DNA from: Phycisphaerae bacterium
GTDB lineage: Bacteria; Planctomycetota; Phycisphaerae; WQYP01
Length of the DNA stretch: 64,000 nt
NCBI GenBank assembly: GCA_035524355.1
Contig: DATKPA010000019.1
Span: forward strand, 34,117 to 98,116
Direction of reading: 5' to 3'
Positions 1-64,000 of the stretch are shown piece by piece. Numbering within the stretch: the stretch's first letter is position 1; each line of letters begins with the position of its first letter. The notes under the pieces are model-generated. The model ran no database searches and was not told the origin of the DNA. It saw nothing but the letters and a program-made list of their open reading frames with translations. Made by a program: the position numbers and the translations under genes.

Positions 1-491
1 AATGCCTTGGGGTTCCGCACGATTGCCCGCCCCACCGCCACCCGCTGCCGCTGCCCGCCCGAGAGCGCCTTGGGTTTGCGGTCGAGATAATCGGAAATCC
101 CAAGAACCCGCGCTATCTCCAGCACGCGCTCATGAATCTGTTCGCGCGACAGCCCCAGTTCCTTCCGCCGCAGTTGCAGACCGAACGCCATGTTCTTGTA
201 AACCGTCATGTGCGGGTAAAGCGCGTAATTCTGAAACACCATCGCGATGTCCCGATCCTTCGGCGGAACATCATTCACGATGCGATCCCCGATCCGAATC
301 GTACCCCCCGAAATCTCCTCCAGCCCCGCCACCATCCGCAGCGTCGTCGACTTCCCACACCCCGACGGCCCCACCAGCACAATGAACTCGCGGTCCTGAA
401 TGTCTAGATCGATGCCGGTGCTCCCCCCCACCGACGGCTTGCTGTTGCCGGCATAAACCTTCGTGACTTTCTCGAGCGTGACGCGAGCCAT
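1..491 (-). CDS. Sugar ABC transporter ATP-binding protein (MalK/UgpC family), 3' part runs off window
   Basis: Manual minus-strand translation from ATG 491: [13 protein letters not shown]...[18 protein letters not shown] (Walker A)...[13 protein letters not shown]...[17 protein letters not shown] (ABC signature). Confidence 0.93.
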
Positions 492-618
492 AGTGGTCCG
501 TCATTAAACGAGGTGAATAGACGCCCAACCGCGCATCAGCATCATGTCGGCCTGCATCGCGTGAGTCAATCACGAAACGGCGACGCATTCCGGCATCGCA
601 GCGGCCGAAAGTTCGCTC

Positions 619-3036
619 TCATTTCGCCTGGGTTGCAGGAAGCGATGCGGCCTGTCCGGCATCTTCCAGCAGCGTGGTAATCCAGCGACGGACCAGCGGA
701 TCCTTCTCCGCATCCGCCTGCTTCCGAAGCGCATCGAGTGCCGATGCCCCCGCATCACCCGGAGCCGTCGCAATCGCACTCATCCGGCACGCCCACGCCG
801 CCCGCACGATCCGATCACCATCCCCTGACATTCCCGCGATTCTCCCCGCAGCATCGCCAAGCCCATCCTGCGGCAGCGTGAGCAGCAGATACGCCCGCAG
901 CAGCGGAGACGGCGATTGCAGCAAATCCACCAGCGCCGCCTGGGCCTTGTCCAGCGCACCGCTGAGGGCACCCTTATCGTCCGTCGGCGACGGCTGCGTC
1001 GAATTCACTTTCTGCGACAACGCCGCCGCGGCCACGCCCACTATCTGCGCCTGAATCAACTGCAGATCGCCGGTACCACCAGTCGCGTTCTGAATCAGCT
1101 TCGCGACATCATCCGGCAGCTTCATGGGGAAAGGATTGCGCTGAAAACCCCCGCCCGCCACCACCTGGCCCCCAAGCCCCGGTGCCGGCGTATCCGTGGT
1201 GCCCAGCGGCGCGGTCACCAGCGCCAGCGAGATCGGAACCACCTGCATCGGCCGCCGGTAGAAGATCTCATCTAGCTTCCCCTGATCGATGCGCACCCTC
1301 GCATCAATGGCCGCGCGGCGATCAAGGCGGAACGTGCGGCGAAGATCCTCCGTTCCAACGAGTCCGAGATTCTCTGCCTCCACGCCGGAAATCTTGGCGA
1401 GAATGCCGGCCGTCGTCTTGATGAGGCCATCCGCACCCACCGGCGCCGCGTGATCCGTCGTGTTGTTGATCCGCACGGTCAGGTAGATGGGCTCGCCAAA
1501 AGCGTACTCGCGCTTCGGCAGATCGGTAGTGATGAGCTGCAGATCGCGCGGTTTCCGATGCGCGACTTCCGCAGCCGAAGGCAACTGCTTGAGCATCTGC
1601 AAAAGCTGCTGCGACGCCGCTGTGGGCGCCAGGCGAATGCCCTGCCCGCCGCCCCCCGCCGTGGAGGCCGCGTTGGCGACCTGGAACGCAAAGATCCCGG
1701 TCGGATGGGTCGACCAGACATCCTGGAGTTGCTGCGCGGCCTCGTTGAGCTTCTTCTGGGCAATGAGAACGCGGCTCAAACCCAGGCGTGCATACGGATC
1801 GTTCGGGGCGATTTTTTCCAGGATCGCCCGGGCCTCGTCAAGTTTTCCCTCGCGCAGCCGCTGCCAGCCGTTGAACCGCGCCACGCTCGCATCGTCCGCC
1901 GGCACAAGTTCCTGGTAGCTCTTCATCCACTCCGTCAGTTGCGATGATGGCGCCGGGAAGATCGAAAGATCCGTCCAGATGGCGTCCGCCAGCACAACAG
2001 GCGATTTCGGATCGGCCTTGACCGCATCATCCAGTTGCTTGTGTATTGCCGCCGCCAGACTGTCCGCCGAGGGTTGCGATGCCGCCCCGGGCATGCTCGC
2101 GGGCGGCGTGTATTGCTGCTGCAGCAGGCGGGCGGCCACCAGCGCGTGCAGCGGCGCATCGGGAAGCTTCGCAAGACCCGACAGAATCGGATTGGCCTCG
2201 GCATAGCGTCCGGCAATCGCCAGGTCGATCCCCAGCGCCAAATAGACCTCCGCCGGCGGCTGCTGGGCCGATAGCTGCGTCTGCTCGATCGCCGTGATCA
2301 GGAAATCGGCCGCCTGCGCGTGAAGATTGGCGCCCTCCATGATGCGCGCCGTCTCCCCCCACGCCGCCGGATCCAGCGGATTCACTGACAGCAACGCAAT
2401 CAGCGCCGCCAGCCGGTCCTCCGGTTTTTCCGCCAGCCGCACCGATTCGCGCAGCGCCTCCATATTCACGTCATTGAGCTGCAGCGCCTGCTTCAGCAGA
2501 TCCCTCGCCCCGTCGACATCGCCGCGCTCCCGCGTGATGCGCGACAGCCGCACCGCCACTTCGCTGCGGATCTGCGGATCGAGCGCACTTTTCCCCAGTG
2601 CCGACTGGTAGATTCTCGCGCGGTCATCCAGCGCCTGCGAGCCGGACGCGATCAGATCGATGTACTGCACCTGCGCCACCAGATCGCCGGGATCAAGCCG
2701 AATCAGCGCCCGCACGGCTTCGCGCTGAACATCGGTTTCCCCCGTCGTCGCCGCAGCTTCCACGAGCAGTTTCAGCGTATGAACGTCCTGCGGGTCCAGG
2801 TCGTGGGCGAACTGCAGAAGAATCTGCGCCTCCCGCGCCCCGAGCTGCGCGGAAATCCGCGCCTCGCTCGACCGGTGATAGGCGTTATCGACTAAAATAT
2901 GCCCGACGAGCTTCGCCGCCGGATCCGCCCCCGCGCTCGCCGGTTGCGCGCCCATGGCCGGTCCGACACCCATCGCCGCCAGAAGACTTGCCCAGGAGAG
3001 AATCCCCGCCAATGATGCGCGCATACGAGCTCCCAA
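619..3036 (-). CDS. Exported TPR/helical-repeat protein
   Basis: 805-aa ORF with signal-peptide-like N-terminus and TPR-like segments (ALIRLDPGD, ALQLNDVN, LSVNPLD). Confidence 0.75.
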   Translation of the reverse strand: MGARMRASLAGILSWASLLAAMGVGPAMGAQPASAGADPAAKLVGHILVDNAYHRSSEARISAQLGAREAQILLQFAHDLDPQDVHTLKLLVEAAATTGETDVQREAVRALIRLDPGDLVAQVQYIDLIASGSQALDDRARIYQSALGKSALDPQIRSEVAVRLSRITRERGDVDGARDLLKQALQLNDVNMEALRESVRLAEKPEDRLAALIALLSVNPLDPAAWGETARIMEGANLHAQAADFLITAIEQTQLSAQQPPAEVYLALGIDLAIAGRYAEANPILSGLAKLPDAPLHALVAARLLQQQYTPPASMPGAASQPSADSLAAAIHKQLDDAVKADPKSPVVLADAIWTDLSIFPAPSSQLTEWMKSYQELVPADDASVARFNGWQRLREGKLDEARAILEKIAPNDPYARLGLSRVLIAQKKLNEAAQQLQDVWSTHPTGIFAFQVANAASTAGGGGQGIRLAPTAASQQLLQMLKQLPSAAEVAHRKPRDLQLITTDLPKREYAFGEPIYLTVRINNTTDHAAPVGADGLIKTTAGILAKISGVEAENLGLVGTEDLRRTFRLDRRAAIDARVRIDQGKLDEIFYRRPMQVVPISLALVTAPLGTTDTPAPGLGGQVVAGGGFQRNPFPMKLPDDVAKLIQNATGGTGDLQLIQAQIVGVAAAALSQKVNSTQPSPTDDKGALSGALDKAQAALVDLLQSPSPLLRAYLLLTLPQDGLGDAAGRIAGMSGDGDRIVRAAWACRMSAIATAPGDAGASALDALRKQADAEKDPLVRRWITTLLEDAGQAASLPATQAK

Positions 3037-3085
3037 CCAGATTCAGTGAATGAGCCGGCGCTTATACCCCCCATGCAAATGACGG

Positions 3086-3853
3086 TCAATGACCTGAACC
3101 ATCGTAGTAATTACGCGGGGGCTCATCGCGATCCGTCGCCAGCGGCCCGCTCCTCCCCGTCTTCAGGCTCGCCCGGTATTCGGCGGCCGCTCGATCCCGC
3201 GCACCCACGATATCAGCAATCGCCGCAGGATTCGTGTCCTCGCTCCGCAGACCCGCGAGCTGCACCTTCACATCCATCAGCCTGCCATTGCGGATCAGGC
3301 TCAACTGCAGCACGCTGCCCCCCCTGGACTTCTGAATCATCTCCTTGAATAGGTCCGGGCTCATGTCCGGCGAAAATCGCTCGCCGTTGATGCCGATGAT
3401 CCGATCCCCAGGTTCCAGCACCTCCGCCGATGGAAATCCCGGCTGCGTCTTCCAGACGACGATGCAGCTCTGAACGGCGCCACTCTTCGGATCGAGCTGC
3501 AGCAGCTCGTCGGTCATGTGCACCCCGAGAAAACCCACCTCGCCGGACAGCGAAATCTGCGGTTTCATGTACAGGTGCACCGCCGCCTTTTCCAGCCGCG
3601 TGATCGCCTCTTCATTCGACGTGCGGGCAAGCGCCGCCTCAATCTCCCCACGATGGTACGGCGAAAGCCGCATCAACGCCTGCGTCGCCGCTTCGCGCGT
3701 CGTGTAATCCGCCGACTGCACATCCTCGATCAACTGCGCCACCGACCTGTCAGCCGGCGCCGTCGTCGACACCACTGCGGTCGCTCGAGGCACACTCCCC
3801 AATGCGACCAGCGCCAGAACGGCAAGGAGACCGCGGACAACTCTTGAAGTCAT
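3086..3853 (-). CDS. Exported PDZ-domain protein
   Basis: Signal peptide, HEAT-like helix (LIEDVQSADYTTREAATQAL), PDZ motifs GFLGV and LEPGDRIIGING. Confidence 0.8.
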   Translation of the reverse strand: MTSRVVRGLLAVLALVALGSVPRATAVVSTTAPADRSVAQLIEDVQSADYTTREAATQALMRLSPYHRGEIEAALARTSNEEAITRLEKAAVHLYMKPQISLSGEVGFLGVHMTDELLQLDPKSGAVQSCIVVWKTQPGFPSAEVLEPGDRIIGINGERFSPDMSPDLFKEMIQKSRGGSVLQLSLIRNGRLMDVKVQLAGLRSEDTNPAAIADIVGARDRAAAEYRASLKTGRSGPLATDRDEPPRNYYDGSGH

Positions 3854-3951
3854 TCGACAATTCCAATAAACCCACGGCCGCGAAGCGCGCGTCGCGATGC
3901 ACTTTCACGATTCTTCTGTAAACGATAGCAGCCGGGCAGACGCAAGCGAAC

Positions 3952-4551
3952 TTATTTTTTTCGCTGCTTCGCCAATTCCTCGAGTTCCGTCAGCGGACTC
4001 AGCCCGGTATCCTCAATTTCCACGTCGTCCGAGTCGCCCGCCTTGCTCCCATCCATGTCGTGACTGTCCAGATCGGCGACGATCTCGATGTGATCGGTAT
4101 TGCCTCCACGGCTTTCCATGGAGTGCGCCAAACCGGTTTCCGGAATCGCCGCCGCGGAAGGGGGCGGGGCCGCGTTCGACGTCGCCGCCGCCGGCGCAGC
4201 AGTCGCAGATTCGCCCTTCGCGTTCAGAACCGTAATCACCGGCTTGATTTCCGACGGCTCGCCATCGATCACGACCGTGAAGATCACGGGACCAAGACGC
4301 ATCCGATCACCGGGCTTCACCTCCGCCTGCAGAACCCGTTTATCATTCAGAAAGGTGCCATTGGAACTTCCCAGGTCCTTAAGGATGAGCCGATCCCCCT
4401 TCTGCGAAAGTTTGCAGTGCCGGCGCGAGATCACCGCCAGGGGGATCTGATAGTCGCAATCCCCGCTCCTGCCGATCACCACGCTTTCACGCTTGACCTC
4501 GATGTCGCGGCGCGTCCCATCTTCTTTGAACAAGACCAATTGCACATTCAT
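3952..4551 (-). CDS. FHA-domain protein with acidic tail
   Basis: Canonical FHA motifs GRSGDC, ISRRH, DLGSSNGT; start placed at MNVQLV. Confidence 0.9.
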   Translation of the reverse strand: MNVQLVLFKEDGTRRDIEVKRESVVIGRSGDCDYQIPLAVISRRHCKLSQKGDRLILKDLGSSNGTFLNDKRVLQAEVKPGDRMRLGPVIFTVVIDGEPSEIKPVITVLNAKGESATAAPAAATSNAAPPPSAAAIPETGLAHSMESRGGNTDHIEIVADLDSHDMDGSKAGDSDDVEIEDTGLSPLTELEELAKQRKK

Positions 4552-4739
4552 ACACAACCTCACTGAAGGGGCATGGGTCGAAGGGAAGCCGGATCATATT
4601 TCTATTTTAAACCGCCGGCCGCTACGATTTGAAGTGAGCCGGTGCGGGCAGCTTCTGCAAAGTAACCTTTGACTGGACAAGGATCAAGAAAAAAGGGCCG
4701 ATACCCGATCATTCTCGATACCCGCCTCTGCGAAATCAT

Positions 4740-6047
4740 ATGAAAACACCGTCAGAATTCGAAAAAACCTCTGCCTCGCGCGAGCTTGTCGTCCTCGGAA
4801 ACAGCCCCGGTCCCGTGCGCCCGGTCTACGATGCATTTCCGCATCAAGCGATCGAGACCGATAACCGTGCCACCGCCGTCGACGCCATTTACGTCCACGT
4901 CCCCTTCTGTACAACCAAATGCCACTATTGCGATTTCTATTCTCTGGCGGGGCACCTCGCCGAAGCCGATCGATTTCTCGATGCACTCGAAATCGAGATT
5001 TCCTTCACGAAGTCGCGCCTGGGAGCGCTCCGCCCCGAGACGATCTTCATCGGCGGCGGCACCCCGACACTCCTCGATCCGCCCCGCCTCGCCCGCCTCC
5101 TCTCCCTCATCACCGGCGCCATCGACTCCTCGAACCTGCGCGAATTCACAATCGAAGCCAATCCCAACACCTTTGACGCCGACCGCGCCGCCGCGCTCGT
5201 CGACCACGGCATCAACCGCATCAGCTTCGGCGCCCAATCCTTCATCCCCTCCGAGCTCCGCACCCTGCAACGCGACCATGAACCCGACAACGTCGCCAAA
5301 GCCTTCGACATCGCTCGCCGCGCGGGGGGGGCCGGAATCACCAACCTCAACGTCGACCTCATCTTCGGCATCCCCGGCCAGACCCTCGACTCCTGGGAAT
5401 ACTCCCTCACCCGCGCCCTCGAACTCCAGCCCCAGCACATGTCCTGCTACTCCCTCACCTACGAACCCAACACCGCCATGACCGCCCGCATGAAGCGCGG
5501 TGAATTCGCCCCGATCGACGAATCCCTAGAACTCGACATGTTCAACCACGTCTACCAACGCATGCGAAACGCCGGCTTCACCCGCTACGAAATCTCCAAC
5601 TACGCCCGCACCGGGGAGAACGGCAACGAATGCCGGCACAACATCCACTACTGGAAGGGCGGCAACTGGCTCGCATGGGGCCCCAGCGCCGCCGCACACC
5701 TCAACGGCTGGCGATGGAAAAACGTCGGCAGCCTCGCCCACTACCTCGAAGCCCTCCTCCCCCCCTCCGCCACGCCGCTGCTCCCGCTCACCCAAATGGA
5801 GCATCTCACCCCCACCCACTGGGCCGGCGAAGTCGCCACCTTCTGGATGCGCCTCAGCGACGGCATCAACTACGCAGAATTCGCGGAGCGCACCGGCGTC
5901 GATGCCCGCCCGCGCCTCGAAAAAGCCCTCAAAAAATATGCCGACATGGGCTTCGTTGAATTGCTCCCCACCCATGCCAGGCTGCTCGAAAAAGCCGTCC
6001 CCGTCTCCAACACCATCCTGCGCGACACCCTCGCCGCCTTCGACTGA
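4740..6047 (+). CDS. hemW: Radical SAM heme chaperone HemW (HemN-like)
   Basis: IYVHVPFCTTKCHYCDF (CxxxCxxC), GGGTPT, YEISNY, HNIHYW. Confidence 0.9.
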   Translation: MKTPSEFEKTSASRELVVLGNSPGPVRPVYDAFPHQAIETDNRATAVDAIYVHVPFCTTKCHYCDFYSLAGHLAEADRFLDALEIEISFTKSRLGALRPETIFIGGGTPTLLDPPRLARLLSLITGAIDSSNLREFTIEANPNTFDADRAAALVDHGINRISFGAQSFIPSELRTLQRDHEPDNVAKAFDIARRAGGAGITNLNVDLIFGIPGQTLDSWEYSLTRALELQPQHMSCYSLTYEPNTAMTARMKRGEFAPIDESLELDMFNHVYQRMRNAGFTRYEISNYARTGENGNECRHNIHYWKGGNWLAWGPSAAAHLNGWRWKNVGSLAHYLEALLPPSATPLLPLTQMEHLTPTHWAGEVATFWMRLSDGINYAEFAERTGVDARPRLEKALKKYADMGFVELLPTHARLLEKAVPVSNTILRDTLAAFD

Positions 6048-6067
6048 CCGCCCCGCACTCGCCCCTC

Positions 6068-6640
6068 TCAAAAATCATCCCGCAGCGCCAGCGGCTTCCC
6101 AAGAATCTCCGACATCACAATCGCCTGCCGCAGCAGCGCACGGTTCTTCGTGAAACTCCGCACCGTCACCCCCCGCGCCAGCGCCGTGGGCACCCGCGCA
6201 TCCTGGATCGCCTGCGGCGCCGCGTACGCCCCGGTGACCGGCTGTTGCCCCGCCGACGCACTTACCGGTGGACGCGTCAACTGCTGCGGCGACGCTTGCC
6301 GCTGAATCTGCGGACCGCGCTGTGCCGGCCGCTGCGCCGGCGGTGGAACCGCGACCGGCCGCCGTTGCTGCGGAACTCCCTGCGCCGGCCTCTGCATCGG
6401 ACGTGGCGGAGGGGGTAGCGGGGGGGGGGGCGGGGGGGGACGCATCACCGGTCGTTGACCCGGCATCGGAACCGCAGGCCGCGGCAACGGCACCCGCGCC
6501 TGCAATGGTGGTGGCGCCTTCCCGCCCCCTCCCTGCGCCGCCCGCTGCCGCTGCTGCTCTCGCGCCAACTGCTCGATCGTGATCTTCCCCGACAGAATAT
6601 CCCGCGCCAACTGTCGAGGATCACGTGGTACTTCCGGCAT
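6068..6640 (-). CDS. Pro/Gln-rich hypothetical protein downstream of floA
   Basis: 190-aa ORF ending LRQAIVMSEILGKPLALR, a C-terminal motif typical of proteins encoded after floA/yqfA. Confidence 0.7.
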   Translation of the reverse strand: MPEVPRDPRQLARDILSGKITIEQLAREQQRQRAAQGGGGKAPPPLQARVPLPRPAVPMPGQRPVMRPPPPPPPLPPPPRPMQRPAQGVPQQRRPVAVPPPAQRPAQRGPQIQRQASPQQLTRPPVSASAGQQPVTGAYAAPQAIQDARVPTALARGVTVRSFTKNRALLRQAIVMSEILGKPLALRDDF

Positions 6641-6684
6641 CCGTCACCTGCTTCTCATAACGTCTTCCGACCAGTCACTCCCAA

Positions 6685-7728
6685 TTACTGCTTGTTCACC
6701 GCTTCATCTGTCGGCGTCGTCCCCAGCGACTCCCGCATGCTCGTATCCGCCTGAATGTTCTTCATGCGGTAATAATCCATGATTCCAAGATGTCCCGACC
6801 GGAACGCCTCCGCCATCGCCAGCGGAATCTGCGCCTCCGCCTTGATCACGTCCGCACGATTCAACTGCGCCAACGCCTTGTTTTCCTGCTCCTGCGCGAT
6901 CGCCAGCGCACGCCGCTTCTCCGCCTCGGCCTGGAATCGCCGCTTGTCCGATTCCGCCTGATCCGCCTGCAGCTTCGCCCCGACATTCTCGCCGACATCA
7001 ATATCCGCAATGTCGATCGACAGGATCTCAAACGCCGTCCCCGCATCCAGCCCCTTGTGCAGCACCGTCTTCGAAATCGAATCCGGATTCTCCATCACAT
7101 GCTTGTAGGTATCCGCCGACCCGATCGACGTCACGATGCCTTCGCCGACTCGCGCGATGATCGTCTCCTCCGTCGCCCCGCCGATCAGTTGCTGAATGTT
7201 CGTCCGCACCGTCACGCGCGCCTTCACCCGCAACTGGATGCCATCCTTCGCGACCGCATCAATCGTCTGCCGCCCCGCCGCCGCATTGGGCACGTCGATC
7301 ACCTTCGGATTCACCGACGTCTGCACCGCATCCAGCACGTCACGCCCCGCGAGATCGATCGCCGCCGCCTTCGACCAGTCGAGCGGAATCTGCGCCCGGT
7401 GCGCCGCGATCATCGCCCTCACCACGTTCGGCACTCGCCCCCCTGCCAGGTAGTGCGACTCCAGCATCTCCGTCGTCACTTCGTCCAACCCCGCCTGCAC
7501 CGCCATGATCTTCGACTGCACAATCTGCCGCGAATCCACCTTCCGCAGCTTCATCCCGATCAACGACCAGAATGTCACGCTCGCCCGCGCCATGAACGCC
7601 TGCAGCCACAGCGTGAAAAACTGCGCGATCACCATGAAAATCACCACCACGACCACGATCGCGATCAGCAGCACGATCCAGAGAATCGTGTTTCCCCCCG
7701 GTCCGGCGCCCTGCGCGAGCGCTGACAT
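6685..7728 (-). CDS. floA: Flotillin-like protein FloA (YqfA family)
   Basis: [65 protein letters not shown]; start uncertain (7728 or upstream). Confidence 0.92.
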
Positions 7729-7812
7729 CCACTTTATCGAGTTGTTCACGATCTTCTCCCATAATATGCGCTGGCTTGAATGACTTGAGGATAGATCGCG
7801 CGGCAAAGGCCG

Positions 7813-8670
7813 TCAATTGCTTTCGGGCGACCCTTGCGGCGCCGCACCATTCTGCGACTTCAGCTCCTCCGCCTCCGCCGCCTCGCGACGCATGTCGGGC
7901 AGCAGCGCCGGATCATTGTTTTCCGTGATCGTCGTGCCGTCGTCCGCCGCCACGTACACCGAGTACACACCCCCGTTGCTCACCCTTCGGGCCGCCACAT
8001 AGATGCCGGCATCCGTCATCGTCACGCCCGCCCCATGCGGACTCGTCCCAGAAGCCTGCCCGTACCACGTCCCCGGTTCCGGATTCACCGACAATCCATG
8101 ACGCGCATCACGCGCTTTGTACATCAGCTCCCACAAATACTGCCACAGTTGCATCTCAAACTGCGTCGCCCGGTCTTCGTGCATCTGCGTCGCACGCGGC
8201 ACCTTCCAGCGCCGCACCAGCATCAACCCCTTGTCCGGATCTCCGCCGTCGGCATAGATGAAATGCACATACAGCAGATTCCTCCCACGCAGATCCTTGT
8301 AATCCTCCGAAAAGCTGTCGTCGAAACTCAGCTTCAGCCCCTGCACGCACACCCGATCCCGCGGAATCACCACCCGTTCGATCGGAAGCGCCACTTCCTT
8401 CCCGTCCGCTCCCAACGTGAAGTTCCTGACCAGCAGCGACGTTTCCATCACCTGCTGGCTCGCATCCACCTTCTGCCAGTCCACCCCGATCAGCGCATGC
8501 GCCTGCCTCCCGCTGAACCGCTCCACCACATCCGCAAACAGGTCTTTCTCCCGCGCCAGATCCGTCGCCTGCTGCCGCGCCGCTCGCACATCCCCCAGCA
8601 ACACGATCCCAAATGCAATCGTGCTCCCCACCACCAGCAGTGTCATGATGAATTTGAAGAAGCTATTCAT
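7813..8670 (-). CDS. Hypothetical membrane-anchored protein
   Basis: 285-aa ORF with N-terminal TM helix, co-oriented with floA. Confidence 0.7.
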   Translation of the reverse strand: MNSFFKFIMTLLVVGSTIAFGIVLLGDVRAARQQATDLAREKDLFADVVERFSGRQAHALIGVDWQKVDASQQVMETSLLVRNFTLGADGKEVALPIERVVIPRDRVCVQGLKLSFDDSFSEDYKDLRGRNLLYVHFIYADGGDPDKGLMLVRRWKVPRATQMHEDRATQFEMQLWQYLWELMYKARDARHGLSVNPEPGTWYGQASGTSPHGAGVTMTDAGIYVAARRVSNGGVYSVYVAADDGTTITENNDPALLPDMRREAAEAEELKSQNGAAPQGSPESN

Positions 8671-8840
8671 GCCGTCCCATATCCGATGCGCAACTCTGCG
8701 AACCGGCCCGAATCATCCACGCATTTCAGCGCCGCGCCAACCCACTTACCTTTAATCGCTGTTCAATAGTCTTATAAACTTTCCTGCTCATCGTGTTTGT
8801 CGTGCCCGTTTATCCTTTTCTGCAACAGTTGCTTCCTCTC

Positions 8841-10508
8841 CTACTGCTGTTTCAACTTCCCCGCCCACAATCGCGCCATCTCATCCTCCGTCGTCGGCGC
8901 CAGCAGCGACTGATCGCTCGCCCGCATCAGCAGGATCTTCCCCTCTGGGTCCACCCACAACGTCGTGATGTTCGGCTCCATCTCGTCCGTGCACCGCACG
9001 CAATCCACAGGCTTCCGATCGATCGCAATATGATCCGGCCCCACAACCGACAGCTTCCGATACGTCAGCTTGTGCAACGCCGAATTGAATGACACAAACG
9101 TCATCTGCGTCGGCTTGCTCAAATCCACCACCCGCGGCCACAGAAACTCCAGCACCGTCGGCAGCGGCGACGGGCGATCCGCCGATATCGCCCCGTCCAG
9201 ACCCTGCATCGGCGGCTGCGACGGATCCGCGCTGTACGTCACCTGGATCCGGTACTCCTTCTTCGGCACGTCGATCGGAGGTGGAACCGCCTTCGGCTTC
9301 TCCCCGGGCTTCAACTCCTCATTCCCCCTTATGATCTCCTCCCGGTGCTTCTGCATCGCCGCAAGTTCCTCATCCGAATACGGCGCAAGCCCCTGCAACT
9401 GCACCAGGCCGAACTCGCTCAGCCACAATGTCTGCGACGCCCGCGCTACGTTCGGATTCGTCCCCACCTTCTTCGTCGTGTTCGCCCACATCGAGTAGTA
9501 CGGCCGCCGATCCGCCGGCGCATCCCCCGCAAACGCCCAGAACGCCTCGTTCTGCCCATAAATGATCGACCCGTCCTGCGGAAACCCCCGCGTGTTGATC
9601 GAAATCAGAATCCCCGACAGGTGATTCCGCGTATCCTGCTTCTCATCAAACCGCAGATACCCCTGGTCCACGCCACCAACCTTCATCCGAAACAACTGCG
9701 GCTGATTGTTCAACTTCCCCTTCAGCTCGTCCGCCGTCCGCTGCGCCAGCCACTCCTTCCCCGCCTTCACCGATATCTGCAGTTGCTTCGCGATCTCCGT
9801 CCGATCCAGAAGTTGATACGACGTCAGCATCGCCTCGAACGTCGTCGTCGCCGCATCACGATCCTTCAGCGGCGTATACATCGTCAATACCATCAAGTCA
9901 TTGTCCGTCACCCGCACGATTAACTGCTGGCGATACAGCGAAATCACCTCCCCCGGCGCATTTCTGCTCTTCCCCTGCCCCCCGACTTCCGCCTCCATGC
10001 TCGTATCGATCCGCCCCGCCTGATGCCCCTGGAATTTCAACTCCCGCGTGTTCAAGACCTGCACCGCACGGAAACTCTTGCTCAGCTCCGGACCTATGCT
10101 CGCCATGTATTCGTCAAACGTCAGCACCTGCTGACTCCCCGAGCCATTTGGCTGACCTCCCGACGCCGCACCCCCGGTCTTCTTCACGAGGCTCGCCATC
10201 TGCACACTACCCCCCCACTGCTTCGCATCATTCACAAAGCTCACCAGATCCACCCCCGCACGATTGATCACCCGCGAACCCACCGGCGGCGCAATCTCAA
10301 ACCCCGCAAGCTCATTCTTATACACCGGCCCCAAATACTGCCCCACATCATCGGTCGTGTTCGCCGAAAAACCATCCGGACCAAACCCTCCCCCTACTCC
10401 CGACTCGGCACGCACTTGTGCGCTGCCCAAACCCGCCAGCGCTGCCGCCATCAGCACCGCCACGCTGCATCCCTTCATGCCTGACCAACGCACGCTTCTA
10501 CCAGTCAT
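8841..10508 (-). CDS. Hypothetical exported protein
   Basis: Long ORF; ATG 10508 follows a purine-rich RBS-like GGAAGAGG and begins a signal peptide (AVLMAAALAGLGSAQVRA). Confidence 0.72.
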   Translation of the reverse strand: MTGRSVRWSGMKGCSVAVLMAAALAGLGSAQVRAESGVGGGFGPDGFSANTTDDVGQYLGPVYKNELAGFEIAPPVGSRVINRAGVDLVSFVNDAKQWGGSVQMASLVKKTGGAASGGQPNGSGSQQVLTFDEYMASIGPELSKSFRAVQVLNTRELKFQGHQAGRIDTSMEAEVGGQGKSRNAPGEVISLYRQQLIVRVTDNDLMVLTMYTPLKDRDAATTTFEAMLTSYQLLDRTEIAKQLQISVKAGKEWLAQRTADELKGKLNNQPQLFRMKVGGVDQGYLRFDEKQDTRNHLSGILISINTRGFPQDGSIIYGQNEAFWAFAGDAPADRRPYYSMWANTTKKVGTNPNVARASQTLWLSEFGLVQLQGLAPYSDEELAAMQKHREEIIRGNEELKPGEKPKAVPPPIDVPKKEYRIQVTYSADPSQPPMQGLDGAISADRPSPLPTVLEFLWPRVVDLSKPTQMTFVSFNSALHKLTYRKLSVVGPDHIAIDRKPVDCVRCTDEMEPNITTLWVDPEGKILLMRASDQSLLAPTTEDEMARLWAGKLKQQ

Positions 10509-10536
10509 GTCTACCTCTTCCATCGCCAACGAGTTC

Positions 10537-11076
10537 TCACTTGCGAAGCTCAATCCCCGTTGCGCAAATCGCATTGAAAGTACTTGTATCGGCATCGGTA
10601 CGGGGCAGCGGTCCACTATACGAAATCGCCACCGTCTCCGTCCCAATCACCGCCAAACGCAAAATGGTAAATTGCCCGTCATCATCCTTCCCCGACACCT
10701 CCACCCCCGGGACCTTCGCAATCAGCTCAAATCCCGTCGTCTCGGGACTCCCCTCCGTAAGGTCCTTGAACAATCTCGCCGCCTCCCCCACCAGCTCCCG
10801 CGGGCTGCGCCGCTGCGACCCTTTCCACGCAAACACCTCCACAAACCGCGGCTTCCCCTCCACCGTCCCGCTACGCGACGCAATCTCATCCTGGATCGAC
10901 TTCTCCTCCTCCTTCGTGAACCCCAGCTTCTCCAGCACCGGCACCACATGCCCCTGATGCTCCTGCCGAACCACAAGGTAATCCGCAAACGCCATCGACC
11001 CCGCAAAAAGCCCGCACAACACCCCCAACATCACGAGGCGCCTCCTCCGACTCAGTGGCTGCGTATCCAACGCCAT
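10537..11076 (-). CDS. Hypothetical membrane-anchored protein
   Basis: 179-aa ORF with RRRR plus hydrophobic helix, in operon position after ptsI. Confidence 0.65.
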   Translation of the reverse strand: MALDTQPLSRRRRLVMLGVLCGLFAGSMAFADYLVVRQEHQGHVVPVLEKLGFTKEEEKSIQDEIASRSGTVEGKPRFVEVFAWKGSQRRSPRELVGEAARLFKDLTEGSPETTGFELIAKVPGVEVSGKDDDGQFTILRLAVIGTETVAISYSGPLPRTDADTSTFNAICATGIELRK

Positions 11077-11091
11077 GATTGGCCCTCGAAC

Positions 11092-11158
11092 AAGTCAGGA
11101 GTCAGAAGTGTGAACGAGCGCTAGGCTTCCGACTTCCGACTTCCGACTTCCGACTTCT
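11092..11158. repeat. Inverted heptamer tandem repeat (AGTCAGG / TCCGACT)
   Basis: AAGTCAGGAGTCAGAAGT followed by (CTTCCGA)x4 at the ptsI stop. Confidence 0.85.
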
Positions 11159-12903
11159 CACGCATCATACGCTTCCGGAATCACCTTCCGCGTCTCATCC
11201 CGCAGGTACCCCAGGATCTGCTGCGAATGCTCAAAGCTCATCACCCGCCGCGCCACCTTCTGCGCGTCGCTGATGTTGATCGACCGGATCACCTTTTTCA
11301 CTTCCGGGATCGAGTGCGGCGTGATCGACAGCGTCCGCAACCCCATCCCCACCAGCAGGATTACAAATTCAATATCCGCCCCCAGCTCCCCGCAAAGGCT
11401 CACCGAAATATTCGCGCGGTTCCCCACGCGGATCACATTCCGTATCAACGCCAGCACCGCCGGATGCGCCCCCGTGTACAACCCCGCCACCTTCTGATTC
11501 CCCCGGTCCACCGCCAATGTGTACTGAATCAGATCATTCGTCCCGATCGAGAAAAAATTGCACTCCTTCGCATACGTGCTCGCCATCAGTGCTGCCGACG
11601 GCACCTCGATCATCATCCCCACCGGAATGTGCGGATTGTACGCAATGTCCGCCTCGTCCAGCTCCTCCATCACATCCTTCAACACCATCTTCGCCTGCCG
11701 CAGCTCCATCGGTGTTGTGATCATCGGGAACATCACCCGCACATCCCCCAGCACCGATGCCCGCAGAATCGCCCGCAACTGCGTCTTGAACATGTCCAGG
11801 TTCGCGAGGCATAGCCGAATCGAGCGACATCCCAAAAACGGATTGTCCTCCTCTTCCCGCTCCTGCCACGGTGAATACTTGTCCGCCCCCAGATCCAGCG
11901 TCCGAATCACAATCGGCCGCCCCCCCAGCTTCCGAATCGCCTCCGCATACGCCCCGTAATGATCATCCTCCGTCGGCTCCTTCTCCGACGCCAGGTACAA
12001 AAACTCCGTGCGATAGAGCCCGATCCCCACCGCCCCCTTCGCCAAAGCATTTTCCACTTCATGCGGAAACTCGATGTTCCCCATGAGCCCGATTTCCGTC
12101 CCATCCTTCGTCTTCGCCGGCAGATCCTTCAAGTGCAGCAACTGCCGCTCGAACTCGACCTGCTTCTCTTCGTGCTTCCGGTTTTCCGCGATCGTCACCG
12201 GATCCGGGTTGATGATCACCACCCCCGAATGCCCGTTCACGATCAGCGTGTCGCCGCTCGTCACCTCCTGCGTGATGTTCTCCAGACCGACGATCGCCGG
12301 TATCCCCATCGAGTTCGCAATGATCGCCGTGTGGCTCGTCCGCCCGCCCGCATCGATGCAGATCGCCCGGATCTTCGTCCGATCCAGCGATGCCGTCTGC
12401 GACGGCGTCAGATCATGCGCCACCAGCGCCACCGGCTCCGTAATATCCGACAGCCGCACCCGCTCCCGCCCCTGCAGCTTGTTGATCAGCCGCCGCTCAA
12501 TGTCATAAATGTCCTTCACCCGGTCGCGGAAGTACGCATCCTTCTGCTTCAGGAACTGTTTCGAGTATTCCCGCAGCGAGCGCGATACCGCATATTCCGC
12601 CGTGAACCGATGCTTCTCCACCCCCTGGTAAAACGTCTCCAGCAGCGTCGGATCGTCCAGCAGCCCGAGATGAAAATTGAAGATCGCCCCCGTTTCCTGC
12701 CCGAAGTCCCGCGCCGTTTGATCCCGCAACAACCCGATGTCCGTACGCGATCCGGAAAGCGCCTCCGAAAGACGCTGCCGCTCGCTCTCAATCTCCGCCG
12801 CTGGAATGGCCCGCCGCCCGATGCGCAGGTCATCGTCCAAGAGCAGAAGTGCCTGGCATACCACAACGCCAGACGAGACGCCGATGCCTTTCTTGAATTC
12901 CAT
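11158..12903 (-). CDS. ptsI: Phosphoenolpyruvate-protein phosphotransferase (PTS enzyme I)
   Basis: GGRTSHTAI phospho-His motif, GLYRTEFLY, RTLDLGADK, FSIGTNDLIQY. Confidence 0.96.
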   Translation of the reverse strand: MEFKKGIGVSSGVVVCQALLLLDDDLRIGRRAIPAAEIESERQRLSEALSGSRTDIGLLRDQTARDFGQETGAIFNFHLGLLDDPTLLETFYQGVEKHRFTAEYAVSRSLREYSKQFLKQKDAYFRDRVKDIYDIERRLINKLQGRERVRLSDITEPVALVAHDLTPSQTASLDRTKIRAICIDAGGRTSHTAIIANSMGIPAIVGLENITQEVTSGDTLIVNGHSGVVIINPDPVTIAENRKHEEKQVEFERQLLHLKDLPAKTKDGTEIGLMGNIEFPHEVENALAKGAVGIGLYRTEFLYLASEKEPTEDDHYGAYAEAIRKLGGRPIVIRTLDLGADKYSPWQEREEEDNPFLGCRSIRLCLANLDMFKTQLRAILRASVLGDVRVMFPMITTPMELRQAKMVLKDVMEELDEADIAYNPHIPVGMMIEVPSAALMASTYAKECNFFSIGTNDLIQYTLAVDRGNQKVAGLYTGAHPAVLALIRNVIRVGNRANISVSLCGELGADIEFVILLVGMGLRTLSITPHSIPEVKKVIRSINISDAQKVARRVMSFEHSQQILGYLRDETRKVIPEAYDA

Positions 12904-13283
12904 GAACGACGATGCTTTCCGCTGCGAGGCCCGCCGAGCGTCGATCTACACCTCCGCGCTTCGAACAAAGCGCAGACGGCGATGACACGGTCAGGGGGCG
13001 CCGGAGCTGTTGACGAAAGATGCTTCCGGGGAAAGAAGCAGAGCTTCCTATGGGATCAACACTTAGAATAATCGAGATCCTCCCGACCGTAAAGCCACCA
13101 CTTCCCCAGATTGACATCCCCGCCCGATAACCTGCTTCCCCCCAAGCGCCGACCTCTACTAACACAAGCGAATCCCATCCCCCATGCGACTCCCTGCTCA
13201 TTCTGAATTCGCTTATTCACTCATTCCGAATTCCACCCTCCCCCGTTATCCTACCCCACTCCCTTTTTACGGAGATTCTTTCC

Positions 13284-14600
13284 ATGCCCACACACTCCCC
13301 CTCCCCCCGCTCCGCCACCACCGGCATCGCCGTCATCGGCTGCGGCATCATCGGCTCCGCTGTCGCCGACGCACTCCTCAAGGAAACCAAACTCTTCCGC
13401 GAACGCTCCGGCATCACCCTCCAGCTCCGCCACATCGTCGAACGCGACATCCAACGCACCAAAAACGCCGGCATGCCCGCCAAACTCCTCACCGACAACT
13501 ACAACACCGCCCTCAATGACAAAAACACCCACATCGTCGTCGAACTCATCGGCGGCCTCGAACCCGCACGAACATTTGTCTTGAAGGCGCTCAAGGCCGG
13601 CAAACATGTCGTCACCGCCAACAAATACCTCCTCGCCGTCCACGGACACGAAATCCTCCACGCCGCCAAAAAGGCCAAACGCTGCGTCCAGTTCGAAGCC
13701 TCCTGCGGCGGCGCCATCCCCATCATCGCCGCACTCACCCAATCCCTCCTCGCCAACGACATCTCTCGCGTCGTCGGCATCGTCAACGGCACCTGCAACT
13801 ACATCCTCACCCAGATGACCCAGTCCGGCCAATCCTACGCCGACGCACTCGCCGGCGCACAAGCCGCAGGCTTCGCCGAACGCGACCCCACCTTCGACGT
13901 CAACGGCACCGACTCCGCCCACAAACTCGCCATCCTCTCCTCACTCGCCTTCGGCGCAGAAGTCCCCTTCGACAAAATCGAACGCACCGGCATCGACACT
14001 CTCTCCGATATCGACCTCAAATTCGCCAAAGAATTCGGCTACGTCTGCAAACTCCTCGCCATCGGCGAAAAGACAGATGGCGGCCTCTCCCTCCGCGTCC
14101 ACCCAACCTTCGTCTCCGCCGACCAGCTCCTCGCCAACGTCCACGGCTCCTTCAACGCCATCTCCGTCCACGGCCACGCCGCCGGCCAAACCCTCTACTA
14201 CGGCCGCGGCGCCGGCGGTAAACCCACCTCCTCCGCCGTCATCTCCGACATCCTCGACATCGCCCTCGGCACCGCCCCCCTCCTCTTCGAAAAACTCCCC
14301 CTCCTCACCAAAAAACGCACCCTCCCCTTCATCCCCAGCACCCAAATCATCTCCCGCAACTACCTCCGCGTCACCGCCCTCGACGTTCCCGGCGTCATGG
14401 CCCAAATCACCAACATCCTCTCCAAACACAAAATCTCCCTCGCCGGCCTCAACCAGCACGAATCCAAAGCCGGCCAACCCGTCCCCATCATCATCACTAC
14501 CCACGAAGCCAAAGACGGCGACATCCTCAAAGCCCTCGCCGAAATCGACCAGCTCAAACCCATCACCGCCAACACCATCCGCATCCGCGTTCTTGCGTAG
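13284..14600 (+). CDS. hom: Homoserine dehydrogenase with C-terminal ACT domain
   Basis: GCGIIG, VVTANK, FEASCGGAIPII, GIVNGTCNYIL, YYGRGAGG. Confidence 0.95.
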   Translation: MPTHSPSPRSATTGIAVIGCGIIGSAVADALLKETKLFRERSGITLQLRHIVERDIQRTKNAGMPAKLLTDNYNTALNDKNTHIVVELIGGLEPARTFVLKALKAGKHVVTANKYLLAVHGHEILHAAKKAKRCVQFEASCGGAIPIIAALTQSLLANDISRVVGIVNGTCNYILTQMTQSGQSYADALAGAQAAGFAERDPTFDVNGTDSAHKLAILSSLAFGAEVPFDKIERTGIDTLSDIDLKFAKEFGYVCKLLAIGEKTDGGLSLRVHPTFVSADQLLANVHGSFNAISVHGHAAGQTLYYGRGAGGKPTSSAVISDILDIALGTAPLLFEKLPLLTKKRTLPFIPSTQIISRNYLRVTALDVPGVMAQITNILSKHKISLAGLNQHESKAGQPVPIIITTHEAKDGDILKALAEIDQLKPITANTIRIRVLA

Positions 14601-14711
14601 GTCGAATGACTACTCAAAATTAGGTCAGCGCAAGCCTCACGTCCCGCCCGCCTGCGCTCTTAAAATACGCTCATGCCGTTCCTCTGTAATCACGAGCCGG
14701 GGAATTGAGCC

Positions 14712-15467
14712 ATGACACATTTTCGCACGCCCCTCACCGTCACCCTTTCCCTCTGCACCTTCGCCGCCGTCGCACACGCCCTCGTCCTCGGCCCCGGCGA
14801 CTACAACTTCGGCCCGCTCCCCGACGCCGATCCCACCTCCCTCCCCACCCTCGCCGGCTCCGTCGTCGCCTCTCAATCCCTTCCCTTCACCGTCACCCTC
14901 CAAACCACCCCCGTCGGATTCACCGGCACTCTCAACAACTGGATCACGCGCGAATCCTCCGGCACTCTCGACTTCTATTACCAGATCTCCATCGACACAA
15001 CCTCATCCTACTCCTATCCCATCACCCCGCCCTTCACCAAGCCCCTCGGCCTCGCCCCCATTTACTCCTCCGGCTTCGACCACTGCTTCACCGACTTCTA
15101 CCACCCCACCAATCCCGCAGACGTCACCCCCTCCTTCCCCTTCCGCTCCCCCGACGGCGATACCCTCCGCGTCGGCTACAGCGACGGCATCGTCAACTTC
15201 AATCTCGCCCCCGGCGACACCTCCTCCTTCCTCTTCCGCACCGACGCCACCGACTTCCAATACACCGGCACCACCGAACTTACCTTCCTGATCCCCCTCG
15301 ACAACCCCCTCGACCCCGGCGATCCCTTCGATTCCGCCGCAACCGACTCCATCCTCCTCCCCACCTTCGCCCCCGTCGGCCAAATCGCCCCCGAACCCGC
15401 CTCCCTCTTCTTGCTCCCACTCGCCCTCCTCCCCATCTCCCTCCTCCGCCGCCCATCACGCGCATAA
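14712..15467 (+). CDS. PEP-CTERM exported protein (cargo 1)
   Basis: Signal peptide and C-terminal APEPASLFLLPLALLPISLLRR. Confidence 0.85.
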   Translation: MTHFRTPLTVTLSLCTFAAVAHALVLGPGDYNFGPLPDADPTSLPTLAGSVVASQSLPFTVTLQTTPVGFTGTLNNWITRESSGTLDFYYQISIDTTSSYSYPITPPFTKPLGLAPIYSSGFDHCFTDFYHPTNPADVTPSFPFRSPDGDTLRVGYSDGIVNFNLAPGDTSSFLFRTDATDFQYTGTTELTFLIPLDNPLDPGDPFDSAATDSILLPTFAPVGQIAPEPASLFLLPLALLPISLLRRPSRA

Positions 15468-15573
15468 CCTGTCCTGCCCCGACCTCCCCGTTATAATGTG
15501 CCCCCCACGGTAAAGTTCGACTCTAACCCGCGCGTCGCTCCATCCACGCGCCTTGCTCAACGAGACCACAAAT

Positions 15574-15729
15574 ATGAAATACGTCATCATCATCCCCGAC
15601 GGCGCCGCCGATACCCCCATCCCCGACCTCCACCACAAAACCCCTCTCGACGTCGCCAATAACCCCAACATCGACTGGGTCGCCACCCACGGCAAGCCCG
15701 GCACCATCCGCATCCGCGTGCTGCAATAA
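15574..15729 (+). pseudogene. Chimeric fragment: apgM 5' end fused to a hom 3' end
   Basis: MKYVIIIPDGAADTPIPDLHHKTPLDVANNPNIDWVATHGKPG matches the 16399 start; the end TIRIRVLQ* shares CACCATCCGCATCCGCGT with hom 14573-14590. Confidence 0.9.
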
Positions 15730-15794
15730 CAGCAAGGTTTCTGATATAATTGCCGATGAAGTTAACGACGGATGTCATCGTGGAGTCCTAGAAA

Positions 15795-16004
15795 ATGAAG
15801 GCGGATTGGCTTACAAAGGTGGATCGGACCGCTGTAAGCGTCACCTCCCTTACTGAGTCGGACGAACGGGATTTCTGGTTGGCGCGAACAGTCGAAGAAC
15901 GCCTGATGGCTCTCGAAGCAATGCGGCGGACGCTCTATGGATACAACGACCCTCCACCCCGACTTCAAAGAGTTGTTGAAGTTGTTCAACGAGGAGAACG
16001 TTGA
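15795..16004 (+). CDS. Small protein paired with a nucleotidyltransferase (putative antitoxin-like)
   Basis: 69 aa with FWLARTVEERLMALEAMR; TATAAT near 15745; overlaps the next gene. Confidence 0.7.
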   Translation: MKADWLTKVDRTAVSVTSLTESDERDFWLARTVEERLMALEAMRRTLYGYNDPPPRLQRVVEVVQRGER

Positions 16005-16383
16005 GTACCTTCTCATCGGATCGTACGCCGTTGCCGTCTATGGATATCCCCGCGGCACTGTCGACATGGACCTCTGGATCGCCGTGAATCCCGCCAATGC
16101 CGACCGCGTGATGAGTGCACTCCGAAAATTCGGCTTCGGCAACGTAGTTGATCGCGAATGGCTCCTCGATCCTAAGAAAATCGTTCGGATGGGGGTCCCG
16201 CCGTACCGGATCGAGATCAGCACTGAAATCAGTGGCGTCAATTTCGACGAATGTTATCCTCGTCGCCTTGCCGCTGTGGTCGATGGAATTCCCACGCAAG
16301 TGATTAGTCTTCCTGACCTGAAGATAAACAAACGCGCCGCGGCGCGCGACAAAGATTTGAACGACCTCAAGAATCTTCCATAA
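15937..16383 (+). CDS. Nucleotidyltransferase-fold protein (DUF6036-like)
   Basis: YLLIGSYAVAVYGYPRGTVDMDLWI and NKRAAARDKDLND. Confidence 0.8.
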   Translation: MDTTTLHPDFKELLKLFNEENVEYLLIGSYAVAVYGYPRGTVDMDLWIAVNPANADRVMSALRKFGFGNVVDREWLLDPKKIVRMGVPPYRIEISTEISGVNFDECYPRRLAAVVDGIPTQVISLPDLKINKRAAARDKDLNDLKNLP

Positions 16384-16398
16384 CCCAAGTGAGTTGAA

Positions 16399-17613
16399 AT
16401 GAAATACGTCATCATCATCCCCGACGGCGCCGCCGATACCCCCATCCCCGACCTCCACAACAAAACCCCCCTCGACGTCGCCAATAAACCCAACATCGAC
16501 TGGGTCTCCAAAAACGGCAAGCTCGGCACCGTCCGCACCACGCCCCCCAACTATTCCGCCGGCTCCGACGTCTGCACCCTCTGCCTCCTCGGCTACGACC
16601 CCGCCAAATACCACCCCGGCCGCGCCCCACTCGAAGCCGCCGCCATGGGCCTCCAGCTCGACCCCGACCTCGACTGGGTCTTCCGCTGCAACCTCGTCAC
16701 CATCATCGACGGCACCATGATGGACCACTCCGCCGGCCACATCGGCGACAAGGAAGCCCGCATCCTCCTCGAAGAAGTCCGCAAGTCCCTCGCCCCAGAC
16801 TCCGGCACCACACCCCTCACCTTCTACCCCGGCGTCAGCTACCGCAACCTCATGACCTACAGGGGCGGCGACTTCACCGGCCTGAAAACCACCCCGCCCC
16901 ACGACATCCCCGAACAACCCATCAAATCCTACATGCCCAAAGGCAAAGGCGGCGACATCCTCAGCAGCCTCATCACCAAATCCCACGAAATCCTCAAAAA
17001 CCACGAGATCAACCTCACCCGCCGCGACCTCGGCGAAAACGAAGCCACCCACATCTGGCTCTGGGGCCAGGGCAAAGCCGCCAACGTCCCCTCCTTCCAG
17101 TCCCGCTTCAAAAAATCCGGCGCCATGATCACCGCCGTCGACCTCCTCCGCGGCATCGCCAACCTCCTCGGCTGGACCAACCTCGACTCCCCCGGCATCA
17201 CCTCCTACCACGACACCGACTACGCCGCCCAGGGCCAAACCACCATCAACGCCCTCGACCACTACGACATCGTCTGCTGCCACGTCGAAGCCCCCGACGA
17301 AGCCTCCCACGCCGCCAACTTCACCGAAAAAGTCGACTCCATCGAAGCCATCGACAAACACGTCGTCGGCCCCGTCCTCGAAAAACTCAAAACCTACCCC
17401 GAATGGCGCATGCTCATCATGCCCGACCACGCCACCCAGTGCATGACCCGCAAGCACTACGACGAACCCGTCCCCTTCGCCATCGCCGGCACCGGCATCC
17501 CCCCCAAACAAAACCTCCAACTCCCCTACACCGAATCCGCCGCCAAACAATCCGACCTCCACATCCAGCAAGGCTACGACCTCATGGAATACTTCCTCTA
17601 CGGCAACAAATAG
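16399..17613 (+). CDS. apgM: Cofactor-independent phosphoglycerate mutase family protein (ApgM-like; proposed homoserine kinase type)
   Basis: IIIPDGAAD, GSDV, HVEAPDEASH and PDH metal ligands; located near hom. Confidence 0.88.
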   Translation: MKYVIIIPDGAADTPIPDLHNKTPLDVANKPNIDWVSKNGKLGTVRTTPPNYSAGSDVCTLCLLGYDPAKYHPGRAPLEAAAMGLQLDPDLDWVFRCNLVTIIDGTMMDHSAGHIGDKEARILLEEVRKSLAPDSGTTPLTFYPGVSYRNLMTYRGGDFTGLKTTPPHDIPEQPIKSYMPKGKGGDILSSLITKSHEILKNHEINLTRRDLGENEATHIWLWGQGKAANVPSFQSRFKKSGAMITAVDLLRGIANLLGWTNLDSPGITSYHDTDYAAQGQTTINALDHYDIVCCHVEAPDEASHAANFTEKVDSIEAIDKHVVGPVLEKLKTYPEWRMLIMPDHATQCMTRKHYDEPVPFAIAGTGIPPKQNLQLPYTESAAKQSDLHIQQGYDLMEYFLYGNK

Positions 17614-17681
17614 GGAACCCGTAGCGTCAGCGCCGGTGAGCCAACCTCTCCCACCACCAGCCCTCTCCCCGCGCACGCGGC

Positions 17682-17743
17682 GCAAACGCTCTCCCCAAAA
17701 ACAAACCCCCGTCATTTAGCCCCGAGTGATGAACACGGGGGGC
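17682..17743. repeat. About 60-bp repeat with GC hairpin, copy 1 (copy 2 at 19990-20048)
   Basis: AAACCCCCGTCATTTAGCCCCGAGTGATGAACACGGGGGGC versus AAACCCGTCATTTAGCCCCCCGCGATGAACGCGGGGGGC. Confidence 0.8.
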
Positions 17744-17850
17744 TTTCGCGCGCGCACAGGCCCACACGCACTCCTCCCAACCCACGAAATAAATCCGATC
17801 GAATAAAACACCCGTCATCCGGCACTTCACTCCCAAAACCACAACTTCCC

Positions 17851-19137
17851 GTGCCCTCTAATCGCGAGACCCTCATGCCACAAGCCACGAAACTCGGCAT
17901 CCCACGCGCCATTCTCCTTGGCGCCGCTTCCGCAGTTGGCTCCTTCTCGATGCGCGCACACGCCACAACCATCTGGTCCGCCGGACCCACCGACCTCAAC
18001 TTCTCCCTCGCCACCGGCGCCGACGTCACCCTCCCGCAAAATCAGGACCGCATCACCCCCACCGTCTGGGTCACCCGCAACTCTTTTCACGGCATATTCA
18101 ATGCCTACTCGGAGACCTTTTTCGGCAGCTCCAGCCCCGCCGACACGGAATGGGCCTTCTCCGGCCTCGGCGGAAATCCCACTTTCGCCTACGGAGCCGG
18201 CGCCGCCCTCTTTCCCACTCTCTCCTTCACCCCCTGGGGAACTTCCTTGGGCTCCACCGGTGGCCTTCAATTCAACATCACCTCCCATCCCGGCGTCGTC
18301 CATCTCATCACCAATGACACCTACATCGACATCAACTTCACCGCCTGGGGTTCTCACGGCGACAGCAGCTTCGCCTACACCCGCGCCACCGGTCTCATCT
18401 CCGCACTCTGGAACGGCTCCGCCGGCAACTGGTCCAACTCCACCAACTGGTCCACCAATCCCGCCTTCCCCAACAACTCCGCCAACTTCCACTTTGCCGC
18501 CGCCATCAACGCCGGTTCCGCTCTTCTCGACGTCATGGCCACCGTCAGTTCCCTCACTCTCGCCGGCTCTGCCAACGCCTGGACCTCCAACCTCGACCTC
18601 GCCAGCAACTCCCTCATCGTCCAGCCCGATCCCGCCGCAAAAGCCACCGCCTTCGCCACCTTGAACAACCAAATCGCCTTCGGCCAATCCCACTTCGCCG
18701 GAGGGGGAGCGGCAGGGGCTTCGGGGGCGGCGGCCGGCATCACCGATTCCACACTCCCCGCCAACTTCGGCATCGCTCTCCTCGACAACGCCCTCACCCA
18801 CTTCACCACCTTCCGCGGACAACCCGCGGACGCCAACTCACTCCTCCTCTCCCCTGAACTCCTCGGCGACGCCAACGCCGACGGACACGTCGACCTCACC
18901 GACCTCTCCACCGTCCTCAACAACTTCGGAACCGCCACCCCCAACTGGACCGACGGCAACTTCGACAACGCCCCCACCATCGACCTCACCGACCTCTCCG
19001 CCGTCCTGAACAACTTCGGCCAATCCAACCCCAACGCCAACACCGCCGGATTGGCCACCGCCACGCCCGCGCCCGAACCCGCCTCCCTTACAATCCTGCT
19101 TCTCGCCGGGCAAATCCTGCAACGCCGCCGCAAGTAA
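17851..19137 (+). CDS. PEP-CTERM protein with dockerin-like repeats (cargo 3)
   Basis: Signal peptide, QDRITPTVWVTR domain, GDANADGHVDLTDLSTVLNNFG and GNFDNAPTIDLTDLSAVLNNFG, APEPASLTILLL...RRRK; start may be 17875. Confidence 0.88.
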   Translation: MPSNRETLMPQATKLGIPRAILLGAASAVGSFSMRAHATTIWSAGPTDLNFSLATGADVTLPQNQDRITPTVWVTRNSFHGIFNAYSETFFGSSSPADTEWAFSGLGGNPTFAYGAGAALFPTLSFTPWGTSLGSTGGLQFNITSHPGVVHLITNDTYIDINFTAWGSHGDSSFAYTRATGLISALWNGSAGNWSNSTNWSTNPAFPNNSANFHFAAAINAGSALLDVMATVSSLTLAGSANAWTSNLDLASNSLIVQPDPAAKATAFATLNNQIAFGQSHFAGGGAAGASGAAAGITDSTLPANFGIALLDNALTHFTTFRGQPADANSLLLSPELLGDANADGHVDLTDLSTVLNNFGTATPNWTDGNFDNAPTIDLTDLSAVLNNFGQSNPNANTAGLATATPAPEPASLTILLLAGQILQRRRK

Positions 19138-19182
19138 CGCGGGCATCCTGCCCGCCTATGCCCCGCAGGGCATTCGATCGCC

Positions 19183-19298
19183 ACCCCGCCAAACAAAACA
19201 TCCAACTCCCCTACACCGAATCCGCCGCCAAACAAGGCGACCTCCACATCCAGCAAGGCTACGACCTCATGGAGTATTTCCTGTACGGCAACAAGTAA
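19183..19298 (+). pseudogene. Displaced copy of the apgM 3' end (copy 2)
   Basis: PAKQNIQLPYTESAAKQGDLHIQQGYDLMEYFLYGNK* versus apgM PPKQNLQLPYTESAAKQSDLHIQQGYDLMEYFLYGNK*. Confidence 0.93.
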
Positions 19299-19491
19299 CG
19301 CGGGCATCCTGCCCGCAATTCATGGGAAAAGCCGACGGATTCGATCCGTCGGTCCCCTCTGCGCACACACCCCTCTCGCCCCCCCACGCAACCGCTCCAA
19401 TTCCATCGCCACTTTTCCTTTGCCTCCAACGCCTCACCCCGCTAAATTCACCCCACACACGCCTCGACCCTCATTCAACAAGGAGCCACCC

Positions 19492-19944
19492 ATGTCCTCC
19501 CCCCTCCGCAAAACCTGGCAGGACTGCAAAAAACAAATGGGCCCCAACTCCGACAAACAATTCAAAGAAGACCTCGGCCCAACCCTCGACAAAGCCCAGG
19601 ACGCCTTCGACGCCGTCGTCGCCGAAAACAAAAGGAAGATCAAGGTCGAAGGATATTCCGATTCCACCGCCGACCTCGCCAAACTACGCTCCAAGACCGC
19701 CACCGCCCTCCCCCTCCACGAAAAAGTCCACAAGGTCGCCACCACCTACAAAAGCACCGTCGACAAAATGGACAAAAAAGCCCCCGGCGTCGCCAACGCC
19801 CTCAAGTGCCTGAACGACATCCTCACCCATTTCCAAAACCAGGAAAACCTGCTGGTCCAGCACTGCCCCAGCGAAAAAGACGCCGAACGCTTCAAACAAG
19901 CCTACGCCACCGCCACCCTCAAAAAAATGAACCCCGGAATCTAA
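19492..19944 (+). CDS. Hypothetical Lys-rich helical protein (cargo 4)
   Basis: AGGAG RBS before ATG 19492; 150 aa containing FKEDLGPTLDK. Confidence 0.75.
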   Translation: MSSPLRKTWQDCKKQMGPNSDKQFKEDLGPTLDKAQDAFDAVVAENKRKIKVEGYSDSTADLAKLRSKTATALPLHEKVHKVATTYKSTVDKMDKKAPGVANALKCLNDILTHFQNQENLLVQHCPSEKDAERFKQAYATATLKKMNPGI

Positions 19945-20167
19945 TCGCCGCCCCCGTTCCCCACCGACAATCCCCCCACCGCCCCGCCCCAAACGCCCCC
20001 TCCCCAATCAAACCCGTCATTTAGCCCCCCGCGATGAACGCGGGGGGCCACCGGCACCCACCCAACCAGACACAACGCCCCGACTACTCGACATCCCCCC
20101 GCCCCACCAACATTCACCCGCGGCCCTCGAAACCGCGCCCGCAACTCCAACCCACCGCCACACCTAC

Positions 20168-20266
20168 CAAAACCTCCAACTCCGCTGCACCGAACCCGCC
20201 GCCAAAAACCGACCTCCATATCCAACAAGGCAACCCCGACCGCGCTTGGAACTACGTCCTCCACCG
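20168..20266 (+). pseudogene. Degenerate copy of the apgM 3' end (copy 3)
   Basis: CAAAACCTCCAACTCCGCTGCACCGAACCCGCCGCCAAAAACCGACCTCCATATCCAACAAGGC...TGGAACTACGTCCTCCAC aligns to 17509-17605 with indels. Confidence 0.82.
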
Positions 20267-20459
20267 CGCTGTCCGTCCGGCATTTCAATACGACGGCTGG
20301 CCGTTCTCCGTGTTGTCGCCCTGGACGAGACAAATCATTGCTTGCCACTCCAGTTCGAATGCCTTTAGGGCAGTGCGAAGGCCATGAAGGGAATCTTTCG
20401 CAGCGTAGTGCCGACGAGCTAAACCCACCGCATGACACGAAAGGTCCATCGATCCTTTA

Positions 20460-20491
20460 TGACATTCACTTGCATTTACAGTTTGATTGCA
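20460..20491. promoter_or_regulatory. Putative tandem metalloregulator (Zur-like) boxes
   Basis: TGACA-TTCAC-TTGCA and TACAG-TTTGA-TTGCA, 17 bp apart, upstream of the COG0523 gene. Confidence 0.5.
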
Positions 20492-20568
20492 TACAATGGA
20501 TCAAGTTCTGAAAGCGATGTGGGATGTTCGCAATTGCCGCCCGACGGCGGCATGTATGGAGTGGAAAA

Positions 20569-21783
20569 ATGCAAAGTCGTCTTCCGGTCACGGTGCTCAG
20601 CGGATTTCTCGGGGCTGGAAAGACGACGCTGCTGAATCACGTGCTGTCCAGCCGCGGAAAGCTGCGCGCGGCGGTGATTGTCAACGACATGAGCGAAATC
20701 AACATTGACGCCCGTCTCGTGGAAGGGGGCGGAGCGGCGCTGCGGCGGGCCGACGAGAAGCTCGTCGAGATGACCAACGGATGCATTTGCTGCACCCTGC
20801 GCGACGATTTGTTGAAGGAGGTCGCAGCATTGGCGCGTGAGGGGCGGTTTGATTATCTCCTGATCGAAGGCACAGGCATCGCCGAGCCGCTGCCGGTTGC
20901 CATGACCTTTTCGTTTAAGGATGAACAGGGGATTGGCCTGTCGGATCTGACTCGTCTTGACACGATGGTGACGGTGGTTGACGCCCAGAATTTCCCCCGT
21001 GACCTGGGATCGCCCGATAATCTTTCCGACCGGCGGCTCGGCACAGATGTCAACGATACGCGGACTATCGCAGATCTATTGATCGATCAGGTGGAGTTTG
21101 CCGACGTGATCGTCGTGAACAAGGCGGATCTTGTTTCGCCTGAGGAACTGGACCAGATTTCCGCGGTGATGCGGAAGCTGAACCCGGGGGCGAAGGTGAT
21201 TCCGTCGGTGCGGGGGAATATTGACCTGTCTGAGATACTCAATACCAGCCGGTTCGACATGGAGAAGGCCAGTCAGTCTGCCGGATGGATTCGGGAACTG
21301 AACAACAAGCACACGCCTGAGACAGAAGAGTATGGCATTGGCAGTTTTGTGTTCCGGGCGTTGCGGCCGTTTCATCCACTGCGGCTGCACGCCTTCATTG
21401 AGCAGGGGCTGCCGGGTGTTGTGCGGTCAAAGGGATTCATCTGGATCGCATCGCGGAATGATTTTGTGGGGGTCTGGGGCCACGCAGGTGCATCGCTGAC
21501 GATCGATCCCGGCGGTAAGTGGTGGGCAAGCTCGCACCGCAGCGAATGGCCGGAGGACCCCGCAACGCGATCCTATGTTGAGTCGATCTGGCGCGAGCCG
21601 TGGGGGGACCGTCGGCAGGAGCTGGTGGTCATCGGTGCAAACATGAACAAAGAGTCGCTGCAGTCGCGGCTGGAAGCCTGTCTGTTGAATGACAAGGAAA
21701 TGGCTGAAGGCCCGCAGGCATGGGCTCGCTACGAGGATCCGTTTCCAGCCTGGCAGATATTCGAGTCGATCAGTGCGGCCTGA
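20569..21783 (+). CDS. COG0523 (CobW/ZigA-like) zinc metallochaperone GTPase
   Basis: LSGFLGAGKTT, GCICC, IEGTG, NKAD, CobW_C (VVRSKGFIW, GDRRQELVVIG). Confidence 0.93.
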   Translation: MQSRLPVTVLSGFLGAGKTTLLNHVLSSRGKLRAAVIVNDMSEINIDARLVEGGGAALRRADEKLVEMTNGCICCTLRDDLLKEVAALAREGRFDYLLIEGTGIAEPLPVAMTFSFKDEQGIGLSDLTRLDTMVTVVDAQNFPRDLGSPDNLSDRRLGTDVNDTRTIADLLIDQVEFADVIVVNKADLVSPEELDQISAVMRKLNPGAKVIPSVRGNIDLSEILNTSRFDMEKASQSAGWIRELNNKHTPETEEYGIGSFVFRALRPFHPLRLHAFIEQGLPGVVRSKGFIWIASRNDFVGVWGHAGASLTIDPGGKWWASSHRSEWPEDPATRSYVESIWREPWGDRRQELVVIGANMNKESLQSRLEACLLNDKEMAEGPQAWARYEDPFPAWQIFESISAA

Positions 21784-21836
21784 ATTCGCCAGGCGTCATT
21801 GAATCTCTTTTCCGCTTTTCTTTCCGGAGCTTTCCC

Positions 21837-22472
21837 ATGGGTACAGATGTGTTTGTCGGCAACATTGACCGTAACGTGAGCGCAGCAGATCTCGAAGGGC
21901 TCTTTGCTCAGTATCAGACGGTGCAGCGCGTAAACGTTGTGACCGACAGGATGACGGGCCAGTCAAAGGGGTTCGGGTTTGTGACGTTTGGAGATGCCGG
22001 CGAAGCGGCGAGCGCCATTGCGCAACTCAACGGTTTTCAGCTGGGCGGGCAGCCGCTGAGCGTGTCGCCGGCGCGACCGAAGGATGCCTCGCCTCGTGGC
22101 CGCGACAGCCGCCCGCAGACTTATGGCGGCTCGGCGGATACGAAGGAGATTTACGTGAAGGGCCTCGGCGACTGCACCAGCGAAGAGCTGCACAACCTCT
22201 TTGCCGAGCACGGTACGGTGGTGAAGGCGAAAGTGATCATTGACCGCGACACCAATCGCTCGAAGGGCTTCGGCTACGTGCAGATGGGTTCGGATGAGGA
22301 ACTTCGGCAGGCCATCGCGGCACTCGACGGGGCCGACTTTAACGGGTCACGCCTTTCGGTATCCGAAGCGCGTCCGAGGGGTAGCGAAGGGCCCCGCCGT
22401 GGCGCTGGAGGTGGCGGAGGCTACGGGAGTTTTGGAAGGCGGCAGCAGGGTGGCGGCGGACAGCGCTATTGA
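21837..22472 (+). CDS. Tandem two-RRM RNA-binding protein with Gly-rich tail
   Basis: VFVGNI/KGFGFVTF and IYVKGL/KGFGYVQM RNP2/RNP1 pairs; GGGGGYG tail. Confidence 0.9.
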   Translation: MGTDVFVGNIDRNVSAADLEGLFAQYQTVQRVNVVTDRMTGQSKGFGFVTFGDAGEAASAIAQLNGFQLGGQPLSVSPARPKDASPRGRDSRPQTYGGSADTKEIYVKGLGDCTSEELHNLFAEHGTVVKAKVIIDRDTNRSKGFGYVQMGSDEELRQAIAALDGADFNGSRLSVSEARPRGSEGPRRGAGGGGGYGSFGRRQQGGGGQRY

Positions 22473-22481
22473 TTCCGCTGA

Positions 22482-23390
22482 TTCAAGCCACGTGGCAGCG
22501 ATGTCGCAACACTCCGCACGGAGCATCCCAGCGGCCCGCAATATGCCGACTATTTGGCGGCCGGTGCGAAGAATGCAAAACTTCCTGTTCGGACCGGCAT
22601 CGACGTGCACAGCGTAACGCCCGATGAGGAAGGCTTTCGCCTGGAAACCTCGGAGGGGCCGATCTTGTCAAAAATGGTCGTCTGGGCGGCGGGAGAATTT
22701 CAATATCCGCGGCTGAACCCGTTTCCGGGGGCCGAACATTGCCTGCACAACAGCCGCGTGGCTGCATGGTCGCAGTGTGCCGGCGATGAGGCATGCGTGA
22801 TTGGTGGCTACGAAAGCGGACTCGATGCCGCCATCTCGCTGGTCCTCACCGGCAAGAAGGTGACCGTCCTGGATCAGCACGCGCCATGGCAGCCGGAGCA
22901 GGAATACGATCCCAGCCGCATTCCTTCCCCCTACACCCTGCAGCGACTTCGCGGCGCAATGGCCACCGGCAGGTTGCAACTCACCCACAATTCGCGAGTC
23001 GTCGCGGTTCGCAGGGATGGCGACGCCTACGTATGCGACCTCGCCGAGGGGCCTCCCATCAGGACCCGGCAGCAACCGATCCTGGCGACGGGATTTGTCG
23101 GCAGCCTGAGCCTGATCCGACCGCTCTTTGAATTTGATGATGATCACGCCGTGCGTCTCACGCCGAACGACGAGTCAACACGCGTGCCCGGCGTCTTTCT
23201 GGTAGGCCCTGCGGTCCGACAGAAAAAGGTCATTTTCTGCTTCATCTATAAATTCCGCCAGCGTTTCGCCATCGTTGCCCAGGAAATCGCCAGACGGCTC
23301 GGTGTTGCAACGCCTCCCATGGATGAATACCGCAAACATAACTTTTATCTCGATGATCTGACGTGCTGTGAACAGGCGTGCACCTGCTGA
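22482..23390 (+). pseudogene. 5'-truncated NAD(P)/FAD-dependent oxidoreductase (family linked to COG0523)
   Basis: Frame opens after a TGA at 22479 with TLRTEHPSGPQYADYL, then WAAGEFQYP, IGGYESG, ATGF, FCFIYKFRQRF, DDLTCCEQACTC; N-terminal GxGxxG FAD motif absent. Confidence 0.75.
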
Positions 23391-24026
23391 CATATTTGTT
23401 TGCCGTATCGGAAGTGTGCATGGCGAAGCTATTTCAGACAGTGTCGCCAAATACGACAAGCGACCACGAGCGACGATGTTCCTGATACGCGTGCTCTTAA
23501 GGTTTCGGTCACCGTAGCGCCGATTTTGAACGTTTCCCCGGCGGATGCCACCGCTGTCCGGAACCTGCCGTGAATCGCCTTCAGCCGTCGGAAGGGGCAC
23601 CCGCAAACTGGCTCAGAATCCGGGAAAATCTGTGTAATCTGGGGACAAAAAATTTGGGGCGGAAACAGTTACGAAGGTACTTGCGTTACCCCAAAAGTTA
23701 GGTTAAAATTCGGTACCAAAAAATCGGGAGGAGGGAACCCCATGCCATCACACCTCACTACGCGCCCACCCGCCTCGTTTCGCGTCTCATCTTCCGCGTT
23801 TCGGGTTTCCCCACCCACCCTGCACCCCATTGCACCCTCCCCCACTCCAAACACGCAACCCGTTGCCCGTTACACCCTCCCACACGCGCAACCCGCTGCC
23901 GCCCACTACCCTCCCACCCTCATTTCCCGCGCAAAATCCCACAACCTGCAACCCATTGCACCCCTCAAACCCAACCACCCCCAAAGGGGCCACACCCGGC
24001 CCCTCACACCACCGCCCTCTCAATTC

Positions 24027-24108
24027 CATGAGTACCTTGGGACAATCATGAGTATCTTGGGCACAAAACCCCAATTCCTTTCCCACACCATGAGTACCTT
24101 GGGCACAA
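24027..24108. repeat. Three copies of CATGAGTAYCTTGG(G)CACAA
   Basis: Copies at 24027, 24047 and 24089 in a non-coding C-rich stretch. Confidence 0.75.
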
Positions 24109-24213
24109 ACCCGCGAAACTTTTCCCAACTCCTCCACCAGCCCCCGAGACAGACCCACCCGAAACCCGATACCCTACCCCCGAAACCCGAGCCCTCCGCC
24201 CGCGCAGGGATCC

Positions 24214-24651
24214 TCACCACCCCCCCACCCCAATCACCCCCCGATGCCACCGAATCTCCGCGGGCCGCCTCTCCCCCGCCGGCCACACCACCGCCACCAC
24301 ATCAATCCGCGGCCGCAGCCCCTTCTTCCAATGCCGCCGCATCAACCCCCGCACCGTCCCCACCAGCTTCTTTCGTTTCCGATACCGAATCGAATCCTCC
24401 GGCCGCATATACCCCTCCGACCGCCGCGTCCGCACCTCCACAAACACCAGGAACTCCCCCTCGATCCCGATCAGGTCGATTTCCCCTTTCCCATGCACCC
24501 GATTCCGCGCCACAATCTTCACTCCCTGCTTCCGCAAGAACTTCGCCGCCGCAATTTCCCCCCGATCCCCCAACGGCATCCGCCGGAGGCCGACGCGCTG
24601 CGCAAGCCATCCCACCCACGACACCTTCTTCCGTCCCGGAGCCGTTCGCAT
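24214..24651 (-). CDS. YraN family endonuclease-like protein
   Basis: LGDRGEIAA, GEIDLI, LVFVEVRTR, RIDVVAV; start may be 24579. Confidence 0.88.
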   Translation of the reverse strand: MRTAPGRKKVSWVGWLAQRVGLRRMPLGDRGEIAAAKFLRKQGVKIVARNRVHGKGEIDLIGIEGEFLVFVEVRTRRSEGYMRPEDSIRYRKRKKLVGTVRGLMRRHWKKGLRPRIDVVAVVWPAGERRPAEIRWHRGVIGVGGW

Positions 24652-24702
24652 GCGAAAAAGCTTACCGCGACTGCCATCGACTCAAAAGGAAAAAACCGTT
24701 GG

Positions 24703-24773
24703 AACCACGGAGATCACGGAGATGAATACAAAAACTCAATCCCCTCTCCGTGTCCTCCGTGCTCTCCGTGGTT
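24703..24773. repeat. Inverted nonamer repeat element (CACGGAG type)
   Basis: AACCACGGAGATCACGGAG ... CTCCGTGTCCTCCGTGCTCTCCGTGGTT. Confidence 0.85.
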
Positions 24774-24777
24774 TCAT

Positions 24778-25788
24778 TCACGTTCCCAGCACGATCGTCG
24801 CCCCCAGCAGATACAAGAACACCGTGCAGATATCCACCACCGCCAGCGTAATCGGGCCGGACGCAATCCGCGGATTCAGCCGCAACCGATACACCACCTT
24901 CGGCAACACCCGCCCCAGCACCGCCGCCAGCACCATCGTCACCACCACCGCCCCCGCGATCGTCAGCGACGCTGCGCGCGGACCATTCCACAACAGCGAC
25001 ACACATCCCACCACCACCCCGCTGCAAACCCCCAGCATCACCGCCGTCAAAAACTCCCGCAGCAGCGCCCCGGGATTTCCTTTCCGACTGGCCGCCTGCT
25101 CGATCGCCAGCGTCATCGACTGCACCGACACCGACTCCGCCAGCGTCAGCACCAGCGGAATAAACAGCGCCAGCACCACCACCTTCTGCACCGTCGCCTC
25201 AAAAAACGACCCCAGCGCCGCACACGCCAGCCCGCCCCCGATATTGCTCAGCAACCACGGCATGCGCAACCGAAACCCCCGCCACGCCCCCCCCGCGCCC
25301 TGTTTATGCTCCTCCAGATGCAGCCCCATCAACTGGAACACCTCATTGAGCTGCTGGTTGTGCGCCAGATCGAACACTTCATCCGTATACAGCGAAATCT
25401 CCACCACGCCGAGCAATTTCTTCTCCGCATCCACCACCGGAATCGCCAGCAGCCGATGCATCGCGAAAAGTTCCAGCGCATCAAAGAGCGTATCGCTCGG
25501 CCGGAGCGAAATAACATCGCGGAGCATCAAATCCCCCACCCGCGCCCCGCCCGGCGAGAGAATCAATTTGCGAGACGGAAGGACGCCGACGAGCTGCTCC
25601 TGCTCATTGACAACATAAAAATAAATCACCTGCCCCGCCGCCGACTGCACCTGCATCGCCCCCCCCCCAACTGCATTGGCGCGAAGCTCCGCCAGCGTCT
25701 CATCCACGCTCTGCGATTCGCGCAGCGTCACCGCGGAGTTGGTCAAAAACTCCGTCACCGGCCGATCGAGAGGAAGCGCGGTCTTCAT
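24778..25788 (-). CDS. MgtE-family magnesium transporter (CBS pair plus TM domain)
   Basis: YFYVVN and LLAIPVVD CBS motifs, RMPWL, NPRIASGPITLAVVD. Confidence 0.85.
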   Translation of the reverse strand: MKTALPLDRPVTEFLTNSAVTLRESQSVDETLAELRANAVGGGAMQVQSAAGQVIYFYVVNEQEQLVGVLPSRKLILSPGGARVGDLMLRDVISLRPSDTLFDALELFAMHRLLAIPVVDAEKKLLGVVEISLYTDEVFDLAHNQQLNEVFQLMGLHLEEHKQGAGGAWRGFRLRMPWLLSNIGGGLACAALGSFFEATVQKVVVLALFIPLVLTLAESVSVQSMTLAIEQAASRKGNPGALLREFLTAVMLGVCSGVVVGCVSLLWNGPRAASLTIAGAVVVTMVLAAVLGRVLPKVVYRLRLNPRIASGPITLAVVDICTVFLYLLGATIVLGT

Positions 25789-25923
25789 CGCCCCATTCTA
25801 CGCCGAATCCCATCGCCCATGGTCCCAGGGCTGCGTCCGAAAACGCTTCCGCAATTCCCCATTCAATCGCCGCTCGCAATCTGGCTATAATGATCTGGAA
25901 AGTCCCCTTGCCAAGGATCGCTC

Positions 25924-26319
25924 ATGCCCACCCCCGCCCTCAGCGACACAATCACCGATGGCATCCGCGTCGGCGCCACCGCGTTCTTCCTCCCGCACGA
26001 GTCCGACCCGGATCGCAAACGCTTCGTCTTCGGTTACCGCATTGTCATCATGAACGAGGGGACCCGCACCGCGACCCTTCGCGCCCGCCACTGGACCATC
26101 ATCGATGCCGACGGCAATGTGGAGGAAGTGCAGGGGGAAGGGGTCGTCGGCGAGCAGCCGCGACTGCCCCCGACGCAGGCGTTCAAATACACGAGCTACT
26201 GCCCGCTCAAAACGCCGTGGGGAACCATGGAAGGGATCTACCATTTCGAACGCGAGGATGGCACGCTGTTCGACGTGAAGATCGGGCGGTTCTATCTGGC
26301 GATGGACAAGGCGGAATAA
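25924..26319 (+). CDS. apaG: ApaG protein
   Basis: RHWTIID, GEGVVGEQP, YTSYCPLKTPWGTMEG. Confidence 0.95.
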   Translation: MPTPALSDTITDGIRVGATAFFLPHESDPDRKRFVFGYRIVIMNEGTRTATLRARHWTIIDADGNVEEVQGEGVVGEQPRLPPTQAFKYTSYCPLKTPWGTMEGIYHFEREDGTLFDVKIGRFYLAMDKAE

Positions 26320-26357
26320 TCTTGCGTTCAGCCGTCGATGACCAGTAAGGTACGACC

Positions 26358-26615
26358 ATGCGAACTGAATCGTTATCAGCGTTGGAAAGCGAAGCGCGGC
26401 GGCTAGTCGCCCAGCTTGGCACGGAAAAAACGGCATTGATCGTTGGGGAAGACGGTTCCCCCGCGGCCTACCTTGTGGACCCGAAAACTTACGAGACCGC
26501 CTTGAATCGTCTCCAGCTTCTTGAATCCATTGCAGAAGGAGAGCGAGCGCTCACGGAAGGACGCGTTCTTTCGCACGACCAGGTGAAGGCGAAGCTGGCA
26601 AAATGGCTCAAATAG
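26358..26615 (+). CDS. Phd/YefM-family antitoxin
   Basis: PAAYLVDPKTYE...LLESIAEGERALTEGRVLSH; overlaps the toxin start. Confidence 0.82.
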   Translation: MRTESLSALESEARRLVAQLGTEKTALIVGEDGSPAAYLVDPKTYETALNRLQLLESIAEGERALTEGRVLSHDQVKAKLAKWLK

Positions 26616-26905
26616 TGTGGACTGAGCCCGCCGCCGGTGACATCGCTGAAGTTGCCGAGCACATCGCGCTCGACAAACCGGATGCCGCCGCCAATTTCGT
26701 TTCCGAAGTTCTCGCCGCCATCGAGAGACTTGCCGACTTTCCGCTCTCGGGTCGTATGGTTCCCGAATTTCCCACGGATCGATATCGCGAGATCGTCGTA
26801 TTTCCATGCCGCGTGATTTACACCGCCTCTCCCGAGGCAGTCGTCATACTCCGAATCATAAGAGGCGAACGTCTGCTACGCAGGTCGATGCTCTCGAGCC
26901 ATTGA
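26603..26905 (+). CDS. RelE/ParE-family toxin
   Basis: MAQIVWTEPA, IALDKPDAA, FPLSGRMVPE, YREIVVFPCRVIY. Confidence 0.88.
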   Translation: MAQIVWTEPAAGDIAEVAEHIALDKPDAAANFVSEVLAAIERLADFPLSGRMVPEFPTDRYREIVVFPCRVIYTASPEAVVILRIIRGERLLRRSMLSSH

Positions 26906-26917
26906 TTCAGTTGGTTC

Positions 26918-27652
26918 TCACCACTCCGCCTCGCCGAAGGGCGTCAGCGGCGTCTTGGCCTTGGGCTTGGGCATGTGATTGATCAGGTCCTTCCCGAGCC
27001 GCACCATTTCGTCGTTGTCGATGCGCATGTTGAATCGCGAGCCGCCGATGGTGGCGACCTTGTAACCGGCATTCAACACGAGTTCCGCATCGTCGACGAA
27101 GCTGTTGCCGCCGCGCTTTGCGTACGCATCCACGAGCGCCTTGCGGCGATAGATCTGCGGCGACTGCACTTCGCTGACCTTCGCCATGTCCACGTATTCC
27201 GCCACCGTGCGATCGCCATTCAGGTCCGCGAACGCGTTCCGCGTGGGCACTACCGGCACCACGCCTGCCGCCTCTTTGTTCCTGGCGAGCGCCTCCTCCA
27301 GCGCATCGAGCAGCGTGAACGACGCCGCCGGACAGCACGGATCATGGACGATCACCGTCTCCACCTTTTCATCGAGCTTTTCCAGTCCGCGGGCGACGCA
27401 TGCGAACCAATCGGACCCGCCGGCCGTGACGGTCACTCCCTGAAATCCGAGATGCGCGGAATAGCGTTCCTGCATCGTCAGCAGGTCGTCCGGCGTGACG
27501 ACCACGATCCGCTGGGTCACCTGATCGCGCGGCGAATACAACTCCACGCAACGCAAAAAGACTTCGCGGCTGTCGATCTTCGAAAATGGCCGCGCCGCGC
27601 CCTTGGCTGCGAAGGGCGGCGTAACGACCGGAAAAATCACTGCAAGCGACAT
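26918..27652 (-). CDS. IspD-like cytidylyltransferase-fold protein (divergent motifs)
   Basis: VIVHDPCCP, VQSPQIY, DDAELV and GSRFNMRID correspond to IspD HDAARP/QTPQ/TDDA/NIKIT. Confidence 0.75.
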   Translation of the reverse strand: MSLAVIFPVVTPPFAAKGAARPFSKIDSREVFLRCVELYSPRDQVTQRIVVVTPDDLLTMQERYSAHLGFQGVTVTAGGSDWFACVARGLEKLDEKVETVIVHDPCCPAASFTLLDALEEALARNKEAAGVVPVVPTRNAFADLNGDRTVAEYVDMAKVSEVQSPQIYRRKALVDAYAKRGGNSFVDDAELVLNAGYKVATIGGSRFNMRIDNDEMVRLGKDLINHMPKPKAKTPLTPFGEAEW

Positions 27653-27839
27653 AAGACCTCTCCATGCCCCCCCCCACCGCCCCAAAACGGGGACGAATCT
27701 CAGCACCGCATTTTATCTCCCGGCCCAAACGCCGCCACCTCCGCTCCCGTTTCGCGTTTCATCTTTCGCGTTTCGCAAGTGGATACTCCCCTCCCACCCG
27801 AGTATGATTCTCGCGCATTCACTCACAGAGGAAACAAGA

Positions 27840-28607
27840 ATGGCTCTCTACGATTCCAAAGGCAAACTCATCCTTCCCACGCAGTCCCACGTCGCCGACA
27901 CCCCCGGCGCCGCCTACCAGGTCGAAGCGATGGGCAACATGCTCCCCCACCTGGCCCCCGGCATGCCCGGATATCAAGCAGTCGCCCCGCGTATTGCCGG
28001 CGAATACCAGCGCTACCGCGAAATGACCGTCGACCAGATGCTGCTCGAAAACCGCGTCGTCTTCCTCGTCGGCGAGATCAACCACGTCTCCTCCTACAAC
28101 GTGATCATGCGTCTGCTGTACCTGCAGTCGATCCGCAAGGACCAGGACATCATGCTGTACGTCAACTCGCCAGGCGGGTCTGTTGACGACACCCTCGCGA
28201 TGTACGACACGATGAAGTTCCTGACCTGCGACGTGCAGACCTTCTGCATCGGGCACGCCATGTCGGGCGGCGCCGTGGTCCTCGCGGCGGGCACGAAGGG
28301 CAAGCGCTATGCCCTTCCTCACGCCAAGGTGATGATCCACCAGCCATTCGGCGGGATCTGGGGCCAGGCGGAAGACATCGCCATCCAGGCGGAGGAAATT
28401 CTTAAGACCAAAAAGACGCTTACCGAACTCCTCGCGAAACTCACGGGCCAGCCCATCGAACGCGTCTCCGAAGACCAGGAGCGCGACAAGTACTTCGATG
28501 CCTACGAAGCGAAAGCGTACGGGCTGGTCGACGATGTGCTCGGCGAAGAGGACAAACAGAAAAAGGAAGCCATCGCCGAGCAGCAGGAAACCAAGCCCGG
28601 TCGGTGA
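27840..28607 (+). CDS. clpP: ATP-dependent Clp protease proteolytic subunit
   Basis: YVNSPGGSV, GHAMSGGA (Ser), MIHQP (His), ERDKYF (Asp); GAGGA RBS. Confidence 0.95.
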   Translation: MALYDSKGKLILPTQSHVADTPGAAYQVEAMGNMLPHLAPGMPGYQAVAPRIAGEYQRYREMTVDQMLLENRVVFLVGEINHVSSYNVIMRLLYLQSIRKDQDIMLYVNSPGGSVDDTLAMYDTMKFLTCDVQTFCIGHAMSGGAVVLAAGTKGKRYALPHAKVMIHQPFGGIWGQAEDIAIQAEEILKTKKTLTELLAKLTGQPIERVSEDQERDKYFDAYEAKAYGLVDDVLGEEDKQKKEAIAEQQETKPGR

Positions 28608-28630
28608 TTTCAATGCGTCACAAAAACCCA

Positions 28631-28660
28631 AAGAGCCCGAGGCAACTCGGGCTCCTTTTG
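28631..28660 (+). terminator. Intrinsic terminator after clpP
   Basis: GAGCCCGAG-GCAA-CTCGGGCTC followed by CTTTT. Confidence 0.8.
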
Positions 28661-28677
28661 TTTGCCACCCCGGCATG

Positions 28678-28971
28678 CTATCTTTGCTGCCAGTAGCCGG
28701 GTTTCCGACTCATGTGCATAACCGCCTGAATCTCGATCAGGCCGCGATCAACGGAAATCTTATATATGAGACCGTACGGAAATCGATGTAAACGGTATCT
28801 GCGGAATACGTAATCGAGTTGTTGCCACCGGTCTGGATTCTCCAGAATTCGATCAACACCGCGCCGAAATTCTTCAAGAAGATCCATTCCCAGCCCCTCG
28901 CCCTGGAGTTGATAGTAATCGAACGCCTCTTCGATTTCCCGTTCCGCCTCCGCGAGCATCACGGCCTTCAT
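28678..28971 (-). CDS. RelE/ParE-family toxin
   Basis: EAEREIEEAFDYY, RRYRLHRFPYGLIY, AVMHMSRKPGYW. Confidence 0.88.
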   Translation of the reverse strand: MKAVMLAEAEREIEEAFDYYQLQGEGLGMDLLEEFRRGVDRILENPDRWQQLDYVFRRYRLHRFPYGLIYKISVDRGLIEIQAVMHMSRKPGYWQQR

Positions 28972-29201
28972 GCACGGCCCTTATTCTTCAGACGTGCGAT
29001 AACCTCGTCCACGGACTTGACCGTTGTCGCGCCCGCCTGAAGCGCTTCCTCGCGCCGATGAGCTTCGGCGAGCCATGCCGCATCGATTTCTTCGCGGCTC
29101 TCGCCGTCAATGCTCAAAAGCAACTCTTCTGCCAGCGCCTCGCGCTCCGCGGGATGCAGCTTCATCGCCTCACTCTTCAATTCCTGCCGGGTTAATGACA
29201 T
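28968..29201 (-). CDS. Putative addiction module antitoxin
   Basis: LHPAEREALAEELLLSI, IDAAWLAEAHRR; ATGA overlap with the toxin. Confidence 0.85.
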   Translation of the reverse strand: MSLTRQELKSEAMKLHPAEREALAEELLLSIDGESREEIDAAWLAEAHRREEALQAGATTVKSVDEVIARLKNKGRA

Positions 29202-29264
29202 CCCAAATCCCTTCAAAAGTGACACCCGCCATTATAACATGGCGGAATTCAGGTGGTTCGCCGT

Positions 29265-31382
29265 TCAGACCTCCACCCTTACCACCCGCCCCCCCGGCAA
29301 TGCCTCCAAGAATTGCTTCCCGTATGGCTTCGTCGCGATGCGTTTGTCGAGCACGACGACGATGCCCGTGTCCGTCTTGCTGCGGATCAGGCGGCCGAAG
29401 CCTTGTTTGAATTTGATGATGGCTTCGGGGAGCGAGTATTCGGCGAAGGGGTTACCGCCCTCGGCTTTGATGGCGTCGAGGCGGGCTTCGATGAGGGGCT
29501 TGTCGGGGACCTCGAAGGGGAGCTTGGTGATGATGACGTTGGAGAGCGCATCTCCCTGCACGTCGACGCCCTGCCAGAAGGAGTCGGTGCCGAGCAGGAC
29601 GGGGTTGGGGGTGGATTTGAAGCGGGAGAGGAGTTGGCCGCGGGTCAAGGTGCCGCCCTGGGCGAGCATGGTGTAGCCGAGGGGGGCGAGTTGCGGGGCG
29701 AGGATTCTGGCGGCGCGGTCGAGCATGGCGTAGCTTGTAAAGAGGACGAAGGCACGGCCTTGCGTCTGGCGGAGGTAGTGCATGGCGCGATCCATGGCCT
29801 GGTCGAGGAAGGCGCGTTCTTCGGGCGAGGGGAGGCCGACTTCGAGGTAGATGGTGCACTGCTTTTCGTAGTCGAAGGGCGAGCCCAGCAATAATTCGCT
29901 GCCTGAATTCAATCCGATGCGGGAGCGCAGGTATTCGAACGATGAATCGGCGAGCGGGCGAGCGGGCGAATCGGCGATATCCGAATCGCCGCCCTTTCGC
30001 CGGTTTGCCGATTCACCCGGTCGCCGATTCGATCCTGCCGACAATGTCGCGCTGGTGAGGACAACGCTGGGGACTTCGTTGAAGAGATTTTCGCGTAGCT
30101 GCTCCGCCACATTGATCGGGCTGCAGGTCCACTTCAGGCGGCGCGAGGTCTTGCCGGTGGCTTCCACCCAGTAGACCGATTCTTCCTGTTGCTGCGAGAT
30201 GAGGGAGTCGAGGGCGACGGCGATTCCGTTGACGCGGTTGGTAAAGCTGTTCAATTCGAAGCGGATTTTTTCGAGCTCGTAATCTTCGCCTTTGAGCCGT
30301 TCGCCGCCGGCGGGGTTGTCGACGACCGGCCGATCCTCGGCTCCGGCGCGGGCGGCAACTTGCGCGGAGAGTCCTTTGAGCGCCTTGGCGAGATCGGCCA
30401 TTGCGGGGCTGAGGGGATTGTTGACGATGTTTTTCTCGCGGACGCGGCCATTGGAAGAGGCGCGTGTGGTCAGCCAGCGGTCGAGTTCTTCAAAGAAGAG
30501 ATTGGTCGCGACTTCGGCCTCGTGGACTTTTTCGACGGCGGCGAGGTTGTCGACGTTGTCGAGGGTTGCGAGGAAGCCGCGCTGCGTTTTCTCGGCGAAG
30601 AGCGAGTGGAGGAGATAGCGCACCTGCGATTCCGAGACGCTCAGGCCGAAATGATCGGATGCGACTCCCTCGATGGTGTGGGCTTCGTCGAGGACCACGA
30701 AGTCATAAGCGGGCAAAATCGCCCCGCCCATTCGCCGCAGCGCCAGATCGGAAAAAAACATCGCATGGTTGCAGATCAGCAATTGCCCGTTCATGATCCG
30801 CCGCCGCGATGCCTGGTAGAAGCAGCCCTCGAAATATTTGCACCGGCGGCCGAGGCAATTGCCCTGCTCGGCGCAGACCTTGTCCCACACCTGCCACGCG
30901 GGCTGGCGGGGGAGATCGCTGAGGGAGCCGTCCTTGGTGTTGTTCGCCCAGTCCTCGATCATGACGAGGTCGTCGGCATTGCGGAGATCGGGGAAGAGGT
31001 TCAGGCTTTTGCGCGAAGCCTGTTCGAGCCGGCGGAGGCAGAGGTAATTGCTGCGGCCCTTGCAGAGGACGGCGGAGAATTCCTGGCCGCTCACTGCGCG
31101 GAGGAAGGGGATATCCTTTTCGATCAACTGCTCCTGCAGCGAGATCGTGTGGGTGGAGATGACGACTTTTTTGCCCTTTGCCACCTGGGCGATTGCGGGG
31201 ATCAGGTAGGCGAAGCTTTTTCCGACGCCGGTTCCTGCTTCCACGATCAGATGCCGCTTATTGTCGAATGCCCGTTCGACGGCTTCGGCCATTTCCTGCT
31301 GCTGTGGGCGCAGTTCGAAATTGCTCAGTCGCTTGGCGACGGGTCCTGAGGAGGAGAGGAAATCGGTGACGGAGATCGACAT
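29265..31382 (-). CDS. DinG/YoaA-family ATP-dependent DNA helicase
   Basis: EAGTGVGKS, KGRSNYLC, Fe-S Cys cluster, LDEAH, TSATL, FWQGVDV, QGFGRLIR. Confidence 0.94.
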   Translation of the reverse strand: MSISVTDFLSSSGPVAKRLSNFELRPQQQEMAEAVERAFDNKRHLIVEAGTGVGKSFAYLIPAIAQVAKGKKVVISTHTISLQEQLIEKDIPFLRAVSGQEFSAVLCKGRSNYLCLRRLEQASRKSLNLFPDLRNADDLVMIEDWANNTKDGSLSDLPRQPAWQVWDKVCAEQGNCLGRRCKYFEGCFYQASRRRIMNGQLLICNHAMFFSDLALRRMGGAILPAYDFVVLDEAHTIEGVASDHFGLSVSESQVRYLLHSLFAEKTQRGFLATLDNVDNLAAVEKVHEAEVATNLFFEELDRWLTTRASSNGRVREKNIVNNPLSPAMADLAKALKGLSAQVAARAGAEDRPVVDNPAGGERLKGEDYELEKIRFELNSFTNRVNGIAVALDSLISQQQEESVYWVEATGKTSRRLKWTCSPINVAEQLRENLFNEVPSVVLTSATLSAGSNRRPGESANRRKGGDSDIADSPARPLADSSFEYLRSRIGLNSGSELLLGSPFDYEKQCTIYLEVGLPSPEERAFLDQAMDRAMHYLRQTQGRAFVLFTSYAMLDRAARILAPQLAPLGYTMLAQGGTLTRGQLLSRFKSTPNPVLLGTDSFWQGVDVQGDALSNVIITKLPFEVPDKPLIEARLDAIKAEGGNPFAEYSLPEAIIKFKQGFGRLIRSKTDTGIVVVLDKRIATKPYGKQFLEALPGGRVVRVEV

Positions 31383-31440
31383 GCCGACAAGATATCAACT
31401 TCGCGCGGTTAATAAAATGGTCGGGCGAGTGTGAGGTTCA

Positions 31441-31532
31441 TTGAGTTAAATGAGTTAATTAAGTTAAGTGGGACCTGGGGAACGAGATGTGGCATCGAAG
31501 TCCCAATTAGCCGGTTAACTCACTTAACTCCA
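31441..31532. repeat. Inverted nonamer repeat (GAGTTAA type)
   Basis: TGAGTTAAATGAGTTAATTAAGTTAAGTG ... TTAACTCACTTAACTC; related run at 40881-40910. Confidence 0.75.
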
Positions 31533-33173
31533 TCACTTGCCCTCGATGAACGTCTTCGCGTCGGCGGACAGTTGTTCGAGGCCTTGTTGGACGTGATAGA
31601 TCATGTGGCCGCCGGGGTAGTATTTCTGCGTGATGTTTTTTCGCAGTTCGGGGGCGAGGCCGAGGTGGTCGATTTGATAGTCGGTGGCGAAGAAAGGGGT
31701 GGCGAGATCGAAGTGGCCGGAGCAGACCATGAGGCGGAGGTGTGGGTTGTGGGTCATGGCGTCGCGCAGGCTGTCGCCGACGTAGAGATAGCCGTTTTCG
31801 TCGCCGGTGCCGGATTTCCAGTTCCAGGGGTAGACGCGGTTGGAGAGCACTTCGTAGGCGATGTCGTTGTCGTACCTGAGGGTTTTGCGCACGTAGACGT
31901 TGAATGCGGAGGTGTAGGCGTCGAGAAATCCGGAAAGGGAGGGGTCGTATTCCTGCGAATCGTTCTGGGCATCGGTGGGCGGACCGGCAATGCGGCCGTC
32001 GAAGCGACCGACGACGAGATCGCCCTCGCCGCCTGGCGAGCGGAGCAATTCCTTCTCAAACCGCCAAGGAGAGATCCGCAGGCGCGACTCCAGAATGTAG
32101 GGCACCGAAAGGCCGGTGAGATCGGACAGCTTCGCGGCGACGCTCTTCCGCTCCTCCACCGAAAGGGTCTGGCCCTTCATCAAAGCGGTGGCATACTCGT
32201 TCTCCGCAAACTGCTCCGACTCCTTGAGGAGCGCGTCCAGGTCGGCATGTTTGGCCATGTCGAGCTTCTTGTGATACCACGCCACAGCGGAGTAGCTGGG
32301 CAGATAGAGGGCGAAGGGCAGATCGTTGTTGTCGCCGGGGTTCAGCGTCGAGAAGTTAAGAACCGTGGAAATGAGCACCACGCCGGAGACGCTCACGCCG
32401 GCGCGTTCCTGCAGATAGTTGGAGAGTGCCGCCGCGCGCGTGGTGCCGTAGCTTTCGCCGGCGAGGAAGACAGGCGAACCCCAGCGTTCGTTTTTTGTGA
32501 GAAAAAGCCGGATGAATTCACCCATGGCGGAGATGTCTTCCTTGACGCCGAGGAATTCTTTCGCCTGCTCCTGCGTTGCGGGTCGGGAGTAGCCGGTGTT
32601 GACGGGATCGACGAAGACGAGGTCGGTGGCGGGGAGCCAGGAGTAGGGATTCTCGACGACCTTGTAAGGTGCTGTCGGCGCGGTGCCGTCGGCGGGGATG
32701 TCGATTCGGCGTGGGCCGACTGCGCCCAGGTGCAGCCAGACCGATGCAGCGCCGGGTCCGCCGTTGAAGAGGAAGGTGATGGGGCGGTGCGAGTCGCCGA
32801 AGAATGGCTTGTTTTTTTCTTCGCCGGGCCGGGTTGCGGGTTGCGTCTCGGGGCTCGCGGCACCTGAGAAATAGGAGACGTAAAACACGTTTGCGCGGAG
32901 TTTTCCCTGCTCATCGTTCAATGGCATGTAGCCGGTGGTCGCGGTGTACTCCATCTGCTTTCCACCCGCGGGCGTGAGCGTTGCGGTGGTCACCGACGGC
33001 GTGGTCCCCATCATCGGCTTCGCTTCCTTCTCGGCCGGCGGCGCGTCGTTTCCTTTGGCTGACGCTTCCTGCATCGGGCCCGGATGTTCGGCCCCGCTCA
33101 CGACTCCGCGGAGCGCAGTCATACCCACCACCACGTACGCCGCCGCCAACATTCGCAATAAGCCACGCGTCAT
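31533..33173 (-). CDS. Serine carboxypeptidase, peptidase S10 family
   Basis: Signal peptide, FNGGPG, DPVNTGYS, GESYG, GGHMIY. Confidence 0.93.
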   Translation of the reverse strand: MTRGLLRMLAAAYVVVGMTALRGVVSGAEHPGPMQEASAKGNDAPPAEKEAKPMMGTTPSVTTATLTPAGGKQMEYTATTGYMPLNDEQGKLRANVFYVSYFSGAASPETQPATRPGEEKNKPFFGDSHRPITFLFNGGPGAASVWLHLGAVGPRRIDIPADGTAPTAPYKVVENPYSWLPATDLVFVDPVNTGYSRPATQEQAKEFLGVKEDISAMGEFIRLFLTKNERWGSPVFLAGESYGTTRAAALSNYLQERAGVSVSGVVLISTVLNFSTLNPGDNNDLPFALYLPSYSAVAWYHKKLDMAKHADLDALLKESEQFAENEYATALMKGQTLSVEERKSVAAKLSDLTGLSVPYILESRLRISPWRFEKELLRSPGGEGDLVVGRFDGRIAGPPTDAQNDSQEYDPSLSGFLDAYTSAFNVYVRKTLRYDNDIAYEVLSNRVYPWNWKSGTGDENGYLYVGDSLRDAMTHNPHLRLMVCSGHFDLATPFFATDYQIDHLGLAPELRKNITQKYYPGGHMIYHVQQGLEQLSADAKTFIEGK

Positions 33174-33372
33174 CGCAACCTCCGTGAATCAACCGATATT
33201 TCGTCGCCACGATCGCCGGCGCCTTTCGGAATTCTGCCCGATCATGCTCTCACTCACAACCGCGCGCCACAACCGCACGCACTGGGCCTTTCGCGCGAGC
33301 CGTCTCGACACCTGCGCCGGTCACGAGTAGGCTGGTTAGTCAAGTTTCTTCGCAAATCTCGACAGGTTCGCC

Positions 33373-34737
33373 ATGACAAAGTGCATTACCGTGATCCTCG
33401 CCCTGGCCAGCATTTCCGCCGTCGGGCTCGCCGCCGCACCGGCCACTCAACCTGCGTTTTATGCCTGGGCCGCGACGCCGCCGATGGGCTGGAACTCGTG
33501 GGACTGCTTTGGCACGGGCGTCACCGAGGAGCAAACGCTCGCCAATGCCGATTACATGCAGAAGAATCTGCTCTCGCATGGATGGAATATCATCACCATC
33601 GACATCCAGTGGTACGAGCCCAAGGCCAATACGCTGAATTACCGCCAGAACGCGGTCCTGGAAATGGACAACTACGGGCGGCTCCTCCCCGCCGGCAACC
33701 GGTTTCCCTCCACGGCGGCCGCTCACTCGTTCAAGCCGATCGCCGATGCACTGCATCAGCGCGGATTGAAGTTCGGACTGCACCTGCTCCGCGGCATTCC
33801 GCGCCAGGCCGTCGAGCGGAACATGCCGATCCTCAACACGCCCTACCACGCGGCCGACATCGCCGACAAGAACGACACCTGCCAATGGAATCCGGACATG
33901 TATGGCGTGGACATGTCGAAGCCCGGCGCGCAGGAGTATTACAACTCCGTGTTCCAGCTTTTCGCCACGTGGGACCTCGACTTCGTCAAAGTCGACGACC
34001 TTTCGCGGCCTTATCACAAGGCGGAGATCGAAGGTATCCGGAAGGCGATCGATCTGTGCGGCCGGCCGATTGTTTTTTCGACAAGCCCCGGCGCGACGCC
34101 CGTTTCCGAAGGACCCCACGTTTCGACTCACGCCAACATGTGGCGCATCTCCGACGATTTCTGGGATTCGTGGAAATCGCTCAAGGAACAATTCGCGAGG
34201 CTCGACGCGTGGACGCCGTATCGTGGTGAAGGGCACTGGCCGGATGCCGACATGCTTCCCCTCGGCAATGTCCGCGCGTTCACGAAGAATGGCTGGACGC
34301 ACTTTACGCATGATGAACAGAGGACGATGCTGACGCTCTGGTCGATCGCGCGCTCGCCGCTGATCGTCGGCGCAAATCTGCCGGCCAATGACGACTTCAC
34401 GCTCTCGCTTCTGAGCAACGACGAAATACTCGCCGTCGATCAGCACTCGATCAACAACCGGCAGCTCTCGCGGAAGGATGACCTGATCGTCTGGACGGCC
34501 GACGTTCCAAACTCACCCGACAGATACGTCGCGCTTTTCAACGCACAGGAGAACAAAAAAGGTGCGACGCCGCAGGTCGCGACTGTCACCGTGAATCTGT
34601 CGGACATGAACCTCTCCTCTCCCGTTGCCGTGCGTGATCTCTGGACGCACCAGAATCTTCCCAACACCGACACCGCCATTACGGCGACGCTTCTTCCCCA
34701 CACGGCCGCGCTTTATCGCCTGAGTCCGACGAAGTAG
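33373..34737 (+). CDS. Glycoside hydrolase family 27 (alpha-galactosidase-like)
   Basis: TPPMGWNSW, DFVKVD, WRISDDFWD, DADMLPLG. Confidence 0.93.
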   Translation: MTKCITVILALASISAVGLAAAPATQPAFYAWAATPPMGWNSWDCFGTGVTEEQTLANADYMQKNLLSHGWNIITIDIQWYEPKANTLNYRQNAVLEMDNYGRLLPAGNRFPSTAAAHSFKPIADALHQRGLKFGLHLLRGIPRQAVERNMPILNTPYHAADIADKNDTCQWNPDMYGVDMSKPGAQEYYNSVFQLFATWDLDFVKVDDLSRPYHKAEIEGIRKAIDLCGRPIVFSTSPGATPVSEGPHVSTHANMWRISDDFWDSWKSLKEQFARLDAWTPYRGEGHWPDADMLPLGNVRAFTKNGWTHFTHDEQRTMLTLWSIARSPLIVGANLPANDDFTLSLLSNDEILAVDQHSINNRQLSRKDDLIVWTADVPNSPDRYVALFNAQENKKGATPQVATVTVNLSDMNLSSPVAVRDLWTHQNLPNTDTAITATLLPHTAALYRLSPTK

Positions 34738-34855
34738 TCCGGAAGTTTCCAACAACATGGCAGTGGGTGCAAACGCGGCGGTTAAAACCGCCGGCTCATC
34801 TGCGGATTGGCGACATTCCTCGAATTCGTCTTCCCATTTGCCGACGACGCCGGAT

Positions 34856-35545
34856 TCAGTTCAATCCCTCTTCGTGACCTGGTGTTTCCGTCGTTCCCTC
34901 CCCCCCCTCGTCGGTAAAGCTCGGGACAAATGTGTTCGGCACAATCACGGGCAGCATCTCGCGCTCCGGATCATTCTTCTGCAGAAACGTCTTGAAGCCC
35001 CACACATCCTTCCCGAAATAGACCCACAATTTGTGCGCCGCCGCCGCCTCCTTGAGTTTCTGAAACGACCGCGGCTTGACCGTGGAATCGATCTCGAACA
35101 CCGCCACCGGCACGCGTTTTCGCGCCCAGATCACATCCACCCGCCCCGACAACTGCAACGCCCCCCCCACCGGCTCCTCCCCTGCGCGCTCCGGATCGTC
35201 GAACAGTGCGGCCGACTCCGTCCACCCCCGGCAGTCGAAATTTTCCGCCAGCGCCGCGAGCTGCCGCTGAAACGCATTGTGGTAATGAATCCCCTTCAAC
35301 CCCGACTTGTTCAGATTCATTCCAATGGCCCGAATCCGCGCGGTGAGATCGACCAGCGCCGGCTGCGAGAGCATGAACTCCGGATCCATCGACACCCGCA
35401 CATCCTTCCGATTCGGCACCGCGACCGGCCGCCATTCCTCGATGAACGGCTGCACGATTTTGCTGACTTTTTCCGGCGTCAGCTCCGCCTCGCCGGCGAA
35501 AAGCCGCAGCCGGCGCAGCGATTCATGATATCGGCGTCCGTCCAT
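34856..35545 (-). CDS. Hypothetical protein with PD-(D/E)XK-like motif
   Basis: GRVDVIW...AVFEIDS; start placed at MDGRRY. Confidence 0.6.
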   Translation of the reverse strand: MDGRRYHESLRRLRLFAGEAELTPEKVSKIVQPFIEEWRPVAVPNRKDVRVSMDPEFMLSQPALVDLTARIRAIGMNLNKSGLKGIHYHNAFQRQLAALAENFDCRGWTESAALFDDPERAGEEPVGGALQLSGRVDVIWARKRVPVAVFEIDSTVKPRSFQKLKEAAAAHKLWVYFGKDVWGFKTFLQKNDPEREMLPVIVPNTFVPSFTDEGGEGTTETPGHEEGLN

Positions 35546-35650
35546 GAGGGTGCAACTATAACGCATTTCCCGACGTAGCGGCAAAGAACGAGCATCACGT
35601 TCCGAAATTCCACCATTGCATTTTTCCCCGTCACTGGAAACACTGCACGC

Positions 35651-36991
35651 ATGCAGCGTCCATCCGCCCAATCCATCGAGCGTCTTGAACAAGCGCTCGC
35701 CGCCGATCCGAACGACCTGCCCCTGCTTTCCCAACTCGCCAACACGCTCGTCAACGCCAATCGCCCCGCCGAATCGCTCCCGCTGTTCGCCCACGCCATG
35801 CAACTCTCACCGAACGACCCGCGTCTTCTGAACGACCGCGCCCTCGCCCTCACCGCGCTTGGCCGATTTGATGACGCCCGCACCGATCTCGCCGCCGCAC
35901 TTCGAGAGGACCCGGGCTTCGTACCGGCCCACAACAATCTCGCCAACCTCTTCATCATGATGGGCCGGCACCAGGAGGCCCTCACCTCGCTCGATATCGC
36001 CCTGATGCTCGATCCCACGCACGCCTCCGCTCTCCGCAACCGCGGGATCGCCCATTTGTCGCTGGGTGACTTCGACGGCGGCCGCGATGACTACGAACGC
36101 GCCTGCACGGCTTTCCCAGACTCGCCGCTGCCCTGTCCGGAATGGACGGGGCAAGCGCTCGCCGGCAAACGCCTCCTGCTCCTAACCAGCCGGCATGGCC
36201 TGGGCGACACGATCCAGTTCGTCCGGTTTGCCCCGCAGCTTCAATCGCGCGGCGCGCAGATCATTATTCAATGTGCAATGCCGCTCGCTGAACTTCTCCG
36301 AGGCGCGCCGGGTGTCGATGAGCTGATCACGCATACGGAGCCGCTGCCGCGCGCGGATTATTCCCTTCAGCTTGTTTCGCTGCTCCGGGTACTCAAGATC
36401 ACGCTCGACACCATTCCCGCGGCCGTCCCCTACATCACTGCCGACGCGCGGCGCGTGGAGTACTGGCGCGGGCGCCTCGCACAACTCCGCAAGCCCAACC
36501 ACAAGCTCATCGGCATAGCGTGGCAGGGCAATCCGCATCATCAATGGGACCAATTCCGCTCTGCCCCGCTGCAGGAATTCGCGCTGCTTACAGAACTTCC
36601 GAACATGCAGCTCGTCAGCCTTCAGCGCGGCCCCGGCGTCGAGCAGATCCCCGCATTCCAGCAACTCACCCAGAACGCGCTCCTCCTCCCCACCGCCGGC
36701 GAGCAGACGGAACCCGCGCACCTCGCCGACGCCGCCGCCATCATCGCCAACCTTGATGCGCTCGTGACCGTCGACACCTTCACCGCGCACCTCGCCGCCG
36801 CCATGGCCAAGCCCGTTCTGGTGGCTCTCTCCACCGTCGCCGATTGGCGCTGGCTCACCGACCGCACCGATTCTCCCTGGTATCCCACGCTTCGTCTCTT
36901 CCGCCAGCAGAAACTCAACGACTGGCCCGACGTTTTTCGCCGTATCGCGGAATTCCTGCGAAACGATAAAGGCGCTATGATTGCAGAGTGA
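35651..36991 (+). CDS. TPR plus glycosyltransferase family 9-like protein
   Basis: N-terminal TPRs, GLGDTIQFVRF, IGIAWQGNP, TVDT..AHLAAA, DWRW, SPWYP. Confidence 0.88.
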   Translation: MQRPSAQSIERLEQALAADPNDLPLLSQLANTLVNANRPAESLPLFAHAMQLSPNDPRLLNDRALALTALGRFDDARTDLAAALREDPGFVPAHNNLANLFIMMGRHQEALTSLDIALMLDPTHASALRNRGIAHLSLGDFDGGRDDYERACTAFPDSPLPCPEWTGQALAGKRLLLLTSRHGLGDTIQFVRFAPQLQSRGAQIIIQCAMPLAELLRGAPGVDELITHTEPLPRADYSLQLVSLLRVLKITLDTIPAAVPYITADARRVEYWRGRLAQLRKPNHKLIGIAWQGNPHHQWDQFRSAPLQEFALLTELPNMQLVSLQRGPGVEQIPAFQQLTQNALLLPTAGEQTEPAHLADAAAIIANLDALVTVDTFTAHLAAAMAKPVLVALSTVADWRWLTDRTDSPWYPTLRLFRQQKLNDWPDVFRRIAEFLRNDKGAMIAE

Positions 36992-37959
36992 AACCGATGC
37001 CCGCCCAAACCGCACTCGTCCTCGACCCCTTCTTTAAACTGCACGACACCGGCGCCGGCCACCCCGAATGTGCCGAGCGACTCACGGTCATCGAACACGC
37101 CCTGGCGCCGCTCCTGCCCAATGTGCTGCAGCTCGAGCCGCGCGATGCCGTCAATTCCGAACTCGCCCTCGTCCACGCCCAGCGTTACCTCGACATGGTC
37201 CAGCAGGACCTTCGCTTCGGCGCGGGCCACCTCTCCACCGGCGACACTGTCATCTCCGACCACTCCGGCGAAGTCGCCCGCCGCGCCACCGGCGGAGTCC
37301 TCAACGCCGTCGACGCCGTCATGCAGGGCCGTGCGCAAAGCGCGTTCTGCGCCGTCCGTCCCCCCGGCCATCACGCGACGCCCGTCACCGGCATGGGCTT
37401 CTGCATCTACAACCACATCGCCATCGCCGCCCGTTACGCCCAGAAGAAACACGGCGTCGGAAAAATCCTCATCGTCGATTGGGATGTCCACCACGGCAAC
37501 GGCACGCAGGACGCTTTCTACGCCGACGATTCCGTCCTCTTCTTCTCCTCCCACCAATACCCCTGGTACCCCGGCACCGGCGCCGCCGACGAAACCGGCA
37601 CAGGCCGCGGCCTCGGCTATAACGTCAATGCTCCCCTGCGCGCCGGCTCCGGCTTCGCTGAAATCCAGGCGGCATTACTCACCAAACTCTGGCCCAAACT
37701 CCGCGAGTTCCGCCCCGAGCTCATCCTCATCTCCGCCGGCTTCGACTCCCGCGTCGAAGACCCCCTCGGTGAATTCACCCTGGAAGACGAGGACTTCGCC
37801 AAGCTCACCCGCCTCCTGATGGAGTGGGCCCACGGATTCGCGAGCGGCCGCCTCATCAGCATCCTCGAGGGCGGCTACAACCTCGGTGCGCTTGGCAACA
37901 CCGTCGCCTCGCACGTGCAAACGCTGATGGCGGGCAGTGTTGCTGATGCGTCGCAATGA
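36988..37959 (+). CDS. Histone deacetylase family protein
   Basis: HPEC, RPPGHHA, DWDVHHGNGT, SAGFD, LEGGY; GTGA overlap with the upstream gene. Confidence 0.93.
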   Translation: MKPMPAQTALVLDPFFKLHDTGAGHPECAERLTVIEHALAPLLPNVLQLEPRDAVNSELALVHAQRYLDMVQQDLRFGAGHLSTGDTVISDHSGEVARRATGGVLNAVDAVMQGRAQSAFCAVRPPGHHATPVTGMGFCIYNHIAIAARYAQKKHGVGKILIVDWDVHHGNGTQDAFYADDSVLFFSSHQYPWYPGTGAADETGTGRGLGYNVNAPLRAGSGFAEIQAALLTKLWPKLREFRPELILISAGFDSRVEDPLGEFTLEDEDFAKLTRLLMEWAHGFASGRLISILEGGYNLGALGNTVASHVQTLMAGSVADASQ

Positions 37960-38035
37960 CTATGCCGAGCATGCACAGGGGACCTTCCCTGAGCATGGCA
38001 CAGGTTGGGCGTGGACATGTTGACAGGTTCGATGG

Positions 38036-38389
38036 TTATCCGCGGAGGGAAGCGGCGCGGGTTGCAGCTTGTTCGGCGACGTTGCGGCAGACGAGCTGAC
38101 AGAGGTCGAAGACGAGGGGCAGGGCGATGGAGTAGATGGCGCGGTTGCCGTCCTGTTGGCGGGCGATGATTCCGGCGGCGAGGAGGATTCCGAGCTGTTT
38201 GGAGGCGTTGGCCTGTTTGAGGTCGAGGGTGTCGACGATGTCGGAGACGCTGGCGGGGCCCTGCTGGAGGAGTTGGAGGATGCGGAGGCGGGAGGGCTCG
38301 GAGAGGACGGCGAACATGTCGGCGACGGCGTGCAACTGGGCGGGTTCGAGGGATTTGTGGGCGCGCCGCGGGGCGGTCGAATTCTTCAT
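38036..38389 (-). CDS. ArsR/SmtB-family transcriptional regulator
   Basis: FAVLSEPSRLRIL, QANASKQL, C-terminal LCQLVC. Confidence 0.9.
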   Translation of the reverse strand: MKNSTAPRRAHKSLEPAQLHAVADMFAVLSEPSRLRILQLLQQGPASVSDIVDTLDLKQANASKQLGILLAAGIIARQQDGNRAIYSIALPLVFDLCQLVCRNVAEQAATRAASLRG

Positions 38390-38401
38390 GGGCTCCTCTT
38401 G

Positions 38402-38427
38402 ACTATATCACCATATAGTGATATAGT
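38402..38427. promoter_or_regulatory. Perfect palindrome, likely operator of the ArsR regulator
   Basis: ACTATATCAC-N6-GTGATATAGT between the divergent arsR and CMD/rhodanese genes. Confidence 0.8.
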
Positions 38428-38582
38428 GTTATTATAGCCGTGGGAGGTGATGCGGGCAAGATCCTCCCGGATGCTTTTTTCGTCGCTGATTGGAAGACGG
38501 AAAAATGGCCACGAAAAACACAAAAGACACGAAAGTCATTTTAGATTTTTGAAAGCAGCCTCAACCTTTCAGGAGACATTTT

Positions 38583-38936
38583 ATGAGTACCAGTGCACAG
38601 GCGTATTACGAGGGGAATGCGGCGGCGATGAAGCCGGTGCGGGCGGCGATGCCGGACGTGATCAGGGGATTCGGCGCGTTGCATCAGGAAACGATGAAGG
38701 CGGGGGCGCTGGGCGTGGCGGAGAAGGAGTTGATTGCGCTGTCAATCGGGCTGGCGGTGCGGTGCGAGAATTGTGTGTATGCGCATGTGCGGGCGGCGCT
38801 GAAGGCGGGGGCGACGCGGGAGCAGGTGTTGGAGGCGGCGGGGGTGGCAGTGCTGATGCAGGGTGGGCCGACGTATACGTATCTGCCGCGGGTGGCGGAG
38901 GCATTGGAGGCGTTGGAGACGCCGGTTGCGGGGTGA
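38583..38936 (+). CDS. Carboxymuconolactone decarboxylase/AhpD-like protein
   Basis: KELIALSIG, CENCVYAH, MQGGP; AGGAG RBS. Confidence 0.9.
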   Translation: MSTSAQAYYEGNAAAMKPVRAAMPDVIRGFGALHQETMKAGALGVAEKELIALSIGLAVRCENCVYAHVRAALKAGATREQVLEAAGVAVLMQGGPTYTYLPRVAEALEALETPVAG

Positions 38937-39005
38937 CGGAGGTTAAACACAAAGGACACGAAGAGCACGAAGGACCACGAAGTCGGTTTTGGTTGGAGAT
39001 TTGAC

Positions 39006-39551
39006 ATGACTGTGAAGACGATTGAGGTGGGGGAGTTTCGGAAGTTGATTGAAGGCGGGAATACGATCACGCTGATTGATGTGCGGACGCCGGGGGAGTT
39101 TACGGGGCGGCATGTGGTGGGGGCGAGGTTGATGCCGTTGGATGGGTTGGATGCGGGGGCGGTGGCGGCGCTGCGCGCGGGGCCGGGGGAGGCGGTATAT
39201 GTTTTGTGTGAGAAGGGCGGGCGGGCGGCGAAGGCTTGTGAGAAGTTGATGGCGGCGGGGATGGGGGAGGTGTATTCGGTGGCGGGGGGGACGGCGGCGT
39301 GCGAGAGCGCCGGGGTGCCGATGGAGCGTGGTCGGGGTGCGATCTCGCTGGAGCGGCAGGTGCGGATTGCGGCGGGGGCGCTGGTGTTTGTGGGGACGGT
39401 GCTGGGGTGGGTGGTGCATCCGGGGTTTTTGGTGGTGCCGGGGTTTGTGGGGGGTGGGTTGGTGTTTGCGGGGGTGACGGATTTTTGTGGGATGGGGATT
39501 TTGCTGGGGAGGATGCCGTGGAATCGGGGGTCCGCGAGGTGCGCGACGTAG
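39006..39551 (+). CDS. Rhodanese-domain membrane protein (YgaP/DUF2892 type)
   Basis: IDVRTPGEF, LCEKGGRA, SLERQVRIAAG, GVTDFCGM...MPWN. Confidence 0.9.
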   Translation: MTVKTIEVGEFRKLIEGGNTITLIDVRTPGEFTGRHVVGARLMPLDGLDAGAVAALRAGPGEAVYVLCEKGGRAAKACEKLMAAGMGEVYSVAGGTAACESAGVPMERGRGAISLERQVRIAAGALVFVGTVLGWVVHPGFLVVPGFVGGGLVFAGVTDFCGMGILLGRMPWNRGSARCAT

Positions 39552-39579
39552 CACGTTTGTGCGAGCGGTTACGGGGTTT

Positions 39580-39680
39580 AAACCACAGAGGACACAGAGA
39601 ACACAGAGACGACGGACGGGATTGGGCGGGTTTTGACGGAGGTCGTCGTCTTTCTGTGTCCTCTGTGTTCTCTGTGGTTT
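39580..39680. repeat. Inverted nonamer repeat element (CACAGAG type)
   Basis: AACCACAGAGGACACAGAGAACACAGAG ... CTGTGTCCTCTGTGTTCTCTGTGGTT; near-identical arms at 51512-51612. Confidence 0.9.
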
Positions 39681-39744
39681 TATTTTCTCTTTCGTGGTGG
39701 AGTGAGCATTTTGAGCGGGTCGGCGGAACCTCTATAATTGCGGG

Positions 39745-39945
39745 ATGAAGATTTTATTGAATGGTCGTGATTTTGAGGTGCCGGCGGAGACGACGATTGC
39801 GCAGTTGATCAAGCTGCGGGAGATCAAGACGCCGGCGTATGCGGTGGAGCGGAATCGGGAGGTTGTCTTTCGCAAAGAGCATGCGGAGACGGTGCTGGCG
39901 GAGGGGGATCGGGTGGAGATTGTTGTCGCTGTTGGCGGCGGGTGA
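39745..39945 (+). CDS. thiS: Sulfur carrier protein ThiS
   Basis: [23 protein letters not shown]-terminal GG. Confidence 0.93.
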
Positions 39946-40009
39946 GCGGGTGGGGGATTTAGTCATTGAGTGATTGAATCATTGAGTCATTGGTTTTGGG
40001 ATTTGGGTT

Positions 40010-40885
40010 ATGACCACGATTGAGACATCAATTCAGAATTCAGAATTCAGAATTCAGAATGGGAGAAGCGAGGGGGTTCCGGCGTTGAAGATTGGGCCGT
40101 ATACGTTGCAGTCGCGGTTGATCGTGGGGACGGGGAAGTATTCGTCGCTGGAGCTGATGCAGCGGTGTCATGAGGTGTCGGGGGCGGATTGTGTGACGGT
40201 GGCGATTCGGCGGGAGCGGTTGTTTGATAAGTCGTCGGGGCGGAATATTCTGGAGTACATCGATCCGGCGCGATATACGCTGCTGCCGAACACGGCGGGG
40301 TGTTTTAATGCGGAGGATGCGGTGCGGATTGCGCACCTGGGGCGGGAACTGCTGGCGCATTCGGGATTTCGTGGGGCGGAGTGGGTGAAGCTGGAGGTGT
40401 TGGGGGATACGAAGACGCTGTTGCCGGAGCCGGTGGGGACGCTGGAGGCGACGAAGCGGCTGGTGAAGGATGGGTTCCAGGTGCTGGTGTACTGCTCGGA
40501 TGATGTGATGCTGTGCAAGCGGCTGAAGGAGGCGGGAGCGGCGGCGGTGATGCCGGCGGGGTCGCCGATCGGGTCGGGGCAGGGGGTGCTGAATCCGAAT
40601 GCGATTCGGATTTTGATGGAGGAATTGAAGGGGAATGATCCGGAGTATCCGGTGATTGTGGATGCGGGTGTGGGGACGGCAAGCGATGTGGCGCAGGCGA
40701 TGGAGCTGGGGGTGGATGGGGTGCTGTTGAATACGGCGATTGCGGGGGCGACCGATCCGGTGGGGATGGCGGTGGCGATGAATCATGCGTGGCGGGCGGG
40801 GTGGTTTGCGGCGCGGGCGGGGCGGATTCCGCGGAAGCTGTACGCGACGGCGAGCAGTCCGTGGGAGGGGCGGATTAATGGTTAA
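40010..40885 (+). CDS. thiG: Thiazole synthase
   Basis: [43 protein letters not shown]. Confidence 0.96.
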
Positions 40886-40932
40886 TTGAGTTAATGGGGT
40901 TAAATGGGGTGAGGGGTTGCTCAATAATTAGT

Positions 40933-41694
40933 TTACTCGGCGAGTTTGACGCTGCTCACCTGGAGGTCGAAGATTTCGTAGGTGTAGCCCTGATCGCGCT
41001 TCACGTTGATGGTGAGTTTTCCGGTGACGGAGATTTCGTCGGGGGTGTACTGGACGGCTTTGCCTTTTTCGGTTTTGCAGTTGATGGTGTGCTGGACGCC
41101 GGGGGGTTGTCCGAAGCAGCAGTTGGCGAGGGTGGGGACGAGGGCGAAATCGGTGATGTCCTCGGCCTGGTTGAGGGGGATCATGAAGCCGCGGAGGCGG
41201 ACGGTGGCGCCGTTGAGGTATTTGATATCGGGGGGGATGTCGGCGTCGGCGGTGGGATCGAACTCGAAGTTGCCGAGCTCGCGGATGGTCATGGAGACGG
41301 TCTCGCCGGCGGGGACGGGCTGGTGGGGGATGCGCTGCTTGTTGGTGGTGGGATCGATGTCTTTGGGATTCACGGTGACGGAAGCAGGGGCGGTGGTGGC
41401 AGCGGGAAGGGGCGGGGGCGGGGCGATTTTGGCTTCGGCGTCGACAATGTAGGTGAGGATTTCGTTGCGGCGTTGTTTGTCGTCGCGGACGTCGGGGGAG
41501 GCGACGTATTTTTTGAGGAGGGGGACGGCGGTGGCGTAGTCGCCGGAGTGGTAGGCGGCGAGGGCCTGGGCGCCGAGGGACTGGCTGGCGGCGGCGCGGG
41601 CGATGCTCGCGTTGTGCTGGGCGAGGAAGTAGGCGCCGGTGGCGGCGCCGGCGACGACGATGAGGAGGATGGCGATGTTGAGGGTGGAACGCAT
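40933..41694 (-). CDS. DUF3299-domain protein
   Basis: LNGATVRLRGFMIPL, FALVP..ANCCFGQPP; follows the ABC pair. Confidence 0.8.
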   Translation of the reverse strand: MRSTLNIAILLIVVAGAATGAYFLAQHNASIARAAASQSLGAQALAAYHSGDYATAVPLLKKYVASPDVRDDKQRRNEILTYIVDAEAKIAPPPPLPAATTAPASVTVNPKDIDPTTNKQRIPHQPVPAGETVSMTIRELGNFEFDPTADADIPPDIKYLNGATVRLRGFMIPLNQAEDITDFALVPTLANCCFGQPPGVQHTINCKTEKGKAVQYTPDEISVTGKLTINVKRDQGYTYEIFDLQVSSVKLAE

Positions 41695-41782
41695 GGGCTA
41701 CGGATACTCCACGGGTGGGGGGATTAGAGACTGCCTGACAGACCACGTCGCTTCCCGATCGGTAGCCGATGTCGAGGGGAAA

Positions 41783-41812
41783 GCACATTCCGGCGATACC
41801 ATCGCCGGCTTT
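41783..41812. repeat. REP-like palindrome GCACATTCCGGCGATRCCATCGCCGGCTTT, copy 1
   Basis: Same element at 45275 and 59526. Confidence 0.88.
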
Positions 41813-41817
41813 ATTGA

Positions 41818-43242
41818 TCAGCCGACGAGGTTTTCCGCGACGGGGGTCTGGTAGGCCTTCAGGGCGGGGACGAGTCCCGCGAGGAAGGCGACGACAATCG
41901 CGACAAGCAAGTATAGCAGCTCAACCCCGGTGAAGTGCCACCAGGGGAGACCGGTGCCCATGACTTCCTGCATGTAGGCGGATCCGGTGCCGGCGAGGAG
42001 GTGGCCGATGATGATGCCGGCGATGGCACCCAACCCCCCTACCAATGCGGCTTCGAGGCAGATGATGGAGAGGATGCGGACGCGCGTGGCGCCGAGGGCG
42101 CGCATGATCGCGATCTCTCGCGCGCGGCCGACGATGCTGTTGTAGATGCTCACGAGGATGGAGACGGCGGAGACGACGAGGACGAGGGCGGCGATGACGA
42201 AGAGGAGCTGGAAGATGGGGGGAAGGACGTTGTCGAAGAAATCGGCCATGACGCCGGCGGGGCTGACGGACATGGCGTCGGGAGAATTGCGCAGGAGGAA
42301 TTCGAGCTGGTTTTTGGTGGCACCGGAGCGGGACTTCACGAGGATCGCGGAGACCTCCCAGTCGGCCTTGGGGAGTTTGTTATTGATGGTGCCGTCGGGG
42401 TTGAGGGTGTAGCCTTCGTTGGCGGGTTGGGATTCGGGTTCGGGGGCCGGGGGAGGCGGCGGCGGGGTGGAGGCGGCGGCGGTTCCGCCTTTGATCTGGG
42501 CGATGGCTTCGAGGCCGGTCTCGTGTTCGAAGATGGCGTAGAAGGTGCGGACGGGGATGAAGAGGCAGCGGTCGTTGGCGGTGTGGGTTTCGTTGAGGAC
42601 GCCGACGATGGTCCAGACTTCGGGGTGGATGTCGGGGATGTCGTTGGGTCCGGGGAAACCGTGGGTGGCGTGGAAGGATTTTCCGACGGTGAGGCCGAGG
42701 TCTTTGGCGACTTCGGAGCCGACGACGGCTTCGAACTTGCGGCCGTGGAAGGGGCGGCCATCGGCGAAGGTGTAGTGCTCACCGGAGCGGATTTCGGGGA
42801 TTTTTTCTTCGGGCAGGGGATTGAGTTCGTCATCAACGCCGAAGAGCTGGCCGGAGGTGCCGACAATACGGCGGCCCTGATAGCTGTCGCCGACGGCGTA
42901 GGGGACGGCCCATTGGACGAGGCCGCGGTATTCGTTCTTTTTGCCGGTGAGGGCGGAGGTGGGTGAACCGGTGGCGAGGTCTTCGTAGAGAGCGTAGGGG
43001 ATATTGCCCTGGGATTTGCCGAGGTGGTAGATGGTGTTCATCACCAGGTCGAAGCCGGAGCCCTTGGGGCCGACGAGGGTGTCGTAGCCGTAGTCGGACT
43101 GGGCGAGGATGCTGCGGCCTTCCTTCTGCATGATGGAGATGCTGATGCCGAGGGCGACGGCGAGGGTGACGGCGAGGCCGGTGAGGAGTGTGGAGAGGAG
43201 GCGTTGGCGCATCTGTTTGAGGATGAGTTCGAAGATGTTCAT
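41818..43242 (-). CDS. ABC transporter permease (MacB/FtsX type, Zrg-like)
   Basis: VGPKGS, GDSYQG, HATHG, REIAIMRALGA, AGLVPALKAY. Confidence 0.88.
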   Translation of the reverse strand: MNIFELILKQMRQRLLSTLLTGLAVTLAVALGISISIMQKEGRSILAQSDYGYDTLVGPKGSGFDLVMNTIYHLGKSQGNIPYALYEDLATGSPTSALTGKKNEYRGLVQWAVPYAVGDSYQGRRIVGTSGQLFGVDDELNPLPEEKIPEIRSGEHYTFADGRPFHGRKFEAVVGSEVAKDLGLTVGKSFHATHGFPGPNDIPDIHPEVWTIVGVLNETHTANDRCLFIPVRTFYAIFEHETGLEAIAQIKGGTAAASTPPPPPPAPEPESQPANEGYTLNPDGTINNKLPKADWEVSAILVKSRSGATKNQLEFLLRNSPDAMSVSPAGVMADFFDNVLPPIFQLLFVIAALVLVVSAVSILVSIYNSIVGRAREIAIMRALGATRVRILSIICLEAALVGGLGAIAGIIIGHLLAGTGSAYMQEVMGTGLPWWHFTGVELLYLLVAIVVAFLAGLVPALKAYQTPVAENLVG

Positions 43243-43949
43243 TTGGACCCCCCTGCCGGGTGCATGGCGTGGTTGATTTCGGAAAGCTGGACTTGACGCG
43301 AGAGTTTCTGGGCGATGGCGAGGTCGTGGGTGACGAGGAGGAGGGCAGCGTTGACTTCGCGGCAGAGGTTCTGGATGAGTTCGAGGGTTTGCTGGGCGTT
43401 TACGGCATCAAGGGCGCCGGTGGGTTCATCGGCGAGGACGAGCTGGGGGCGGTTGGCGAGGGCGCGGGCGACGGCGACGCGCTGCTGCTGGCCGACGGAC
43501 ATTTTTCCGGGCTTGTAGGAGAGGCGGTGGGAGAGGCCGACGCGGTCGAGGAGGTGGGTGGCCCACGTGCGGTCGGCGGGTCTTCCGGTGAAGGACATGC
43601 CGAGGAGGACGTTTTCAAGTGCAGAGAGTCCGGGGAGGAGGTGGTGGGTCTGGAAGATGTATCCGATGTGCTGACCGCGGAAGTGGTCGCGCTGGGCTTC
43701 AGGGAGCTTGGCGATGTTTGTGGTTTGCCCCCCCACCGTGTATTCGATGCTGCCGGAGTCGGGGGTGAGGATTCCGGCGAGGAGATGGAGGAGAGTGGTT
43801 TTGCCGGAGCCGCTGGAGCCGAGGAGAGCGATTTGTTCGCCGTCGGCGAGGGAAAACTGGTTGATGGCAACGACGGGAACGGGAAGATCGCCCGGGGCGG
43901 AACCCGGGGGCGGCAGAAAGTTTTTGACGAGGTCGGAGACGCGTAACAT
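43239..43949 (-). CDS. ABC transporter ATP-binding protein
   Basis: GSSGSGKTT, MSVGQQQRVAVARAL, LADEPT. Confidence 0.93.
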   Translation of the reverse strand: MLRVSDLVKNFLPPPGSAPGDLPVPVVAINQFSLADGEQIALLGSSGSGKTTLLHLLAGILTPDSGSIEYTVGGQTTNIAKLPEAQRDHFRGQHIGYIFQTHHLLPGLSALENVLLGMSFTGRPADRTWATHLLDRVGLSHRLSYKPGKMSVGQQQRVAVARALANRPQLVLADEPTGALDAVNAQQTLELIQNLCREVNAALLLVTHDLAIAQKLSRQVQLSEINHAMHPAGGSK

Positions 43950-43995
43950 AAGGCACCCACTTTAAGACAAAACAACGTTGCCGCAGGCGCAAGAA

Positions 43996-44027
43996 TGCAA
44001 CAAAGTTGCGATTGCAATTCTATTGCT
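43996..44027. promoter_or_regulatory. Tandem TGCAA-N5-TTGC boxes (putative Zur-type operator)
   Basis: TGCAA-CAAAG-TTGCG and TGCAA-TTCTA-TTGCT, 17 bp apart, about 50 bp upstream of the ABC ATPase start. Confidence 0.6.
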
Positions 44028-44451
44028 AAGGAGGCGTCCGTCAATTTGGGGCAGGGAGGGGAACGTCCGTTTTTGTTCTTGTCCCACTTTAACAAAGCAA
44101 ATGTTAAAATAGATAACCACACATAGGGGCAGAAGTGTCCTATAAAATCAATGAAGAGCTATGACCAACCGCGTTTACCACCTAAATTAACACGCACGCA
44201 CCACGTTGTAGATAAAATAGTAAATGCAATATTGTTAAAATAGGAAAGATTATCAAGGCGGTTAGCTGATACATAAGGGCATGAAACACGCCGGATGGCA
44301 CGAGACTCTGAAGGGCTGCAGGATCAAGTCAGCCTCGAGGAGAGAACAGTCCAGCGGGTTTCTGAAGTCCCGGTTCGGAGTAACCGGTTCCTGTTCCAGT
44401 GACGGCACGAAGAAGGAATCTTCCAACCGTCCAACGCCACAGGAGTCCACC

Positions 44452-45183
44452 ATGCCCGCCGTTGAAACCCTTCTCGAAAAGTTTGTCGCCCCCCTGTTCG
44501 CCGGTGACCGTTCCGGTGCCCGCGCGATTGTTGCGGAGGCCTTCGAAGAAGGGCTGACCGCAGAAGAAATCATCATGCAGTTGATTTGGCCGACGATGGA
44601 GAAGGTACAGGGGATGTACCGTTCGGATCGGATCAACACGGGGACGCATCACATGGCGTCGCGGTTGCTGCGGATGCTGGCGGACCAGTTGGCGCTGCGG
44701 TTGCCGCGGTCGGAGCGGAATGGGCGGACGATGTTGGTGGTCTGCTCGCCGGGGGAACCGGAGGAGCTGGGGGCACAGATTACGACAGACCTGGCGGAAG
44801 CGCATGGGTGGTCGGTGCACTTTGCGGGCGGCGGGGTTCCGAATGATGAGATTGTCGGGTGGATCGGGCAACTGCAGCCGCAGGTGCTGATGGTGTACGG
44901 GACGATTCCGAGCGCCACGCCGATGGTGCGGCAACTGATTGATTTGCTGCACGATGTGGGGATTTGTCCGAAGCTGCAGATTATCTGCTCGGGCGGGGTA
45001 TTTAATCGGGCGGAGGGGCTGTCGGAGGAGATTGGTTCGGATCTGTTTGCTCCGGATCCAGTGTCGGCGCTGGAGATTCTGCAGGCGTATCCAGGCAAGC
45101 GGGCGACGCCGGAGCAGCAGACGGTGGGCCGGAAGCGCCGTGTGAAGAAGGCCCCCCCCCACTCGGCCGCGAAGGCGGAGTGA
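44452..45183 (+). CDS. B12-binding-like domain protein (cap plus Rossmann), lacking the His ligand
   Basis: LIWPTMEKV..INTGTHHMA cap, PGEPEELGA, SGGVF, IGSDLFAPD; AGGAG RBS. Confidence 0.82.
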   Translation: MPAVETLLEKFVAPLFAGDRSGARAIVAEAFEEGLTAEEIIMQLIWPTMEKVQGMYRSDRINTGTHHMASRLLRMLADQLALRLPRSERNGRTMLVVCSPGEPEELGAQITTDLAEAHGWSVHFAGGGVPNDEIVGWIGQLQPQVLMVYGTIPSATPMVRQLIDLLHDVGICPKLQIICSGGVFNRAEGLSEEIGSDLFAPDPVSALEILQAYPGKRATPEQQTVGRKRRVKKAPPHSAAKAE

Positions 45184-45203
45184 GTTTTCAACGATTGCCA
45201 AGC

Positions 45204-45249
45204 AGCACCGGGAATCCTCACGGAGATAGGGTCCCGGTGCTTTCGTTTT
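45204..45249 (+). terminator. Intrinsic terminator
   Basis: AGCACCGGGA...TCCCGGTGCT followed by TTCGTTTT. Confidence 0.7.
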
Positions 45250-45274
45250 GCGGGGGGTAATTGTCGAAGCGAGA

Positions 45275-45306
45275 GCACATTCCGGCGATGCCATCGCCGG
45301 CTTTTT
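45275..45306. repeat. REP-like palindrome, copy 2
   Basis: GCACATTCCGGCGATGCCATCGCCGGCTTTTT. Confidence 0.88.
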
Positions 45307-45309
45307 GCT

Positions 45310-47577
45310 TCAGTGATTGAGTTCGTGGCGGATGTTGGTGAGGGCGCGGGCGATCTGGTTGCGGAGGGAGGGGGTGGTGCGGGTGGCGCCGAAGCGGACG
45401 TCGTAGTAGGTGTTGACGAGCCAGAGTGCGTCGGCGGAAGCGGAGCGGAACCGGGGGGCGAGGAGCTCGACGTATTCGCGCGGGGTCTGGTCGGGAGATC
45501 GGCGGGCGCCGGTGCGGGCGAGAAGTCGGAGGAATTCCTCGAAGAAGAGGAGGTCCTGGGCGAGTTGGCGCTGGATGCGGCGGTCCACCTTGCGGAGGAT
45601 GCGGGTGATGGGGCTCGTGCGGCGGCGGTTCCAGCGGTAGGTGAGCCAGAAGACCATCCAGGCGATGAAGATCGCGGAGCCGGTGCCGAGGATCTTGTCC
45701 GACCAGGTGGTGGTGCGGGAAAAGGCGAATTCTTCGAGGGTGAGCCCCCAGTCGTTGGCGAGGTGACGGAGCTGGTCGGGGATGCCGGCGAAGATGCTGC
45801 GGACGTATCCGAAGACAGAGGAGCGGGAAGCGTTGTCGAAGCCGATGATGGAGGAGAGCCAGTCGCGCTGGACGATTTCGGCGAGGTCACGGAAGAGGTT
45901 GGAGAAGGGGAGTTGGGAGGGGGTATCGCCGCTGGCGGGGGTGGGGTCGAAGGTGACCCAACCGCGGCCGGAGAAAAACAGTTCGGCCCAGGCGTGGGCG
46001 TATTTTTCGCGGACGATGTAATTGCCGCTGATGGAGTTGAATTCCCCGCCATGGTAGCCGGTGACCATGCGGGCGTTGATGCCGACGGAACGGCAGAGCA
46101 TGACCATGGCGGAGGCGAAATAAGTGCAGGGTCCGCCGGAGTCTTTGCAGTTGAGGAGGAAATCGGCGGTGGGGTCGAGACTGGAATTGACGGAGTGTTG
46201 CGTCAGGGAATAGGGGTAAGAGGTGCGGAGGTAGTCTTCGAAACGATCGGCGGCGAGGCGGATGTCCTGGGCGCGGATGTGCTCTCCGGGCGGGGGGACA
46301 GGAACGATGCCATTGAGGAGTTGGCGGGCGAGGCTGGAGACCTCATCGGGGATGTCAACGGGGGTGACGAAGGTGGGTTCATCGATGTTTGTGTGGGCGA
46401 TGAGATCGGAGGTGATGGTGTAACGGAGGGAGGAAAGGGGTTGGCCGCGCAGGAGAAGCGTATTTTCACGGTCGGCGAAGCTGATGACGAGATTGGTGTC
46501 GGATTGGAAGGTGGAAGCGGGGGCGAGGGTAAACAGGACACTGCCGACGTTTCCCTGGATCCGGTACTGCTGAGTGATTTGGGGCGTGCCGGAGGAATTC
46601 TGCTGGGGACGAAGAGGGACGGGGGTGTTGGCGGGTGCGGGGATTTCGCGGACGTTGGGGCTGAAACTGTAATCCTGGGGAAAGAGATAGCCGGAGCGGA
46701 TCCATTGGCGATTGTGGCTGTCGTAGGTGTCGAGGGCGAGGCCGCGGAAATAGGGTTGGTAATACTCGGAGCCGATGTTGACGCCATCCTGTTCGAGTCG
46801 GACTTCCATGGCGACGGCGTTATTCTGGCGGAGTTCACCGTAGTCGCCGAGGTGGACACGGTCGGAGAAGCCGGTGCGAAAGGTGGAGTTGGCGGACCAG
46901 CCGTAGACGAGGCCTGAGCCGCGGGTGCGGGGGAGGAGGAGGAAGGCGCCCACGGCGACCAAGGCGAGAAGCACCATGGACCAGGAGGTAACGCGGCGAA
47001 TATCGCGTCGGAGGAGGGGGTCGGCGAGGTTGGAGAGATTGGAATTGATGAGCCGACCGAGGATGGCGGATTCGGTTTCAGCGCGGAGGTGGAGGAGCAT
47101 GATGGCGTAAAACGCGAGGCCGAGGTAGGCGACGAGGATGGAGGCGAAGAAGAGCGAGGCGGAGAAGATGGCGCCGGCGACCATGATGAGGAGTGTGAGG
47201 GTGAAAATCTGGGCGTAATCGCGGTTGGTTTTGCGGTCGAAGAATTTGCAGATGAGGATGCCGGTCATGAAGTGGCCGAGGATGAGGAGGAGATTGGGGC
47301 TGGCGTTTCGACCCTGGGTGGGGTCGAAGACGACTTCGTAGAAGAGAAAGGCGGCGGTGCAGAGGACGCCGAAGTTGACGATGGTGCGCGGCAGGGGTTT
47401 GCCGCGGGGGCTTTCGACGATGATCCAGGAGATGACGGCAGCGGCAGAGATGAGGATGAAAGTGATGGGGTTTTCTTCGGCATAGGCGAAACCGGCGACG
47501 GCGAGGAGGACGAGGAGGTACGCGAGCACCCGGAAGCGCTTGTAGAGGTCGAAGGCGGGTGTGGGGGCGACGGTCAT
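45310..47577 (-). CDS. TgpA-like transglutaminase membrane protein (DUF3488 / DUF4129)
   Basis: N-terminal TMs, GPCTYFASAM, ARMVTGY, AHAWAE, WVTFDPTP, QTPREY. Confidence 0.9.
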   Translation of the reverse strand: MTVAPTPAFDLYKRFRVLAYLLVLLAVAGFAYAEENPITFILISAAAVISWIIVESPRGKPLPRTIVNFGVLCTAAFLFYEVVFDPTQGRNASPNLLLILGHFMTGILICKFFDRKTNRDYAQIFTLTLLIMVAGAIFSASLFFASILVAYLGLAFYAIMLLHLRAETESAILGRLINSNLSNLADPLLRRDIRRVTSWSMVLLALVAVGAFLLLPRTRGSGLVYGWSANSTFRTGFSDRVHLGDYGELRQNNAVAMEVRLEQDGVNIGSEYYQPYFRGLALDTYDSHNRQWIRSGYLFPQDYSFSPNVREIPAPANTPVPLRPQQNSSGTPQITQQYRIQGNVGSVLFTLAPASTFQSDTNLVISFADRENTLLLRGQPLSSLRYTITSDLIAHTNIDEPTFVTPVDIPDEVSSLARQLLNGIVPVPPPGEHIRAQDIRLAADRFEDYLRTSYPYSLTQHSVNSSLDPTADFLLNCKDSGGPCTYFASAMVMLCRSVGINARMVTGYHGGEFNSISGNYIVREKYAHAWAELFFSGRGWVTFDPTPASGDTPSQLPFSNLFRDLAEIVQRDWLSSIIGFDNASRSSVFGYVRSIFAGIPDQLRHLANDWGLTLEEFAFSRTTTWSDKILGTGSAIFIAWMVFWLTYRWNRRRTSPITRILRKVDRRIQRQLAQDLLFFEEFLRLLARTGARRSPDQTPREYVELLAPRFRSASADALWLVNTYYDVRFGATRTTPSLRNQIARALTNIRHELNH

Positions 47578-47792
47578 GGGCGCTGCGATTCCGACTGAGG
47601 GGCCGAGAGGCAACGGGACTGAAAGTCTGCTGAGATTATACGTTGGGGATGAGGGGGAGTTGCGGAAAATCCCGGGGGGAGGGGGGAGGGTGGGGTACGG
47701 TTACGGGGCGGCGGTTTGGTTATTGGGGCGCGCACAATGCCCCGCGCCGCCCGAGGCGGCGGGCGTCGTTCCGGGTGCAATGCGGAGATGGG

Positions 47793-48758
47793 TTATTTGC
47801 CGGCGACGGTGAGTTGGACGCGGTGCTCTTCTTCGAGGCGGCGGAGGGAGTAGGGAAGCTCAAAGTGCATGTTTTCTTCGGTCACGTGGACGTCCTCGAC
47901 GGTGGCGTCGTATTCCTTCTGGAGGAGGGCGATGATGGCCTGGACGAGGTCTTCGGGAGCGGAAGCGCCGGCGGTGAGGAGGAGGGTTTTGACGCCCTTG
48001 AGCCAGTCGTGGTTGATCTCGGAGACATCATCGACGAGGTAGCTCTTGATGCCGCGGTTTTCGGCGATCTCGACGAGGCGGAGGGAGTTGGAGGAGTTCT
48101 TGGAGCCTACGACGAGGACGAGGTCAGACATGGGGGCGAGTTCGACGACCGCTTGCTGGCGGTTGGTGGTGGCGTAGCAGATGTCTTCTTTTTTCGGGGT
48201 GTGGATGTGGGGGAATTTCTTTTTCAGGGCGTTGATGACGCGGTTGGCGTCGTCGATGGAGAGGGTGGTCTGGGTGAGGTAGGCGATTTTGTGGTTGGCG
48301 GGGATTTCGAGACGTTCGACGTCTTCGGGGGATTCGACGATCTTGATGCAGTCGGGGGCTTCGCCGAGGGTGCCGATGACTTCGTCGTGGTCTTCGTGGC
48401 CGATGAGGATGATGGTGTATTTCTTGTTGGCGAAACGGATGGCTTCGGAGTGGACCTTGGTGACGAGGGGGCAGGTGGCATCGACCTGGAGGAGGTTGCG
48501 GTCCGAGGATTTGTGGCGGATTTCGGGGGAGACGCCGTGGGCGGAGTAGACGACGGTGCCGCCGGAGGGGACTTCTTCGATGGAGTTGACGAAGATGACG
48601 CCTTGGTGGACGAAGCGGTCGACGACGTGCTTGTTGTGCACGATTTCGTGATAGACGTAGACGGGGGGGCCTTTGAGTTTGAGGACGCGATCGACGCATT
48701 CGATGGCCATGTTGACGCCAGCGCAGAAGCCGCGGGGGTTGGCGAGCAGGATTTTCAT
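47793..48758 (-). CDS. ispH: 4-hydroxy-3-methylbut-2-enyl diphosphate reductase
   Basis: PRGFCAGV, EIVHN, SAHG, DATCPLV, DICYATTNRQ, SSNS, TAGASAP. Confidence 0.97.
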   Translation of the reverse strand: MKILLANPRGFCAGVNMAIECVDRVLKLKGPPVYVYHEIVHNKHVVDRFVHQGVIFVNSIEEVPSGGTVVYSAHGVSPEIRHKSSDRNLLQVDATCPLVTKVHSEAIRFANKKYTIILIGHEDHDEVIGTLGEAPDCIKIVESPEDVERLEIPANHKIAYLTQTTLSIDDANRVINALKKKFPHIHTPKKEDICYATTNRQQAVVELAPMSDLVLVVGSKNSSNSLRLVEIAENRGIKSYLVDDVSEINHDWLKGVKTLLLTAGASAPEDLVQAIIALLQKEYDATVEDVHVTEENMHFELPYSLRRLEEEHRVQLTVAGK

Positions 48759-48870
48759 GGCCATAGACATCCTTCGTATGTGCGACAGTGCATCAAAGTT
48801 CGCAGGCGGGTATTCTAGCAGAAATGATGGCGGAGGTGGTAGATTAGGGGGACTTATGAGGGAAATGGTC

Positions 48871-49092
48871 ATGAGCCATGTTGAAGCGATTTTCCGGCAC
48901 GGGGTGTTTGAGCCATTGGAACCGGTGAATCTGCCGGAGGAGCAGCGGGTTCAGTTGAGCTTTGAGGCGAAGGGTAAATTGGAATTCCTTGGCTGGCTAA
49001 AGAAAGTGCGCGCTCTGCAGGAGGAGATCATTCGCGAAGTCGGCATACTTCCGGACAGCACGACGGATATCGCCGAGGACCGTCTACGATGA
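48871..49092 (+). CDS. AF2212/DUF104-like antitoxin
   Basis: VEAIFRHGVFEPLEPVNLPE; ATGA overlap with the PIN gene. Confidence 0.82.
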   Translation: MSHVEAIFRHGVFEPLEPVNLPEEQRVQLSFEAKGKLEFLGWLKKVRALQEEIIREVGILPDSTTDIAEDRLR

Positions 49093-49526
49093 ATGAACTG
49101 GTCGTTGACAGTTGCGTGGTAGCAAAGTGGATCCTTCCTGAAACTGACTCTCTTCAGGCGCAAAGATTGGTCACTGACGCTGGGACGTCCTCCATGAAAC
49201 TGGTGGTGCTGGATTTGGCGTTTGCCGAAGTTTCGAACGCCATTTGGAAGCGACATCGGCAGAAAGGCATTTCGCTGGAGCGCGCACGAGAATTGGTGCG
49301 CGAGCTGGAAGCACTCCATTCCCTTCCCCTGCAAATTGAAATTTCGCAGAAATTCATTCGCCCAGCGTTCGAGATTGCGACCCAGTATGGCCGCTCGATG
49401 TACGATGCGTTGTTCCTCGCGCTGATGCAAGAACGAGGATCGCGAGGAGTCACGGCGGACGAGCCTTTATACAACACCACACATGCGGATTTTCCCAATC
49501 TGATCCTCTTGAGAAACCTTCAATAG
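49089..49526 (+). CDS. VapC PIN-domain toxin
   Basis: VVDSCVVAKW, EVSNAIWK, MYDALF, VTADE. Confidence 0.88.
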   Translation: MNELVVDSCVVAKWILPETDSLQAQRLVTDAGTSSMKLVVLDLAFAEVSNAIWKRHRQKGISLERARELVRELEALHSLPLQIEISQKFIRPAFEIATQYGRSMYDALFLALMQERGSRGVTADEPLYNTTHADFPNLILLRNLQ

Positions 49527-49594
49527 CCGTTTAACCGGTTTGCGGGAACGAAGCGAGCTATTAGGATGGGGGACTTTGGTATTTGAGGTGATGG

Positions 49595-50581
49595 TTGTCA
49601 ATTCCTGCGGGACAGTTCGCTGAGATGACAAAAGGGGAAGCGGAGGCTTTGGGGATTTCGCGCGAAGGATTGCCTCCGACGATACGCAGGGCGTTTGAGC
49701 CGGTGGCGGGGGCGACGGAGGCGGAGGCGTACACGCGGGAGCTGACGCAGTCGCATTACGAGAATTTTTCGGTGGTGAGTGTGCTGCTGCCGAAGCGGTT
49801 GCGGCAGGATTTCTGCAATGTGTATGCGTTCTGCCGGATCGCGGATGACCTGGGCGATGAGGTGGGGGACAAGGGGCGGGCGCTGGAGTATCTCGGGGCG
49901 TTTCGGGGGCAGTTAATAGAGTGCTACGAGGGGCGGGCAAATACGGCGGTGTTTGTGGCGCTGCAGCAGACGATCAGGCGGCACGATATTCCGATGAAAC
50001 CGTTTGATGATCTGATCCGGGCGTTTGAGCAGGATCAGGTGGTGACGCGGTATGAGACGTTTGAGCAGGATGTGGAGTACTGCACGAAGAGTGCGGATCC
50101 GGTGGGGCGGCTGGTGCTGTACATGTGCGGGTATCGGGATGAGGAGCGGCAGCGGTTGAGCGACAGGATCTGCACGGCGCTGCAATTGATCAATTTCTGG
50201 CAGGATGTGCGGCGGGACATTCTGGAGCGGGATCGAATTTATTTGCCGCGGGAGGATATGGAGCGTTTCGGGGTGACGGAGCGGGATTTGCGGGAGGGTC
50301 GAGTGACGGCGGGGTGTCGGGAGCTGATTCGGTTTGAGGTGGAGCGGACGGAACGGATGTTTGATGAAGGGGCAGCGCTTCTGCCGATGCTTAAACCCAT
50401 GTATCGGAAGCAGATTGCATTGTTTTTGAAGGGCGGGCGGGCGGTGTGCGCGGCGGTGCGGCGGCAGGGGTTTGACACGCTCACTCGGCGGCCACGGCTG
50501 AGCAAATGGCAGAAGGGTCGGCTGATTGCGGGGACGATGATGGGGTATGTGGTGGGGAAATTGACGGGAGGGGCGGCGTGA
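49595..50581 (+). CDS. hpnC: Squalene synthase HpnC
   Basis: HYENFSVVS, FCRIADDLGDE, SADPVGRLVL, LQLINFWQDV; start may be 49625. Confidence 0.93.
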   Translation: MSIPAGQFAEMTKGEAEALGISREGLPPTIRRAFEPVAGATEAEAYTRELTQSHYENFSVVSVLLPKRLRQDFCNVYAFCRIADDLGDEVGDKGRALEYLGAFRGQLIECYEGRANTAVFVALQQTIRRHDIPMKPFDDLIRAFEQDQVVTRYETFEQDVEYCTKSADPVGRLVLYMCGYRDEERQRLSDRICTALQLINFWQDVRRDILERDRIYLPREDMERFGVTERDLREGRVTAGCRELIRFEVERTERMFDEGAALLPMLKPMYRKQIALFLKGGRAVCAAVRRQGFDTLTRRPRLSKWQKGRLIAGTMMGYVVGKLTGGAA

Positions 50582-51507
50582 CGGCGATTGTGCGCGATGA
50601 CATGATCGGTGTGGATGCGGCGGTGCTGGAGAAGTCGCGCGTGTATTGCCGGGAGCTGACGCAGCGCGAGGCGAAGAATTTTTACTACGGGCTCAAGCTG
50701 CTGCCGGAGCCGAAGCGGTCGGCGATGTATGCGTTGTATGCGTACATGCGGATGGTGGATGACATTGCGGATGATGAATCGAACGGGCGGACGGTGGCGC
50801 AGCGGAAGGGGGATCTGGAGCAGTGGGAGCAGTTGACGCATGAGGCGATTCACGCCGGTACGGAGGGGAATGGGTCACTGCCGCGAGGGCATATTCTGTG
50901 GCCGGCGTTTTCGGAGATGGTGCGGCGGTATCGCGTGCCGGGGCACTTGTTTGATGACATGATCGCGGGGCAGCGGCAGGATCTGGAGCCGGTAGCGATC
51001 GGGACGTTCCAGGAGCTGCACGAGTACTGCTATCGGGTGGCGAGCGTGGTGGGGTTGGCGAGCTTGTACGTGTGGGGATTTGAGGGGGGCGAGGCGACGT
51101 TGAAATTGAGCGTGGATCGGGGGATTGCGTTTCAGTTGACGAATGTGCTGCGGGATTTGCGGGAGGATGCCGCGCGCGGGAGATGTTATTTGCCGCGGGA
51201 GGATTTGGAGCGGTTTGGGGTGAGTGAGCGGGAGTTGGCGGAGGGGGCGGGCGGGGCGATTCCCGAGGGGTTTTTGTCGTTGATGCGGTTTGAGATTGAG
51301 CGGGCGGAGGGGTTCTATCGGAGTTCGGCGTCGCTGGACGAAAAGGTGCGGGCGGATTCGCGGCCGACGCTGGTGGCGATGACGGGGATTTACCGCGGGA
51401 TTCTCCAGAAGATTGCGGAGGATCCGACGCGCGTGATGCGGGGGCGGGTGCGGTTATCGACGTTTAATAAGTTGATGATTGGCTGGCGCGCGATGCGGGG
51501 GAAATAA
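50578..51507 (+). CDS. hpnD: Presqualene diphosphate synthase HpnD
   Basis: NFYYG, YMRMVDDIADD, YCYRVASVVG, QLTNVLRD; GTGA overlap with hpnC. Confidence 0.9.
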   Translation: MTAIVRDDMIGVDAAVLEKSRVYCRELTQREAKNFYYGLKLLPEPKRSAMYALYAYMRMVDDIADDESNGRTVAQRKGDLEQWEQLTHEAIHAGTEGNGSLPRGHILWPAFSEMVRRYRVPGHLFDDMIAGQRQDLEPVAIGTFQELHEYCYRVASVVGLASLYVWGFEGGEATLKLSVDRGIAFQLTNVLRDLREDAARGRCYLPREDLERFGVSERELAEGAGGAIPEGFLSLMRFEIERAEGFYRSSASLDEKVRADSRPTLVAMTGIYRGILQKIAEDPTRVMRGRVRLSTFNKLMIGWRAMRGK

Positions 51508-51511
51508 ATGG

Positions 51512-51612
51512 AACCACAGAGGGCACAGAGAACACAGAGGTCGACGGCGGATCTGAGATTCGTGCGTTGCGCTGGTTCCGTTGTCTCTGTGTCCTCTGTG
51601 TTCTCTGTGGTT
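51512..51612. repeat. Inverted nonamer repeat element (CACAGAG type)
   Basis: AACCACAGAGGGCACAGAGAACACAGAG ... CTCTGTGTCCTCTGTGTTCTCTGTGGTT. Confidence 0.9.
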
Positions 51613-51619
51613 GGACTCC

Positions 51620-53029
51620 ATGCCTGACGCAGAAAAGAAAACGGTGATCGTGGTGGGTGGTGGATTGGCGGGGATTGCTTGCGCAGTGGCGCTGGCGAAG
51701 GCCGGGGTGCGCGTGATGTTGCTGGAGTCGCGGTTTGCGCTGGGGGGGCGGGCGGGATCGTTTGAGGATGGCGATGGGGCGCTTTTGGATAATTGTCAGC
51801 ATGTGCTGCTGGGGTGCTGCACGAACTTGATCGATTTGTATCGGCGGCTGGGGGTTTCGGAGAAGGTGCGGTTTCATCGGAGCGTGCATTTTCTGGATGG
51901 GCGCGGGAAGCGACACGATTTGTGGGCGGTTTCCGGGTTGCCGGCCCCGTTGCATCTGGGACTGTCGTTTGCGCTTTTTTCGGCGCTGACGCTGGGGGAG
52001 CGTGTGGCGGTGGCGCGGGCGATGCGGGAGATGCTGCGGATTGGGAAGAGCGGCCGGAATCAATTGGAAGGGGTTGCGTTTGGGGAGTGGCTCGATCGGA
52101 TGAAGCAGCCGGCGGGGTTGGTGCATAAGTTTTATGATCCGGTGCTGATCAGCGCGCTCAACGAAGAGACGCGGCGGGTGAGTGCGAAGTATGCGATCCA
52201 GGTGTTTCAGGATGCAATGCTCGCGCATCGGGAAGGGTTTGTGGTGGGTCTGCCGGCGTGTCCGCTGGGAGAGCTGTATGCGACGGTGCCGGGGGTGGAG
52301 GTGCGGGTGAATACGCGGGTGGAGGAAGTGGTGTTTGAGCGAAATTCAGAATTCAGAGTTCAGAATTCAGAATGGAAGGCGGTCGCGGTGCGATTGCGCG
52401 GGGGGGAGGAGTTGAGGGGGGATGCCGTGGTGCTGGCGACGAATCATCATGCGGTGCAGCGGTGGATTCCGGAGGAATTGAAATCTCGCGATGCGCGGTT
52501 TGCGGGATTAGAGAAGCTGGAGAGCGTGCCGATTCTGGGGGCGCATCTATGGTTTGATCGGCCGATCATGCGGGAGGAGGCAGTGGCGTTGATCGAGGGG
52601 CCGCTGCAGTGGTTGTTTCGGAAGGATGCGGAGGGGCGGGTGCTGCACGGAGTGATCAGCGCCGCGCGGGCGTGGCCGGCGGTTGCGAAGGAGCAGGCGC
52701 TGCGGCAATTTGAGGCGCAGGTGCGGTCGCTGTTTCCTGCGGCGCGGGAGGCGAAGCTGGAACGCGGCGTGATCGTCATCGAAAAACGGGCGACGTTTTC
52801 CCCGCTGCCCGGCACTGATCAGTTCCGTCCATCGCAAGCCCCGCCCCCCGGTGGCATCGCAAGTCTTTTTCTTGCCGGCGACTACACGAAAAGCGATTGG
52901 CCCGCGACGATGGAGGGAGCGGTGCGGAGCGGGTATCTGGCGGCGGAGGCGGTGTTGGGCGCGCCGATGGCGGTGGTGGCGGATCTACCGGTTCAATGGC
53001 TGGCGCGGGTGATGGGTCTTGCACGGTAA
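51620..53029 (+). CDS. hpnE: Hydroxysqualene dehydroxylase HpnE
   Basis: VGGGLAG, LGGRAGS, DNCQHVLLGC, EKRATF, WPATMEGAVRSG. Confidence 0.93.
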   Translation: MPDAEKKTVIVVGGGLAGIACAVALAKAGVRVMLLESRFALGGRAGSFEDGDGALLDNCQHVLLGCCTNLIDLYRRLGVSEKVRFHRSVHFLDGRGKRHDLWAVSGLPAPLHLGLSFALFSALTLGERVAVARAMREMLRIGKSGRNQLEGVAFGEWLDRMKQPAGLVHKFYDPVLISALNEETRRVSAKYAIQVFQDAMLAHREGFVVGLPACPLGELYATVPGVEVRVNTRVEEVVFERNSEFRVQNSEWKAVAVRLRGGEELRGDAVVLATNHHAVQRWIPEELKSRDARFAGLEKLESVPILGAHLWFDRPIMREEAVALIEGPLQWLFRKDAEGRVLHGVISAARAWPAVAKEQALRQFEAQVRSLFPAAREAKLERGVIVIEKRATFSPLPGTDQFRPSQAPPPGGIASLFLAGDYTKSDWPATMEGAVRSGYLAAEAVLGAPMAVVADLPVQWLARVMGLAR

Positions 53030-53129
53030 TCAGCGTTGAAGTGGGGTATCAATGGCGAATAAATGGCTACGAACTGAGTCCCCCACGACGATCGAGTGGG
53101 CGCGTTCTCAGGATGGAGTTTCATATAGG

Positions 53130-53423
53130 ATGCGGATTGCGAGCTTCGCCCTGTTGCTGGGTTTGATCGGCGGATTGGCGGCGTGCGGAGACAACGGCAC
53201 GGGATCGACAACAGCGCCGGCCACCGGGTCTTCCGCGGCGGCACAGCAGATTCGGGAGCACTTGCAAGCGGCGGGGCAGGAGGTTCGAAACGCCGCCACT
53301 GAAGCCGCCACCGAAGTGGGGCCGGCGCTCCGGCGTGCCAAGGAGGAGGCGCGGGAGACGGTGCATGATCTCTCGCAGAAAATTGCGGACCGGACCGCGC
53401 CGGCTTCCGCCACGCAGCCGTGA
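53130..53423 (+). CDS. Small lipoprotein
   Basis: Lipobox LAAC after a hydrophobic signal; ends ATQP. Confidence 0.75.
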   Translation: MRIASFALLLGLIGGLAACGDNGTGSTTAPATGSSAAAQQIREHLQAAGQEVRNAATEAATEVGPALRRAKEEARETVHDLSQKIADRTAPASATQP

Positions 53424-53559
53424 AATTCTGCCTTTCCACTGCACGAAAACCGCTTTCGCAGCAACATGATTCCTTTATGCCGGTTCTCGGGGGTCTTGAC
53501 AGGTGCCACGCTCACCTGTATTTCCACAGGTCTCTTTCATACTCAGGCGGAGGTTCGTC

Positions 53560-54510
53560 ATGAGCAATGCGGCGGATATCGTTGTCGATCGACTCACCAA
53601 GAACTACGGCTCGTTCCTGGCCGTCGATCATATTTCGTTTGAAGTTCCCAAGGGCGTGATCGTCGGTTTCCTGGGGCCCAACGGGGCGGGGAAGACGACG
53701 ACCATTCGCATGCTGACCTGCTACATGCCCCCGACTTCGGGTACGGCGACCGTCGCAGGCCACGACGTGTTTCTCGACTCGCTGAATGTCCGGCGCAATA
53801 TCGGCTACCTGCCCGAATCGACGCCGCTTTACACGGAAATGCGTATTCGTGAGTATCTCGACTTTAAGGCGCGGCTGCGGGGACTGAATCGCGAGGAGCG
53901 GCGGAAAGCGATCGCCCATGCGGCGGACCGCACGTGGCTTACCGATCGGCTCGAAAGCGTGATTGGGCATCTGTCGAAGGGGTATCGCCAGCGCGTCGGA
54001 ATTGCGGACGCGCTACTGCACAATCCGCGCGTGCTGGTGCTGGATGAGCCGACCGTTGGGTTGGATCCGTCGCAGATTCGCGAAGCGCGGAAGCTCATTT
54101 CGGAATTGGCGGGCGATCACACGGTGCTGCTCTCCACGCACATCCTGCAGGAAGTGGAAATGGTGTGCCAGCGTGTGATCATCGTCGCCCGCGGGCAGAT
54201 CGTGGCGCAGGGAACGCCTGAGGAATTGAAGAACAAGGCGGGTTCCGGCGTGCGGGTGGAGGTGCGCGGGCCGTCGGATCAGGTGAAGTCGGCGCTGAGC
54301 ACGATTGCGGGCGTGGAGAAGGTGGATGTGCTGCAGTCGGGGGCTGTCAGCACGGTGAATGTGCGGGGGAAGAACTCGCCGGAAATGCGGGAGCAGATTG
54401 CGGGGATCATCTCGCAGCGCGGGTGGGCACTTCGGGAGATGCGTCAGGAAGGGGCGAGTCTTGAAGAATTCTTTGTGCGGATTACCGATCCCGGTTCGGC
54501 TGCCGCGTGA
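53560..54510 (+). CDS. ABC transporter ATP-binding protein (GldA-like)
   Basis: GPNGAGKTT, LSKGYRQRVG, LDEPT, STHIL. Confidence 0.93.
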   Translation: MSNAADIVVDRLTKNYGSFLAVDHISFEVPKGVIVGFLGPNGAGKTTTIRMLTCYMPPTSGTATVAGHDVFLDSLNVRRNIGYLPESTPLYTEMRIREYLDFKARLRGLNREERRKAIAHAADRTWLTDRLESVIGHLSKGYRQRVGIADALLHNPRVLVLDEPTVGLDPSQIREARKLISELAGDHTVLLSTHILQEVEMVCQRVIIVARGQIVAQGTPEELKNKAGSGVRVEVRGPSDQVKSALSTIAGVEKVDVLQSGAVSTVNVRGKNSPEMREQIAGIISQRGWALREMRQEGASLEEFFVRITDPGSAAA

Positions 54511-54580
54511 GATGCTGTTAGGTTTTCCGGTGCGTCTGCGTCATCCAGAAAAGGGCTCAGGAAAAGACTGAGGTTTCTAT

Positions 54581-55309
54581 ATGGGTCGAGTCATTGTGAT
54601 TGCGAAGCGCGAAGTGGGGTCGCTGTTTTATTCCCCGATCGCCTATTTTGTTCTCTTCCTGTTTTTGATCGTTACGGGAATACTGTTCGGCTGGCTGGTG
54701 TTTATTCCAGGGAAGCCGTCGGAAGTGCGCGATCTGATTGATTTCTCGCGATTTGGGCTGTTTTTCATCATTCCCGGGCTGACCATGTCGCTGCTCGCGG
54801 ATGAATACCGCTCGGGGCGCATTGAAATGCTCCGGACCAGCCCGCTGACCGAACTGGATCTGGTTCTTGGCAAGTATGTCGGCGCGATGCTCTTTTACCT
54901 GATCCTGCTTGCTTCCACGTTTCTTTATGTTGCCCTGCTCGTGGCGTACGGTCGGCCGGATTGGGGGGCGACTCTTGCCGCGTACCTCGGCCTGCTGCTG
55001 CTGGGGATGATGTTCGTCTCCGTGGGGCTTTTCTTTTCCAGTTGCACGCAGAATCAGATCGTCGCCTACCTCGCCACGCTGCTTGTGCTCGGGTTTTTCA
55101 CATTCTGCGGGGCGCTCACGTCGCTCTTCCCGGCGTCAGTGGGGATCGTGCCGATCCGACAGCCGCTGACGTATCTCGGTGTCAGCTCGCACATCGCCGA
55201 TTTCGCGAAGGGCATCATTGCCATTTCGCATCTGAGTTATTTTCTCGGCTTCACACTCCTCTTTCTATTCCTGACTTACCTCGTTCTCGAGAGCCGCAAG
55301 TGGCGGTAA
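54581..55309 (+). CDS. ABC-2 permease (GldF-like)
   Basis: FYSPIAY, ADEYRSGRIEML, GKY, QNQIVA, LESRKWR. Confidence 0.9.
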   Translation: MGRVIVIAKREVGSLFYSPIAYFVLFLFLIVTGILFGWLVFIPGKPSEVRDLIDFSRFGLFFIIPGLTMSLLADEYRSGRIEMLRTSPLTELDLVLGKYVGAMLFYLILLASTFLYVALLVAYGRPDWGATLAAYLGLLLLGMMFVSVGLFFSSCTQNQIVAYLATLLVLGFFTFCGALTSLFPASVGIVPIRQPLTYLGVSSHIADFAKGIIAISHLSYFLGFTLLFLFLTYLVLESRKWR

Positions 55310-55368
55310 GAGACAACTTTTCCTCGCCTCCCGGCCCCGCTCCTTTTTGAGATTCTTTCAGGTGAACA

Positions 55369-57489
55369 ATGACTCAATCTGATACGCAAAGCTCGCAGAC
55401 CCCTGAGACCGGCAAGAGAAGCTACTGGCTGTACGGCTCGAACGTCGCCATCCTTGTCATCATCGCCGTTGTCATCATCACCATGCTGATGGCACTGACG
55501 GCCCCTATCAGGAAGAAGTGGGACCTCACGGGCAACGGTGCGTACTCGCTCAGCGGCTATACGCAGCAGCTTCTCAAGGATGTCGACGAAAAGAAGCAGA
55601 AGTTCGAGCTCATTAATGCATTTCCGCTCACCGAAAGTCGGCAGCAGCAGGTGCAGGACATTCTCGACGAATACGCCCGCGCCTCGAACAACATCGCTGT
55701 CGCGGATCTGTCGCAGGTGAACCGGGACCAGATCGTCCAGAAGATCAAGGATCGTTACACCTCGGAGCTGCATCCGTATGAGGATGCGGTCGCGGACTAT
55801 CGCAAGGTTTCCGCGGACGTCGCGAAATTTGCCAAAGCGGAAGCTGCGAATATGGGGGCCGTCGCTCAGCAACCAGGGGCGACTGAACAGACGCAGAAGG
55901 ATGCCGCGCAGATGCAGGGGCTTTTCAGCGACCTCGTCCCGGCGGTGCTCAGCGACACGCGCCGGGATGTGAACCGATATACCGACACCACGACTCCCGA
56001 CTATGGGCAGGCGGTGGATTCAATCAAGAAGAACTTCGGCCAGATCGTCAAGCAGCTCACGCTTTTGAGCGATCAGAAGCAGGTCGGGGAAATACTCTCT
56101 CCCCCCGTCGCCAAACTGCTTGCCGATGAGGAAAAACAGTATGCCGCGATGCTGGCGGAGCTGAAGGATTATCTCGCGAAGCTCGACAAGCTGCCGCCGT
56201 CGAAGGTGCAGGACGTTCTGAACAATCTGGGGCCGGACACGATCGTCGTCCTCGGCCCCAGCAGCGCGTCGGTCGTTTCCGAATCCTCCATCTACAAGGC
56301 CCCCACCGACGAGAGTTCGCAGGCCACGCCGGCGTTCCAGGGCGAGCAGGCGGTCAGCTCCGCGCTGCTTCCGATGATCGAACCGAATAAAGTGAAAGTT
56401 GTGTTTGTCTCCTCCACGTCGAACCTTCATCCCTCCACTTCTACCAATGAGGAAGGGTGGAGCGACATTGCAGATCGCCTGCGTTCCGTGAATTTTGATG
56501 TGATGGAGTGGGCGCCGCCGGGTCCGCCGACCGGGCCGGACCAGCCGCCCCAGAGTCCCACGCCGCCGGCGGAAGGGAAGGGCGTCGTCTGGATCGTTTT
56601 CCCGCCCGATCCGGCGAATCCGCAGATGATGATGATGGGCATGCCGCCGCCGAGCCCGCAGCCGGTGATCGATGCCGTGAAGAAGCATCTCGACGAAGGC
56701 GGGCAGGTCCTCTTCCTCGCCGACGCAGCATCCAACGACATGTTCAGCCAGGGGACCGGATACGCTTATGCCGACCTGCTCAAGCCGTTCGGTATTGATG
56801 TGGAGTCGAAATACACCGTTGTTCACAATTATCCCGATCAGAACGGCGAGCGGCGGGTCTTCCCGCAGATTCTCGTAAGCCGCTACGGGGACCATCCGAT
56901 CACCAAGCCGCTGCAGGCGCTGCAGACCGCGTTCGTCGGCTTCGGCAGCAGGAACATGCCGGGATTTTTCGGCGCTCCCACCTACGTCGGCGTCGACAAG
57001 CAGATTCCCGCCGGCGTGGATGCACAAGTGCTCCTGGAGTCCCCCAACGACAGCGACACCTGGGCCGAAGCGACCTACAACCAGACCGCCGCCTTCAACA
57101 AAGGCACCGACCTCGCCGCTCCGATTCCCCTCGCCGCGGCGGCCGTGAAAAACAACGGCAAGCCGGACGAGCAGCGCGTGGTGGTGATCGCCTGTCGGAC
57201 CATTGGCGCCAATACGCTTATCGAAGCCATCAATGCCCGCGAGAACGATCGCGGCGGGGCGGAGCTGTTCATGGTCAACCCGGGCAACGCGGAGTTGCTG
57301 ACGAATAGCGTGCTCTGGCTGGGCGGGTACAAGAACATGATCGCGGTGAGCGCAAAATCCGCCGCCGCCGCACGCATCCGCAGCATTCCGGAAGGCATGA
57401 TGCTCTTTATCCACGTTATGCTCTATCTTGGCATTCCGCTGCTCGCACTCGTGCTCGGCGGCGTGGTTTATTTCTTCCGCCGCCGGTAA
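55369..57489 (+). CDS. GldG-like ABC auxiliary protein
   Basis: WDLT..GAYSLS, GEQAVSSAL, HPITKPL, NAELLTNSVLWL, C-terminal TM plus RRR. Confidence 0.8.
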   Translation: MTQSDTQSSQTPETGKRSYWLYGSNVAILVIIAVVIITMLMALTAPIRKKWDLTGNGAYSLSGYTQQLLKDVDEKKQKFELINAFPLTESRQQQVQDILDEYARASNNIAVADLSQVNRDQIVQKIKDRYTSELHPYEDAVADYRKVSADVAKFAKAEAANMGAVAQQPGATEQTQKDAAQMQGLFSDLVPAVLSDTRRDVNRYTDTTTPDYGQAVDSIKKNFGQIVKQLTLLSDQKQVGEILSPPVAKLLADEEKQYAAMLAELKDYLAKLDKLPPSKVQDVLNNLGPDTIVVLGPSSASVVSESSIYKAPTDESSQATPAFQGEQAVSSALLPMIEPNKVKVVFVSSTSNLHPSTSTNEEGWSDIADRLRSVNFDVMEWAPPGPPTGPDQPPQSPTPPAEGKGVVWIVFPPDPANPQMMMMGMPPPSPQPVIDAVKKHLDEGGQVLFLADAASNDMFSQGTGYAYADLLKPFGIDVESKYTVVHNYPDQNGERRVFPQILVSRYGDHPITKPLQALQTAFVGFGSRNMPGFFGAPTYVGVDKQIPAGVDAQVLLESPNDSDTWAEATYNQTAAFNKGTDLAAPIPLAAAAVKNNGKPDEQRVVVIACRTIGANTLIEAINARENDRGGAELFMVNPGNAELLTNSVLWLGGYKNMIAVSAKSAAAARIRSIPEGMMLFIHVMLYLGIPLLALVLGGVVYFFRRR

Positions 57490-57494
57490 CCGGA

Positions 57495-57526
57495 TTCTGA
57501 ATTCCGACTTATGACTCCTGACTTCT
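57495..57526. repeat. Heptamer tandem repeat (TCYGACT type)
   Basis: TTCTGAATTCCGACTTATGACTCCTGACTTCT. Confidence 0.7.
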
Positions 57527-57539
57527 CCCAGAGGCTCCC

Positions 57540-59456
57540 ATGAATTTCCGTCTCACCCTCTCAATGGTCATCGTTCTGGTCCTCGTGCTCATTCTTTACA
57601 TCGGCATCACGAACCACCAGAAAAACGCCACGCCGGAGAATGACGCCACGAAGAACCTCGTCATCTCGCCGGCGCCCACCGCAATCAAAACGATTTCCTA
57701 CACGCAGGATGGCGACAAGCAGGTCGCGTTCGAGAAAATCGCCACCGGCTGGAATCTCACCTATCCCACCACCGCCCCCGCGAACACATGGGATGTCGAC
57801 CCCATTGCCGATGGCCTGAAAACTCTCTCCTTCAAGGAAAAGTTCGAACCGGAGGTCAGCGGCGTGAAGAGCCCGCAAAACACCGGAACCGACAAGCCCC
57901 GCAACGTCATCACCTTTAGCGACGATGCAGGACACGAGCACACGCTCAACCTCGGCAAGGCCACCATCGGCGGTATCTTCGCCACCATCGACGGCGGCAA
58001 AACCATCTATCTCCTCTCCGCCAACCCGCTCGACAACCTGCAGAAAGACCCCAACGATTTCCGCAACCGCACCATCAAGGAAACCCCCGCCGACAGAATT
58101 GCCGAAATCCAGATCAAGCATCCGAAGGAGACCATCTCGCTCGAAAAATCCGGCGACAGGTGGCTCATCGACGCCCCAATCACCGCGCGGGCGAATCACA
58201 GCACCGTCGATGAAATCATCAACGAGATGAAGGGCATCCACGCCTTCGGTTTCTCCGACCTCGCCAAGACCCAGCCCGCCACCGGCCTCAATCCGCCCGT
58301 CCTGGCCGTCACCGCCATGGTTGAAGAGGCTTACCCCTCCACGCCCGTTTCCACTTCCCCCTCCACCCAACCCTCGAAGAAAACCCCCGTCACCCTCGAA
58401 CTCGGCTACTACACCGATCTCACAAGCAAGAACGCCGTCTACGCCAGTCTCGCCGGCTCCGATGGCGTCTTCACCGTGAGCGCGGATACGTTCAAGAAGC
58501 TCGATCGGCAGCTCAAGGAGTTGCGCGATCCCGCCATCACCCCCGCTCCCGTCGCCAACGCCACCGACCTCTCCATCAACACCCTCACCCTGAAAAAAGA
58601 GAAGGAACAGTGGCAGATCACCAGCCTGCCGCACCCCATCCCCGCGGGTATATCCGAGGTCAATTCCCTCCTTGCCGACATCGCAGGCCTCCGCGCGATC
58701 AACTACGCCGACAACGCCGGCGACCTCAAATCCATCGGCCTCGATCCGCCTCAGATTACCATCACGCTCACGGTTCCCGGCCAGTCGCAGAAGGAAACCC
58801 TTCTCATCGGAAAACCGGAAACTGCGGACAAGGTCACCCCGATGATGCGGCAGGGCGAACCGACCGTGTACCTCGTGCAAACCGCTGACGCCGACAAGAT
58901 CGCCCCCACGCCGCTCACGCTCCGCGACAAGACCGTGGACAAGCTCACCGCCGACGCCATCCGCACCATCGCCGTCTCCGGGGAAAAGAACTTCACGCTG
59001 CAGCGCGAAGGCTCTACGTGGAGCGTCACAGAGCAGAACGGCAAGCCACAAAAAGCCGACGAACTGAAGATCACCCCCCTGCTCGGCGACTTCACCCCCG
59101 TCACAGCGGCGAAGTACCTCGCCGAGGAGAGCAAGACTGGCTGGAATCTCCCCGCGAAGCCGGACCTCACCGTGATGATCACCTCGCAGGAATCCGCCGC
59201 CCCGACCTCGCAGCCGACAACCTTCTCCGCCGCGCCCGCCGGTCCCACGCTCACGCATCCCGTGACCCACACGCTGCGGCTCTATAAGGATTCGAAGACG
59301 AACACATGGAAAGCCGTCTGGGATGGCGGTTCCGAACCGCAATGGCTGTTCGAGCCGGTGCCCACGCTGATCGCGCATCTGACGGCCACCGATTACCCGG
59401 TTCCGACCACGCAGCCGGCGACGCAGCCTGCCGCTCCGGCCGCGGCGCCGCAGTAA
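57540..59456 (+). CDS. DUF4340-domain protein
   Basis: N-terminal TM; repeated W..P...A / GLxPP / FRNR units typical after GldG-like genes. Confidence 0.8.
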   Translation: MNFRLTLSMVIVLVLVLILYIGITNHQKNATPENDATKNLVISPAPTAIKTISYTQDGDKQVAFEKIATGWNLTYPTTAPANTWDVDPIADGLKTLSFKEKFEPEVSGVKSPQNTGTDKPRNVITFSDDAGHEHTLNLGKATIGGIFATIDGGKTIYLLSANPLDNLQKDPNDFRNRTIKETPADRIAEIQIKHPKETISLEKSGDRWLIDAPITARANHSTVDEIINEMKGIHAFGFSDLAKTQPATGLNPPVLAVTAMVEEAYPSTPVSTSPSTQPSKKTPVTLELGYYTDLTSKNAVYASLAGSDGVFTVSADTFKKLDRQLKELRDPAITPAPVANATDLSINTLTLKKEKEQWQITSLPHPIPAGISEVNSLLADIAGLRAINYADNAGDLKSIGLDPPQITITLTVPGQSQKETLLIGKPETADKVTPMMRQGEPTVYLVQTADADKIAPTPLTLRDKTVDKLTADAIRTIAVSGEKNFTLQREGSTWSVTEQNGKPQKADELKITPLLGDFTPVTAAKYLAEESKTGWNLPAKPDLTVMITSQESAAPTSQPTTFSAAPAGPTLTHPVTHTLRLYKDSKTNTWKAVWDGGSEPQWLFEPVPTLIAHLTATDYPVPTTQPATQPAAPAAAPQ

Positions 59457-59525
59457 CGGAACGCTGCATCAAACGCTGCGTCAGCAGTGTGTTAAAAAGT
59501 CCGATGGCTCGTTTTCAAAATGATT

Positions 59526-59558
59526 GCACATTCCGGCGATGCCATCGCCGGCTTTTTT
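59526..59558. repeat. REP-like palindrome, copy 3
   Basis: GCACATTCCGGCGATGCCATCGCCGGCTTTTTT between convergent genes. Confidence 0.88.
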
Positions 59559-59569
59559 CCCGTTCCCCG

Positions 59570-60712
59570 TTACGTGCGGATCGTATCCAGCATCACGATT
59601 GCACAGGGCCCGAAGATCATCACCGGCAGCCACGCCGCCAGCAGCGGATCGAGCTTCGTCCCCGCCATCTGGAACATGACAAACGTCGCCACGAAAACAA
59701 GCCCCGACACGATTGTGCAGTAGACCATGTTCTTGATGAGGCGGTTCGGTTCGCGGGTCAGCAGGAACGGCACGCCGATCAACAGCATGATGATGTTCAT
59801 CAGCGGCTGGGTCACGCGCAAATCCATGACCTTGTACAAGAGCGGTTGATTTGCCGGCGGGCTGCTCGCCGCCAGTTCGCGTACCTGCGATGTCGATAGA
59901 TAATCCACGGCCTTCTTGCGGAACATCAGGTCCAGTTGCTGTGGCGTCAAGCCCGTCTGGTACACCTGCTGCTCCACATTGCCGACAAATCGCTTCGTCG
60001 GGTCCGCATCCAGCCGGTCTTCGGATTGAATGACGCGCCCGCGCAGCATCCACGCCTCGGAGGTCTCGTTGGGCGGAAGCTCCCACGTCGCCCTATCCGC
60101 GGCGATGTGCCCGATCGGCGCGCCCTTTTCGTCCCGCTGCACGATGAGAACGCCCTTCATTTCCTTTTTCGCCGGATCATACGAAGACGCGACCAGGAGC
60201 GAATTGTCTCGCGGGTCCTGCACAAAATAGATCGACTCGGTCTTGGTGACCGGAACCCCCACCTCGTCGTGCCGCCGGAGCAGCTTCTGCACGACGTCCG
60301 GCTGGCTGATGATCCATTCCTGATTGACGACCGTCAGCAACCCGAAGACCACCGACACGAGCACGACGGGCAACGCCACCCGGAAGAGCGACACGCCCGA
60401 CGCGAGCATCGCCGTCAACTCGTGATGCCGCGTCATGCGGACCATCGTGAAACCCGCCGCCAGCAGGGGAATGGCCCCGGAGACCGTCTGAAAAATCACG
60501 AGCGACTGGTAGCTGTAGTAATCGAGAATGTTCCAGAGGGCCCCTCCCGCGGACGTGTTCGCCTGCGTCGCCCCCGCGAGGCCGGCGGATTTCGAGAAGC
60601 TGTCCAGGTTCACTATGAGGTCGAGCAGGATCGCCATCCCCACCAGCACCACGAGCGACAACAGGTAGTTGAACACAAACGCCTTGACGATGTACCGATC
60701 CAGTATCCGCAT
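59570..60712 (-). CDS. LptF/LptG family permease (LptG-like)
   Basis: MRILDRYI, ELTAMLASGVSLFR, LLAAWLPVMIF. Confidence 0.88.
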   Translation of the reverse strand: MRILDRYIVKAFVFNYLLSLVVLVGMAILLDLIVNLDSFSKSAGLAGATQANTSAGGALWNILDYYSYQSLVIFQTVSGAIPLLAAGFTMVRMTRHHELTAMLASGVSLFRVALPVVLVSVVFGLLTVVNQEWIISQPDVVQKLLRRHDEVGVPVTKTESIYFVQDPRDNSLLVASSYDPAKKEMKGVLIVQRDEKGAPIGHIAADRATWELPPNETSEAWMLRGRVIQSEDRLDADPTKRFVGNVEQQVYQTGLTPQQLDLMFRKKAVDYLSTSQVRELAASSPPANQPLLYKVMDLRVTQPLMNIIMLLIGVPFLLTREPNRLIKNMVYCTIVSGLVFVATFVMFQMAGTKLDPLLAAWLPVMIFGPCAIVMLDTIRT

Positions 60713-60736
60713 TGCTTTGCTTTCACTTCCCTGCCA

Positions 60737-60767
60737 TCTGACTTCCGACTTCCGACTCCTGACTTCT
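60737..60767. repeat. Heptamer tandem repeat (TCCGACT type)
   Basis: TCTGACTTCCGACTTCCGACTCCTGACTTCT between the two lpt genes. Confidence 0.8.
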
Positions 60768-60769
60768 CA

Positions 60770-62434
60770 TTATTGCCGCAGCAGTTTCGAATACACCACC
60801 GCCACGATTCCCAGGAGCAGCACGTTGCCCGCCCAGATCAGCGCGATGCCCACGTGCTCGTTGCGTGCCGACCCCTCCGCCATCTGCCGCCCCGCCGTGA
60901 TCAGGAGCACCAGCAGAATCGCCGGCACAAATCCGATCACAAACACCGCCAGCGGATTCTTGCCGCGCATCAGCAATCCCAGCGCCGCGCCGAGCATCAC
61001 CAGCGTCAGGCAGGACAGTGAGAACGATCCGCGGCTGTGGAGCTCCGAGTCAATCTCCTGGAAGAGCCGCGACGCCGCCGAGCGAACGTCCGCGCTTAAT
61101 TTCTGCATCGACTTCACATCCCCCTTCGCCGCGCTCTTCACCAGTTCCTGCGGGTCGCTTGGGGCCACGGTGGCAATCCCCGCCGGCAGGACCAGTCCCG
61201 AAAGGGTCACCACGTCGGAGGGGTCCGGCCCGATTCGCCGCAGATGATCCGTCCGCGTCACATGATCCCGCAGCAGCAGAGTCCCGGTAATCCCCGCCCC
61301 GGAGAAATCATCCTCCGACAACTCAACATCCACCGCGTCGCAGTTGTACGAAATCGCCAGCGTCCTGCCCTGGTACCGCTCCACGTGCACCTGCTTCCCC
61401 GAAGCCCCCATGAACACCAGTTGCTTTTCCGAATTCAACTCCGCACGCGGGGCTGTAATCTTCACAAACTCCGCGGTCGATCCCCCGGGACCGGTCATCT
61501 CCAGCGTCATTGGCGCACCACCGGTGATCTTCCACGCCCCGTACAACCGGTCCGCCACCACCTGGTATTCGTGCAGCGTCTCGAGCTGGTCCACGATATC
61601 CCGCACCGGCTGGAACAGCATCGGATTCCGGTCGTAATTGAACAACTGGCTCACATTCAAAAACTTCGGCTTGCTCTTCAACTGCGACGCCACCACGAAC
61701 GGCTTGCCCCCCTCCGTCAACGCCGGCACCGACCCGGAAATCTTCGCCATTGTCGCCGGATTGAACGCCGCCGCCCCCGTCAGCGTGAATTTGATCGCCG
61801 CGCCACCCGTCTCCGGATCATCCGTGATCGTCGCATTCGCCTGCTGCGCCACCACGATTGCATCCGGCTTCCCATCCTTCAGTTTCAGCCCCGCCATGCC
61901 ATGCACGACCACTTCGGAGGTGTTCGGCACGTTCGTCGGCAGCAGCTCCGCAGAATCGCCGTAAATCACCAGCCGGTCCAGTTTGAACTGCCCCTGCTGG
62001 TTGATCTGGTTCGTCGCCAGGCTTCCGAAATCGCTGATGATCGCCCGCTCCGTCCGCTGCAGAAACACCGGCACCACGTAGTTCACGAACACCAGATCCA
62101 CGCTCGCGACCAAAAGCCCCAGCGCCAACGCCGGCATCACGATCGCCGTGAATGAAATCCCGCTCGCCCGGCATGCCGTCATTTCGTTGTCTGTCGCAAG
62201 CCGCCAGTACACCAGCACCGCCGCGAACAGCGCCGCGATCGGAATCGCATACGCGAGCATCGCCGGCATCAGGTTCGAGATGATCGTCATCAGTTGCGTG
62301 ATCTCGATCCCCTGCTTCGTCACCGGCTTGAACGTCCCCCCAAACGCCAGCAGCGTCGTCAACGCCGACGACGTCAGCAGAAATATTCGCAGCAATTCGC
62401 GGAAGATGTACCAGTGCAGGGTCTTGTAGACCAT
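60770..62434 (-). CDS. LptF/LptG family permease (LptF-like)
   Basis: TLHWYIFRELL, DNEMTACRASGIS, IWAGN. Confidence 0.88.
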   Translation of the reverse strand: MVYKTLHWYIFRELLRIFLLTSSALTTLLAFGGTFKPVTKQGIEITQLMTIISNLMPAMLAYAIPIAALFAAVLVYWRLATDNEMTACRASGISFTAIVMPALALGLLVASVDLVFVNYVVPVFLQRTERAIISDFGSLATNQINQQGQFKLDRLVIYGDSAELLPTNVPNTSEVVVHGMAGLKLKDGKPDAIVVAQQANATITDDPETGGAAIKFTLTGAAAFNPATMAKISGSVPALTEGGKPFVVASQLKSKPKFLNVSQLFNYDRNPMLFQPVRDIVDQLETLHEYQVVADRLYGAWKITGGAPMTLEMTGPGGSTAEFVKITAPRAELNSEKQLVFMGASGKQVHVERYQGRTLAISYNCDAVDVELSEDDFSGAGITGTLLLRDHVTRTDHLRRIGPDPSDVVTLSGLVLPAGIATVAPSDPQELVKSAAKGDVKSMQKLSADVRSAASRLFQEIDSELHSRGSFSLSCLTLVMLGAALGLLMRGKNPLAVFVIGFVPAILLVLLITAGRQMAEGSARNEHVGIALIWAGNVLLLGIVAVVYSKLLRQ

Positions 62435-62780
62435 TAATCAATTCTTCCCGCGATAAAACTCCGCCGGCTCACCGCACCAGGCGGGGTGAAACAGCCTAAT
62501 GTGACACAAACTTACCAACCGGTCAACGCTTTCCATGTCCTCTCAAATCCTGATGCAATCCATTCCAATTTGTCGATGCTGGAGATTGCCTAAATGTTTG
62601 CCGCGTTGTCGCCGGGGCATCCGCTATCCATGAAACGACTTTGAACTCCTTCCCGCGTCGGCATTTTTTACCTATGCCCTTTTTAGTCCGTTGCCATGCC
62701 GATCGTTTGGAACCACATTATCTCTGACCTATAATCCGCCTTCCCGTTAGACCCCGACCTGCCATCTTTGAGGATTTTTC

Positions 62781-64000
62781 ATGCAACACTCCACCCGCCC
62801 GCCCCGCTCCTGCTCCCGTCGCCTTGCCAACTCACTCCTCCTGGCAGCCGTCGCCTCCTCCACTCTCCTCGCGGGCTGCAACTCCGCGATCGATCACGAA
62901 TCCGCCGACCGCGGCTCGGCACGCTACAGCGATTCCCTCGTCGCTCGCGCCATCCTCCAGGGCACCTACGGCGCCGACGCCGCACAGACCTTCACCGTCG
63001 CACAGGGCGTGCGTGAATATCCCCGCGTCGATTCTCCCGGTCCGACCACCTCCGACAACGCCGTCGTCCCCGCCACCACCACTGCCCCCGCCAACCTCAC
63101 CAACACCACCCTCCCTCCCACGACCCAGGCCGTCGAACTCAATCCCAACGGCACCACCGCCTTCAACGACATCTCCTCCCAGCCCTACGGCTCCGCTTCC
63201 ACCCAGGCCAATCAGGTCGGCCTCGCCGCAGTCACCCTCAACGCCCCCGAAAACCTCTTCAAGCTCTCCCTTCAGGATGCCATCGCCCGCTCCCTCAAGA
63301 ACACCCTCGACATCAAAGTCCAGGCCTACAACCCCGCCATTTCCGAATCCAAGGTCATTCAGCAGGAAGCTTTCTTCGACCCCACCTTCTTCGCCAATTC
63401 CAACTGGACCAACAACGACGAACCCGGCGCTACCGTCATCGACAACCCCGCCAACACCGCCAACCACACCCTCCCGCAGGTGTTCCGCGTCGGTCCCGGC
63501 TTCAACAACGGACAGACCTGGGTCAATGACGCCGGCATCCGCAAAGTCCTCCCCACCGGCGCCAACGTTTCCGTCTCCTCCGGCTTCACCTTCCGTGACC
63601 TCACCACCGGCGCCGGCACCGGGTACCCCAATGGACAAAGCATCGCCGCCAATATCGCCGCCAATATCACCCAGCCCCTTCTCCGCGGCTTCGGCACCGA
63701 TGTCAACGAATCCCAGATCTACCTCGCCCAGCGCGATCAACGCATCAGCCTCGAACAGTTCCGCGCCCAGGTGATCAACACCGTCGATACCGTCGAAGAG
63801 GATTACCACAACCTCATTCTCGCCCGCACCACCGTCGACATCGAGGAGCAACTCCTCGCCGCCACGGAAGAAACCGAAAGGCGCGTCAGCGACCGCATCA
63901 GCGTCGATGCCGACCAGATCTCCATCAGCCAGGCACAGGCCGCCGTCGAACAGCGCCGCGCCGAGCTCGTCCGCGGCCGCATCGACCTCCGCAACGCTTC
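62781..64000 (+). CDS. TolC-family outer membrane lipoprotein, 3' end runs off window
   Basis: Manual translation: lipobox LLAGC, LSLQDAIARSLKNTLDI, FFDPTFF, ITQPLLRGFG, VEEDYHNL; TATAAT near 62730. Confidence 0.85.
   Translation, partial: MQHSTRPPRSCSRRLANSLLLAAVASSTLLAGCNSAIDHESADRGSARYSDSLVARAILQGTYGADAAQTFTVAQGVREYPRVDSPGPTTSDNAVVPATTTAPANLTNTTLPPTTQAVELNPNGTTAFNDISSQPYGSASTQANQVGLAAVTLNAPENLFKLSLQDAIARSLKNTLDIKVQAYNPAISESKVIQQEAFFDPTFFANSNWTNNDEPGATVIDNPANTANHTLPQVFRVGPGFNNGQTWVNDAGIRKVLPTGANVSVSSGFTFRDLTTGAGTGYPNGQSIAANIAANITQPLLRGFGTDVNESQIYLAQRDQRISLEQFRAQVINTVDTVEEDYHNLILARTTVDIEEQLLAATEETERRVSDRISVDADQISISQAQAAVEQRRAELVRGRIDLRNA

Follow-up and report, generated by a model that had tools for sequence, protein, structure and literature searches.

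HFIR (homology-facilitated illegitimate recombination; de Vries & Wackernagel 2002; Prudhomme et al. 2002; Meier & Wackernagel 2003, as described in parts of PMC3240628 and PMC5361080) is recognised at its illegitimate joint by a microhomology of 3-10 bp, and its product, in the account given in PMC3240628, is generally an insertion accompanied by a similarly sized deletion. In E. coli, 56 of 60 clones carried instead a duplication of the homologous segment, 109-950 bp long, ascribed in the section of PMC3240628 that reports them to a recircularised molecule and a single crossover (Amarir-Bouhram et al. 2011). HFIR was also proposed for the T6SS effector-immunity arrays of Vibrio cholerae, for which the authors themselves drew the parallel with integrons (Kirchberger et al. 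2017, PMC5361080); the relevant section cites the displacement of rhs C-terminal ends (Jackson et al. 2009) and orphan CdiA/Rhs tips (Poole et al. 2011).

The DNA studied here comes from an uncultured wetland Phycisphaerae bacterium known as a MAG (genome G000; 85% complete, 128 contigs, 3.2% contamination), and the window is the whole 64-kb stretch that was analysed. On the 133-kb contig C19, small accessory genes lie within and beside the threonine-synthesis gene pair hom/apgM, parted by copies of gene ends. We consider it reasonably probable (roughly 0.65) that the stack consists of scars left at a recombination hotspot by successive events, each combining homologous recombination at a gene end with an illegitimate joint, and that neither a mobile element nor an integron is involved. 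The pattern looks like ordinary recombination plus a sloppy joint, with no enzyme from a mobile element. Reading frames, Pfam and NCBIfam agree on the following order from hom to yraN, which is the order as first described:

13284-14600, + strand: hom (homoserine dehydrogenase), intact; Pfam Homoserine_dh 208 bits, NAD_binding_3, ACT
14712-15467, + strand: cargo block 1, a 251-aa secreted-type protein; no Pfam or NCBIfam match
15574-15729, + strand: chimera ORF of 51 aa, apgM start fused to hom end; from repeat comparison
15795-16383, + strand: cargo block 2, a 69-aa ORF and a DUF6036 nucleotidyltransferase; Pfam DUF6036 29.1 bits, cut-off 23.6
16399-17613, + strand: live apgM-family gene, intact, 404 aa; NCBIfam TIGR02535 483 bits (cut-off 446.3), PRK04200 485 bits
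17496-17613, + strand: 3' segment A of the live apgM; from repeat comparison
17612-17711, no strand given: dispersed repeat R1, marking the border between A and cargo; about 25 blastn matches on other contigs
17851-19137, + strand: cargo block 3, a 428-aa secreted-type protein; no HMM match
19134-19180, no strand given: REP-like double hairpin (GTAAC plus palindrome)
19181-19297, + strand: apgM 3' copy B, 93% identical to A; from repeat comparison
19489-19944, + strand: cargo block 4, an orphan gene of about 151 aa; no HMM match
20155-20267, + strand: degraded copy C of the apgM 3' end, about 80% identical with indels; from repeat comparison
20524-23390, + strand: cargo block 5, a cobW-family GTPase, a two-RRM protein and an N-terminally truncated Pyr_redox_3 flavoprotein; Pfam
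24214-24651, - strand: yraN (UPF0102), the conserved right-hand flank; Pfam UPF0102 73 bits

The earlier note on this DNA had described the same order, from hom to the cobW block, with displaced gene ends between the cargo, and reading frames, HMMs and repeats bear it out; the chimera does contain a piece of hom, of only about 27 nt. Its functional labels fared less well. The names PEP-CTERM and dockerin find no Pfam or NCBIfam support here and come from motifs seen by eye: a PEP...basic C-terminus in the block 1 protein and, in the C-terminal half of block 3, two dockerin-like repeats with a PEP-CTERM-like tail. For block 2, "TA-like" (toxin-antitoxin) agrees with the DUF6036 match but otherwise reflects gene architecture only, and "zinc island" had a single cobW-family GTPase as its basis. 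The best metagenome relatives of the block 1 protein are 31-37% identical to it, the C-terminal half of block 3 belongs to a multi-copy family with copies on many contigs of the genome and in Phycisphaerae MAGs, and block 5 has a GC skew of +0.05 to +0.18 as against -0.3 to -0.6 in its flanks. The live apgM-family gene, which has full-length matches in relatives, is proposed to be the homoserine kinase.

Both ends of apgM recur in the array. Its start (16399-16537) is repeated at 15574-15712 (139 nt, 93.5%, E 3e-53); on the 3' side, 17499-17612 in A matches 19184-19297 in B (114 nt, 93%, E 2e-41) and 17509-17604 matches 20168-20267 in C (about 100 nt, about 80%, E 3e-15), while no apgM homology was detected upstream of copy C (p 0.36) and a phylogeny of the apgM ends placed A, B and C without resolution. 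The last 27 nt of hom (14574-14600) recur at 15703-15729, and the chimera ORF joins apgM nt 1-129/139 to the last 27 nt of a hom allele of the type carried by the relative G041. This joint, the only one readable against a reference, falls in a microhomology of 4-11 nt, in CACCATCCGCA at 15702-15712; the 11-nt motif is also found in hom at 14573 and, as CACC(A/G)TCCGCA, at hom -27 and apgM +129 of G041, in direct orientation and 827 nt apart. On the 3' side, R1 begins at the apgM stop codon, the double hairpin at 19134-19180 provides the TAA stop of the block 3 gene and is followed by the joint between cargo and B at about 19181, and copy B leads into a REP hairpin at 19295-19316; the REP-like hairpin family counts about 23 loci across the genome. 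Copies B and C start in the same register, at most about 10 nt apart.

Such a stack might have been made by the MAG assembler, stringing together co-occurring strains with different cargo. The genome is indeed a MAG of 128 contigs with 3.2% contamination, and related sequences of 90-95% identity occur in the same runs. The junctions from cargo to remnant, however, have no long word in common with the live gene and so could come only from real reads. A second assembler gives exact Logan contigs of public runs, with even depth (14.4-22) in X1, where record 1 (17559-18885) covers A, R1 and cargo, record 7 (18992-19230) the passage from cargo to B, and record 8 (19244-20600) B, the orphan gene and C. 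X1 is probably the source sample of the MAG and is therefore not independent, and X2-X4 may represent one campaign; in X3, record 18 crosses the apgM::hom joint exactly and record 22 crosses from A into R1. The word shared at the chimera joint is, moreover, only 11 nt long, and we regard an assembly artefact as highly improbable. As a separate observation, X3 record 18 goes back 825 by joining 16398 to 15574 (depth 3.2; 60 nt fit both sides); this back-join is the sole hint of a circle, and a path through the graph can also yield such a join.

The earlier note had suggested comparing related genomes for different cargo sets, and these are found at the same position in ten relatives, where the hom-apgM interval shows at least four states and the apgM-yraN interval likewise at least four. 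G041 has the order hom-TA-apgM, colinear with 15702-17609 from hom -27 onward (86% nt over the block); its block 2 homologues are 93% and 89% identical in amino acids and its hom end is the same allele as the hom remnant of the chimera. Homologues of block 2 also occur in G004 and G017, with a fragment in G012. G042 and G017 have the order apgM-hairpin-orphan-yraN, colinear with 19197-19941 and 23770-24666; the orphan gene directly follows apgM in both (68-70% aa by tblastn), and in G042 the same REP-like double hairpin stands directly after apgM and homology resumes at 23770, before yraN. Judged by this colinearity, the arrangements of G041, G042 and G017 are likely pre-insertion states. Block 1 was found by tblastn at this locus in 0 of the 10 relatives, blocks 3 and 5 were not found at their corresponding loci, and neither these loci nor the metagenome matches held a donor arrangement hom-PEP1-apgM or apgM-R1-dockerin gene. 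Since sister genera (G041, G004, G017, G042) have the TA-like pair and the orphan gene in the same places, these are not simply newer cargo. On the 5' side the incoming DNA could be either the TA-like block or the PEP-CTERM-like one, and copy C with the cobW block could be the passenger end of a yraN-anchored fragment and not the oldest displaced end. The apgM 3' end of G001 is foreign, turning G004-like near 17468 (clade support 100/100), and this breakpoint indicates that apgM ends do act as recombination arms.

The earlier note had also suggested a search for displaced gene termini beyond this locus, and about a dozen unrelated genes bear the same scars, so that the habit is one of the whole genome and the hom-apgM locus is not special. 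Local repeat pairs of at least 70 nt, the detection floor, are direct in 32 cases and inverted in 2. Native-gene ends account for 12 of the 32 direct pairs, 9 finishing at a stop codon and 3 credible at gene starts. Each locus duplicates a different gene end, the resident end being kept as a duplicate at all 12 and every insert lying directly against the duplicated, conserved end; the duplicates measure about 81-261 nt. The inserts (0.6-2.4 kb) consist of TA or single genes only, and those scanned at gene-end loci carry a DNA methylase and toxin genes of the ParE, HigB-like and PIN types.

These loci also bear on whether attachment sites could have built the stack. Integrative elements, or integrase-less CIME-like derivatives mobilised in trans, would then target the apgM 3' end, each attP bringing a new end, with tandem stacking and with integrases lost or located elsewhere. 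This fits the registers of B and C, which agree within about 10 nt, the repeats that run exactly through the stop codon at 9 of 9 3' loci, and the 13 tyrosine recombinase (PF00589) matches above cut-off in the genome. None of the 15 PF00589 matches of the genome, however, lies on the 133-kb C19, no other repeat locus has one closer than about 26 kb (C48), and there is no tRNA gene in the 64-kb window, so that the absence of an integrase or att site claimed before stands; Rfam gave no match at 11-27 kb. No common sequence or core was found at the cargo borders of 26 units, at least 12 loci use as many different gene ends in place of the single att core of an ICE or CIME, the inserts are small, and on the 5' side apgM is fused to hom at a microhomology and not at an att site. 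We consider site-specific accretion unlikely. Integron features are equally missing, with no IntI on C19 and no shared, attC-like border sequence across the 26 units, and nothing points to a dedicated system. The genome has one ComEC homologue; the profile also matches 10 of 14 control genomes and is not diagnostic of competence.

The displaced and live ends differ mainly at third codon positions (20/27/66 differences at positions 1/2/3 in nine pairs, with 47 synonymous against 21 non-synonymous codon changes in six ungapped pairs) and so look like alleles, not fresh copies. If slippage, a long staggered cut or tandem duplication had instead copied the 80-260 nt gene end in place upon cargo entry, the outer copy would have decayed. 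The remnant is in fact usually the more diverged: at the sites of difference in five loci, G001 matches the live end 47 times, the remnant 25 times and neither 4 times (14:1 for the live end at C120), and remnants at C40, C63 and C117, like copy C, have frameshifts or lost stops. Yet the third-position excess persists within every base class, the hom remnant is the G041 allele and not the resident one, and at 25 of the 76 sites the live copy departs from both G001 and the remnant; the split of 47 to 25 means that both copies bear changes of their own. No pair among the 32 exceeds 97% identity, although assembly may hide identical ones. Duplication in place is, we think, improbable. At C120, identity to G001 is 97.6% for the live end, 89.8% for the remnant and 88% for the gene body, and the high-identity tract, which looks imported, measures about 340 nt. 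Differences are scattered along the repeats, and a hybrid test of six pairs gave patchy patterns with no single switch point and no clean two-block pattern of the kind expected from a simple single crossover.

Under our preferred reading of serial recombination scars, there would have been at least three or four entries of DNA from related Phycisphaerae lineages. In every case, RecA-type homologous recombination would have engaged a conserved gene end (apgM, hom or possibly yraN), while an illegitimate joint, placed at a short microhomology, would have sealed the other side of the incoming DNA. A linear fragment could accomplish both steps at once, as in HFIR, with the joint inside the resident gene end; alternatively, a fragment could close on itself at a microhomology into a small circle carrying cargo and about 110-260 nt of gene end, which would integrate by a single crossover. 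Either route would leave the gene whole with cargo directly adjoining it and, beyond the cargo, another allele of the gene end as a second copy, and repetition at apgM would give A-cargo-B-cargo-C. We infer RecA dependence, the route of DNA entry and the order and direction of events from this pattern. The uniform starts of B and C, within about 10 nt, and gene-end duplicates of 81-195 nt count against random joints; they may reflect a C7 run acting as a joint hotspot, the loss of long or identical repeats and the 70-nt floor. Short diverged repeats would persist because long identical ones delete themselves.

The locus shares with HFIR one homologous arm, a microhomology joint, foreign DNA beside conserved sequence and no element-encoded enzyme. 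HFIR as described in PMC3240628 generally deletes resident DNA, whereas here the resident gene end stays as a duplicate, and reported HFIR consists of laboratory events whereas this is a natural, repeated footprint. The earlier appeal to HFIR thus holds for the joint and the arm but not for the product, and since that product is usually an insertion with a deletion, the one-step route needs an unusual joint position. Repeated anchor-directed capture, also suggested before, is partly supported: it agrees with the alleles, the varied cargo and the G001 breakpoint, but less well with the shared TA pair and orphan gene or with a copy C that is perhaps the passenger end of a yraN-anchored fragment. 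"Integron-like, age-ordered" was an overstatement, because the directions of several events are not fixed and two blocks are shared with sister genera.

Campbell-type integration, as the E. coli clones are described in PMC3240628, offers the same direct duplication of part of the homologous segment flanking the insert, 109-950 bp long in those clones and 81-261 nt in the present genome, and the same illegitimate closure; the E. coli case, as presented there, was a plasmid-borne construct after conjugation, whereas here the X3 back-join is all that hints at a circle. As in rhs/cdi/T6SS arrays, displaced 3' tips of one gene (apgM A, B and C) lie downstream of the live gene, and in the T6SS arrays as portrayed in PMC5361080 modules similarly enter on a conserved upstream anchor and shove old pieces downstream. 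There, however, the tips are toxin tips with immunity genes of one system, kept by immunity selection, whereas here housekeeping genes serve as anchors, the displaced ends are dead and the inserts bring unrelated cargo such as TA-like and toxin genes, surface proteins and a methylase. The apgM tips are conserved metabolic-enzyme ends, with no variable toxin domains or cognate immunity. Integrons likewise stack small co-oriented cassettes by a fixed point, the newer ones plausibly nearer to it, but the present array has no IntI, attI, attC or common border sequence. The minimal mobile elements of Neisseria reportedly replace their cargo by homologous recombination in two flanks and leave no duplicated gene ends. 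They resemble the present array, as outlined in PMC1797815 (citing Saunders & Snyder 2002), in offering small alternative gene sets at syntenic sites flanked by the same conserved genes, with no mobility genes and with restriction-modification genes among the cargo.

A bolder and distinctly less probable possibility, which we put forward tentatively, is that the insertions are no accident and that cassettes move without a recombinase, as circles, mostly of TA genes, that carry 100-200 nt of a host gene end and integrate by a single crossover after the stop codon. If so, the modules might be read through from the host gene, could leave again when the two copies recombine and would be guarded against loss by addiction, and stacking at one gene would lead to integron-like arrays. 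Such movement would explain the mobility of solitary chromosomal TA modules.

The draft genome (G000; 128 contigs, 84.9% complete, 3.2% contamination), whose contig C19 supplies the window (34117-98116), holds the following series of features at the hom-apgM locus; the public runs containing the stretch are labelled wetland metagenome.

13284-14600, + strand: hom (ORF calls with Pfam/NCBIfam profiles)
14712-15467, + strand: 251-aa secreted-type, PEP-CTERM-like protein, PEP1 (ORF, on the hom/apgM strand)
15574-15729, + strand: chimera ORF of 51 aa, apgM start fused to hom end
15795-16383, + strand: 69-aa ORF overlapping a DUF6036 nucleotidyltransferase gene, a toxin-antitoxin (TA)-like pair (ORF and profile)
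16399-17613, + strand: apgM (TIGR02535)
17851-19137, + strand: 428-aa secreted-type, dockerin-like protein (ORF)
19181-19297, + strand: apgM 3' copy B (sequence repeat)
19489-19944, + strand: orphan gene (ORF)
20155-20267, + strand: apgM 3' copy C, decayed (sequence repeat)
20524-23390, + strand: cobW-family GTPase, two-RRM protein and truncated flavoprotein (ORFs and profiles)
right of the cobW block, - strand: yraN, then mgtE (ORFs and profiles)

The displaced pieces of hom and apgM that the earlier note had seen between the cargo genes are real repeats (E-values 3e-53 to 3e-15). Within the genome, 15574-15712 matches 16399-16537 over 139 nt (93.5%), 17499-17612, in the 3' segment of the live gene (end A), matches 19184-19297 in copy B over 114 nt (93%), and 20168-20267 in copy C matches 17509-17604 at about 80%; the chimera ORF closes with the 3'-terminal 27 nt of a hom gene. 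Homology between A and B sets in at a C7 run (17496-17499) and continues through the stop codon. Copy C begins about 10 nt or less from the register of B, and no apgM homology was found upstream of it (p 0.36). The hairpin region before B (19143-19172) is identical at 23 of 30 positions to apgM 17414-17443, a stretch lying 53 nt before the duplicated segment (simple shuffles, p 0.002). A family search of 45 genomes including this one, 42 of which matched, returned extra apgM pieces in this genome only; partial matches in G054 and G043 look like a gene split by contig ends.

All eight cargo ORFs lie on the hom/apgM strand. The third codon positions of native genes are C-rich (C3 0.7-0.8), and this excess gives the + strand genes a GC skew of -0.3 to -0.6 and produces long spurious antisense ORFs. 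Those at 15850-17715, 17827-18822 and 18375-19307 (all -; 621, 331 and 310 aa), opposite C-rich genes, are codon-bias artefacts that could misdirect gene callers. The cobW block has a positive GC skew and is compositionally foreign. Its flavoprotein ORF (22554-23390) covers Pyr_redox_3 profile positions 91-305 only, lacks the N-terminus and has a second copy, 73% identical, on contig C33; it is probably a fragment from another rearrangement.

The earlier note had seen no integrase, transposase or tRNA att site. The window contains no tRNA gene, and none of the 15 PF00589 matches of the genome falls on its contig, C19. Rfam gave no match at 11-27 kb, ORFs in the free intervals had no Pfam match, no common sequence was found at the cargo borders of 26 units, and a search for Ku in the 85%-complete genome was negative. 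An exact 25-nt repeat (19131-19155/19292-19316) was considered as a target duplication and rejected because a REP-like element, dispersed through the genome, accounts for both copies. The hairpins at 19134-19180 and 19295-19316 are members of this family, GTAACGCGGGCATCCTGCCCGC, which has about 23 loci in the genome; in it GTAAC is followed by a palindrome with 7-nt arms and frequently by a second hairpin. The TAA of this element terminates three reading frames, namely copy B, the dockerin-like gene and the apgM of the relative G042. A second dispersed repeat, R1 (17612-17711; about 25 matches on other contigs), has the apgM stop codon as its exact starting point; beyond the orphan gene, at 19990-20048, a terminator-like hairpin repeats its 3' part (17683-17743). 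Two further families, at 23680-24100 and 13199-13250, each occur on more than 10 contigs; the former occupies most of the gap before yraN and gives rise to a C-rich ORF of 327 aa that is spurious.

To the extent that contigs can tell, the array is not an assembly artefact. Logan contigs, which come from another assembler than that of the draft, were searched in public runs. X1, probably the source sample (the other runs may share one campaign), gave exact pieces at 17559-18885 (depth 15), 18992-19230 (depth 22) and 19244-20600 (depth 14.4), the last within a 13.2-kb contig; its cover gaps at 14.9-15.3 and 15.7-16.3 kb are uninformative, since X1 contains 0.97 of the sampled words. Two exact contigs of X3 cross the apgM::hom joint (15574-15953) and the border between A and R1 (17553-17749), respectively; X2 holds exact pieces of B-orphan and of four cargo genes. 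At 11 nt, the sole shared word at the chimera joint is too short to have fooled an assembler. A 511-nt contig of X3 runs from 16268-16398 into 15574-15953, so that the nucleotidyltransferase gene end is joined, 825 nt back, to the start of the apgM remnant; this could be the junction expected of a TA-unit circle or a tandem copy, and equally a graph path through a 60-nt shared stretch (depth 3).

Cargo between hom, apgM and yraN varies among the ten relatives whose loci were compared, as the earlier note had anticipated. The hom-apgM interval is about 100 nt in G042 and 390 nt in G001 (same genus); it holds the 69-aa ORF plus nucleotidyltransferase in G041 and G004, the nucleotidyltransferase in G017 and its fragment in G012. 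The two genes are directly adjacent in G007, G021 and G010. Since apgM passes the cut-off of NCBIfam TIGR02535, 'proposed homoserine kinase' (483 bits against 446.3), hom-apgM is most likely a threonine-pathway pair, and from this profile and the adjacency the apgM-labelled gene is probably a threonine-pathway kinase, not the glycolytic mutase. The apgM-yraN interval measures 45 nt in G004, 2.7 kb in G001 and 4.5 kb in G010, and contains the orphan gene alone in G017 and G042.

For the hom side, sequence colinearity points to G041 as the decisive reference state. It is colinear with 15702-17609 at 86% nt: the shared stretch takes in the final 27 nt of hom and the two TA-like genes (93% and 89% aa) and extends into apgM. 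The remnant hom end is the allele that ends the G041 hom, not the allele of the live hom of the subject genome. On the other side, colinearity with G042 extends over copy B with its hairpin and over the orphan gene; homology then restarts at 23770 and continues into yraN. Set against these states, the surplus comprises (i) 14574-15702, a hom end, the PEP-CTERM-like gene and apgM nt 1-129, (ii) 17496-19180, end A, R1, the dockerin-like gene and the REP-like hairpin pair, and (iii) 19945-23769, copy C and the cobW block. The first can also be read the other way, the extra segment being the 825-nt unit of hom end, TA pair and apgM start. Self-comparison of the ten relatives' loci revealed no duplicated gene ends in a total of about 190 kb, which is too small to call the repeat habit special to this genome; in G015, two intergenic repeats lie downstream of apgM. 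Donor searches returned only relatives of PEP1 at 31-37% identity (5 loci) in metagenome contigs, and in genome contigs only the C-terminal family domain of the dockerin-like protein (residues ~225-428), at 17 loci, all from Phycisphaerae or Phycisphaerales MAGs (Planctomycetota).

In the chimera, apgM runs to nt 129 and is followed by CACCATCCGCA and then the hom end. G041 carries the same 11-mer (10/11 identical) twice, at hom -27 and apgM +129, as a direct repeat with a spacing of 827 nt. As judged from sequence, the apgM::hom joint is thus a microhomology joint. It could have been made by a linear fragment with one illegitimate and one homologous end, by the mirror image of that event, or by a G041-type fragment that self-closed at both 11-mers and then integrated via 129 nt of apgM.

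The earlier note's idea that displaced termini might lie beside accessory genes elsewhere was borne out at about a dozen loci. Self-comparison of the genome, limited to local repeats 70-600 nt long with an identity of 84% or more and a spacing of 50 nt to 12 kb, found 32 pairs in direct and 2 in inverted orientation; 23 of the direct ones exist solely as those two copies. Under an automatic rule (pair end within 15 nt of a native-gene stop codon, second copy downstream), nine direct pairs lie at stop codons and four at gene starts (one of them a 60-copy repeat), leaving 19 unclassified. In all nine stop-codon pairs homology ends right past the stop codon, and the stop codons of the two copies often differ. 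About a dozen pairs are displaced native-gene ends flanking inserts of 0.6-3 kb (contigs C107, C117, C120, C42, C6, C68, C40, C63, C48, C15 and C21). Among ten insert ORFs scanned with profiles, those over cut-off were a ParE toxin, a Gp49/HigB-like toxin with an HTH partner, a PIN domain and a DNA methylase; MqsA, PARP and PEP-CTERM fell under it, and two ORFs had no match. Read by eye from ORFs, cargo follows the host-gene orientation at 7 of 8 assessable 3' loci.

The displaced ends look like alleles. Over nine 3' pairs, differences number 20, 27 and 66 at codon positions 1, 2 and 3 (chi-square 32.6, 2 d.f., computed by hand), and six ungapped pairs have 47 codons with synonymous and 21 with non-synonymous differences. 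Because C makes up 68% of third positions, mutational bias was checked, and the third-position excess is kept in every base class (positions 1/2/3: A 5%, 1%, 23%; C 3%, 6%, 8%; G 4%, 16%, 31%; T 8%, 6%, 47%). Where live and remnant ends differ, at five loci, G001 matches the live end at 47 sites, the remnant at 25 and neither at 4, so that each carries its own changes. On C120, identity to G001 is 97.6% for the live end, 89.8% for the remnant and 88% for the gene body, and the near-identical tract spans about 340 nt against a duplicate of 167 nt. This looks like an end imported on a linear fragment; alternatively, the region may simply be more conserved. Six repeat pairs searched for a single switch point showed patchy donor/resident patterns, and sliding identity revealed no clear imported tract in hom. 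Identity of the G001 apgM (contig C140) to the subject's drops from 95-98% to about 70% near 17468, and its end (equivalent to 17468-17613), with G-rich third positions, clusters with that of G004 (support 100/100). This is a plain homologous replacement via the same arm, a recombinant end without a remnant. The phylogeny of the three apgM ends proposed earlier was informative for this grouping, the only supported one; A, B and C were placed without support.

Most likely, a conserved gene end pairs homologously and the other side is closed by an illegitimate joint. Homology-facilitated illegitimate recombination (HFIR) generally yields insertion plus deletion, with 3-10 bp of microhomology, as described in PMC3240628; in the Escherichia coli assay reported there, the homologous segment was duplicated over 109-950 bp in 56 of 60 clones, through single crossover of a recircularised molecule. 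Because the genome shows duplications like those of the assay (gene-end duplications of 81-261 nt), we weight the two-step route, recircularisation then single crossover, at least as high as a one-step alternative whose joint would lie within the end of the resident gene. The C120 tract points rather towards the one-step route. The narrow range of duplicate lengths and the absence of any pair more than 97% identical may reflect loss of long or identical repeats together with assembly and detection limits, and the register shared by B and C may mark the C7 run as a joint hotspot. On the 5' side, the TA unit and the PEP-CTERM-like unit are both candidates for the incomer, and copy C with the cobW block could represent either the oldest layer or a yraN-anchored fragment. 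Anchor-directed capture, as first put forward, is broadly right, and its framing as an integron-like, age-ordered array stands only in part.

In published accounts including PMC3240628 and PMC5361080, trapping of foreign DNA by HFIR or single crossover comes mainly from laboratory selections, and natural footprints have been argued mostly for polymorphic-toxin loci (PMC5361080). The latter source had already proposed HFIR and the integron parallel for T6SS effector-immunity displacement arrays, citing rhs and cdi arrays alongside. Going by these descriptions, such sequential-displacement arrays are closest to the stack (PMC5361080), and Neisseria minimal mobile elements are also close (PMC1797815). 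Unlike either, the present genome has housekeeping-gene anchors, dead allelic gene ends as scars, TA genes in the cargo and about a dozen loci in one genome. We found no literature describing this signature where housekeeping genes are the anchors and TA genes the cargo, and nothing relevant on TA modules beside duplicated gene ends, though such a description may still exist.

One genome thus offers about a dozen clean footprints, including a stack of three within a gene pair for threonine synthesis, which comes with sister-genus reference states and one readable microhomology joint. The signature is searchable: a displaced allelic gene terminus beside a small insert, in direct far more than inverted orientation. 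We are aware of no genetic data on lineages such as Planctomycetota. Applied to them, the signature could gauge how much accessory DNA, especially solitary TA modules, enters genomes without mobile-element enzymes.

Follow-up and report, generated by a model that had tools for sequence, protein, structure and literature searches.

The window analysed here, a stretch of 64,000 nucleotides from a Phycisphaerae bacterium, a planctomycete from soil, contains hom and a gene first called apgM (most likely homK) as neighbors on the same strand. Between the two genes lie cargo of two kinds and, separating these, an open reading frame (ORF) of 51 codons plus TAA (15574-15729, + strand) that combines pieces of both flanking genes. 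From hom to the live homK the locus reads as follows, G041 being a relative within the family that belongs to another genus.

13284-14600, + strand: live hom (homoserine dehydrogenase; Pfam Homoserine_dh at 1e-61, NAD_binding_3 and ACT), ending TIRIRVLA* and containing CACCATCCGCA at 14573-14583.
14712-15467, + strand: cargo 1, an ORF for a 251-aa secreted protein with, by eye, a PEP-CTERM-like tail (APEPASL, a hydrophobic stretch, RR).
15468-15573, + strand: probable leader of the displaced 'apgM'/homK allele, CCCCGTTATAATGTG, from direct reading.
15574-15701, + strand: 5'-terminal relic of a second homK allele, spanning codon 1 to roughly codon 43, from sequence alignment.
15702-15712, + strand: the joint, CACCATCCGCA, common to homK (16527-16537) and hom (14573-14583) at 10 of 11 bases, from alignment.
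15706-15729, + strand: relic of a second hom allele, its last 7 codons plus stop (IRIRVLQ*), with the codons GTG CTG CAA of the live hom of G041.
15730-15794, + strand: spacer that follows hom in the cassette-bearing allele, with TGATATAAT as an extended -10-like box; GC 0.43, aligning with G041.
15795-16004, + strand: cargo 2a, a 69-aa ORF without family that shares 68 nt with the following gene and has 93% aa identity to G041.
15937-16383, + strand: cargo 2b, a 148-aa DUF6036 nucleotidyltransferase (PF19502 in Pfam, scoring 29.1 bits where the cut-off is 23.6), with 89% aa identity to G041.
16399-17613, + strand: live 'apgM', most likely HomK from its profile scores and its place beside hom, containing CACCGTCCGCA at 16527-16537.

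The name apgM, given in the initial annotation, agrees with the phosphoglycerate mutase model NF003242, which the protein passes with 485 bits (cut-off 426). However, it also passes the trusted cut-off of TIGR02535 (483 bits; cut-off 446.3), and this score together with the adjacency to hom makes the alternative homoserine kinase HomK, a homoserine kinase substitute, the more likely assignment, as far as sequence can tell. HomK proteins have a glutamate at the position of BT2402 E299, where mutases have a lysine. Being encoded beside hom on the same strand is the criterion for HomK in the relevant part of the GapMind 2026 preprint; the two genes are so placed in the window, and they are adjacent in 17 relatives.

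The two kinds of cargo differ in composition. Cargo 1 is native in this respect (GC 0.65, G-C skew -0.57), whereas cargo 2b is foreign (GC 0.53, skew -0.05), and the cassette formed by cargo 2a and 2b has a GC of 0.53-0.54 and a skew of about 0, against 0.62-0.65 and -0.42 to -0.57 in the surrounding native genes. The PEP-CTERM call made at the outset holds for what is visible by eye, namely the motif, the hydrophobic stretch and the RR, but is not matched by any HMM: cargo 1 (14712-15467) had no Pfam match at E <= 0.01, and neither its protein nor that of cargo 3, downstream of homK, had an NCBIfam match at E <= 0.05, the PEP-CTERM sorting-signal model included. (Of the two, the Pfam scan took in 14712-15467.) The cassette is a putative toxin-antitoxin pair, in which the large gene scores above the Pfam cut-off for DUF6036 and the small ORF has no family; PADLOC and NCBIfam gave no match for either gene (15795-16383). 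For the ORFs of the slot between hom and homK, Pfam and NCBIfam together returned DUF6036 alone, with no transposase or integrase, and no integrase or other recombinase domain was found by these two libraries in the ORFs tested from hom to 19944. A consensus promoter scan of 14550-16450 gave 0 sigma-70-type sites; TGnTATAAT boxes downstream of the hom stop are a reading by eye.

The 51-codon ORF opens as a near-copy of the start of 'apgM' and then switches to the C-terminus of hom, much as first described. Over 139 nt (15574-15712) it is 93.5% identical to the start of the live gene (16399-16537); the match opens at the ATG, and the sequences upstream of it are unlike each other, CCCCGTTATAATGTG being similar, by direct reading, to the leader preceding homK in ESF1 and G001. 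From 15702 on, the ORF tracks the hom end, in frame for its final 8 codons and the stop. The exchange point lies within or beside CACC (15702-15705), the exact part of a microhomology in which CACCGTCCGCA of the live 'apgM' (16527-16537) and CACCATCCGCA of hom (14573-14583) are equal at 10 of 11 bases, the same count as had been claimed for the switch. Past the joint, the ORF has GTG CTG CAA TAA and the live hom GTT CTT GCG TAG; the synonymous differences at Val, Leu and stop had been noticed before, and in addition Ala is replaced by Gln.

Could the match to hom be fortuitous? The 18-mer CACCATCCGCATCCGCGT is present in the window at 14573-14590 and 15702-15719 only, and with up to two mismatches allowed (<=2) it gives 2 matches there against 0.01 expected from 100 shuffles. 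On both strands of the 5,286,193-base genome there are exactly 2 matches, and sub-words of 15 nt or more (>=15) are confined genome-wide to the same two sites. A chance match, which the initial annotation had named as a refutation, is ruled out, as 5.29 Mb of sequence hold no third site.

The gap between hom and homK is variable in the family. In 17 relatives hom and homK are adjacent, and in these the same two flanking genes enclose different cargo, or none, according to lineage. The spacer is 13-96 nt in 12 of the 17; it is 388 nt in G001, with a small membrane ORF, 459 nt in G012, with a truncated cassette, and 671-685 nt in G041, G017 and G004, which carry the cassette (in diverged versions in the latter two), compared with 1798 nt in the window. 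In G041 the live hom ends NTIRIRVLQ* (GTGCTGCAATAG), with the codons GTG CTG CAA as in the relic, and the proposal that the tail of the ORF comes from another, functional hom allele is thereby borne out. Next come a homologous spacer, the small ORF, the nucleotidyltransferase and 'apgM', spaced from the hom stop just as their counterparts in the window are from the fossil stop. The window from 15702 to 17609 is collinear with G041 (86% over 1933 columns), and the identity begins exactly at CACCATCCGC, upstream of which G041 has hom and the window has homK. Within this stretch, 15702-16537 corresponds without interruption to hom tail, cassette and homK start of G041, and 15702-15712 is the sole novel joint.

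The initial annotation saw two alternative intergenic alleles stacked in tandem. For the cassette this stands, as it is the single cargo of the slot in G041, G017 and G004. A single-cargo PEP-CTERM allele was not found: a protein search of the 44 family genomes gave only matches of 32-34%, at other loci in 3 genomes, and not one of the 5 loci from a metagenome scan, at 31-37% identity, adjoins hom or homK. The PEP-CTERM-bearing parental version is for this reason a presumed one only.

The homK part of the ORF is a different allele and not a copy of the live gene, since 3 of the 7 codons at which the two differ are common to other lineages: codon 21, CAC, is also found in G041 and G017, codon 24, CCT, in G001 and G012, and codon 37, GCC (Ala), in G010, G012, G004 and ESF1. 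Six of the seven differences are non-synonymous and one is synonymous. Two of them, K30N and L42P, affect conserved residues and are found only in the relic, as decay would predict. The ORF is thus very probably a non-functional scar, left by real allelic recombination between two versions of the hom-homK gap.

How would such a scar have formed? The best explanation overall, to which we give a probability of roughly 0.75, is that a cassette-bearing version was added beside a PEP-CTERM-bearing version by imprecise exchange. In one version, homK with a leader of its own would have come after a PEP-CTERM-type gene; the other, which is still found alone in G041, would have had the two-gene nucleotidyltransferase cassette directly after a hom ending VLQ*. 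A fragment of the latter, consisting of the final 27 nt of hom, the cassette and the adjoining part of homK, would have entered a cell bearing the former. On its homK side, the fragment would have undergone homologous recombination with the resident homK. On the hom side, where there was too little homology, it would have been joined illegitimately at the 11-nt microhomology CACC[A/G]TCCGCA, which falls in the same frame in hom and homK, since each codes for Thr-Ile/Val-Arg and uses the same preferred codons. With an illegitimate join on one side only, the cassette would have been added rather than swapped in, leaving the resident homK start (131 nt) stranded before the hom tail and a complete homK retained downstream. 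That the event comprised one illegitimate junction, at the in-frame microhomology, and one homologous exchange within homK is probable in its own right.

By the route that we tentatively favor, short of even odds, the fragment would have been closed at the microhomology into a circle of about 0.83 kb (~0.83 kb) and inserted by a single crossover within the first 131 nt of homK (Campbell-type). Homology-facilitated illegitimate recombination (HFIR) or a microhomology-primed template switch would lead to the same product, and together these are only a little less likely. One observation runs counter to the circle route if the donor was G041-like: the relic should then resemble G041 beside the joint, yet at codons 37-42 this resemblance is found in the live homK copy, and either decay or a donor that was not G041-like has to be invoked. 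No match to Ku was found in the 85%-complete genome, so end-joining would need to be annealing-based. Genes for ComEC and DprA are present, which indicates only a capacity for natural transformation. The homK downstream of the cassette has 81-97% identity to relatives in 150-nt windows. Compared in sliding windows with G001, G041 and G017, both hom and homK give mosaic identity profiles that lack a clean change-point, and from these it cannot be told which version was the resident one. We infer the direction of the exchange, as we do its route and the mode of DNA entry.

Several known systems share features with this locus. The minimal mobile elements of Neisseria are alternative cassettes between conserved flanking genes, exchanged by homologous recombination; they resemble the present case in that lineage-specific cargo occupies one slot without mobility genes, but they are replaced cleanly, whereas here two versions appear to have been stacked by imprecise exchange. 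Integrative elements that target gene ends carry a substitute end and leave attL/attR repeats. Here, too, the insert is surrounded by gene-end direct repeats and the live gene is complete, but there is no recombinase domain in the ORFs tested (hom to 19944), the cargo amounts to just 0.6-0.8 kb, and alleles diverged by 6-7% make up the repeats, unlike a fixed attachment site.

In E. coli receiving DNA with one-sided homology, the homologous segment was duplicated in 56 of 60 clones, with a length of 109-950 bp in 14 sequenced clones, through a single crossover of a re-circularised molecule; true HFIR accounted for 4 of the 60, according to those parts of Amarir-Bouhram et al. 2011 (PMC3240628) that describe the clones. 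As in the Campbell-type insertion described there, the present insert is flanked by a direct duplication (15574-15712 and 16399-16537), and the donor segment is contiguous, with one novel joint; in both, the sole non-homologous joint would be the one that closes the circle, and a recombinase is unneeded. The duplicated lengths here are 139 nt on the 5' side, 114 nt on the 3' side and 77-298 nt at other loci of the genome. By the same account, the E. coli DNA was a laboratory plasmid that arrived by conjugation, whereas the DNA here would be a natural piece of a related species' chromosome, and an 11-nt in-frame microhomology closing a presumed circle sets this case apart from the E. coli work.

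HFIR, a RecA-dependent process of natural transformation known from transformable species (de Vries & Wackernagel 2002; Prudhomme et al. 2002; Meier & Wackernagel 2003, as related in portions of PMC3240628, PMC5361080 and PMC2884548), likewise combines a homologous anchor on one side with an illegitimate joint at 3-10 bp of microhomology on the other, and adds foreign DNA beside a conserved gene. Both junctions are seen here, but not the coupled deletion: where classical HFIR, as summarized in PMC3240628, pairs the insertion with a deletion in the recipient of a size similar to the insert, 131 nt of recipient homK have here been duplicated and nothing essential lost. The displacement arrays of T6SS effector-immunity, Rhs and CDI loci (Kirchberger et al. 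2017), as outlined in sections of PMC5361080, are similar in that a conserved upstream part serves as the anchor for a new module, that the old module is kept aside with its stranded gene end, and that repeats of the process build a stack of relics. Those arrays concern polymorphic toxins, however, and their retained immunity genes are selected, whereas the anchor here is biosynthetic and what is retained are short dead gene ends.

Downstream of homK, further relics are found, this time of its 3' end.

17851-19137, + strand: cargo 3, an ORF for a 428-aa protein with a PEP-CTERM-like tail by eye.
19132-19155, + strand: an exact 24-nt repeat made up of AAGTAA and the hairpin GCGGGCATCCTGCCCGC, found again at 19293-19316, after relic 1.
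19184-19298, + strand: relic 1, from the 3' end of homK: its last 38 codons and stop, which align with 17499-17612 at 93% identity over 114 nt.
19492-19944, + strand: a 150-aa gene that follows relic 1 in the window and directly follows homK in G017 and ESF1.
20155-20267, + strand: relic 2, the homK 3' end, 80-83% identical, with indels, by alignment.

Relic 1 has 8 differing codons, of which 5 are synonymous and 3 non-synonymous (stop counted); relic 2 is the older of the two. The C-terminal domain family of cargo 3 is greatly expanded in the genus, with 39 scored matches apiece in G000 and G001, not one of them beside homK.

Together with the 5' relic, relic 1 allows a different reading, in which a single double-ended event took place: 15574-15701 and 19184-19298 would be the two ends of one resident homK, the middle of which was replaced by a 3.5-kb donor block (15702-19183) made up of hom tail, cassette, complete donor homK, terminator, second PEP-CTERM gene and hairpin. 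The relics do supply both ends of one gene, with the middle alone missing, they diverge alike from the live gene (93.5% identity across 139 nt in the 5' relic, 93% across 114 nt in relic 1), both have polymorphisms common to other lineages, and the gene after relic 1 is the one that comes directly after homK in G017 and ESF1. However, two illegitimate joints would be required at once, and the ratio of non-synonymous to synonymous changes is 6:1 in the 5' relic compared with 3:5 in the 3' relic. Moreover, a homK followed by the second PEP-CTERM gene is in no relative (the search for such a donor gave C-terminal-domain paralogues only), and the older relic at 20155-20267 points to independent recurrence on the 3' side. 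We consider a double-ended event unlikely.

Improbable, too, is an in-genome tandem duplication, in which unequal exchange at the microhomology in an ancestor with hom, cassette and homK would have doubled the stretch reaching from the hom tail as far as homK codon 44, the first cassette copy later giving way to the PEP-CTERM gene through replacement or loss. Tandem duplications typically show microhomology joints, and the divergence of the cassette from G041 (86-88% nt identity) is about that of the flanking genes (85-91%), which fits long residence in the lineage. The 3 of 7 relic-live codon differences that occur in other lineages, on the other hand, mean that the copies were already distinct alleles. 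At least two events (>=2) would be needed, and, with VLA* in the live hom and VLQ* in other codons in the relic, the adjoining hom would have to have been replaced as well.

Far less probable still is that the ORF has been kept as a functional small gene or a leader peptide, for example one whose translation from the old homK leader controls read-through into the cassette and homK. Its frame is intact, its native start codon lies behind a native leader and its stop is genuine, but the in-frame join is explained by the shared codons of the microhomology, making selection unnecessary. The ORF is seen in this genome only, the loci of 8 relatives being without such a repeat in self-alignment; the changes K30N and L42P at conserved residues are unique to it; and its homK part stops at codon 43, short of the place of the catalytic serine, which the GapMind 2026 preprint describes at residue 56 of BT2402.

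The least credible alternative is an artefact of assembly or of chimeric reads: the genome is a metagenome-assembled draft (128 contigs, 85% complete, 3% contaminated) that might mix two strains, related strains being present in the samples (other letters in runs X2 and X4), but the overlap of the parts, 4-11 nt, is far below the bridging length of any assembler word, which argues against a k-mer artefact, the relic carries substitutions of its own, a like architecture occurs at 12 further loci, and a separately built Logan contig (run X2, record 12), which comes from another sample, covers 15574-15953 with 0 differences. The joint is therefore not the product of assembling a single data set. 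(The read evidence consists of assembled contigs, not raw reads.) Among the joints listed when contigs of 4 runs were compared over 13200-20600, none skips either cargo, contigs being unable to show the absence of single-cargo strains; the joints listed have sides of 20-38 letters and are located elsewhere.

Gene-end scars are found at no fewer than 12 other loci of the genome (>=12). Of 39 other repeat pairs passing the filter, 14 were examined, and in 12 of these the repeat is the end of a housekeeping gene flanking low-GC cargo, the 3' end in 10 cases and the 5' end in 2. Toxin or antitoxin Pfam domains are present in 8 of the 14 cargoes. For the tgt scar, G001 has the empty site; for the radA scar, no single-cargo relative was found, and in G041 a relative of the cassette is on a different contig from radA. 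It is possible, if rather doubtful, that small integrase-free cassettes, which may be mostly toxin-antitoxin pairs along with a methyltransferase module, spread between genomes of the lineage, with the end of the neighboring housekeeping gene as a homing arm. A fragment consisting of gene end and cassette would be closed and inserted by one crossover, and the gene end would be left stranded. Direct repeats would normally permit loss of the insert, but toxin addiction would penalise such loss, and this penalty, if real, would be the reason why toxin-antitoxin cargo is dominant among the scars that persist. A limited search found no literature on toxin-antitoxin cassettes with gene-end repeats, and we do not claim that there is none in print.

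New in this analysis are the scoring of 'apgM' as HomK, the two 3'-end relics downstream and the recurrence of gene-end scars; the locus itself is a clear but ordinary trace of gene exchange. For annotation, the 51-codon ORF should be marked as a relic, not as a gene, and an 'apgM' adjoining hom should be read as a probable homoserine kinase substitute. Imprecise addition of the cassette version beside the PEP-CTERM version, our preferred reading, would make this a well-documented natural case of gene addition without mobile-element machinery, in which both parental sequences of the joint can be read and the donor-type arrangement persists, codons included, in a relative. The gap within this threonine-biosynthesis gene pair acts as a slot for exchangeable cargo, and imprecise exchange at such a slot stacks versions instead of swapping them. 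The recurrence of the pattern around toxin-antitoxin cassettes offers a testable idea of how these could move and persist without mobility genes.

The homoserine dehydrogenase gene (hom) and the gene called apgM in the initial annotation enclose, in the window, a slot occupied as follows.

Layout of the hom-apgM slot in the window
13284-14600: hom
14712-15467: 251-aa gene with a PEP-CTERM-like tail
106-nt leader between the PEP-CTERM-like gene and the 51-codon ORF
15574-15729: 51-codon ORF (the relic)
65-nt, AT-richer spacer between the 51-codon ORF and the 69-aa ORF
15795-16004: 69-aa ORF, overlapping the next gene
15937-16383: 148-aa gene, DUF6036 nucleotidyltransferase
16399-17613: 404-aa gene, called apgM

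The last gene scores above the cut-offs of two NCBIfam models: 483 bits for TIGR02535 (proposed homoserine kinase; cut-off 446.3) and 485 for NF003242 (phosphoglycerate mutase model; cut-off 426). TIGR02535 proteins (HomK) are described in the GapMind 2026 preprint as complementing an E. coli thrB mutant, with genes that typically adjoin hom. In 17 relatives apgM adjoins hom, and this conserved adjacency fits a HomK identity, which would place the slot within a threonine-pathway gene pair. The putative "TA pair" consists of the DUF6036 nucleotidyltransferase and a partner without a family (together, the cassette). The two share about 65-68 nt, read in different frames (15937-16004 in the window; also in the extracted loci L022, L003 and L005). 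This overlap, maintained in the relatives G041, G017 and G012, may reflect an unusual coupling or a frameshift site.

The 51-codon ORF had been described as an apgM start fused in frame to a hom end, and every element of that observation was confirmed. When aligned, its front is 93.5% identical to the start of apgM over 139 nt, beginning at the ATG with no likeness upstream. From 15702 on, the ORF tracks the end of hom. The 18-mer common to both occurs at just these two places in the 5.29-Mb genome, which counters a chance match; with up to two mismatches allowed, the window holds the same two places, and shuffling expects 0.01. The switch lies at a microhomology, where the parental genes read CACCATCCGCA and CACCGTCCGCA, and past it the codons are GTG CTG CAA TAA in the ORF versus GTT CTT GCG TAG in live hom. 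An assembly artefact is unlikely, since the overlap at the joint is just 4-11 nt, the relic bears its own substitutions, and an independently built contig from another sample spans 15574-15953 with no differences; the read evidence consists of contigs only, and physical linkage across the full 1.8 kb is presumed.

Where did the tail come from? The cassette nucleotidyltransferase was sought in 44 same-family genomes, and G041 carries a copy 89% identical, in the order hom, small ORF (93% identical), transferase, apgM, with gene offsets from its hom stop equal to those from the relic stop in the window. The nucleotide alignment of the two is unrelated before the joint and collinear from CACCATCCGC on, with 86% identity over 15702-17609; the post-hom spacer also aligns, TGnTATAAT box included. 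The live hom of G041 ends in ...ATCCGCGTGCTGCAATAG, with the relic's codons and another stop, and is followed by the cassette. The relic tail is a real hom end, and the earlier proposal that it is the terminus of a different functional hom allele is borne out. Diverged versions of the two-gene cassette (43-47% amino acid identity) occupy the same slot in G017 and G004, and G012 has a truncated one. The hom of G004 (L044 4944-6231) aligns as three pieces overlapping by about 20 nt or less, which suggests frameshifts, from either a broken gene or indel errors of long-read assembly.

Spacer between hom and apgM in this window and in 17 relatives with hom and the next gene adjacent
12 genomes: 13-96 nt, no content
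G001 (same genus): 388 nt, small membrane ORF
G012: 459 nt, truncated cassette
G041, G017 and G004: 671-685 nt, cassette
This window: 1798 nt, PEP-CTERM-like gene, relic and cassette

This varied content marks the slot as a site of exchangeable cargo, and the version with the cassette after hom exists alone. Of the idea that two intergenic alleles are stacked here, the cassette half thus stands, with a single-cargo allele in relatives, but neither the 44 family genomes nor the metagenome contigs yielded a hom-PEP-CTERM gene-apgM version. In this genome the sense strand of native genes is very rich in C and poor in G (G-C skew -0.36 to -0.57, over 13284-19944 and genome-wide), and acquired cassettes have skews near zero, so that skew marks foreign DNA. 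The PEP-CTERM-like gene is strongly C-rich and native in composition (-0.57), and the cassette is foreign (skew about 0, GC 0.53). Judged by composition, the PEP-CTERM version is the likelier resident; along hom and apgM, identity to G001, G041 and G017 varies in a mosaic fashion that does not reveal a direction of transfer.

The front of the relic differs from live apgM at seven codons, three of which have variants common to other lineages: His21 (G041 and G017), CCT24 (G001 and G012) and Ala37 (four more distant relatives). K30N and L42P are unique to the relic and fall at residues conserved in all relatives. The front is read as a distinct allele that has decayed since, which argues against simple duplication within the genome.

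One junction of the product falls in homologous sequence and the other at a microhomology, with 131 nt of the recipient gene duplicated. In E. coli work with the same outcome, 56 of 60 clones duplicated the homologous segment (109-950 bp in 14 clones sequenced), the origin given being a partly degraded molecule that was re-closed and then entered by a single crossover; classical homology-facilitated illegitimate recombination (HFIR), which gives an insertion plus a deletion, accounted for four of the 60 (PMC3240628). Because of this precedent, a similar route is favoured for the scar: a fragment of about 0.83 kb would have closed at CACC[A/G]TCCGCA, and a single crossover would then have fallen within the first 131 nt of apgM. 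An identical product would result from a microhomology-primed template switch, or from HFIR whose joint fell inside the anchor. Because hom and apgM use the same preferred codons for Thr-Ile/Val-Arg, the join keeps the reading frame, and selection for the ORF is unnecessary to explain this. The genome, 85% complete, has ComEC and DprA genes; a search of it for Ku found none. Among known processes, Campbell-type insertion of re-closed fragments and HFIR come closest, together with the T6SS, Rhs and CDI displacement arrays for which HFIR has been proposed (PMC5361080). The main point of the initial interpretation is supported; the scar is a very clean case of an already known process.

When relatives were compared, two relics of the apgM 3' end came to light downstream. 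One (19184-19298) is 93% identical to 17499-17612 and differs at eight codons, five of them synonymously, the differences being mostly common to G017, G001 or a further relative locus, ESF1; the other (20155-20267; 80-83%) is an older copy. Such repeats occurred at none of eight relatives' loci compared. A second PEP-CTERM-like gene lies between live apgM and the first 3' relic, and the 150-aa gene after that relic directly follows apgM in G017 and ESF1. The 5' relic and the first 3' relic are, less probably, what remains at either end of a single resident gene after a 3.5-kb donor block took the place of its middle; otherwise, they stem from separate events. A 36-nt hairpin-forming sequence at 17708-17743, 95 nt after live apgM, recurs at 89% identity at 20013-20048, 70 nt after the 150-aa gene, and is probably a conserved terminator bounding a second variable slot. 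The C-terminal 200 residues of the protein at 17851-19137 comprise two dockerin-like repeats and a PEP-CTERM-like tail. They belong to a protein family that scored 39 matches in this genome and as many in its same-genus relative; most other members of the taxonomic family have few, if any.

Aligned against itself, the genome yielded 92 pairs of local direct repeats (length 60-600 nt, separation up to 8 kb), of which 42 passed a stricter filter (at least 85% identity, 60-320 nt long, 300-5000 nt apart). Three belong to the hom-apgM region; 14 of the 39 others, chosen by eye and not a random sample, were fetched. In ten, a housekeeping gene's 3' end makes up the repeat (radA, FAD oxidase, aldehyde dehydrogenase, DAHP synthase, deformylase-domain gene, fumarase, tgt, dprA, pyrK-like and mutY-like), in the order live gene, cargo, stranded end, and in two it is a 5' end (P-type ATPase, acetolactate synthase); the remaining two (contigs C77 and C80) show no clear arrangement. 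The stranded copies at the 12 gene-end loci are 110-258 nt long and 87-97% identical.

Stranded-end loci in the genome under study (contig:positions)
Loci 1-3: C6:42131-43226, C42:47122-48153, C120:38640-39547
Loci 4-6: C68:49990-51098, C117:4073-5092, C107:28448-29311
Loci 7-9: C87:46974-47849, C63:148677-151182, C40:73167-74419
Loci 10-12: C103:880-3136, C15:28566-30884, C21:121355-124616

For the tgt scar, same-genus G001 has an empty site; for radA, a relative with the single cargo was sought and not found. The tight fit of cargo between gene end and relic is most simply ascertainment, since a fragment reaching the homologous far flank would swap in cleanly, without a scar. Copies of a short dispersed repeat, about 50-90 nt in length and 83-95% identical, lie on many of this genome's contigs (for example L078 about 1920-2012, which is C87:47820-47912, and window 38905-38982) and on many of those of G001, G041, G017, G004 and G010; the stranded tgt end directly adjoins one of them. 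Cargo GC lies below that of the flanks (0.52-0.61 versus 0.53-0.66), and its G-C skew is much weaker than theirs at most of the 14 loci. Among the 14 cargoes, eight include a Pfam domain of a toxin or antitoxin (Gp49 with HTH, three ParE, two PIN, AbiEii and a sub-threshold MqsA-like zinc ribbon), one includes a DNA methyltransferase, and five have another or no assignment. This recurrent link of toxin-antitoxin cargo with such scars is the thread that could add interest.
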